Shown here: positions 1-64,000 of the stretch, one piece after another
Position numbering within the stretch: position 1 is the stretch's first letter
Layout: the number at the start of each line of letters is the position of its first letter
Assembly: GCF_022045235.1 (NCBI RefSeq)
Contig: NW_027266266.1
Span: forward strand, 20,274,001-20,338,000
DNA: 64,000 bases
Source: Haliotis cracherodii
Lineage: Eukaryota
Reading direction: 5' to 3'
Made by a program: the position numbers and the translations under genes
Notes under the pieces: generated by a model
Told to the model about the DNA's origin: nothing
Seen by the model: the letters and a program-made list of their open reading frames with translations, nothing else
Databases searched by the model: none

Positions 1-11400: not shown

Positions 11401-13061
11401 TCTTGAAAGACAAATATTTGATACAAAGTGATTAACAAACTGTCTGTTGAACAATTGCATTCTTTACAAACAGGTGATTAACGGCATGCATTCCATTAAA
11501 TATAACAATTTACTGAAATTTTGACGGCAAAAGTTAAGCATAGGTTTTCGTAGCAACAAATTAAATAAAGAATTCGTTCCCATGCTCGTTTGGGTTATCG
11601 TCAATATGTAGCATAGATTGCACATTGTCCAAAATTCACTTTCCAACATATGTTCGCAGAAAAAAGTTTATTGAATGAAATTTACTGATCAATATAAAAT
11701 ACACATTTTCAACACAATAATCTTTGCATTCAATAAACCGGTTTTAAAATATGTTGGTCTTTTTAATATTCAAGTCTACATCTTCCCGTTTTATGTTTTA
11801 AAAAAATATAGATATACTTGAGACAATACAATCGTTGTAACGTATAGGTTCAACGGACAAATATTTGTAAATGATCCTCAGCAATTCTGTTCGACAAGCC
11901 AAACATTATTGAACTACGTTCTGGAACAGATTTGACACATACAAGGTATTTTGCTCCTCAGCCAAAATGACTACATAATATGTATGTTCACGTTAACTTG
12001 TGGCGTGTTCCATGAGACAACATGACTTGACAATTCCTAAATTATCTCCCTTTGCGAACGAAAATTAGTGTCACCTTTAAATTTTGAAAAGAATTATGGA
12101 TCTAGATAGATAAAAAAAATAATTTCATCATCTAAATACAAATAGCTTGATATTGTATTTAAGTCCTTGGTTAATTCGTGAAATACATTGGATACATAAA
12201 TAACAAAACAAACTTAACAAGATTAGATTGTCTTAAAAACTTGCTTGTGGGTGCGCTGCTTCCTGAACATTTTTTGTTTTGAGTGTTTCCACGTATAATG
12301 TTGGTGTTTACACTAATATAAACTTGACTTTTGACATAAACACAAAAATATACAGTATACATCACTTAACATCAGACTTGAACACGCATGTTAAATGCTG
12401 AACGCATATGCTGTTCGATGAAAGGTCTCGTCATTGTCATTTAGAATAACGTCCCTTACGTTCGTCCTTGACTTTGTTCGCGATGTGTTTATATCACCAA
12501 GTTCTGCGCGCTCACGAGAGGACCATTTGAAGTGAAAATACTGAAGTATCTTTGGGCACATTATTTCAATTCTAATAGCTAAAGTGTGGTAACACTACAC
12601 TTATTGATTATAGCATTTATTGGTTTTGAAAAATGCTATTGCATGGCACACGAATGCTTTTTGTGTTCGGTTAGTCATGGCATCTTTTATCATAAGAACA
12701 AAACGTCTACATGAAGGACATATGTAGGATTGTACAGAATTTCACTCAAACATGTGCATGTTAAACAATATGACCTGACAATGTGATCATGAATTCCGTG
12801 TCACTTACATGTATCTATGTTGTTGTTATTGTCAGCAGCTGGGAAATCCCCATGACGTCACTGGGAAACACCCCGCTTTTTCAATCTCTAACACAAATGA
12901 GTTCTCTGTCAGGGTTACGATAGGTATCTTAACTCGGAACGATCTGCGACAGGTTTACGGTAGTTTCGAAAATCTAACTTATCTTAACCTTAAAATAACT
13001 TATCTTTGAACGTAAGTTGTTAAGATTTATCTTAGCTAAGATCGTTTCGAAAATCTAGACC
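8415..13061. mobile_element. Non-autonomous PIF/Harbinger-like DNA transposon (with nested Kolobok-like element)
   Basis: About 27-bp TIR GG(C/T)CTAGAT(G/T)TTCGAAACGATC(G/T)TAGC and 3-bp TSD CTG. Empty site ctcatcCTGttgtc at about 53090. No transposase. Confidence 0.8.
8528..10596. mobile_element. Non-autonomous Kolobok-like DNA transposon (2069 bp)
   Basis: TTAA TSD (8524-8527 and 10597-10600); about 78-bp imperfect TIR starting AGGGGCACTGATCTAACGC. RR...YY termini fit Kolobok rather than piggyBac. Empty site at about 59889. Confidence 0.8.
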
Positions 13062-13120
13062 CTGTTGTCTTTCCTCTCTCTCACCCTCTGTGCCTCCAGA
13101 TATGCTTTCCTTTGCAGCTT

Positions 13121-13398
13121 GGGGGCACGGGTGGCCCAGTCGTCTAAGGCGCCGCAATTCGCTGTGCAGAGTTGCGTCCCTTGGACACACCAGAAACCTA
13201 TGATTGTGGGTTCAAATCCCGGATCGCCCCGATTATGTTTCTAGGTTTGTCAGCACCATGCCCGGTGCTCGTGGGTTTCACCGAAGTGGTAAACGTCTTA
13301 GACCTCCATCACTTCGGGCTTTCCTCCCACATTAAGCTGACACGCCGTGATATAACTGGAATAATGGTAAAAGCTGCGTTAAACCAAACCCAAACTCA
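13121..13398 (+). mobile_element. SINE A, recombinant between two insertion sites
   Basis: Left flank tcc(t)tgcagctt and right flank cttagaagttg do not form a TSD. Confidence 0.85.
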
Positions 13399-13468
13399 CT
13401 TAGAAGTTGACGGATGACAATGTACACACAATTTATGGATAACAACTTCTTTATTTTACTGTAACATC

Positions 13469-13503
13469 GACGTTTCGGTATAGATCCTTATACCGTTGTC
13501 AAG
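13469..13503 (-). ncRNA. Minimal hammerhead-ribozyme-like motif in the Penelope pLTR
   Basis: Minus strand C-UUGACAA-C-GGUAUA-AGGAUC-UAUACC-GAAAC-GUC, followed by AAUAAA. U3/A8 core variant, 6-bp stem II, palindromic ACGU stem III. Stem I is poor. Confidence 0.55.
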
Positions 13504-13519
13504 CAAGGCTGAATAATGA

Positions 13520-14328
13520 CTTACTTACTTACTTACTTTGGAGATTTAACGTGCGCTTTCCGACTGATGCGTATTTCGCACACGGGCCCGGCCAGGCCAT
13601 TTAATGTGTTTCCGAAAGGGGCGAGGGTGGTCTGTGCAACCCAAGAGGGGGCTTTAGGGGTTGCTTATATAGAATTTGGGAATTTTGATATTTGGAATAG
13701 ATGTCGATGGGGTTGGGGAGGAGAACTAAGGGAGCTGGGTATGGTGGATGATTGTTTGTTTATTTGATTTTGATTTGGTAGATTATTATGGTTTTAGATG
13801 CGTTTTATTAGTTCCGTTTTGATTAAGAATACGCCAAAGGCCTTGAAGTTTTCTAGTTTATTTTGTGGGTTTAGTATTGCTTCTAGAGTGAGAGCCTTGT
13901 TTAGATTGAGGGTGGTTTGTAATGCGGTTCGATGTGTTAGGTAGTGTGTGCAGTGGATGAGTGCGTGTTCTGGGGTTTCTGGTTGTTTGCAGTGTGGGCA
14001 GTTACCTGTAGTGTGTTTTTTAAATTTCTTTAGGTGGTTATTTAGGTTGGTGTGTCCTGTTTGGAGTTTAGTGATTACTCTGTCGATTTTTTTTGATGGA
14101 TGGAGAATTTTTGGTTTGGTTAGTGGTTTGCTGAGCACTCTTTTGATTTGGCTATTTGAGTTTAGATATAGGTTATGCCATTTTTTTGTGATTTTTTGTT
14201 TGTTCACACTTTTAATTTCTGATTTTGAGATGGGTAAGTTTAAGCTTATTTCTGGGATTTTGAGGGATAGTTTAGCTGCTTTATCGGCGTTTTCATTACC
14301 GTATATTCCTACGTGGGCGGGTATCCAC
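13520..14328 (-). mobile_element. 5'-truncated RNase H-bearing LINE (I/Nimb group), young insertion
   Basis: ORF 13794-14330: WIPAHVGIYGNENADKAAK (RNase H C-terminus) and CPHC...ETPEHALIHC zinc knuckle. The 3' tail is (TAAG)n. TSD AATAATGA at 13512-13519 and 14329-14336; empty sites at about 54298 and 63500. Confidence 0.93.
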
Positions 14329-15284
14329 AATAATGAACATGGTACAAAATATATATATAAGGTGGAGGATTAACAGTAACAAACAATTGCATACATGAAA
14401 GAGATAAACATGAGTAAGTTCAATAATACACATGATAAGGAAGCCAATTAAACAGGATAAGTATACATAGTAGGGGTCGCTATTGCTTGATGAGTTCACA
14501 GTAGGCGGATAGGATGAAATTGCCTTGATCTCTGTTGATTGATGGTTGTGGCGGCGAATGTGGACTGCTTCTCTTTGTTTGCTTTTTGTGAAGTCCTGGA
14601 GTTGTTGGAGAGGATTTGGGCGGTTCATGTTGTGATTAGGGCAGTTGCTGATATGTTCCGAATGGCTGATTTACTGTCGGATTTGATGGTTGAAGTTTTG
14701 TGCTCTTTGATTCTGGTGTTGATGGGGCGGGATATTTCACCTACATAGGATTGCCCCATATCATCAGCCGCCTCCTTCAACCCCAATATTGACCCCGACT
14801 TCGCCAGATCAACCCCCCTCAATTCTCTAAGAAGGGACAACGACAGAAACACAACTAAACGCCAAGAACCTAAAGGTGTAGTTTATAAAATTGAGTGTAA
14901 CTGGACAATTCTATATAAGGAAAACATCCCGCCCTATAACCGTTTGCATTCAACTAGCACCCCCACATTTCCAAAAAGAATACACGAAACACAGATTCAA
15001 TAATTGTAGCCTTTTCCTGTTCACAAATCCTAAAGTGGACACTCATATATTAAGTCGACTATGAATTAATAAGTCAGAATATCAAATAAACGTAACACCA
15101 CATTAAATTAGCGGTATTAACTTATACTTTGAAACTGAGAGTTATCTCCCTTCCGTTAGTGCCGCTCGTTGCCAAGCTACCGATATCAGCAAAACGACGC
15201 CATTTTATGTTGCCGCATCTACTGTCTCTTTGTTCTCAATCTATAACCTGCCTTGGATTTTGAGCATCGCTTGAGTTTTTAAGC

Positions 15285-16504
15285 ATGCAGTCAAGTAGCT
15301 GTGTTCAAGGTACCAATGTGTCACAGTTTCATGTTGATTACGTTTCATCCTGTGGTTATATAATCGGCTACCTTCAGGTTGATGCTAATGTTTCATCACT
15401 AAGGTGTATAACTAGGCCTGTAGAAATCTCAACGTACTATACGCGTTTCCTCGCATTTTATATTTCTTTTGGGTACTTAAATTTCCTCAATGGCCAATGC
15501 TCACATAAATAGTGATTTTGTCCTGACCCCGGGTGAAGCGCACTAACGAATAGAATAAAATAAATACAACTGACACGAATGTGTATAAGATGATACCTAT
15601 AAGGTATATACTTACAAGCTTACGTTTTTAATCAATGACTTTACAGTGTAAATAAGAGTGTGCATGCCTTTTTTATTTTCACTTCTCCCCCACACAGAGA
15701 GGATGTTTCACCCGGCTTTCACCCCTGCTGCCACTCCTGTCCCACGTCGAGTAGGTGTGTTAGGGTTGTAGAAACAGAATATGACTAACTTTGACAACAG
15801 ATCCTTGTCTAAATCTCAGTGTATCAAAGTGTTGATGTTCCATAACCTACTGTATTACCACTTTCCTAACTAAAGATACACCGCACCTACCTATCACTAG
15901 GATCAGTGAGTGAGTGAGTTGGGTTTAACGCCGCTTTTAACATTATTCCAGTTATATCACGGCGGGTCAGCTTAATGTGGGAGGAAAGCCCGAAGTGATG
16001 CAGGTCTCAGACGTTTACCACTTCGGTGAAACCCACGAGCACGGGTATGGTGCTGACAAACCTAGAAACATAATCGGGGCGAACCGGGATTCGAACCCAC
16101 AATCATAGGTTTCTGGCGTGCCCAAGGGACGCAACTCTGCACAGCAAATCGCGGCGCCTTAGACGACTGGGCCACCCGTGCCCCCCACTAGGATCAGTAT
16201 CACGTTTGTCTCATCATTTTTCTCTTTCCACTTCTCTCCCCACCAGCGTCCTTGTGTGTACTACCCTGAACCCCTGTCCACCCTCCCCACCTCCTACACC
16301 TCTGTCCCCGACCCAGCCCCTGTCTCTGTTTCTGTCAACATCACCGGCCACGTCATTATGGTTGACACCGACTTTGTGGAGATTGATCTCGGACGTGAGG
16401 AAGACACACAACCCCTCCCACCCCAGTCCTTCCTGAGAGCCTTGCTGTCCCGCTTCATCCGTCTGGTCAAGAGAGTCTTCACCTCCAACAAAAACGACGC
16501 TTAA
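15285..16504 (+). CDS. Novel 3-exon small protein, copy 2 (111 aa)
   Basis: Exons 15285-15309, 15698-15750, 16247-16504. Intron 2 is enlarged by an antisense SINE; splice sites are intact. Confidence 0.7.
15908..16185 (-). mobile_element. SINE A, young antisense insertion in intron 2 of gene copy 2
   Basis: Perfect 13-bp TSD CACTAGGATCAGT (15895-15907 and 16186-16198); absent from the other seven introns. Confidence 0.95.
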
Positions 16505-18492
16505 AGTGATAATTTGTAACAATCTGAGAAGTCCCCTTTCCTCTTTTTTTATGGACACTTTGGCAAATTAGTTATCATTCCCATTTGGTTGTTCTTTCAT
16601 TAGCATGATGAGTAAATTTTGTTGTTGTTTGAATTGGTGTTGGTTGCTTTATTCTATTATTAGTGTAGGAGCCTCCTTACGTATGGAACAAACTCAAACA
16701 TAACCTAAAGCTACAAGTAACATTACAGAATTCTGCATTCTGATTCTACGTTTGTAGATCTCCTTAGTTCTGTGACAACTTGGTGAATATCGTATGCAAT
16801 AGTTACAACAATAGGTTTCACAAGTTACTCGAACCAGAAATCGAACCTTGGTCAGGGTGTGACAAGCGAACACTAACTGCTGTGCCATCCTTCAGTCAAT
16901 CTGTTTTCAGATTTGCCAGTTTAAATGTTCAAATATTATAGAACACTAAATGAAAACCCCTCAAAAGATTACTAGCCGAGTGTGTGTAAGTATATATGGA
17001 CTAAAAAAGTATATAATGTGAGCTCAGCAATTTGTTTGTACAAACCTGAGGACAATTATTTCCCCCACCCCAAATTCTAACATTGTGTTTAAAATAGGGA
17101 TGGAAAGACCATGAATAGGGATGTATCAGGAAAGTTTTTGAAGAGAAGTCCTAACTCAGTAGACTATGGGCCATAAGACCTGGACATGATTTTCAGCACC
17201 TGTCTCCCTGGTCTTGAAACAAAAATGTATTTAATGTGCTCTTGATGCTGATTTTGTGGAACATCACAGGCCATGTTATTATGGTTGCTCAGTAACAGCA
17301 TGCTATGAAGTTCTCAAACGATTTCTTACCAAAACAGGCTTCCTAACATTGAATTGAATTTGGTGAAACAGGTCAATAATATACTGGTATACTACATACC
17401 TGCAGAACTAATTACAGTTTACAGGATAATTATGATAATAATTTGTGTACTGTACCATCAAAATTCAATTCGGAAATATTTAGGAAATATTTCTTCCTTG
17501 CTAATTATTTCCTAGCTTTCATAACTTACCTATGTATAAATTGATACAATCTTTGTGATGGTCATGACAATAATATGGTTGACACTAACTTGAGACTGAC
17601 TTATTTAAGATTTTGACAGTGAGGAAGAAACACAAACTAAACCAGCCATCCTTCCTGAGAACCATGATGTCCCGTGTCATCTGAGTGGTCAAAAGAGTCT
17701 TCACCTCTAGCAACAATGTTGAAAGCTTTCCTTGGAACAAGTTCCAGGATATTTTGTTGGATTCATTAACTTTTCGTCTTGTAAATTATTTCCATATGGT
17801 TTCAGGTGATATAAATAAATGTTTTTGTTGTTCAAACTGTTGTTTGCTGTTATATTTTATCAATGTAAGTGCCTCCTATAATTATCAAAAGCGTGAATAG
17901 CATTCTAAAACCATCCTAAAGAATTCTGGTTCGTGTCTGGCAGTAAGTCTAGGTTAGATCTAATAACCAAATAGGTTTACATATGAGGTATAGATTAGCT
18001 CATCTTTTTTATATTGTATGCACAATCATTGACGTTTTTTTCTGAAATAACATCAAGAATGAATTCCACCACTGTGGACAGGGACGATTTTGAAATGACT
18101 AAAGTGCTTGACAGTTAACAAACCTAGCCTGACTGTAGCTATTGAATCACAGCTCTCTATTAAAAGAATGCGACCAGACCATCATGACACTTCTAATGGA
18201 TATCTACATTAAAGAAGGTTCGTCGCCATTCCAAATGAACCCTGTAGGAAACTAGGAATTCCACAGAGTAGAAAAGGTCCTTGGTATCCATAGCTGGCCA
18301 CATTAGCCAAAAACAAGATTCTTGCTCATGCTTTCAGTCACTGGTTTGTGTGATCATGACTTGATATCATATACAAGCCGGCGTGATACAGCTTACTTCC
18401 GTGTGGTCATAGATATCAATGTATATTTTCAGTTTACGAGAGCAAATAAAATGAGACAATTGCAACACTGTTCAACCTCAATAGTTTATGCT

Positions 18493-19323
18493 ATTTGCGC
18501 TCCGTCCAAAGCTTAAAGAGAATGGTTACGGAATCGCAAATGACTTGACTATAGCTCAACGGAAGACGCTACAGGAGCTACGACGTAACAATAAGCGCGG
18601 ATATTACAAGAAAGGGGTTCTTGTGGTTGAACATATGCAGACTACAGATAGACGTCATGAGTCTCCACCAGGCCACCCAGACACAGACCAGGCGACTTCA
18701 AAGACTCCGCCCAGGGCGGGTGTGCCAGCTAGTGTCCGAAACCCACAGAATGAAGATGATTTTCGCAGATAGGGGTGTGGCCAAGGCCGTAACTGTAACT
18801 CTAATACCAGACTAACCACTTCTTTTGTATTCTGGAACATTGCTGGACTACAATCGAAGCTCCACGATACTGACTTTATCTCATTCATACACCAATTTGA
18901 TGTCATCAGTTTATGTGAAACATGGTCATCCCATAGTGATAGTCAACTATGTTTCCCCGGATATATTACTCACTCCATCCCAGCTGAACAAATATCATTT
19001 TTTGGGCGACTGTCAGGTGGTCTGGTTGTTTTGATAAAACAACACCTAGTCCAATATGTGAAAGGTTGTGTGACCGGTCCCAACGGAATTTTCATCGTAC
19101 TGGACAAGCGCTTATTTTGTTTGGGAAAGGACACCATTGTAGCTTGTGTATATGTCCATCCTGAGGGCTCAACCTGGTATAAATCGGCTACAACGAAGTG
19201 TGGTATAAGTTTATTCTTTGAATCACTACTTGACGTGTTACAAAGATTTGGAGACTGTAGTATTTTGATTGGTGGCGACCTTAACTCTAGAACTGGCACA
19301 GATCCCGACGGAATTGAACTCAT
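18493..19323 (+). mobile_element. Internal fragment of a second APE-LINE family (ORF1 end plus ORF2 endonuclease N-half), uninterrupted
   Basis: LKENGYGIANDLTIAQRKTLQEL...DFRR*GCGQG...FVFWNIAGL...FDVISLCETW...GRLSGGLVVLIK...CVYVHP...IGGDLNSRTG, all in one frame. Unique to this unit; no TSD or tail. Confidence 0.9.
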
Positions 19324-19521
19324 TTATTATGCCTGAGACATTCCAGAAGAGAAAAGTTAATGAAGCTATTATTACTGTCGCTTCTCTCCCTTGATGGGTT
19401 CTCTTGATGAGCAGTAAAATCAGCGTATAGGCCCTGTCCACACCCTTAGCTCTGTCCCCCTACTGCTGGCCTGTGTGACCTCGAGCGCGTATCCGTCTCT
19501 CATCCTTACGTTCCCATCCAT

Positions 19522-19566
<45 letters not shown>

Positions 19567-20370
19567 CCCCAAATGTGCTTTCCTGTGCAGCTTCATCTTT
19601 TCTAGTATCTCTCTCTCCTCTCCGCTCCTCTCCTCTCCTCCCAATTTCGAGGACTAATAAAGTAAAGATTTCATTCGGTAAATATAAACCTGTTTAATTC
19701 ATAGACAAAACAGGCTCTTACAGGATCACATGACCAATTTTGTCTCACAAGCCACAATCTGTCACTGTTTCATTGAAGGTGAGGGGGGCACGGGTGGCCC
19801 AGTCGTCTAAGGCGCCGCGATTCGCTGTGCAGAGTTGCGTCCCTTGGGCACGCCAGAAACCTATGATTGTGGGTTCGAATCCTGGTTCGCCCCGATTATG
19901 TTTCTAGGTTTGTCAGCACCATACCCGGGCTTTTGGGTTTCACCGAAGTGGTTAACGTCTGAGACCTGCATCACTTCGGGCTTTCCTCCCACATTAAGCT
20001 GACACGCCGTGATATAAATGGAATACTGTTAAAAGCGGCGTTAAACCCAACTCACTCACTCATTGAAGGGGATGGAAGATGGCTGGATCTTGAACAGAAG
20101 TTCAACAAAAACAACCGAGTAGTAGTTTTAAGCTCAACAAAGTCATCTTCTCCAAAATCAGACTTCGTTCCTGTTCTGGCTTTATAGTCTCCGCCACAAT
20201 TAACAATAGCATCTCTTAATTCTGATAAAATGTCCAACAAACTGTTTTGAAATATAGGGGTGCCACTTTTACAATCAACAGATAAAATGTAATAGGAGCT
20301 AGATCCCTCAGGATGGATATATACACATGCATATTATACGTCATATTGACGGCCGAGCTAGGAATTATCA

Positions 20371-20414
<44 letters not shown>

Positions 20415-21763
20415 TTCCGTTATTTTACACCGTTTTATAATATATTTCTGTAGTTGCTTCTTTACAAGTATTATTATCCAACCTGAAATTCTGCCTGTCT
20501 TAGGGGGCACGGGTGGCCCAGTCGTCAAAGGCACCGCGACTCGCTGTGCAGAGTTGCGTCCCTTGACCTGCATCACTTCGGGTTTTCCTCCCACATTAAG
20601 CTGACATGCCGCGATAAAACTTGAATACTGTTAAAAGCTTCGTCAAACCCAACTCACAATCACTCACTCACTCACTTAGAAGTTGACGGATGACAATGTA
20701 GACACAATTTATGGATAACAACTTCTTTATTTTACTGTAACATCGACGTTTCGGTATAGATCCATGGTACAAAATATATATAGAATTAGAAGGTGGAGGA
20801 TTAACAGAAACAAACAGTTGCATACATGAGAGAGATTGACATGAGTAGGTTAAATAATAACAGAAGGATAAAACAGTAACAAAATGATGGACAGAGAACA
20901 CATGACGAGGAAGCCAATGAGACAGGAAGCCAATTAAACAGGATAAGTAATCATAGGATGGGTCGTTATTGTTTAATGAGTTCACAGTAGGCGGATAGGA
21001 TGAAATGACCTTGATGGTTTGTGGCGGCGAATGTGGACTGTTTCTCTTAGTTTGCTTTTTGTGAAGTCCTGGAGGTTGTTGGAGAGGATATGGACGGTCC
21101 ATGTTGTGATAAGGGCAGTTGCTGATATGGTCCGAATGCCTGATTTACTGTCGATTTGATGGTTGAAGTTTTGTTCTCTTTGATTCTGGTGTTGATGGGG
21201 CGGGATGTTTCACCGACATAGGATTGCCCCATATCATCAGCCGCCTCCTCAAACAGTAACCCAATATTGACCCCGACTTCGCCAGATCCACCTCCCTCAG
21301 TTCTCTAAGAAGGGACAACGGCAGAAACACAACTAAACGCCAAGAACCTAAAGGTGTAGTTTATAAAATTGGCTGTAACTGGACAATTCTATATGGGGAA
21401 AACATTCCGCCCTATAACCGTTTGCATTCATCTAGCACCCCCACATTTCCAAAAAGAATACACGAAACACAGATTCAATAATTGTAGCCTTTTCCTGTTC
21501 ACAAATCCTAAAGTGGACACTCATATATTAAGTCGACTATGAATTAATTAGTCAGAATATCAAATAAACGCAACACCACATCAAATTAGTGGTATGAACT
21601 TAAACTTTGAAACTGAGAGTTATCTCCCTTCCGTTTGTGCCGCTCGTTGCCAAGCTACCGATATCAGCAAAACGACGCCATTTTATGTTGCCGCATCTGC
21701 TGTCTCTTTGTTCTCAATCTATAACCTGCCTTGGATTTTGAGCATCACTTGAGTTTTTTAAAC

Positions 21764-22719
21764 ATGCAGTCAAGTAGCTGTGTTCAAGGTACCAATGTGT
21801 CACAGTTTTATGTTGATTACGTTTCACCGTGTGGTTATATAATCGGTTACCGTCAGGTTGATGCCAAGGTCTCATCACTAAAGTCTATAACTAGGCCTAT
21901 AGAAATCTGAACGTACTTCAACGTTTCTCAAGATATGCTAAACCCGTTTCCTCGCATTTTATATTTCTTCTATGTACTTCAATTTCTTCAATGGCCAATG
22001 CTTACATAAATAGTGATTTTGTCCTGCCCCAGGTGAACAGCCCACTAACAAATAGAAGGAATTAATAAATACAACTGACACGAACGTGTATAGATATATA
22101 TAGGCCTACCGGTATATGGTATATACTTACAAGATTACGTTTTTAATAACTTTACAGTGTAAATAAGCGTGTACATGTTTTATTTATTTTCACTTCTCCC
22201 CCACACAGATAGGATGTTTCACCCGGCTTTCACCCCTGCTGCCACTCCTGTCCCACGTCGAGTAGGTGTGCTAGGGTTGTAGAATATAACTACCTTTTAC
22301 AACAGATCCTTGTCTAAATCTCAGTGTGTCTAAGTGTTGATGTTCCATAACCTACTGTATTACCACTTTTTTAACTAAAGATACACCACACCCTACCTAT
22401 CACTAGTATCAGTATCACGTTTGTCTCATCATTTCTCTCTTTCCACTTCCCTCCCCACCAGCGTCCTTGTGTGTACCACCCTGAACCCCTGTCCACCCTC
22501 CCCACCTCCTACACCTCTGTCCCCGACCCAGCCCCTGTCTCTGTTTCTGTCAACATCACCGGCCATGTCATTATGGTTGACACCGACTTTGTGGAGATCG
22601 ATCTCGGCCGTGAGGAAGACACACAACCCCTCCCACCCCAGTCCTTCCTGAGAGCCTTGCTGTCTCGCTTCATCCGTCTGGTCAAGAGAATCTTCACCTC
22701 CAACAAAAACGACGCTTAA
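21764..22719 (+). CDS. Novel 3-exon small protein, copy 3 (111 aa)
   Basis: Exons 21764-21788, 22209-22261, 22462-22719; GT-AG introns, open frame. Confidence 0.7.
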
Positions 22720-23121
22720 AGGGACATTTTTCTAACAATCTGAGAAGTCACCTTTCCTTTTTTTTGTATGGACACTTTGGCAAATTAGTTATCATTCCCA
22801 TTTGGTTGTTCTTTCATTAGCATGATTAGTAAATTTTGTTGTTGTCAAAATTGTTGTTGGTTGCTTTATTCTATTATTAGTGTAGGAGCCTCCTTACGTA
22901 TGGAACAAACTCAAACCTAACCTTAAGCTACAAATAACATTACAGAATTCTGATTCTACGTTTGTAGATCTCCTCAAGTCTGTGACAACTTGGCGAATAT
23001 TGTATGCAATAGTTAAATATTATACTACAACAATAGGTTTCACAAGTTGCTCATGTTAGAAATCGAACCTTGGTCAGGGTGTGACAAGCAAACACTAACT
23101 GCTGTGCCACCCTTCAGTCAA

Positions 23122-23166
<45 letters not shown>

Positions 23167-26062
23167 TTATATGGACTAAAAAAGTATATATTTTGAGCTC
23201 AGCAATTTATTTGTTTGAACAAACCTGAGGACAATTATTACCCCCACCCCAAATTCAAACATTGTGTTTAAAAGAGGGATGGTAAGAACATGAATAGGGA
23301 TGTATCAGGAAAGTTTTCAAAGAGAAGTCCTAACTCAGTAGACTATGGGCCATAAGACCTGGACATGATTTTCATCACCTGTCTCCCGGGTCTTGAAACA
23401 AAAATGTATTGTTTCTGCTCTTGATGCTGATTTTGTGGAACATCACAGGCCATGTTATTATGGTTGCTTGGTAACAGCATGCTATGAAGTACTCAAACGA
23501 TTTCTTACCTAAACATTGAATTGAATAAGGTGAAACAAGTCAATAATATACTGGTATACTATATATCTGCATAACTAATTACAGTTGACAGGATAATTAT
23601 GATAATAATTTGTGTACTGTACCATCCAAATACAATTCTGAAATATATAGGAAATATTTCTTCCTTGCTAATTATTTCCTAGCTTTCATAACTCATAAAT
23701 AAATTGATACAATCTTTGTGATGGTCATGACAATAATATGGTTGACACTAACTTGAGACTGACTTATTTAAGATTTTGGCAGTGAGGAAGAAACACAAAC
23801 TAAACCAGCCATCCTTCCTGAGAACCATGATGTCCCGTGTCATCTGAGTGGTCAAAAGAGTCTTCACCTCCAGCAACAATGTTGAAAGCTTTCCTTGGAA
23901 CAAGTTCCAGGATATTTTGTTGGATTCATTAACTTTTGTCTTGTTAATTATTTCCATATGGTTTCAGGTGATATAAATAAATGTTTTTGTTGTTCAAACT
24001 GTTGTTTGCTGTTATATTTTATCAATGTAAGTGCCTCCTATAATTATCAAAAGCCTGAATAGCATCCTAAAACCATGCTAAAGTATTCTGGTTCTTGTCT
24101 GGCAGTAAGTCTAGGTTAGATCTAATAACCAAATAGGTTTACACATGAGGTATAGATTAGCTCATCTTTTTTATATTGTATGCACAATCATTGACGTTTT
24201 TTTCTAAAATAACATCAAGAATGAATAGTTTATGCTTCGAAAAACTTGAAGCTTCTGCCATAGCTATCACAATTGACAATCGTCCCATTTAACATTTTAT
24301 TGAAAAAAGTCCAACTATTCTTTTGCCATACTTAGTACTGTTGATTTTTTGTTTCGTTTGTTCTTTAACGCCGCACTCACCAATATTCCAGCTATATGAC
24401 GTAAGGTATATGACGTATGTAAATAATCGTGTCTGGACAAGACAATCCAGTGTTGACATCATGAGCAACGATCAACGCTTTTGGCATAAAAAGACATGCA
24501 TCAACCATGAAAGCTTGTTTGTATGTTTGTTGTTTAACGCCGCACTCAGCAATATTCCAGCTATATGACGGCCGTCTGCAAATAATCGAGTCCACAGGAC
24601 TAGTGCCAATTTCTAACGCTGGCTATATCAGACAAGTAGGCAATATCAACTCCTACTAAAATGAACTGAAAGGCAAAAGAAAGTAGCCACCAATTTCGAG
24701 GACTAATAAAGTAAAGATTTCATTCGGTAAATATAAACCTGTTTAATTCATAGACAAAACAGGCTCTTACAGGATCACATGACCAATTTTGTGTCACAAG
24801 CCACAATCTGTGACTGTTTCATTGAAGGTGAGGGGGGCACGGGTGGCCAGTTATAGTAGATATAACTGGAATACTGTTAAAAGCGGCCCCACTCACTCAC
24901 TCTGCCTGTCTTAGACAGTCTATCAGCATCTTTAATATAAAGGGTAAAGTCTGTGAAAGTGACCTTCACATCCTCTACATTATCCAACCAAGTTTCAGTT
25001 ACACCAATTATATCAAATTTGTTCACATATTTGACAAACTTATTATCTGTTAACTCATATATTATGCCTGAGACATTCCAGAAGAGAAAGTTAATGAAGC
25101 TATTATTACTGTCGCTTCTCTCCCTTGATGGGTTCTCTTGATGAGCAGTAAAATCAGCGTATAGGCCCTGGCCACACCCTTAGCTCTGTCCCCCTACTGC
25201 TGGCCTGTGTGACCTCGAGCGCGTATCCCGTCTCTCATCCTTACGTTCCCATCCATCAAGCTCTCTCTCTCTCTCTCGCCCCCAAATGTGCTTTCCTGTG
25301 CAGCTTCATCTTTTCTAGTATCTCTCTCTCCTCTCCTCTCCTCCCAATTTCGAGGACTAATAAAGTAAAGATTTCATTCGGTAAATATAAACCTGTTTAA
25401 TTCATAGACAAAACAGGCTCTTACAGGATCACATGACCAATTTTGTGTCATAAGCCACAATCTGTCACTGTTTCATTGAAGGTGAGGGGGCACGGGTGGC
25501 CCAGTCGTCTAAGGCGCCGCGATTCGCTGAGCAGAGTTGCGTCCCTTGGGCACGCCAGAAACCTATGATTGTGGGTTCGAATCCCGGTTCGCCCTGATTA
25601 TGTTTCTAGGTTTGTCAGCACCATACCCGTGCTTTTGGGTTTCACCGAAGTGGTTAACGTCTGAGACCTGCATCACTTTGGGCTTTCCTCCCACATTAAG
25701 CTGACACGCCGTGATATAAATGGAATACTGTTAAAAGCGGCGTTAAACCCAACTCACTCACTCATTGAAGGGGATGAAAGATGGCTGGATCTTGAACAGA
25801 AGTTCAACAAAAACAACCGAGTAGTAGTTTTAAGCTCAACAATGTCATCTTCTCCAAAATCAGACTTCGTTCCTGTTCTGGCTCCGCCACAATTAACAAT
25901 AGCATCTCTTAATTCTGATAAAATGTCCAACAAACTGTTTGGAAATATAGGGGTGCCACTTTTACAATCAACAGATAAAATGTAATAGGAGCTAGATCCC
26001 TCAGGATGGATATATACACATGCATATTATACGTCAGATTGACGGCCGAGCTAGGAATTATC

Positions 26063-26097
<35 letters not shown>

Positions 26098-27446
26098 TTC
26101 CGTTATTTTACACTGTTTTATAATATATTTCTGTAGTTGCTTCTTTACAAGTACTATTATCCAACCTGAAATTCTGCCTGTCTTAGGGGGCACGGGTGGC
26201 CCAGTCGTCAAAGGCGCAGCGATTCACTGTGCAGAGTTGCGTCCCTTGACCTGCATCACTTCGGGTTTTCCTCCCACATTAAACTGACATGCCGCGATAA
26301 AACTTGAATACTGTTAAAAGCTTCGTCAAACCCAACTCACAATCACTCACTCACTCACTTAGAAGTTGACGGATGACAATGTAGACACAATTTATGGATA
26401 ACAACTTCTTTATTTTACTGTAACATCGACGTTTCGGTATAGATCCATGGTACAAAATATATATAGAATTAGACGGTGGAGGATTAACAGAAACAAACAG
26501 TTGCATACATGAGAGAGATTGACATGAGTAGGTTAAATAATAACAGAAGGATAAAACAGTAACAAAATGATGGACAGAGAACACATGACGAGGAAGCCAA
26601 TGATACAGGAAGCCAATTAAACAGGATAAGTATACATAGGAGGGGTCGTTATTGTTTAATGAGTTCACAGTAGGCGGATAGGATGAAATGACCTTGATGG
26701 TTTGTGGCGGCGAATGTGGACTGTTTCTCTTAGTTTGCTTTTTGTGAAGTCCTGGAGGTTGTTGGAGAGGATATGGACGGTCCATGTTGTGATTTGGGCA
26801 GTTGCTGATATGGTCCGAATGCCTGATTTACTGTCGATTTGATGGTTGAAGTTTTGTTCTCTTTGATTCTGGTGTTGATGGGGCGGGATGTTTCACCTAC
26901 AAGGGATTGACCCATATCATCAGCCGCCTCCTCAAACAGTAACCCAATATTGACCCCGACTTCGCCAGATCCACCTCCCTCAGTTCTCTAAGAAGGGACA
27001 ACGGCAGAAACACAACTAAACGCCAAGAACCTAAAGGTGTAGTTTATAAAATTGGCTGTAACTGGACAATTCTATATGGGGAAAACATTCCGCCCTATAA
27101 CCGTTTGCATTCATCTAGCACCCCCACATTTCCAAAAAGAATACACGAAACACAGATTCCATAATTGTAGCCTTTTCCTGTTCACAAATCCTAAAGTGGA
27201 CACTCATATATTAAGTCGACTATGAATTAATTAGTCAGAATATCAAATAAACGCAACACCACATCAAATTAGTGGTATTAACTTATACTTTGAAACTGAG
27301 AGTTATCTCCCTTCCGTTTGTGCCGCTCGTTGCCAAGCTACCGATATCAGCAAAACGACGCCATTTTATGTTGCCGCATCTGCTGTCTCTTTGTTCTCAA
27401 TCTATAACCTGCCTTGGATTTTGTGCATCACTTGAGTTTTTTAAAC

Positions 27447-28402
27447 ATGCAGTCAAGTAGCTGTGTTCAAGGTACCAATGTGTCACAGTTTTATGTTGAT
27501 TACGTTTCACCGTGTGGTTATATAATCGGTTACCGTCAGGTTGATGCCAAGGTCTCATCACTAAAGTCTATAACTAGGCCTATAGAAATCTGAACGTACT
27601 TCAACGTTTCTCAAGATATGCTAAACCCGTTTCCTCGCATTTTATATTTCTTCTATGTACTTCAATTTCTTCAATGGCCAATGCTTACATAAATAGTGAT
27701 TTTGTCCTGCCCCAGGTGAACAGCCCACTAACAAATAGAAGGAATTAATAAATACAACTGACACGAACGTGTATAGATATATATGGGCCTACCGGTATAT
27801 GGTATATACTTACAAGATTACGTTTTTAATAACTTTACAGTGTAAATAAGCGTGTACATGTTTTATTTATTTTCACCTTTCCCCCACACAGAGAGGATGT
27901 TTCACCCGGCTTTCACCCCTGCTGCCACTCCTGTCCCACGTCGAGTAGGTGTGCTAGGGTTGTAGAATATAACCACCTTTTACAACAGATCCTTGTCTAA
28001 ATCTCAGTGTGTCTAAGTGTTGATGTTCCATAACCTACTGTATTACTACTTTTTTAACTAAAGATACACCGCACCCTACCTATCACTAGTATCAGTATCA
28101 CGTTTGTCTCATCATTTCTCTCTTTCCACTTCCCTCCCCACCAGCGTCCTTGTGTGTACCACCCTGAACCCCTGTCCACCCTCCCCACCTCCTACACCTC
28201 TGTCCCCGACCCAGCCCCTGTCTCTGTTTCTGTCAACATCACCGGCCATGTCATTATGGTTGACACCGACTTTGTGGAGATCGATCTCGGCCGTGAGGAA
28301 GACACACAACCCCTCCCACCCCAGTCCTTCCTGAGAGCCTTGCTGTCCCGCTTCATCCGTCTGATCAAGAGAGTCTTCACCTCCAACAAAAACGACGCTT
28401 AA
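27447..28402 (+). CDS. Novel 3-exon small protein, copy 4 (111 aa)
   Basis: Exons 27447-27471, 27892-27944, 28145-28402; GT-AG introns, open frame. Confidence 0.7.
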
Positions 28403-28807
28403 AGTGACATTTTTCTAACAATCTGAGAAGTCACCTTTCCTTTTTTTTGTATGGACACTTTGGCAAATTAGTTATCATTCCCATTTGGTTGTTCTTTCAT
28501 TAGCATGATTAGTAAATTTTGTTGTTGTCAAAATTGTTGTTGGTTGCTTTATTCTATTATTAGTGTAGGAGCCTCCTTACGTATGGAACAAACTCAAACC
28601 TAACCTTAAGCTACAAATAACATTACAGAATTCTGATTCTACGTTTGTAGATCTCCTCAAGTCTGTGACAACTTGGCGAATATTGTATGCAATAGTTAAA
28701 TATTATACTACAACAATAGGTTTCACAAGTTGCTCATGTTAGAAATCGAACCTTGGTCAGGGTGTGACAAGCAAACACTAACTGCTGTGCCACCCTTCAG
28801 TCAATCT

Positions 28808-28871
<64 letters not shown>

Positions 28872-31418
28872 TTATATGGACTAAAAAAGTATATATTTTG
28901 AGCTCAGCAATTTATTTGTTTGAACAAACCTGAGGACAATTATTACCCCCACCCGAAATTCAAACATTGTGTTTAAAAGAGGGATGGTAAGAACATGAAT
29001 AGGGATGTATCAGGAAAGTTTTCAAAGAGAAGTCCTGACTCAGTAGACTATGGGCCATAAGACCTGGACATGATTTTCATCACCTGTCTCCCGGGTCTTG
29101 AAACAAAAATGTATTGTTTCCGCTCTTGATGCTGATTTTGTGGAACATCACAGGCCATGTTATTATGGTTGCTTGGTAACAGCATGCTATGAAGTTCTCA
29201 AACGATTTCTTACCTAAACATTGAATTGAATAAGGTGAAACAAGTCAATTATATACTGGTATACTATATATCTGCATAACTAATTACAGTTTACAGGATA
29301 ATTATGATAATAATTTGTGTACTGTACCATCCAAATACAATTCTGAAATATATAGGAAATATTTCTTCCTTGCTAATTATTTCCTAGCTTTCATAACTCA
29401 TAAATAAATTGATACAATCTTTGTGATGGTCATGACAATAATATGGTTGACACTAACTTGAGACTGACTTATTTAAGATTTTGGCAGTGAGGAAGAAACA
29501 CAAACTAAACCAGCCATCCTTCCTGAGAACCATGATGTCCTGTGTCATCTGAGTGGTCAAAAGAGTCTTCACCTCCAGCAACAATGTTGAAAGCTTTCCT
29601 TGGAACAAGTTCCAGGATATTTTGTTGGATTCATTAACTTTTCGTCATGTAAATTATTTCCATATGGTTTCAGGTGATATAAATAAATGTTTTTGTTGTT
29701 CAAACTGTTGTTTGCTGTTATATTTTATCAATGTAAGTGCCTCCTATAATTATCAAAAGCGTGAATAGCATCCTAAAACCATGCTAAAGAATTCTGGTTC
29801 TTGTCTGGCAGTAAGTCTGGGTTAGATCTAATAACCAAATAGGTTTACACATGAGGTATAGATTAGCTCATCTTTTTTATATTGTATGCACAATCATTGA
29901 CGTTTTTTTCTGAAATAACATCAAGAATGAATTCCGCCACTGTGGACAGGGACGATTTTGAAATGACTAAAGTGCTTGACAGTTAACAAACCTAGTCTGA
30001 CTGTAGCTATTGAATCACAGCTCTCTATTAAAAGAATGCGACCAGACCATCATGACACTTCTAATGGATGTCTACATTAAAGAAGGTTCGTCGCCATTTC
30101 AAATGAACCCTGTAGGAAACTAGGAATTCCACAGAGTAGAAAAGGTCCTTGGTATCCATTGCTGGCCACAAGAGCCAAAAACAAGATTCTTGCTCATGCT
30201 TTCAGTCACTGATTTGTGTGATAATGACTTGATATCATATACAAGCCGGCGTGATACAGCTTACTTCCGTGTGGTCACAGATATCAATGTATATTTTCAG
30301 TTTATGAGAGCAAATAAAATGAGACAATTGCAACACTGTTCAACCTCAATAGTTTATGCTTCGAAAAACTTGAAGCTTCTGCCATAGCTATCACAATTGA
30401 CAATTGTCCCATTTAACATTTTATTGAAAAAAGTCCAACTATTCTTTTGCCATACTTAGTACTGTTGATTTTTTGTTTCGTTTGTTCTTTAACGCCGCAC
30501 TCACCAATATTCCAGCTATATGACGTAAGGTATATGACGTATGTAAATAATCGTGTCTGGACAAGACAATCCAGTGTTGACATCATGAGCAACGATCAAC
30601 GCTTTTGGCATAAAAAGACATGCATCAACCAAGTCAGCAATCCTGACCAACCGATCCTCGTTAGTTGCCTCTTGAAAGCTTGTTTGTTTGTTTGTTGTTT
30701 AACGCCGCACTCAGCAATATTCCAGCTATATGACGGCCGTCTGCAAATAATCGAGTCCACAGGACTAGTGCCAATTTTTAACGCTGGGTATATCAGACAA
30801 GTAGGCAATATCAACTCCTACTAAAATGAACTGAAAGGCAAAAGAAAGTAGCCACCAATTTCGAGGACTAATAAAGTAAAGATTTCATTCGGTAAATATA
30901 AACCTGTTTAATTCATAGACAAAACAGGCTCTTACAGGATCACATGACCAATTTTGTGTCACAAGCCACAATCTGTGACTGTTTCATTGAAGGTGAGGGG
31001 GGCACGGGTGGCCAGTTATAGTAGATATAACTGGAATACTGTTAAAAGCGGCCCCACTCACTCACTCTGCCTGTCTTAGACAGTCTATCAGCATCTTTAA
31101 TATAAAGGGTAAAGTCTGTGAAAGTAACCTTCACATCCTCTACATTATCCAACCAAGTTTCGGTTACACCAATTATATCAAATTTGTTCACATATTTGAC
31201 AAACTCATTATCTGTTAACTCATATATTATGCCTGAGACATTCCAGAAGAGAAAGTTAATGAAGCTATTATTACTGTCGCTTCTCTCCCTTGATGGGTTC
31301 TCTTGAGCAGTAAAATCAGCGTATAGGCCCTGGCCACACCCTTAGCTCTGTCCCCCTACTGCTGGCCTGTGTGACCTCGAGCGCGTATCCCGTCTCTCAT
31401 CCTTACGTTCCCATCCAT

Positions 31419-31459
<41 letters not shown>

Positions 31460-33670
31460 CCCCAAATGTGCTTTCTTGTGCAGCGTCATCTTTTCTAGTA
31501 TCTCTCTCTCCTCTTCTCTCCTCCCAATTTCGAGGACTAATAAAGTAAAGATTTCATTCAGTAAATATAAACCTGTTTAATTGATAGACAAAACAGGCTC
31601 TTACCGGATCACATGACCAATTTTGTGTCACAAGCCACAATCTGTCACTGTTTCATTGAAGGTGAGGGGTGCACGGGTGGCCCAGTCGCCTAGATTCGCT
31701 GTGCAGAGTTGCGTCCCTTGGGCACGCCAGAAACCTATGATTGTGGGTTCGAATCCCGGTTCGCCCCGATTATGTTTCTAGGTTTGTCAGCACCATACCC
31801 GTGCTTTTGGGTTTCACCGAAGTGGTTAACGTCTGAGACCTGCATCACTTCGGGTTTTCCTCCCACATTAAGCTGACACGCCGTGATATAAATGGAATAC
31901 TGTTAAAAGCGGCGTTAAACCCAACTCACTCACTCATTGAAGGGGATGAAAGATGGCTGGATCTTGAACAGAAGTTCAACAAAAACAACCGAGTAGTAGT
32001 TTTAAGCTCAACAATGTCATCTTCTCCAAAATCAGACTTCGTCCCTGTTCTGGCTTTATAGTCTCCGCCACAATTAACAATAGCATCTCTTAATTCTGAT
32101 AAAATGTCCAACAAACTGTTTGGAAATATAGGGGTGCCACTTTTACAATCAATAGATAAAATGTAATAGGAGCTAGATCCCTCAGGATGGATATATACAC
32201 ATGCATATAATACGCCAGATTGACGTCCGAGCTAGGAATTATCAATACACACACACACACACACGAACACACACGAACACACACACACACGAACACACAC
32301 ACACACACACACACACACTTTTCCGTTATTTTACACCGTTTTATGATATATTTCTGTAGTTGCTTCTTTACAAATACTATTATCCAACCTGAAATTCTGC
32401 CTGTCTTAGGGGGCACGGGTGGCCCAGTCGTCAAAGGCGCCGCGATTCGCTGTGCAGAGTTGCGTCCCTTGACCTGCATCACTTCGGGTTTTCCTCCCAC
32501 ATTAAGCTGACATGCCGCGATAAAACTGGAATATTGTTAAAAGCTTCGTCAAACCCAACTCACAATCACTCACTCACTCACTTAGAAGTTGACGGATGAC
32601 AATGTAGACACAATTTATGGATAACAACTTCTTTATTTTACTGTAACATCGACGTTTCGGTATAGATCCATGGTACAAAATATATATAGAATTAGAAGGT
32701 GGAAGATTAACAGAAACAAACAGTTGCATACATGAGAGAGATTGACATGAGTAGGTTAAATAATAACAGAAGGATAAAACAGTAACAAAATGATGGACAG
32801 AGAACACATGACGAGGAAGCCAATGAGACAGGAAGCCAATTAAACAGGATAAGTATACATAGGAGGGGTCACTATTGTTTAATGAGTTCACAGTAGGCGG
32901 ATAGGATGGAATGACCTTGATGGTTGTGGCGGCTAATTAGGACTGTTTCTCTTTGTTTGCTTTTTGTGAAGTCCTGGAGTTGTTGGAGAGGATTTGGGCG
33001 GTTCATGTTGTGATTAGAGCAGTTGCTGATATGGTCCGAATGGCTGATTTACTGTCGGATTTGATGGTTGAAGTTTTGTGCTCTTTGATTCTGGTGTTGA
33101 TGGGGCGGGATGTTTCACCTACAAGGGATTGCCCCATATCATCAGCCGCCTTCTCAAACAGCAACCCAATATAGACCCCGACTTCGCCAGATCCACCTCC
33201 CTCAATTCTCTAAGAAGGGACAACGGCAGAAACACAACTTAACGCCAAGAACCTAAAGGTGTAGTTTATAAAATTGACTGTAACTGGACAATTCTATGAA
33301 GGGAAAAGATCCCGCCCTATAACCGTTTGCATTCATCTAGCACCACCACATTTCCAAAAAGAATACACTAAAAAAAGATTAAATAATTGTAGCCTTTTTC
33401 TGTTCACAAATCCTAAAGTGGACACTCATATATTAAGTCGACTATGAATTAATTAGTCATAGAATATCAAATACACGTAACGCCACATCAAATTAGCGGT
33501 ATTAACTTTCAATTTGATACTGAGAGTTATCTCCCTTCCGTTTGTGCCGCTCGTTGCCAAGCTACTGATATCAGCAAAACGACGCCATTTTATGTTGCCG
33601 CATCTGCTGTCTCTTTGTTCTGAATCTATAACCTGCCTTGGATTTTGAGCATCGCTTGAGTTTTTTAAAC

Positions 33671-34618
33671 ATGCAGTCAAGTAGCTGTGTTCAAGGTACC
33701 AATGTGTCACAGTTTTATGATGATTACGTTTCACCTTGTGGTTATGTAATCGGTTACCGTCAGGTTGATGCCAAGGTCTCATCACTAAGCTCTCTAACAA
33801 GGACTATAGAACGTACTTCAACGATTCTCAAGATATACTAAACCCGTTTCCTCGCATTTTATGTTTCTTCTATGTACTTCAATTTCTTCAATGGCCAATG
33901 CTTACATAAATAGTGATTTCGTTCTGCCCCAGGTGAAAAGCCCACTAACGAATAGAACAAAATAAATAAATACAACTTACACCAACATGTATAGATTTAT
34001 ATATATAGACCTATATGGTATATACTTACAAGATTACGTTTTTAATAACTTTACAGTGTAAATAAGAGTGTACATGTCTTATTTATTTTCACTTCTCCCC
34101 CTCACAGATAGGATGTTTCACCAGACTTTCACCCCTGCTGCCACTCCTGTCCCACGTCGAGTAGGTGTGCTAGGGTTGTAGAATATAACCAACTTTTACA
34201 AAATATCCTTGTCTAAATCTCAGTGTGTCTAAGTGTTGATGTTCCGTAACCTACTGTATTACCACTTTCCTAACTAAAGATACACCGCACCCTACCTATC
34301 ACTAGTATCAGTATCACGTTTGTCTCATCATTTCTCTCTTTCCACTTCCCTCCCCACCAGCGCCCTTGTGTGTACCACCCTGAACCCCTGTCCACCCTCC
34401 CCACCTCCTACACCTCTGTCCCCGACCCAGCCCCTGTCTCTGTTTCTGTCAACATCACCGGCCACGTCATTATGGTTGACACTGACTTTGTGGAGATAGA
34501 TCTCGGCCGTGAGGAAGACACACAACCCTTCCCACCCCAGTCCTTCCTGAGAGCCTTGCTGTCCCGCTTCATCCGTCTGATCAAGAGAGTCTTCACCTCC
34601 AACAAAAACGACGCTTAA
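33671..34618 (+). CDS. Novel 3-exon small protein, copy 5 (111 aa)
   Basis: Exons 33671-33695, 34108-34160, 34361-34618; GT-AG introns, open frame. Confidence 0.7.
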
Positions 34619-35092
34619 AGTGACATTTTTGTAACAATCTGAGAAGTCACCTTTCCTTTATTTTGTATGGACACTTTGGCAAATTAGTTATCATTCTCAT
34701 TTGGTTGTTCTTTCATTAGGATGATTAGTAAATTTTGTTATGTTGTTCAAATTGTTGTTGGTTGTTTTATTCTATTATTAGTGTAGGAGCCTCCTTACGT
34801 ATGGAACAAACTCAAACATAACCTAAAGCTTCGAGTCACATTACACAATTCCACATTCTGATTCTACTTTTGTAGATCTCCTTAAGTCTGTGACAACTTG
34901 GCGAATATCGTATGCAATAGTTAAATATCGTAGTCCAATGATAGGTTTCACAAATTACTCATGTTAGAAATCGAACCTTGATCAGGGTGTGACAAGCGAA
35001 CACTAACTGCTGTGCCACTCTTCAGCCAATCTGTTTTCAGATTTGCCAGTTGAAATGATCAAATTTAATAGAACACTCAATAATAACCCCTC

Positions 35093-35138
<46 letters not shown>

Positions 35139-36243
35139 TATATATATATATGGAATAATAAAATATATAATGCGAGCTCAGTAATTTATTTGAGGACAAT
35201 TATTTCCCCGAAGAAACTTCGAACATTGTGTTTAAAAGAGGGATGGTAAGAACATGAATAGGGATGTATCAGGAAAGTTTTTGAAGAGAAGTCCTAACTC
35301 AGTAGACTATGGGCCATAAGACCTGGACATGATTTTCAGCACCTGTCTCCCTGGTCTTGAAACAAAAATGTATTTAATGTGCTCTTGATGCTGATTTTGT
35401 GGAACATCACAGGCCATGTTATTATGGTTGCTCGGTAACAGCATGCTATGAAGTTCCCAAACGATTTCTTACCAAAACATTGAATTGAATAAGGTGAAAG
35501 ATGTCAATAATATACTGGTATACTATATATCTGCAGAACTAATTACAGTTTACAGGATAATTATGATAATAATTTGTGTACTGTACCATTCAAATACAAT
35601 TCGGAAATATATAGGAAATATTTCTTCCTTGCTAATTATTTCCTAGCTTTCATAACTCATAAATAAATTGATACAATCTTTGTGATGGTCATGACAATAA
35701 TATGGTTGACACTAACTTGACTGACGTATTTGAGATTTTGGCAGTGAGGAAGAAACACAAATCCTCCCAGCCATCCTTCCTGAGAGCCATGATGTCCCGT
35801 GTCATCCGAGAGGTCAAAAGAGTCTTCACCTCCAGCAACAATGTTTAAAGCTTTCCTTGGAACAAGTTCCAGGATATTTTGTTGGATTCATTTACTTTTC
35901 ATCTTGTTAATTATTTCCATATGGTTTCAGTTGTATAAATAAATGTTTTTGTTGTTCAAACTGTTGTTTGCTGTTATATTTTATCAATGTAAGTGCCTCC
36001 TATAATTATCAAAAGCGTGAATAACATCCTAAAACGATGCTACAGAACTCTGGTTCTTGTCTGGCAGTAAGTCTAAGTTAGATCTAATAACCAAATAGGT
36101 TAATACATCATGAGGTATAAATTAGCGCATCTTTTTATTATATTGTATGCACAATCATTGACGTTTTTTTATGAAATAACACCAAGAATGAATTCAGCCT
36201 CTGAGGACAGGGATGATTTTGAAATGACTAAAGTGCTTGACAA

Positions 36244-36636
36244 TAGGGCTGGGACGAGTCCAAATTTACTACCCGGGTACCCACCCCCCTATAACCCGAC
36301 CCTACCCGGGTACCCACTGTAAGTCTCAGGAGATGTCACAAAATGTCCGAATCAGAACATTTTCAGCATAGCCCTGGCAAAACGTATTAAGATACATTTA
36401 TTGAACAATCTGGTCATTCATACACTAAAGTTTTAACTTTATTCAACCATATGAAAAATCAGAAGGAATGGGTTCATAATCAGAAAGAAATGCTAACATT
36501 AGTGACTTTTAGTGTAACCATAGATAATTTTTTCATGAAACAATATATCACATGACTAACCACGGGTCCGGGTAGTCCTGTGGGTACCCGGATCCTACTC
36601 AGTACCCACCTGACCCGGGTACTCGTCCCAGCCCTA
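36244..36636. mobile_element. hAT-type MITE (393 bp)
   Basis: 16-bp TIR TAGGGCTGGGACGAGT, 8-bp TSD CTTGACAA, subterminal ACCCGGGTAC repeats. Confidence 0.9.
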
Positions 36637-50210: not shown

Positions 50211-52229
50211 TTATATTTTATCAATGTTAGTGCCTCCTATAATTATCAAAAGCGTGAGTAACATCCTAAAACCACGCTACAGAATTCTGGTTCTTGTCTG
50301 GCAGTAAGTCCAGGTTAGATCTAATAACCAAATAGGCTTACACATCATGAGGTATAGATTAGCGCATTTTTTTACATAGTATGCACAATCATTGACATTT
50401 TTCTTTATGAATTAGCATCAAGAATGAATTCCGCCTCTGAGGACAGGGATGATTTTGAAATGACTAAAGCGCTTGACAAACCTAGCCTGACAGCTATTGA
50501 ATCACAGCTCTCTTTTAAAAGAATGCGACCAGACCATAATGACACTTCTAATGGAATGTCTACATTAAAGAAGGTTCGTCACCATTCCAAATGAACCCTG
50601 TAGGAATTCCACAGAGTATATAGGTCCTTGGTATCCATTGCTGGCCATAAGAGCCCCAAAACAAGATTCTTGCTCATGCTTTCAGCCCCTTGTTGATATC
50701 ATATACAAGCCGGCATGATACAGCTTACTTCCGTGTGGTCACAGATATCAACGTATATTTTCAGTTTATGAGAGTAAATAAAATGAGACATTTGCAACAC
50801 TGTCAACCTCAATAGTTTATGCTTTGAAAAACTTGAAGCTTCTGTTAAGTGACAATTGTCCCATCTAACATTTTATTGAAAAAACTATCCATTGGCCATA
50901 CTTAGTTTTTGTTGATTTTTTGTTTTCTTTCTTCTTTAACGCCGCACTCACCAATATTCCAGCTATATGTCGTAAGGTATATGACGTATGTAAATAATCG
51001 AGTCTGGACAAGACAATCCAGTGATTGACATCATGAGCATCAATCAACGCAATTGGCATAGAAAGACATGCATCAACCAAGTCAGCAATCCTGACCACCC
51101 GATCCTCGTTAGTTGCCTCTTGAAAGGTTTTTGTTTGTTGTTTAACGCCGCACTCAGCAATATTCAAGCTATATGACGGCCGTCTGTTAATAATCGAGTC
51201 TGGACCAGACAATCCAGTGATTGATATTATGAGTATATTTCCACGAAATTGGGATACAATGACATGCATCATCAAGGTCAGCGAGCCTGACCACCCGATC
51301 CCTTTTGTCGTCTTTTACTACAAGCATAGTCGCCTTTTACGGCAAGCATGAGTTGCTGAAGACCTATTCTACCCCGGGTCACCTCTTGAAAGCGAAGTAG
51401 CCTCTTACTGCAAGCATCAGTTGCTGAAGACTAGTTCTAACCTGGCTCTTCATGGGTGGGTACATCGTCATGGATATTAAATGTTACCTGACATACTCCT
51501 TTATAATGTAAATGAACCTCCAGTGTAATATTTCCTGCAGTGTTAGTTTTGTTCTTTCAAATCTCAAATCTTGATATCCATTTGATACCATTACATATTT
51601 TACTATGCATCGGCATGCAAAGAGATCCCGACCTCGTTAGTCGCCTTGTACGACAAGCATATTCTCCTTTTACGGCAAGCATGGGTTGCTAAAGACCTAT
51701 TCTACCCCGGATCTTCATGGGTCCAGATTACATTGAATCCATGCATATACAAACCTGTACTATCAACACAAGCATTTGTAGTGCACATGCACGAAAGCAC
51801 TATCACTACTTACTGTCATCCAAATGAAAATCCAACTCTTCTGAAAAAAATGTGTTCTGTCTAATGGCTGTAGATGAGATTTCTCTTGAAAACATGAGGT
51901 CACCATTAGATGATTTCACTCATTAGTGGTATGTGGGGCAGCCAATTGGCTGAATCCCTCGCCCGTTAGCCTGAACAACTTGGTTCCATTATTTCTAATA
52001 TGGGTATACAGCGGTAGAAAGTAACAGTTTTAGTGATATAACCTATAATGATAACATATAGCAAAACCCTTAAAAATGGAATTTTTTTTGCTAATCCTTA
52101 TGATACCTTAACTATTGGGCAGTTTGGCAAGGACCACAGGACTAGTGCCAATTTCTAACGCTGGGTATGTCAGACAAGTAGGCTATATCAACTCCTACTT
52201 AAATGCACTGAAAGGCCAAAGAAAGTAGC

Positions 52230-52672
52230 CACCAAGTTCGAGGACTAATGAAGTAAAAATTTCATTCAATAAATATCAAACCTGTTTAATTCATAGACAA
52301 AACAGGCTCTTACAGGATCACATAACCAATTTTGTCTCACAAGCCACAATCTGTCACTGTTTCATTGAAGGTGATGAAAGATGGCTGGATCTTGAACAGG
52401 AGTTCAACAAAAACAACCGAGTAGTAGTTTTAAGGTCAACAATGTCATCTTCTCCAAAATCAGACTTCGTTCCTGTTCTGGCTTTATAGTCTCCGCCACA
52501 ATTAACAATAGCATCTCTTAATTCTGATAAAATGTCCAACAAACTGTTTGGAAATATAGGGGTGCCACTTTTACAATCAACAGATAAAATGTAATAGGAG
52601 CTAGATCCCTCAGGATGGATATATACACATGCATATTATACGTCAGATTGACGGCCGAGCTAGGAATTATCA

Positions 52673-52711
<39 letters not shown>

Positions 52712-53900
52712 GGTAAACGTCTGAGACCTGCATCACTTCGGGCTTTCCTCCCAAATTAAGCTGACACGCCATGATATAACTGGAATACTGTTAAAAGCGG
52801 CGTTAAACCCCACTCACTCACTCTGCCTGTCTTAGACAGTCTATCAGCATCTTTAATATAAAGGGTAAAGTCTGTGAAAGTGACCTTCATATCCTCTACA
52901 TTATCCAACCATATTATGCCTGAGACATTCCAGAAGAGAAAGTTAATGAAGCTATTATTACTGTCGCTTCTCTCCCTTGATGGGTTCTCTTGATGAGCAG
53001 TAAAATCAGCGTATAGGCCCTGGCCACACCCTTAGCTCTGTCCCCCTACTGCTGGCCTGTGTGACCTCGAGCGCGTATCCCGTCTCTCATCCTGTTGTCT
53101 TTCCTCTCTCTCATCCTCTGTGCCTCAAGATATGCTTTCCTGTTCAGCTTGGGGGCACGGGTGGCCCAGTCGTCTAAGGCGCCGCGATTCGTTGTGCAGA
53201 GTTGCGTCCCTTGGACACACCAGAAACCTATGATTGTGGGTTTGAATCCCGGTTCACCCCGATTATGTTTCTAGGTTTGTCAGCACCATACCCTGTGCTC
53301 GTGTGTTTCACCGAAGTGGTAAACGTCTTAGACCTGCATCACTTCGGGCTTTCCTCCCACATTAAGCTGACACGCCGTGATATAACTGGAATACTGTTAA
53401 AAGCGGCGTTAAACCCAACTAACTTACTCACTCACTCCTGTGCAGCTTCATCTTTTCTAGTATCTCTCCTCTCTTCGGCTTCCCTCACTAATTTCCCTTC
53501 TCTGTAGTAGAACCGTGTGTCTGGTTCGTCTGTTCCGCATTTTAATAATTCCTGTCTCTGATTTAAAGTCAAGTCATTAGAGATGCCATATCCTTTACCT
53601 TTAAGGACGACACAGCTTGCATTTTGTCGTCCCAGTGCAGCATCTTCACGAGAAGGTTTATTAGGCTTCTTCGTCGGCATACGATGTGCACGTTTCTACA
53701 TCTCTGGAATTGAGCGGGGGAATTTCTTCTCTATCTTCAGTACTTTCAGAACTTTCTCCTTACACACCGTATATGATTCATGTTGTAATTCAGGCACTCT
53801 ATATAATATTACATTATTTTTCCTGTTTCTGCGGTCTTGGATTCATAGTGGATGTATTATAAATTCACAAGGTTTTGAGGGAATTGATCGATAAGCATAA
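52230..53900 (-). mobile_element. LINE family 1 remnant including ORF1 C-terminus
   Basis: ORF 53432-53680 (LKGKGYGISNDLTLNQRQELL...YREGKLV) is homologous to ORF1 of the family 2 fragment; APE fragment at 52354-52542. Confidence 0.8.
53151..53435 (+). mobile_element. SINE A in LINE ORF1
   Basis: TSD tcctgt(t/g)cagctt on both sides. Confidence 0.9.
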
Positions 53901-53910
53901 CTTAAAAGTT

Positions 53911-54184
53911 GGATGGGCCTAAGGCGCCGCGATTCGCTGTGCAGAGTTGCGTCCCTTTGACACGCCAGAAACCTATGATTGTGGGTTCCAATCCCGGTTC
54001 GCCCCGATTATGTTTCTAGGTTTGTCAGCACCATACCCGTGCTCGTGGGTTTCACCGAAGTGGTAAACGCCTGAGACCTGCATCACTTCGGGATTTCCTC
54101 CCACATGAAGCTGACACGCCGCAATATAACTGAAATACTGTTAAAAGCTTCGTCAAACCCAACTCACAATCACTCACTCACTCA
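53911..54184 (+). mobile_element. SINE A (5'-damaged)
   Basis: Diverged TSD cttaaaagttg/tttagaagttg. Confidence 0.85.
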
Positions 54185-54254
54185 TTTAGAAGTTGACGGA
54201 TGATAATGTAGACATAATTTATGGATACCAACTTCTTTATTTTACTGTAACCTT

Positions 54255-54289
54255 GACGTTTCGGTATAGATCCTTACGCCGTTGTCAAG
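54255..54289 (-). ncRNA. Hammerhead-like motif, second copy
   Basis: UUGACAAC-GGCGUA-AGGAUC-UAUACC-GAAACGUC; flanks CCUU/AAGG can pair. Confidence 0.5.
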
Positions 54290-55255
54290 CAAGGCTGAAT
54301 AATGAACATGGTACAAAATATATATAGAAGGATGAGGATTAACAGTAACAAACAATTGCATACATGAAAGAGATAAACATGAGTAAGTTAGATAATACAC
54401 ATGATAAGGAAGCCAATTAAACAGGATTAGTATACATAGGAGAGGTCGCTATTGCTTGATGAGTTAACAGTAGGCGGATAGGATGAAATGGCCTTGATCT
54501 CTGTTGATTGATGGTTGTGGCGGCGAATGTGGACTGCTTCTCTTAGTTGGCTTTTTGTGAAGTCCTGGAGTTGTTGGAGAGGATTTGGGCGGTTTATGTT
54601 GTGATTAGGGCAGTTGGTGATGTGGTCCGAATGGCTGATTTACTGTCGGATTTGATGGTTGAAGTTTTGTGCTCTTTGATTCTGGTGTTGATGGGGCGGG
54701 ATGTTTCACCGACATAGGATTGCCCCATATCATCAGCCGCCTCCTTCAACCCCAATATTGACCCCGATTTCGCCAGATCAACCCCCCTCAATTTTCTAAG
54801 AAGGGACAACGACAGAAACACGACTAAACGCCAAGAACCTAAAGGTGTAGTTTATAAAATTGACTGTAACTGGACAATCCTATATAGGGAAAACATCCCG
54901 CCCTATAACCGTTTGCATTCATCTAGCACCCCTACATTTCCAAAAAGAATGCACGAAACACAGATTCAATAATTGTAGCCTTTTCCTGTTCACAAATCCT
55001 AAAGTGGACACTCATATATTAAGTCGACTATGAATTAATTAGTCATAGAATATCAAATACACGTAACGCCACATTAAATTAGCGGTATTAACTTATACTT
55101 TGAAACTGAGAGTTATCTCCCTTCCGTTGGTGCCGCTCGTTGCCAAGCTACCGATATCAGCAAAACGACGCCATTTTATGTTGCCGCATCTGCTGTCTCT
55201 TTGTTCTCAATCTATAACCTGCCTTGGATTTTGAGCATCGCTTGAGTTTTTAAAC

Positions 55256-56193
55256 ATGCAGTCAAGTAGCTGTGTTCAAGGTACCAATGTGTCACAGTTT
55301 TATGTTGATTACGTTTCACCCTGTGGTTATATAATCGGCTACCGTCAGGTTGATGCTAATGTTTCATCACTAAGGTCTATAACTAGGCCTGTATAAATCT
55401 CAACCTACTATACTCGTTTCCTTGCATTATATATTTTTATTTGGTACTTAAATTTCCTCAATGGCCAATGCTCACATAAATAGTGATTTTGTCCTGACCC
55501 CGGGTGAAGCGCACTAACAAATAGAATAAAATAAATACAACTGACACGAACGTGTATAAGATGATACCTATAGACCTATATGCTATATACTTACAAGCTT
55601 ACGTTTTTAATCAATGACTTTACAGTGTAAATAAGAGTGTGCATGTCTTATTTATTTTCACTTCTCCCCCACACAGAGAGGATGTTTCACCCGGCTTTCA
55701 CCCCTGCTGCCACTCCTGTCCCACGTCGAGTAGGTGTGCTAGGGTTGTAGAAACAGAATATGACTAACTTTTACAACAGATCCTTGTCTAAATCTCAGTG
55801 TGTCAAAGTGTTGATGTTCCATAACTTACTGTATGACCACGTTCCTAACTAAAGATACACCACACCCTACCTATCACTAGTGTCAGTATCACGTTTGTCT
55901 CATCATTTCTCTCTTTCCACTTCCCTCCCCACCAGCGTCCTTGTGTGTACCACCCTGAACCCCTGTCCACCCTCCCCACCTCCTACACCTCTGTCCCCGA
56001 CCCAGCCCCTGTCTCTGTTTCTGTCAACATCACCGGCCACGTCATTATGGTTGACACCGACTTTGTGGAGATCGATCTCGGCCGTGAGGAAGACACACAA
56101 CCCCTCCCTCCCCAGTCCTTCCTGAGAGCCTTGCTGTCCCGCTTCATCCGTCTGGTCAAGAGAATCTTCACGTCCAACAAAAACGACGCTTAA
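55256..56193 (+). CDS. Novel 3-exon small protein, copy 8 (111 aa)
   Basis: Exons 55256-55280, 55677-55729, 55936-56193; GT-AG introns, open frame. Confidence 0.7.
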
Positions 56194-56667
56194 AGTGATA
56201 ATTTGTAACAATCTGAGAAGTCCCCTTTCCTCTTTTTTTATGGACACTTTGGCAAATTAGTTATCATTCCCATTTGGTTGTTCTTTCATTGGCATGATTA
56301 GTAAATTTTGTTGTTGTTGTTAAAATTGTTGTTGGTTGCTTTATTCTATTATTAGTGTAGGAGCCTCCTTACGTATGGAACAAACTCAAACATAACCAAA
56401 AGCTACGAGTCACATTACAGAATTCTGCATTCTGTTTCTACGTTTGTAGATCTCCTTAGGTCTGTGAAAACTTGGCGAATATCGTATGCAATAGTTAAAT
56501 ATTGTAGTCCAATAATAGGTTTCACAAATTACTCATGTTAGAAATCGAACCTTGATCAGGGTGTGACAAGCAAACACTAACTGCTGTGCCACTCTTCAGC
56601 CAATCTGTTTTCAGATTTGCCAGTTGAAATGATCAAATTTCATAGAACACTCAATAATAACCCCTCA

Positions 56668-56733
<66 letters not shown>

Positions 56734-57843
56734 GGAATAATAAAATATATAATGTGAGCTCAGTAATTTATTTGAGGACAATTATTTCCCCGAAAAAACT
56801 TCAAACATTGTGTTTAAAATAGGGATGGTAAGAACATGAATAGGGATGTATCAGGAAAGTTTTTGAAGAGAAGTCCTAACTCAGTAGACTATGGGCCATA
56901 AGACCTGGACATGATTTTCAGCACCTGTCTCCCTGGTCTTGAAACAAAAATGTATTTAATGTGCTCTTGATGCTGAATTTGTGGAACATCACAGGCCATG
57001 TTATTATGGTTGCTCAGTAACAGCATGCTATGAAGTTCTCAAACGATTTCTTACCAAAACAGGCTTCCTAACATTGAATTGAATTTGGTGAAACAGGTCA
57101 ATAATATACTGGTATACTACATACCTGCAGAACTAATTACAGTTTACAGGATAATTATGATAATAATTTGTGTACTGTACCATCAAAATTCAATTTGGAA
57201 ATATTTAGGAATATTTCTTCCTTGCTAATTATTTCCTAGCTTTCATAACTTACCTATGAATAAATTGATACAATCTTTGTGATGGTCATGACAATATTAT
57301 GGTTGACACTAACTTGAGACTGACTTATTTGAGATTTTGGCAGTGAGAAAGAAACAGAAACCCTCCCAGCCGTACTTCCTGAGAAGCACGATGTCCCGTC
57401 CCATGTCATCCGAGTGGTCAAAAGAGTCTTCACCTCCAGCACCAACGTTTAAAGCTTTCCTTGGAACAAGTTCCAGGATATTTTGTTGGATTCATTAACT
57501 TTTCGTCTTGTTAAATATTTCCATATGGTTTCAGTTGTATAAATAAATGCTTTTGTTGTTCAAACTATTGTTTGCTGTTATATTTTATCAATGTTAGTGC
57601 TTCCTAAATTATTAAAAGCCTGAATAACATCCTAGAACGATGCTACAGAACTCTGGTTCTTGTCTGGCAGTAAGTCTAGGTTAGATCTAATAACCAAATA
57701 GGTTAATACATCATGAGGTATAGATAAGCGCATCTTTTTATATTGTATGCACAATCATTGACGTTTATTTATGAAATAACATCTAGAATGAATTCCGCCT
57801 CTGAGGACAGGGATGATTTTGAAATGACTAAAGTGCTTGACAA

Positions 57844-58234
57844 TAGGGCTGGGACGGGTCCAAATTTACTACCCGGGTACCCACCCCCCTATAACCCACC
57901 CCTACCCGGGTACCCACTGTAAGTCTCTGGAGATGTCACAAAATGTCCGAATGGGAACATTTTTAGCATATCCCTGGCAAAATGTATTAAGATGCATGTA
58001 TTGAACAATCTGGTCATTCATACACTAACTTTAACTTTATTCAACCATATGAAAAATCAGAAGGAATGGGTTCATATTCAGAAAGAAATGCGAACATTAG
58101 TGACTTGTAGTGTAACCATAGATAATTTTTTCATGAAACAATATATCACGTGACTAACCACGGGTCCGGGTAGTCCTGTGGGTACCCGGATCCTACTCAG
58201 TACCCACCTGACCTGGGTACCCATCCCAGCCCTA
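57844..58234. mobile_element. hAT-type MITE, orthologous copy
   Basis: Same site and CTTGACAA TSD. Confidence 0.9.
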
Positions 58235-59779
58235 CTTGACAAACCTAGCCTGACTGTAACTATTGAATCACAATTCTTTATTAATAGAATGCGACCAGAC
58301 CATAATGACACTTCTAATGGAATGTCTACATTAAAGAAGGTTCGTCACCATTTCAAATGAACCCTGTCAGAAACTAGGAATTCCACAGAGTAGAAAAGGT
58401 CCTTGGTATCCATTGCTGGCCATAAGAGCCAAAGAACAAGATTCTTGCTCATGCTTTCAGTCACTGGTTTGTGTGATCATGACTTCATATCATATACAAG
58501 CCAGCGTGATACAGCTTACTTCCGTGTGGTCACAGATATCAATGCATATTTTCAGTTTACAAGAGTAAATAATATGAGACATTTGCAACACTGTTCATCC
58601 TCAATAGTTTCTGCTTTGAAAAACTTGAAGCTTCTGTCATAGCTATCACAAGTGACAATTGTTCTATCTAACATTTTATTGAAAAAAGTCAATATCCATT
58701 GGCCATACTTAGTTTTTGTTGAATTTTTGTTTTGTTTGTTCTTTAACGATGCACTCACCAATATTCCAGCTATATGACAGCCGTCTGTAAATAATCGTGT
58801 CTGGACAAGACAATCCAGTGATTGACATCATGAGCATCGATCAACGCAATTGGCATACAAAGACATGCATCAACCAAGTCAGCAATCCTGACCACCCGAT
58901 CCTCGTTAGTTGCCTCTTGAACGCTTGTTTGTTTGTTGTTTAACGCCGCACTCAGCAATATTCCAGCTATATGACAGCCGTCTGTAAACAATTGAGTCTG
59001 GACCAGACAATCCAGTGATTGATATTATGAGTATCGATCGACGAGATCGGGATACGATGACATGCATCAACAAAGTCAGCGAGCCTGACCACCCGATCCC
59101 GTTTGTCGCCGTTTACGAGAAGTATAGTTGCCTTTTACGGCAACCATGGGTTGCTGAAGACCTATTCTACGGCGGATCTCCTCTTGAAAGCAAAGTAGCC
59201 TCTTACTGCAAGCATCAGTTGCTGAAGACTAGTTTTAACCTGGCTCTCCATGGGTGGGTACATCGTCATGGATATCAAATGTTACCTGACATACTCCTTT
59301 ATAATGTTAATGAACCTCCAGTGTAACATTTCCTGCAGTGTTAGTTTTGTTCTTTCAAATCTCAAATCTTGATATCTATTTGATACCATTACATATTTTA
59401 CTATGCAAAGGCAAGCAATGAGATCCCAATCCCGTTAGTCGCCTCTTGCAACAAGCATAGTCTCCTTTTACGGCAAGCATGGGTTGCTGAAGACCTATTC
59501 TACCCCGGATCTTCACGGGCCCAGATTACATTGAATCCACTCATATACAAACATGTACTATCAATGCAAGCTTTTGTATTGCACATGCACGCAAGCACTA
59601 TCACTACATACTGTTATCCAAATGAAAATCCAACTCTTCTGAAAAAATGTGTTCTTTCTAATGGCTGTAGATGAGATTTCTCTTGAAAACTTGAGGTTAC
59701 CATTAGATAATTTCACTCATCTCTGCCTCCCTACTGCTGACCTCTGTGACCTCGAGCGCGTATCCCGTCTCTCATCCTG

Positions 59780-62208
59780 GGCCTAGATTTTCGAAACGAT
59801 CGTAGCCCTAAAATTATCGTAAATTTGTCGTAAGGAAATCGTAGGCTATCGTAGCATATTTTCGAAACTATCGTAGCCCTAAGATATCTTAAGATTGTCG
59901 TAAATCTAAGATAGCCCCATACCTGTCGTAAGTTTATTTTATCTTCGTCCAAGATGGCGGCATACTTTTCCATAGATATTTTGGGAAACCATTAGTCTGC
60001 TTTACGTTCAAACATTGACATTTCATTTTGTAAAACTCAGTGATTCAAATTGACACTTCGAAAACACAAAGAACGCATCAAGGATTTCACGCCAAAAATG
60101 TTCTTAATCGCGACAGCGATCCACATAACTGTGGAGACGATAGCTTACAATATATTTCTATCCGAGTCCATGCTGAAGAAGTGTGAAACAACATACCTTT
60201 TCGATAATTTAGGAAGGATAAAAACGGAAGGTGTCGGCAGGCTACAGTAATGACCGTGACCTTATTGATAACTCAGGGGGAGCTAATCTTAGTTCAAACT
60301 CTAGTTGAGAGTGGTTTCCCTTTGTATTCGCCCGGGACACCTTGCTCAATGTTACAGTTTTCATAAAGCGCAGAGTTCCGCTGTTTTCTATTTTCTGGAT
60401 CGCATTTGTGTAAATGCTTTAGTCTTAATTTTATATAGCATTTTATAAAATTATATCAATATATATATGTAAAAAAAACCCATAAAGGTTTCGCATAAGT
60501 TTTTACATCTAAAATCGTGTGGGACAGGTGGTTTTAATAATTGAATTTTAACTATACAGTGTAGTATTTATTGACTTAACAAGGAAATACATGTGATCAA
60601 ATATTTGTATACAATATTTAATATTTTTCTTGCAAAAGTAATTGTAATTATTTGTTTCGTTTTAAATTCAATACCTATGTTATCTATGTCCTCTTGAAAG
60701 ACAAATATTTGATACAAAGTGATTAACAAACTGTCTGTTGAACAATTGCATTCTTTACAAACATGTGATTAACGGCATGTATTCCATTAAATATAACAAT
60801 TTACTGAAATTTTGACAGCAAAAGTTAAATTAAGCATAGATTTTCGTAGAGACAAAATTAAATAAAAAATTCGTTCCCATGCTCGTTTGGGTTATCGTCA
60901 AAATGTAGCATAGATTGCACATTGTCCAAAATTCACTTTCCAATATATGTTCGCAGAAAAAAAGTTTATTGAATGAAATTTCGTTGTAACGTATAGGTTC
61001 AACGGACAAATATTTGTAAATGATCCTCAGCAATTCTGTTCGCCAACCCAAACATTATTGAACTACGTTCTGTAACAGTTTGACACTTACAAGGTATTTC
61101 GCTCCTCAGCCAAAATGACTACATAATATGTATGTTCACGTTAACTTGTGGATGTTCCATGAGACAACATGACTTGACAATTCCTAAATTATCTCCCTTT
61201 GCGAACGAAAATTAGTGTCACCTTTAAATTTTGAAAAGAATTATGGATCTAGATAGATAAAAAAATAATTTCATCATCTAAATACAAATAGCTTGATATT
61301 GTATTTAAGTCCTTGGTTAATTCGTGAAATATATTGGATACATAAATAACAAAACAAACTTAACAAGATCAGATTGTCTTAAAAACTTGCTTGTGGGTGC
61401 GCTGCTTCCTGAACATTTTTTGTTTTGAGTGTTTCCACGTATAATGTTGGTGTTTACACTAATATAAACTTGACTTTTGACATAAACACAAAAATATACA
61501 GTATACATCACTTAACATCAGACTTGAACACGCATGTTAAATGCTGAACGCATATGCTGTTCGATGAAAGGTTCTCGTCATTGTCATTTAGAATAACGTC
61601 CCTTACGTTCGTCCTTGACTTTGTTCGCGATGTATTTATATCATAAAGTTCTGCGCGCTCACGAGAGGACCATTTGAAGTGAAAATACTGAAGTATCTTT
61701 GGGCACATTATTTCAATTCTAATAGCTAAAGTGTGGTAACACTACACTTATTGATTATAGCATTTATTGGTTTTGAAAAATGCTATTGCATGGCACACGA
61801 ATGCTTTTTGTGTTCGGTTAGTCATGGCATCTTTTATCATAAGAACAAAACGTCTACATGAAGGACATATGTAAGATTGTACAGAATTTCACTCAAATAT
61901 GTGCATGTTAAACAATATGACCTGACAATGTAATCATGAATTCCGTGTCACTTACATGTATCTATGTTGTTGTTATTGTCAGCAGCTGGGAAATCCCCAT
62001 GACGTCACTGGGAAACACCCCGCTTTTTCAATCTCTAACACAAATGAGTTCTCTGTCAGAGTTACGATAGGTATCTTAACTCGGAACGATCTGCGACAGG
62101 TTTACGGTAGTTTCGAAAATCTAACTTATCTTAACCTTAAAATAACTTATCTTTGAACGTAAGTTGTTAAGATTTATCTTAGCTAAGATCGTTTCGAAAA
62201 TCTAGACC
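59780..62208. mobile_element. Same Harbinger-like element without the nested insertion (2429 bp)
   Basis: Same TIRs, CTG TSD and insertion site as 8415-13061. Confidence 0.85.
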
Positions 62209-62267
62209 CTGTTGTCTTTCCTCTCTCTCACCCTCTGTGCCTCCAGATATGCTTTCCTGTGCAGCTT

Positions 62268-62555
62268 GGGGGCACGGGTGGCCCAGTCGTCTAAGGCGCC
62301 GCAATTCGTTGTGCAGAGTTGCGTCCCTTGGACACACCAGAAACCTATGATTGTGGGTTCGAATCCCGGATCGCCCCGATTATGTTTCTAGGTTTGTCAG
62401 CACCATACCCGGTGCTCGTGGGTTTCACCGAAGTGGTAAACGTCTTAGACCTCTATCACTTCGGGCTTTCCTCCCACATTAAGCTGACACGCCGTGATAT
62501 AACTGGAATAATGGTAAAAGCGTGTTAAACCCAACTCACTCACTCACTCACTCAC
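62268..62555 (+). mobile_element. SINE A in LINE ORF1
   Basis: Perfect TSD TCCTGTGCAGCTT (62255-62267 and 62556-62568). Confidence 0.92.
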
Positions 62556-62966
62556 TCCTGTGCAGCTTCATCTTTTCTAGTATCTCTCCTTTCTTCGGAA
62601 TTCCCTCACTAATTTCCCTTCTTTGTAGTAGAACCGTGTGTCTGGTTCGTCTGTTCTGCATTTTAGTAATTCCTGTCTCTGATTCAAAGTCAAGTCATCA
62701 GAGATGCCATATCCTTTACCTTTAAGGACGATCCACATTGACACAGCTTGCATTTTGTCGTCCCAGTGCAGCATCTTTACGAGAAGGTTTATTAGGCTTC
62801 TTCGTCGGCATACGATGTGCACGTTTCTACATCTCTGGAATTGAGCGGGGGAATTTCTTCTCTATCTTCAGTAATTCCAGAACTCTCTCCTTACACACCA
62901 TATATGATTCATGTTGTAATTCAGGCACTCCATATAATATTACATTATTTTTCCTGTTTCTGCGGT

Positions 62967-63024
62967 TTTATCGTCACGATATGGCTGAAATATTGCCCAT
63001 GTGACGTTAAATAATAACTCACAA
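62967..63024 (+). mobile_element. Short 3'-end fragment of a third SINE family
   Basis: ...gatatggctgaaatattgcccatgtgaCGTTAAAtaataactcac; TSD ttctgc(g/a)gt; absent at the homologous site about 53830. Confidence 0.7.
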
Positions 63025-63109
63025 TTCTGCAGTCTTGGATTCATAGTAGATGTATTATAAATTCACAAGGGTTTGAGGGAATTGTTCGATAAGCATAACT
63101 TAAAAGTTG

Positions 63110-63386
63110 GGTGGGACCAGTCGTCTAAGGAGCCACGATTCGCTGTGCAGAGTTGCGTCCCTTTGGCACGCCAGAAACCTATGATTGTGGGTTCGAATCC
63201 CAGTTCGCCCCGATTATGTTTCTAGGTTTGTCAGCACCATACCCGTGCTCGTGGGTTTCAACGAAGTGGTAAACGCCTGAGACCTGCATCACTTAGGGCC
63301 TTCCTCCCATGTTAAGCTGACATGCCGCGATATAACTTGAATACTGTTAAAAGCTTCGTTAAACCAAACTCACAGTCACTCACTCA
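63110..63386 (+). mobile_element. SINE A
   Basis: Diverged TSD cttaaaagttg/cttggaagttg. Confidence 0.88.
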
Positions 63387-63456
63387 CTTGGAAGTTGACG
63401 GAAGACAATGTACACACAATTCATGGATAACAACTTCTTTATTTTACTGTAACATC

Positions 63457-63491
63457 GACGTTTCGGTATAGATCCTTATACCGTTGTCAAG
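63457..63491 (-). ncRNA. Hammerhead-like motif, third copy
   Basis: Same sequence as 13469-13503. Confidence 0.55.
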
Positions 63492-64000
63492 CAAGGCTGA
63501 ATAATGAACATGGTACAAAATATATATATAAGGTGGAGGATTAACAGTAACAAACAACTGCATACATGAAAGAGATAAACATGAGTAAGTTAAATACTAC
63601 ACATGATAAGGAAGCCAATTAAACAGGATAAGTATACATAGGAGGGGTCGCTATTGCTTGATGAGTTCACAGTAGGCGGATAGGATGAAATGGCCTTGAT
63701 CTCTGTTGATGGATGGTTGTGGCGGCGAATGTGGACTGCTTCTCTTAGTTTGCTTTTTGTGAAGTCCTGGAGTTGTTGGAGAGGATTTGGGCGGTTTATG
63801 TTGTGATTAAGGCAGTTGCTGATTTGTTCCGAATGGCTGATTTACTGTCGGATTTGATGGTTGAAGTTTTGTGCTCTTTGCTCAACCCCCCTCAATTCTC
63901 TAAGAAGGGACAACGACAGAAACACAACTAAACGCCAAGAACCTAAAGGTGTAGTTTATAAAATTGGCTGTAACTGGACAATCCTATATAGGGAAAACAT

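What the first reader, a model, noticed from the sequence alone, without database searches (positions are those of the whole stretch)
18770..18788. Two diverged LINE families share an in-frame ORF1-stop-ORF2 junction with the same motif: candidate stop-codon readthrough signal
Seen: family 2 (+) reads ...DFRR TAG GGG TGT GGC CAA GGC C... and continues in the same frame, with no ATG, into the APE domain (FVFWNIAG). Family 1 (-, e.g. 1329-1347; stop also at 45619-45621) reads ...GGQS TAA GGG TGT GGC CAG GGC C... and likewise runs in frame without ATG into FLFWNVSG. The flanking nucleotides are otherwise not obviously alignable, yet TAR-GGGTGTGGCCARGGCC is conserved and can fold a small GGC-CARG-GCC stem-loop just after the stop. 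Established: gammaretroviral gag-pol uses UAG-G plus a downstream RNA structure for readthrough. Inference: this LINE clade makes ORF2 by programmed readthrough or non-AUG reinitiation.
Basis: partly seen in the sequence, partly recalled or inferred. Interest (0 to 1): 0.75.

Follow-up and report, generated by a model that had tools for sequence, protein, structure and literature searches.

The report
LINE retrotransposons with leaky-stop gene junction
In about forty families of jumping genes (LINE retrotransposons) the two genes are separated by a single in-frame stop codon, nearly always UAG followed by G and mostly with no start codon behind it, so the copying enzyme is likely made by ribosomes reading through the stop, a retrovirus-like trick that I did not find described for LINEs.

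Summary
Confirmed, and much wider than the window. Both window families read ORF1-stop-GGG TGT GGC CAR GGC in frame into the endonuclease. Family 2 is young: intact copies have a 1157-codon ORF2 whose first Met (residue 293) lies behind the endonuclease. Endonuclease hits gathered without the motif fell into 64 clusters; 53 show an in-frame ORF1-stop-ORF2 junction. Of 41 with intact ORF1, 39 use TAG (ORF2's own stop: 2 of 22), 36 have G next, and spacers vary from 5 to 43 whole codons. Nine of the 41 come from other organisms. The full motif marks one subclade and is kept at nucleotide level; lineage-wide only TAG-G remains. The proposed hairpin is weak (25 of 37 families, no covariation) and no 3' structure stands out. 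Editing (0 TGG in 159 copies) and splicing (purine-rich upstream) fit poorly. Best reading: programmed readthrough giving an ORF1p-ORF2p fusion (0.72); main rival AUG-free reinitiation. No translation data. Ten literature searches found no LINE readthrough; Repbase notes were not available. The scan earlier noted an in-frame stop in a dinoflagellate LINE family on other DNA.

The parts
18495..19318 (+). Internal fragment of LINE family 2 (ORF1 tail, junction, first 182 codons of ORF2)
   Evidence: Alignment to full-length copy L017, -275 to +549 from the stop; near-identical copies on other contigs
18495..18769 (+). 3' end of ORF1 (C-terminal domain and low-complexity tail of an L1-type ORF1p)
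   Evidence: Translation; ORF1 profile matches human L1 ORF1p, E=2e-8
18770..18772 (+). ORF1 stop codon TAG, in frame with ORF2; likely readthrough site
   Evidence: TAG in 9 of 9 distinct family-2 stretches
18773..18788 (+). Conserved post-stop sequence GGG TGT GGC CAA GGC C (+4 to +19)
   Evidence: Positions +5, +6, +8, +10, +18 invariant in 18 families; synonymous control
18773..18832 (+). 20-codon open spacer without ATG or any of nine near-cognate start codons
18833..19318 (+). APE endonuclease of ORF2 from the conserved W-N, cut off at the fragment end
   Evidence: Pfam PF03372; alignment to exonuclease III and L1 endonuclease
1329..1347 (-). Family 1 junction (TAA + motif), decayed copy, W of W-N changed to C
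8336..8354 (-). Family 1 junction (TAA), tandem duplicate
19430..19448 (-). Family 1 junction (TAA), frameshifted before the endonuclease
25164..25182 (-). Family 1 junction (TAA), tandem duplicate
31326..31344 (-). Family 1 junction (TAA), one codon deleted in the spacer, frame kept
40091..40109 (-). Family 1 junction (TAA) with recognisable ORF1 tail upstream
45603..45621 (-). Family 1 junction (TAA at 45619-45621)
53016..53034 (-). Family 1 junction (TAA), tandem duplicate

Best explanation
These are APE-type LINE retrotransposons whose ORF1 and ORF2 lie in one reading frame with a single stop codon (mostly UAG-G) and usually no AUG between them, and ORF2 is likely made by programmed stop-codon readthrough as a rare ORF1p-ORF2p fusion. 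Shown: frame, stop identity, missing AUG, whole-codon spacer changes, nucleotide-level conservation, recent activity of family 2. Inferred: most ribosomes stop and release ORF1p; a small share decodes UAG with a near-cognate tRNA and continues into endonuclease and reverse transcriptase; the bases behind the stop (G at +4 lineage-wide; NGG UGY GRC CRR GSC in the subclade of the window) would act as a sequence signal rather than a stable fold. No protease domain was detected, so the enzyme would stay fused to ORF1p and could enter ORF1p trimers on its own RNA, as Gag-Pol enters Gag particles. In the window's subclade a 2A-like peptide is predicted to cut off an 82-residue leader first, giving a 277-aa ORF1p and a 1435-aa fusion.
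For: Family 2: 5 of 9 fetched copies have an open 1157-codon ORF2, first Met at residue 293, behind the last endonuclease motif SDH; 15 copies have RT at least 98% identical; 4 of 9 have 7-9 nt target-site-like duplications at both ends, so the endonuclease worked. 53 of 64 clusters show an in-frame stop. Of 41 with at least 100 open ORF1 codons: TAG 39, TGA 2, against TAG at 2 of 22 ORF2 ends; +4 G in 36 of 41 against 1 of 22 (Fisher p about 1e-11, families not independent). Spacers take 20 different lengths from 5 to 43 codons. 36 of 41 have no Met before W-N, 19 lack ATG, CTG, GTG, TTG and ACG, 5 lack all nine near-cognates, family 2 among them. Wobble bases of the motif: +6 G 18 of 18, +12 C 15 of 18, +18 C 18 of 18, while the commonest third base at 14 conserved four-fold columns of the endonuclease reaches only 31-65% and GGG and GGC are each 14% of Gly codons. 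The junction spans RT lineages only 35-40% identical and 9 elements from other organisms. UAG-G is the published Type III readthrough context (PMC3159437).
Against: No translation data at all. No 3' structure was found, although Type III sites usually have one. Window family 1 has TAA in 17 of 21 distinct stretches, including 5 dispersed copies on four other contigs; UAA is rarely read through (PMC8310308), though all copies seen are decayed. 5 of 41 families have an in-frame Met before W-N (codon 7, codon 8, and three at the position two residues before W). One related family (L321) starts ORF2 with its own ATG, ORF1 ending 281 nt upstream in another frame, and 7 clusters are unclear. 26 of 150 database relatives have more than 30 residues before W-N, 25 of them Met-started; those long enough for the tree mostly group together and their DNA could not be seen. 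One pattern search found no amber-suppressor tRNA.
Confidence: 0.72

Rival explanations
1. AUG-independent termination-reinitiation, or release-and-carry-on at the stop: ORF1p is released and the same ribosome starts a separate ORF2p at or just behind the stop, positioned by the motif.
For: Termination-reinitiation is the reported route for SART1 and L1 (PMC5972666 passages); that L1 tolerates loss of its ORF2 AUG is recalled (paper not held). It needs no leaky stop, so the TAA and TGA families fit; it also keeps frame; other LINEs make ORF2p separately (PMC3708506).
Against: Does not predict TAG in 39 of 41 against 2 of 22 at ORF2 ends; 5 families have no near-cognate start codon; with 5-codon spacers the start would have to be the first codon behind the stop, and these codons differ (GGG, GAC, GTT, GTC, ATA). 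No 18S complementarity beyond chance (longest 7 nt; shuffles mostly 6-8).
Confidence: 0.14
2. TAG/G is a 3' splice acceptor: a spliced RNA joins an AUG-bearing ORF1 exon to ORF2, and TAG is kept because it is the only stop codon that is also an acceptor.
For: Explains TAG, +4 G and the missing AUG at once. Splicing was long the rival for the MuLV junction too (PMC8310308).
Against: No pyrimidine tract (0.39 against 0.41 background; 3 of 41 reach 0.6) and another AG within 14 nt upstream in 30 of 41; 3 TGA families; the one fused genomic copy inspected (L335) is a deletion across the stop that does not end at TAG/G; 5 of 7 runs guessed to be RNA have a contig bridging the stop without a joint (weak, RNA status is a guess).
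Confidence: 0.06
3. A-to-I editing turns UAG (or UGA) into a Trp codon in some transcripts.
For: Accounts for TAG and TGA families; UAG is a favoured editing triplet (recalled).
Against: Edited RNA should be copied back as TGG, yet 0 of 159 readable stretches have TGG; the stop is not unusually paired (0.58 against 0.53); no A>G at the stop in bridging contigs (contigs drop rare variants).
Confidence: 0.03
4. The extended motif is a DNA element (it resembles a KLF/Sp-type GC box, recalled) or a conserved peptide linker (GCGQG), unrelated to decoding; ORF2 is made by some other route.
For: The motif is G/C-rich and unstructured; Cys and Gly recur in the subclade.
Against: Fixed place directly behind an in-frame stop; wobble bases fixed while the amino acids vary (G/R, G/D, G/A/S/T); gives no start codon for ORF2.
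Confidence: 0.05

Closest known systems
Gammaretrovirus gag-pol readthrough (MuLV; Type III, UAG-G)
   Same: Structural gene and polymerase in one frame, single UAG, G at +4, purine-rich bases behind the stop, expected low polymerase share (PMC3159437, PMC8310308 passages).
   Different: Non-LTR element; no pseudoknot or other 3' fold found; no protease domain detected, so the fusion would not be self-cleaved; not tested at the bench.
SART1 UAAUG coupling and L1 termination-reinitiation
   Same: Bicistronic LINE RNA whose ORF2 translation depends on events at the ORF1 stop (PMC5972666, PMC3708506 passages).
   Different: Those have an ORF2 AUG (overlapping, or 63 nt downstream) and give a separate ORF2p; here there is no AUG in 36 of 41 families and frame and stop identity are fixed.
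2A (StopGo)-bearing non-LTR retrotransposons (Odon et al. 2013; PMC13405545)
   Same: 2A-like peptide ahead of the ORF1p coiled coil, as reported for limpet and tick elements; present in 13 of 29 families with a long ORF1.
   Different: Those papers (passages read) do not describe an in-frame stop junction; here 2A and a candidate readthrough site sit in one element. 2A activity untested.
RTEX (RTE-X) clade of LINEs
   Same: Two ORFs, APE-RT, C-terminal Cys/His motif, short-repeat 3' tail, RTE-like outgroups nearby in the tree; the match to RTEX is recalled.
   Different: No named RTEX reference sequence was available, so membership is untested; ORF1 is L1-type, not the esterase reported for some RTEX (PMC3905857).

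Membership tests
APE-type non-LTR retrotransposon | ORF2 with N-terminal APE and RT | tested here: met
   Pfam PF03372 and PF00078 on L019 ORF2
APE-type non-LTR retrotransposon | 5'-truncated copies, common 3' end, target-site duplications | tested here: met
   9 of 9 copies share the 3' end, 5' ends vary, 4 of 9 show 7-9 nt duplications
APE-type non-LTR retrotransposon | ORF1 nucleic-acid-binding protein | tested here: met
   ORF1 profile matches L1 ORF1p structures, E=2e-8
RTEX clade | RT groups with named RTEX references | not testable with these tools
   No named reference sequence could be brought in; tree with unnamed outgroups only; supplement of PMC11203168 has no RTEX label
RTEX clade | C-terminal Cys/His motif and short-repeat tail (recalled features) | tested here: inconclusive
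   Both seen, but their diagnostic value is recalled, not checked
Type III (UAG-G) readthrough | In-frame UAG between the two genes | tested here: met
   39 of 41 intact families; 48 of 53 with all in-frame junctions
Type III (UAG-G) readthrough | G at +4 | tested here: met
   36 of 41
Type III (UAG-G) readthrough | 3' stimulatory RNA structure (pseudoknot or stem-loop) | tested here: not met
   Mean z +0.37 for +4..+63, none of 19 below -2; codon-shuffle z 0.09 and 0.17 against 0.07 control. Pseudoknots and distant pairings were not modelled.
Type III (UAG-G) readthrough | Fusion protein with a residue inserted at the stop | not testable with these tools
   No proteomic, reporter or ribosome-profiling data
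Coupled termination-reinitiation (SART1, L1) | AUG overlapping or shortly behind the ORF1 stop | tested here: not met
   No Met before W-N in 36 of 41 families
2A/StopGo | (G/S)D(V/I)ExNPGP motif | tested here: met
   Family 2 ORF1 LLLLSGDIEENPGP; NPGP invariant in 7 aligned ORF1s
2A/StopGo | Ribosome skipping activity | not testable with these tools
   The motif alone does not make an active 2A (PMC3708506)

The most novel reading that the evidence does not exclude
A whole deep lineage of LINEs, from invertebrates to at least one GC-rich eukaryote of a soil-crust sample, expresses its reverse transcriptase like a gammaretrovirus: UAG readthrough gives an uncleaved ORF1p-ORF2p fusion, set by a short unstructured signal behind the stop, and in one branch combined with StopGo in the same RNA. 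It would be the first readthrough-dependent non-LTR group and a new class of structure-free readthrough signal.
Probability: 0.45. Interest if true: 0.85.

Novelty: new variant of a known kind. Interest (0 to 1): 0.72.

Why it matters
How LINEs translate ORF2 from a two-gene RNA is a long-open question, answered only for L1 and SART1. This gives a lineage with a fixed, easily tested junction, young intact copies and about forty natural variants of the signal. If readthrough holds, ORF2p is born fused to ORF1p, which offers a simple route to cis-preference and a set stoichiometry, adds a strong parallel to retroviral Gag-Pol, and supplies a candidate readthrough signal without RNA structure. 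It also means that gene callers start these ORF2 proteins too late: 66 of 150 database relatives begin behind the catalytic W-N (some may be cut contigs).

Tried and rejected
Local hairpin and longer 3' folds: no signal over shuffles (the codon shuffle is a weak null in short windows). Pairing with host 18S rRNA: longest complement 7 nt, as in shuffles. Amber-suppressor tRNA: one narrow pattern, no match, absence not shown. Expression: no RNA holder listed on record; all runs are contigs with RNA only guessed; X4 and X12 had no contig bridging the stop. Viral collection: endonuclease scan empty; RT scan gave 6 distant loci, of which only L205 was examined and used as outgroup; the motif scan gave one match inside an unrelated virus-like ORF, taken as chance. 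Host code with TAG as sense: rejected, the 22 intact ORF2s of at least 1130 codons contain no internal stop. Word-indexed protein search gave 14 distant relatives without DNA context. The DNA behind P0097 and the Met-started group could not be looked up. Three papers were not held (Kapitonov 2009, Alisch 2006, Kojima 2005). No structure prediction or complex job was run.

Full report
OBSERVATION. The pattern is in the window 9 times (6 exact; chance 0.00). At 18770 (+) the sequence reads DFRR-TAG-GCGQG and stays open for 20 codons to the W-N that opens an APE endonuclease. The 8 minus-strand hits are family 1 with TAA and a 33-codon spacer. They are duplicates inside a tandem amplification; one has C for W and one is frameshifted. 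The family-2 piece is an 824-bp fragment. The motif is the best nucleotide match between the two families. In the 1.18-Gb genome the 17-nt pattern occurs 86 times against 1 for the reversed control.

FAMILY 2 IS YOUNG AND INTACT. Of 9 copies fetched whole, 5 have ORF2 open for 1157 codons from the stop, with APE and RT. The first Met is residue 293, behind the SDH motif that aligns with the end of the L1 endonuclease; the W-N aligns with L1 endonuclease residues 13-14 and the first strand of exonuclease III (the catalytic role of this Asn is recalled). Fifteen copies have RT at least 98% identical. All 9 share one 3' end, 5' ends vary, and 4 show 7-9 nt duplications at both ends. An element that moved recently therefore has no AUG from which to make its endonuclease. 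ORF1 (359 codons from its ATG) is of the L1 type with a 2A-like peptide ending at residue 82/83.

SURVEY WITHOUT THE MOTIF. I searched the genome with endonuclease proteins that exclude the motif. From the first search I examined 90 loci (2 fetched twice) out of 150 matches: 19 clusters, 17 with stop plus motif in frame. An RT profile found host-like LINE contigs in public prokaryote assemblies (29 loci) and an endonuclease profile one metagenome contig; three of their endonucleases were used as further queries (150 matches each, 30 loci each returned, 40 more regions fetched, chosen for long open frames). In all, 279 loci (189 distinct stretches) with an endonuclease start fell into 64 clusters at 80% nucleotide identity. 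Classes: 41 with an in-frame stop and at least 100 open ORF1 codons upstream (32 own genome, 9 foreign); 12 with an in-frame stop but broken ORF1; 2 single broken copies with a sense codon there (TAC, CAG); 1 with its own ATG and ORF1 in another frame (L321); 7 unclear; 1 outgroup. The class of 41 is defined by frame, so the frame result is the 53 of 63; stop identity, +4 base and Met content are independent of the definition.

WHAT IS CONSERVED. Among the 41: TAG 39, TGA 2, whereas 22 intact ORF2s end in TAA 18, TAG 2, TGA 2; +4 is G in 36 of 41 against 1 of 22 (p about 1e-11, inflated by kinship). Spacers are 5-43 codons in 20 lengths. 36 have no Met before W-N; 19 lack ATG, CTG, GTG, TTG and ACG; 5 lack all nine near-cognates. 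So the motif is kept as RNA or DNA, not as peptide and not by recent kinship. Across 37 long-spacer families +10 to +13 read G 31, G 33, C 30, C 30. A second lineage (support 0.999, RT 35-40% identical to family 2) includes families whose stop lies only 5-7 codons before W-N and keeps just TAG-G. The tree is a FastTree RT tree with unnamed outgroups and weak deep nodes; it shows breadth, not the order of events.

STRUCTURE. Windows behind the stop fold no better than shuffles (mean z +0.37, +0.44, +0.16; 0.09 and 0.17 by codon shuffle). Pseudoknots and distant pairing were not modelled. There is no excess complementarity to host 18S rRNA.

RIVALS. Splicing would also explain TAG-G, but the upstream sequence is purine-rich, has competing AGs in 30 of 41, and three families use TGA. 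Editing predicts TGG copies; 174 distinct stretches gave TAG 130, TAA 19, TGA 6, four single others, 15 unreadable, TGG none. Five of 7 runs guessed to be RNA have a contig across the stop, unchanged and unspliced, which is weak evidence. AUG-free reinitiation cannot be excluded by sequence; it does not explain the UAG bias.

AGAINST. No translation data; no stimulatory structure; family 1 carries TAA in dispersed copies, with single TAG, TAC, GAG and CAG copies; 5 of 41 have a usable Met; L321 is an ordinary ATG type; a group of database proteins with long Met-started N-termini nests in the tree and may have left the system.

LITERATURE. Ten full-text searches listed no paper on readthrough between LINE ORF1 and ORF2. 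Seen as keyword passages: PMC5972666 (SART1 and L1 reinitiation), PMC3708506, PMC13405545 and 10.64898/2026.09.24.754024 (2A in LINEs), PMC3159437 (readthrough types), PMC8310308 (MuLV), PMC5009743 (TART, HeT-A), PMC11203168 (plus a term search of its supplement, no hit), PMC12477816, PMC5753468, PMC3905857 (RTEX mentions). PMC3894237: first third read. Not held: Kapitonov 2009, Alisch 2006, Kojima 2005. Repbase and Dfam entry notes and subscription journals were not searchable and may already remark on this stop; bioRxiv supplements were closed. The label RTEX is recalled from sequence features and untested. The scan's own notes mention an in-frame stop in a dinoflagellate LINE family with different RT and RNase H features (e1-7693723); I did not check it, and a search by sequence found nothing.

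VERDICT. A real, lineage-wide and selected junction. Programmed UAG readthrough to an ORF1p-ORF2p fusion is the most likely mechanism (0.72). It is a known kind of recoding in a class of element where I found no report of it, without the structure that usually defines Type III sites: new variant of a known kind, interest 0.72.

Noticed in passing
window 1-59700: Most of the window is a tandem amplification of 6-8 kb units at 90-97% identity, carrying decayed LINE pieces and short repeats; family-1 junction hits continue beyond both ends of the window on the same contig.
   Followed up: partly
L019:3094-3342 (family 2 ORF1 leader; not in the window fragment): ORF1 starts with a conserved W-R-x-R-I-G leader and a hydrophobic stretch followed by a 2A-like peptide; 13 of 29 families with long ORF1 have the motif, none of the short-spacer lineage.
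   Followed up: partly
window 19833-19848 and family 2 5' end (L017): The first bases of full-length family 2 share a 16-nt word with a 280-bp short repeat that is abundant in the window.
   Followed up: no
window 13794-14369 (-): 191-codon frame with a weak RNase H match (E=0.0013): 3' piece of a different LINE.
   Followed up: no
L176-L204: Bacterial and archaeal genome assemblies in GTDB contain contigs that are eukaryotic LINEs (11 in one symbiont assembly), presumably host DNA.
   Followed up: partly
L182:1092-1103: A 55% GC element in a cyanobacterial assembly, RT 39% identical to family 2, has TAG GGG TGT GG at its junction; host unknown.
   Followed up: partly
P0097, L340, L249, L335: Stop-free ORF1-endonuclease joins: Gln at the stop position in P0097 (DNA not seen) and L340, Tyr in L249, a deletion in L335; the three genomic ones are single copies broken elsewhere.
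   Followed up: partly
L308, L215, L230: Three families use TGA but keep GGC C at +10 to +13.
   Followed up: partly

What the first reader, a model, noticed from the sequence alone, without database searches (positions are those of the whole stretch)
22550..22719. The novel protein pairs an invariant acidic LIR-like motif with a C-terminal cationic amphipathic helix
Seen: the core VSVNITGHVIMVDTDFVEIDLGREED has 5 synonymous variants (CAC/CAT, ACC/ACT, ATC/ATT, ATC/ATA, GGC/GGA) and no replacement among 8 copies. SFLRALLSRFIRLVKRVF has F/L/I/V on a 3-4 residue periodicity with R/K on the other face. The N-half is P/T/S-rich, with no signal peptide or TM segment. Established: ATG8-binding LIR motifs are [W/F/Y]xx[L/I/V] preceded by acidic residues, and DTD-FVEI fits. 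Inference: a disordered, membrane-binding adaptor such as a selective-autophagy receptor. The helix could instead be calmodulin-binding or lytic.
Basis: partly seen in the sequence, partly recalled or inferred. Interest (0 to 1): 0.7.

Follow-up and report, generated by a model that had tools for sequence, protein, structure and literature searches.

The report
Abalone autophagy-motif miniprotein gene family
This is one copy of an abalone gene family with more than 150 copies and no known relatives, encoding tiny proteins predicted to be mostly unfolded, which likely cling to membranes by a tail helix and likely grab the autophagy protein ATG8 through a short conserved motif.

Summary
22462-22719 is the last exon of a real three-exon, 111-residue gene in a ~6 kb tandem unit: 8 copies in the window, 41 near-identical copies on this contig, and at least 154 loci in eight subfamilies genome-wide. 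All named relatives are Haliotis; no Pfam, PDB or Atlas match. Purifying selection is clear (32 synonymous, 23 replacement variants in 38 of 41 copies; none replace DTDFVEIDL). The model is unfolded except the C-terminal amphipathic helix.

What is conserved is [F/Y/V]-x-[E/D]-[I/V]-x-L followed by acids, not an acidic lead-in. The LIR core is kept in 24 of 29 representatives; one old 34-copy subfamily has V or I instead of the aromatic. The tail resembles proven LIRs (TEX264, FUNDC1, SCOC, ATG13), and the core equals optineurin's. The helix is kept in all subfamilies, in two with cysteines instead of strong charge, which suggests membrane anchoring.

Best reading (about 0.45): a minimal membrane-to-ATG8/FIP200 tether. 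Binding, cargo and tissue are untested; a LIR core occurs in 86% of shuffles. Undescribed, heavily amplified family; mechanism inferred.

The parts
21610..21685 (+). Conserved upstream element: CGCCAT at 21676 (YY1-like; name recalled), an X-box-like stretch at 21646-21658 and a degenerate TCTCGCGAGA-like stretch further up; likely the core promoter or 5' end
   Evidence: CGCCAT invariant in 10 of 10 aligned upstream regions from subfamilies A, B, C, E, G, H; also found in one F locus
21764..21788 (+). Coding exon 1 (8 codons plus 1 base)
   Evidence: GT donor follows; matches residues 1-8 of P0024 at 100%; one contig of run X3 joins it to exon 2
21789..22208 (+). Intron 1, 420 nt, GT..AG
   Evidence: Joint skipping 420 nt, GT..AG, in 1 contig of 1 of 4 runs laid
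22209..22261 (+). Coding exon 2
   Evidence: AG acceptor and GT donor; matches residues 9-26 of P0024
22262..22461 (+). Intron 2, phase 0
   Evidence: GTAGGT donor, pyrimidine-rich acceptor; same phase-0 acceptor in all subfamilies; junction not listed in the runs laid
22462..22719 (+). Coding exon 3 (85 residues plus stop): Pro/Thr/Ser-rich stretch, motif, linker, helix
22579..22620 (+). Conserved linear motif DTD-FVEI-DL plus acidic tail (LIR/FIR-shaped; F at 22588)
   Evidence: 6 synonymous, 0 replacement variants in DTDFVEIDL over 38 copies; F, E, L invariant in 18 proteins
22642..22695 (+). Cationic amphipathic helix
   Evidence: moment 0.68, charge +5; helix 86-108 in the AF2 model, pLDDT 87 for residues 91-100
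23720..23880 (+). Degenerate second copy of exon 3 with stops and frameshifts; cryptic AG acceptor before 23783
   Evidence: a loose end at the exon 2 donor in run X3 matches it at 22 of 30 letters
4343..4606 (+). Exon 3 of another copy; one extra base near the end changes the last residues, motif and helix intact
16247..16504 (+). Exon 3 of another copy; a ~280 nt inverted repeat element sits in its intron 2
28145..28402 (+). Exon 3 of another copy
34361..34618 (+). Exon 3 of another copy
42451..42708 (+). Exon 3 of another copy
48637..48894 (+). Exon 3 of another copy
55936..56193 (+). Exon 3 of another copy
19317..25051 (+). One tandem unit (about 5.7 kb) holding the gene, the degenerate exon and repeat insertions; bounds approximate
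   Evidence: self-alignment

Best explanation
It is the last exon of a spliced, selected gene in an abalone family of over 150 copies, whose 111-residue product is predicted to be unfolded apart from a tail helix and likely works as a minimal tether: the helix would lie on a membrane surface, and the FVEIDL-acidic motif would dock as a beta-strand on ATG8/GABARAP, possibly also on the FIP200 claw. Shown: gene structure, copy number, purifying selection, conservation of motif and helix across subfamilies and species. Predicted: disorder and the helix. Inferred: membrane binding, ATG8 binding, any role in autophagy. Subfamilies would differ in which membrane they read (charged versus cysteine-bearing helices) and in partner preference (F, Y or V at position 0).
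For: Selection: pN/pS 0.25 in 38 of 41 copies, with no replacement in DTDFVEIDL; last-exon pN/pS 0.28 within subfamily C and 0.20 within H. LIR core in 24 of 29 representatives, acid at +2 in 28, at +7 in 25. A +7 acid is a described affinity determinant and optineurin has the same FVEI core (PMC7615515 section 12). Proven LIRs carry a similar tail, a hydrophobic residue at +5 mostly after D: TP53INP1, TP53INP2, ATG13, FUNDC1 (PMC5538626 Table 1), TEX264, SCOC (PMC7615515 table). The window subfamily also fits the FIR rule, acid at -1 (PMC7946963). The motif lies outside any predicted fold. An amphipathic helix ends 14 of 15 representatives at shuffle p<0.02; subfamilies G and H keep it with cysteines and low charge. 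The genome encodes GABARAP- and LC3-type proteins.
Against: Subfamily G (34 loci; three species) has V or I at position 0 and no acid before it, yet keeps E-I/M-D-L-x-E-E. Canonical LIRs need the aromatic, so either G changed partner or the family partner is not ATG8. Acid at -1 to -3 is present in only 15 of 29; the FIR rule in 12 of 29; the recalled xLIR pattern is not met at this motif in any of 15. LIR cores are common by chance (86% of shuffles). In the window subfamily the unchanged stretch is longer than a LIR (22 residues, 10 synonymous, 0 replacement), and +7 is not acidic there. Last-exon pN/pS is only 0.72 within F and 0.68 within G. The exon 2 to exon 3 junction was not among the joints listed for 4 runs.
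Confidence: 0.45

Rival explanations
1. The motif is a SUMO-interacting motif, or a similar beta-strand ligand of another ubiquitin-like protein, and the protein is a SUMO-pathway adaptor.
For: Hydrophobic-hydrophobic-x-hydrophobic followed by acids in 25 of 29 if F, Y and M are allowed; subfamily G fits best; acids lie after the core, as in parallel SIMs (SIM definition from passages of PMC12751080). The window subfamily has a second such core, VIMV, just upstream.
Against: A strict V/I/L core is present in only 2 of 29, and the aromatic is kept in 7 of 8 subfamilies. The SUMO site that matches ATG8's aromatic pocket is shallower. VIMV is not kept in other subfamilies. A lipid-type helix is not explained.
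Confidence: 0.15
2. The helix binds a protein rather than lipid (calmodulin, an MIT domain as a MIM1-like helix, or a PKA regulatory subunit), making a two-handed protein linker with the acidic motif.
For: S and R inside the helix are invariant in 18 proteins of subfamilies A to E, more than lipid binding usually demands. The spacing fits recalled patterns (calmodulin 1-5-10; MIM1-like LxxR-hydrophobic-xxL). An amphipathic helix of FAM134B binds PRKAR1A (search listing only, 10.1101/2025.11.01.685922).
Against: G and H replace that R and lose most of the charge while keeping the hydrophobic face and gaining cysteines. The patterns are recalled and were not tested.
Confidence: 0.15
3. The motif is a vesicle-coat ligand (clathrin-box-like or COPII-type) and the protein is a membrane-attached trafficking adaptor unrelated to autophagy.
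For: A clathrin-box-like pattern (recalled) is met in 16 of 29, including the window subfamily and G; an acidic motif with a membrane helix is typical of coat accessories (established knowledge).
Against: The pattern fails in B, D, E and H; D at +4 is in only 20 of 29, while L at +5, which that pattern does not use, is invariant.
Confidence: 0.1
4. The helix is a lytic or antimicrobial peptide released from an acidic pro-region.
For: Charge +5 to +6 with high moment in A, C, E and F; large tandem families are typical of defence peptides (established knowledge).
Against: No hydrophobic N-terminal or TM stretch in the window protein. The acidic motif is more conserved than the helix. No conserved cleavage site is evident, and charge is +1 in G.
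Confidence: 0.06
5. The ORF is a passenger of a tandem repeat and the conservation reflects recent copying.
For: Window copies are 97-100% identical; degenerate exon copies and broken loci exist; spliced evidence is one contig.
Against: pN/pS 0.25, p=5e-7; open frames, intron phases and the upstream element are kept across subfamilies at 28-65% protein identity and across four species.
Confidence: 0.02

Closest known systems
Optineurin LIR/FIR
   Same: Identical FVEI core with an acid or phospho residue at -1; binds ATG8s and the FIP200 claw (PMC7615515, PMC7946963)
   Different: Optineurin is a large coiled-coil ubiquitin-binding receptor (established knowledge). Here there is no such domain, no homology was found, and binding is untested.
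TEX264, FUNDC1, SCOC, ATG13, TP53INP1/2 LIRs
   Same: Core followed by a hydrophobic residue at +5, mostly after D, and in TEX264 and SCOC by acids (tables in PMC5538626 and PMC7615515)
   Different: No sequence homology (Pfam blank for 10 family proteins at curated cut-offs; PDB blank). Those are low-copy genes; TEX264 and FUNDC1 use TM anchors (recalled).
Spartin-type receptors anchored by amphipathic helices
   Same: A helix reads an organelle surface while another part recruits ATG8 (PMC10415183, search listing only; the helix detail is recalled)
   Different: Spartin is large and multidomain; this is about 100 residues, lineage-restricted and amplified to more than 150 loci.
Extended LIRs of ankyrins, FYCO1 and FAM134B
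   Same: LIR followed by acids and an amphipathic helix (PMC7615515 section 12)
   Different: There the helix starts at +7 and packs on ATG8. Here it starts about 18 residues after F, past a Pro-rich linker of variable length, so it is a separate module.
Parallel SUMO-interacting motifs
   Same: Four-residue hydrophobic core followed by acids (PMC12751080)
   Different: Aromatic first residue in 24 of 29; strict V/I/L core in 2 of 29.

Membership tests
Canonical LIR/AIM | Core W/F/Y-x-x-L/I/V | tested here: met
   FVEI in the window; 24 of 29 representatives, 0 of 5 in subfamily G
Canonical LIR/AIM | Acidic residues just before the core | tested here: met
   D at -1 and -3 in the window; family-wide only 15 of 29 within -3, 21 of 29 within -4
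Canonical LIR/AIM | Exposed, disordered context | tested here: met
   No secondary structure outside residues 86-108, pTM 0.21; alignment only 18 deep
Canonical LIR/AIM | Extended xLIR pattern (recalled) | tested here: not met
   Not matched at this motif in any of 15 representatives
Canonical LIR/AIM | Binds the LIR docking site of an ATG8 protein | not testable with these tools
   Needs a binding assay
GABARAP-interacting motif (GIM) | W/F-V/I-x-V | tested here: not met
   The window has I at +3; met in 8 of 29, mostly subfamily C
FIP200-interacting region (FIR) | Acid or phospho-S/T at -1, then hydrophobic-x-x-hydrophobic | tested here: met
   Met in the window subfamily; 12 of 29 overall
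FIP200-interacting region (FIR) | Binds the FIP200 claw | not tested
   No claw sequence was fetched
Selective-autophagy receptor | Binds a cargo and is turned over with it in lysosomes | not testable with these tools
   The helix is only a candidate cargo or membrane binder
SUMO-interacting motif | V/I/L-rich four-residue core with flanking acids | tested here: inconclusive
   Loose core 25 of 29, strict core 2 of 29
Lipid-binding amphipathic helix | High hydrophobic moment with cationic polar face, no TM segment | tested here: met
   Moment 0.68, charge +5, discriminant 2.29 against a recalled threshold of 1.34; G scores only 0.74-1.11
Any curated protein family (including TP53INP/DOR) | Profile match above the curated cut-off | tested here: not met
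   0 of 10 family proteins reach a Pfam cut-off; no PDB chain under E=1

The most novel reading that the evidence does not exclude
Abalones have built a repertoire of more than 150 genes for minimal autophagy tethers, each one ATG8/FIP200 motif plus one membrane-sensing helix. The repertoire has diversified into subfamilies that read different membranes and is still amplifying in tandem arrays, as immune or germline gene families do, rather than staying single-copy like most known receptors.
Probability: 0.3. Interest if true: 0.78.

Novelty: new variant of a known kind. Interest (0 to 1): 0.5.

Why it matters
Known ATG8-binding receptors are mostly conserved, low-copy, multidomain proteins (established knowledge). 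A lineage-restricted family of about 100-residue motif-plus-helix proteins at more than 150 loci would be the smallest such design. It would point to strong selection on dosage or diversity of membrane-targeted autophagy in a farmed and threatened mollusc group. The eight subfamilies form a natural mutational series (F, Y or V at position 0; acids before or after the core; charged or cysteine-bearing helix), so the partner can be found with a handful of peptides. If the motif binds something else, the invariant +5 leucine defines a linear motif worth naming. Without binding data it remains an uncharacterised orphan family.

Tried and rejected
Complex prediction of a GABARAP (L123, which matches the genome's own GABARAP exons at all but one residue by eye) with residues 24-85 of exon 3: no verdict, score 0.02 in two runs against a mark of 0.34, controls not folded, alignments not used, and the method is untested on disordered peptides. 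It is used neither for nor against. A SUMO comparison was not possible: the family search returned polyubiquitin-like repeats and partial exons only.

Sequencing runs: no RNA holder listed on record. The first laying was swamped by a high-copy repeat. Contigs of X1, X10 and X11 cross introns and may be DNA or unspliced RNA; contig depths were not used to rank exons.

Homology outside Haliotis: none in phmmer over 1.84 billion representatives (5 hits: 3 Haliotis, 1 unnamed ENA protein P0047, 1 tandem-repeat protein P0048 judged spurious), and none in two profile searches limited to 44-165 and 34-226 residues. Longer fused forms were not searched there. Atlas blank twice; no Rfam hit in 19000-26000.

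A caspase site (VEID, recalled) was rejected because D at +4 is absent in 9 of 29 and the next residue is always L. Transposon carriage of the dispersed F copies: they keep introns and homology fades without a shared end in 14 loci of 3-4 kb; not supported, not excluded. The 148-residue annotations of subfamily G with a hydrophobic N-terminus are probably over-extended (see Noticed in passing).

Literature: six LOC identifiers gave 0 papers. Listings for Haliotis gene expansions (20 of 251) and abalone autophagy (15 of 1,900) showed nothing on this family by title or abstract start. A promoter-motif search gave 0. Supplements were not searched and could list these genes. Earlier findings of this scan: none.

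Full report
Observation. The window is a tandem array of about 6 kb units. The finding lies in an exon, 22462-22719, that encodes 85 residues and occurs 8 times. With only 8 copies the core is not significantly more conserved than the rest (p=0.09). With 38 of the 41 near-identical copies in G000, the exon shows 32 synonymous and 23 replacement variants (pN/pS 0.25, p=5e-7). DTDFVEIDL has 6 and 0, the helix 10 and 7, the linker 2 and 5. Each distinct variant was counted once, since the copies are not independent.

The gene. Annotated 111-residue 'uncharacterized' proteins of Haliotis map onto three exons, 21764-21788, 22209-22261 and 22462-22719, with proper splice signals. Those from H. cracherodii may come from the same or a very close genome and are not counted as independent. 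One contig in run X3 skips intron 1 exactly (GT..AG, 420 nt); the other three runs laid show no such joint, and the exon 2 to exon 3 joint was not listed in any. Transcript evidence is therefore thin, and the case for translation rests on selection.

The family. Genome searches with four different members give at least 154 loci on 13 contigs, counted by hand from the hit lists as lower bounds: A (window type) 41, B 4, C 15, D 2, E 7, F 42, G 34, H 9. All have a phase-0 last exon. Three coding exons were mapped in A, C, E, G and H; in D and F exons 2 and 3 (exon 1 in one F locus), in B exons 1 and 3. An upstream CGCCAT element is invariant in 10 of 10 aligned regions, which supports common descent even for G and H, whose protein similarity to A is weak (28-38%). 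In a tree of 29 proteins, C, E, F and G each contain H. asinina members, and D and H contain H. rubra members, so the radiation predates those species splits; G and H are sisters (95/89). Nothing outside Haliotis was found except one unnamed ENA protein; Pfam, PDB and Atlas are blank.

What is conserved. Across 29 representatives: an aromatic-x-x-L/I/V core in 24 (0 of 5 in G, which has V or I); acid at +2 in 28; acid at +7 in 25 and at +8 in 27; acid at -1 to -3 in 15. L at +5 was required by my search pattern, but it is also the only invariant column of the 25-row alignment. So the family motif is [F/Y/V]-x-[E/D]-[I/V]-x-L-x-acid-acid. A Pro-rich P-L-S-x-L-P stretch upstream is also nearly constant. 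AF2 on an 18-row alignment gives one helix (86-108) and no fold around the motif. The helix has moment 0.68 and charge +5; 14 of 15 representatives have a significantly amphipathic tail (best window against its own shuffles, so p-values are optimistic). G and H keep the hydrophobic face with charge +1 to +3 and add cysteines.

How it most likely works. Shown: a translated, selected, amplified gene with two conserved modules. Predicted: disorder plus one helix. Inferred: the helix lies in a membrane surface (charged in A to F, possibly acylated in G and H), and the motif binds a groove by beta-strand addition. ATG8 is the best candidate partner. The core equals optineurin's LIR/FIR, and a +7 acid raises LIR affinity (PMC7615515, section 12 read). 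Proven LIRs share a similar tail with a hydrophobic residue at +5 (Table 1 of PMC5538626, passage; table of PMC7615515, passage). The window subfamily also meets the FIR rule (PMC7946963, passages). Aliphatic residues at position 0 can still bind GABARAP-type proteins, as in ATG16L1 (PMC12513996, passages), which leaves room for G. The genome has the ATG8 genes. Against this: G lacks both the aromatic and the preceding acid; LIR cores arise in 86% of shuffles; the recalled xLIR pattern is not met; and the window subfamily conserves 22 residues, more than a LIR needs, so the upstream SVSVNITG stretch may have its own role. I put this reading at 0.45. SIM (0.15; definition from passages of PMC12751080), a protein-binding helix (0.15), a coat motif (0.10) and a lytic peptide (0.06) are the rivals; the remainder is an unknown partner.

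Comparison and novelty. It would work like LIR-bearing adaptors anchored to a membrane, but it is homologous to none, and membership among autophagy receptors cannot be tested here. I found no paper on the family (listings only, supplements not searched). What is new is the minimal design and the copy number. Names of promoter elements, the xLIR, clathrin-box, MIM1 and calmodulin patterns and the helix threshold are recalled, not from a call.

Verdict. Real, undescribed, heavily amplified abalone miniprotein family with a conserved LIR-shaped motif and tail helix. Interest 0.5.

Noticed in passing
window 23720-23880 and the same place in all 8 units: A degenerate copy of exon 3 lies about 1.25 kb downstream. 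A loose end at the exon 2 donor in run X3 (two contigs, agreement 0.67) matches it from 23783, right after an AG, at 22 of 30 letters. Splicing there would meet a stop at once and drop both motif and helix. One F locus (L092) has similar downstream degenerate copies.
   Followed up: partly
window 21610-21685; L061, L063, L066, L069, L074, L091, L103, L108, L110, L114: A shared promoter-like grammar 70-140 nt before the ATG: TCTCGCGAGA-like, X-box-like, then invariant CGCCAT (BANP/ZBTB33-, RFX- and YY1-like; names recalled). It is better conserved than much of the protein and could hint at germline or ciliated-cell expression.
   Followed up: partly
P0058, P0059, P0060, P0065; L103, L104: The 146-148-residue annotations of subfamily G read through the CGCCAT element to give a hydrophobic N-terminus. 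Locus L104 has a stop in that extension and other species' models start at the later Met, so they are probably over-extended.
   Followed up: partly
window 19784-20062; inverted copy 15903-16186: A very high-copy element of about 280 nt, SINE-like, in most units; one inverted copy sits in intron 2 of the gene copy at 16247. No Rfam match in 19000-26000.
   Followed up: no
window 23439-23465: A displaced 27 nt piece encoding the NITGHVIMV stretch lies between exon 3 and the degenerate exon.
   Followed up: no
exon 2 of subfamilies C, D, E, F (P0036, P0042, P0044, P0051): A second conserved stretch around F-P-L (RFPLNFDIWAPP in E and F) is kept across species and could be another docking motif.
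   Followed up: no
window 18488-18772 (+) and 53432-53680 (-): Short ORFs similar to each other that look like retroelement fragments; no Pfam match.
   Followed up: partly
L108-L113 (subfamily H): These proteins end in a terminal cysteine with a second cysteine at the helix start, candidates for lipid modification.
   Followed up: no
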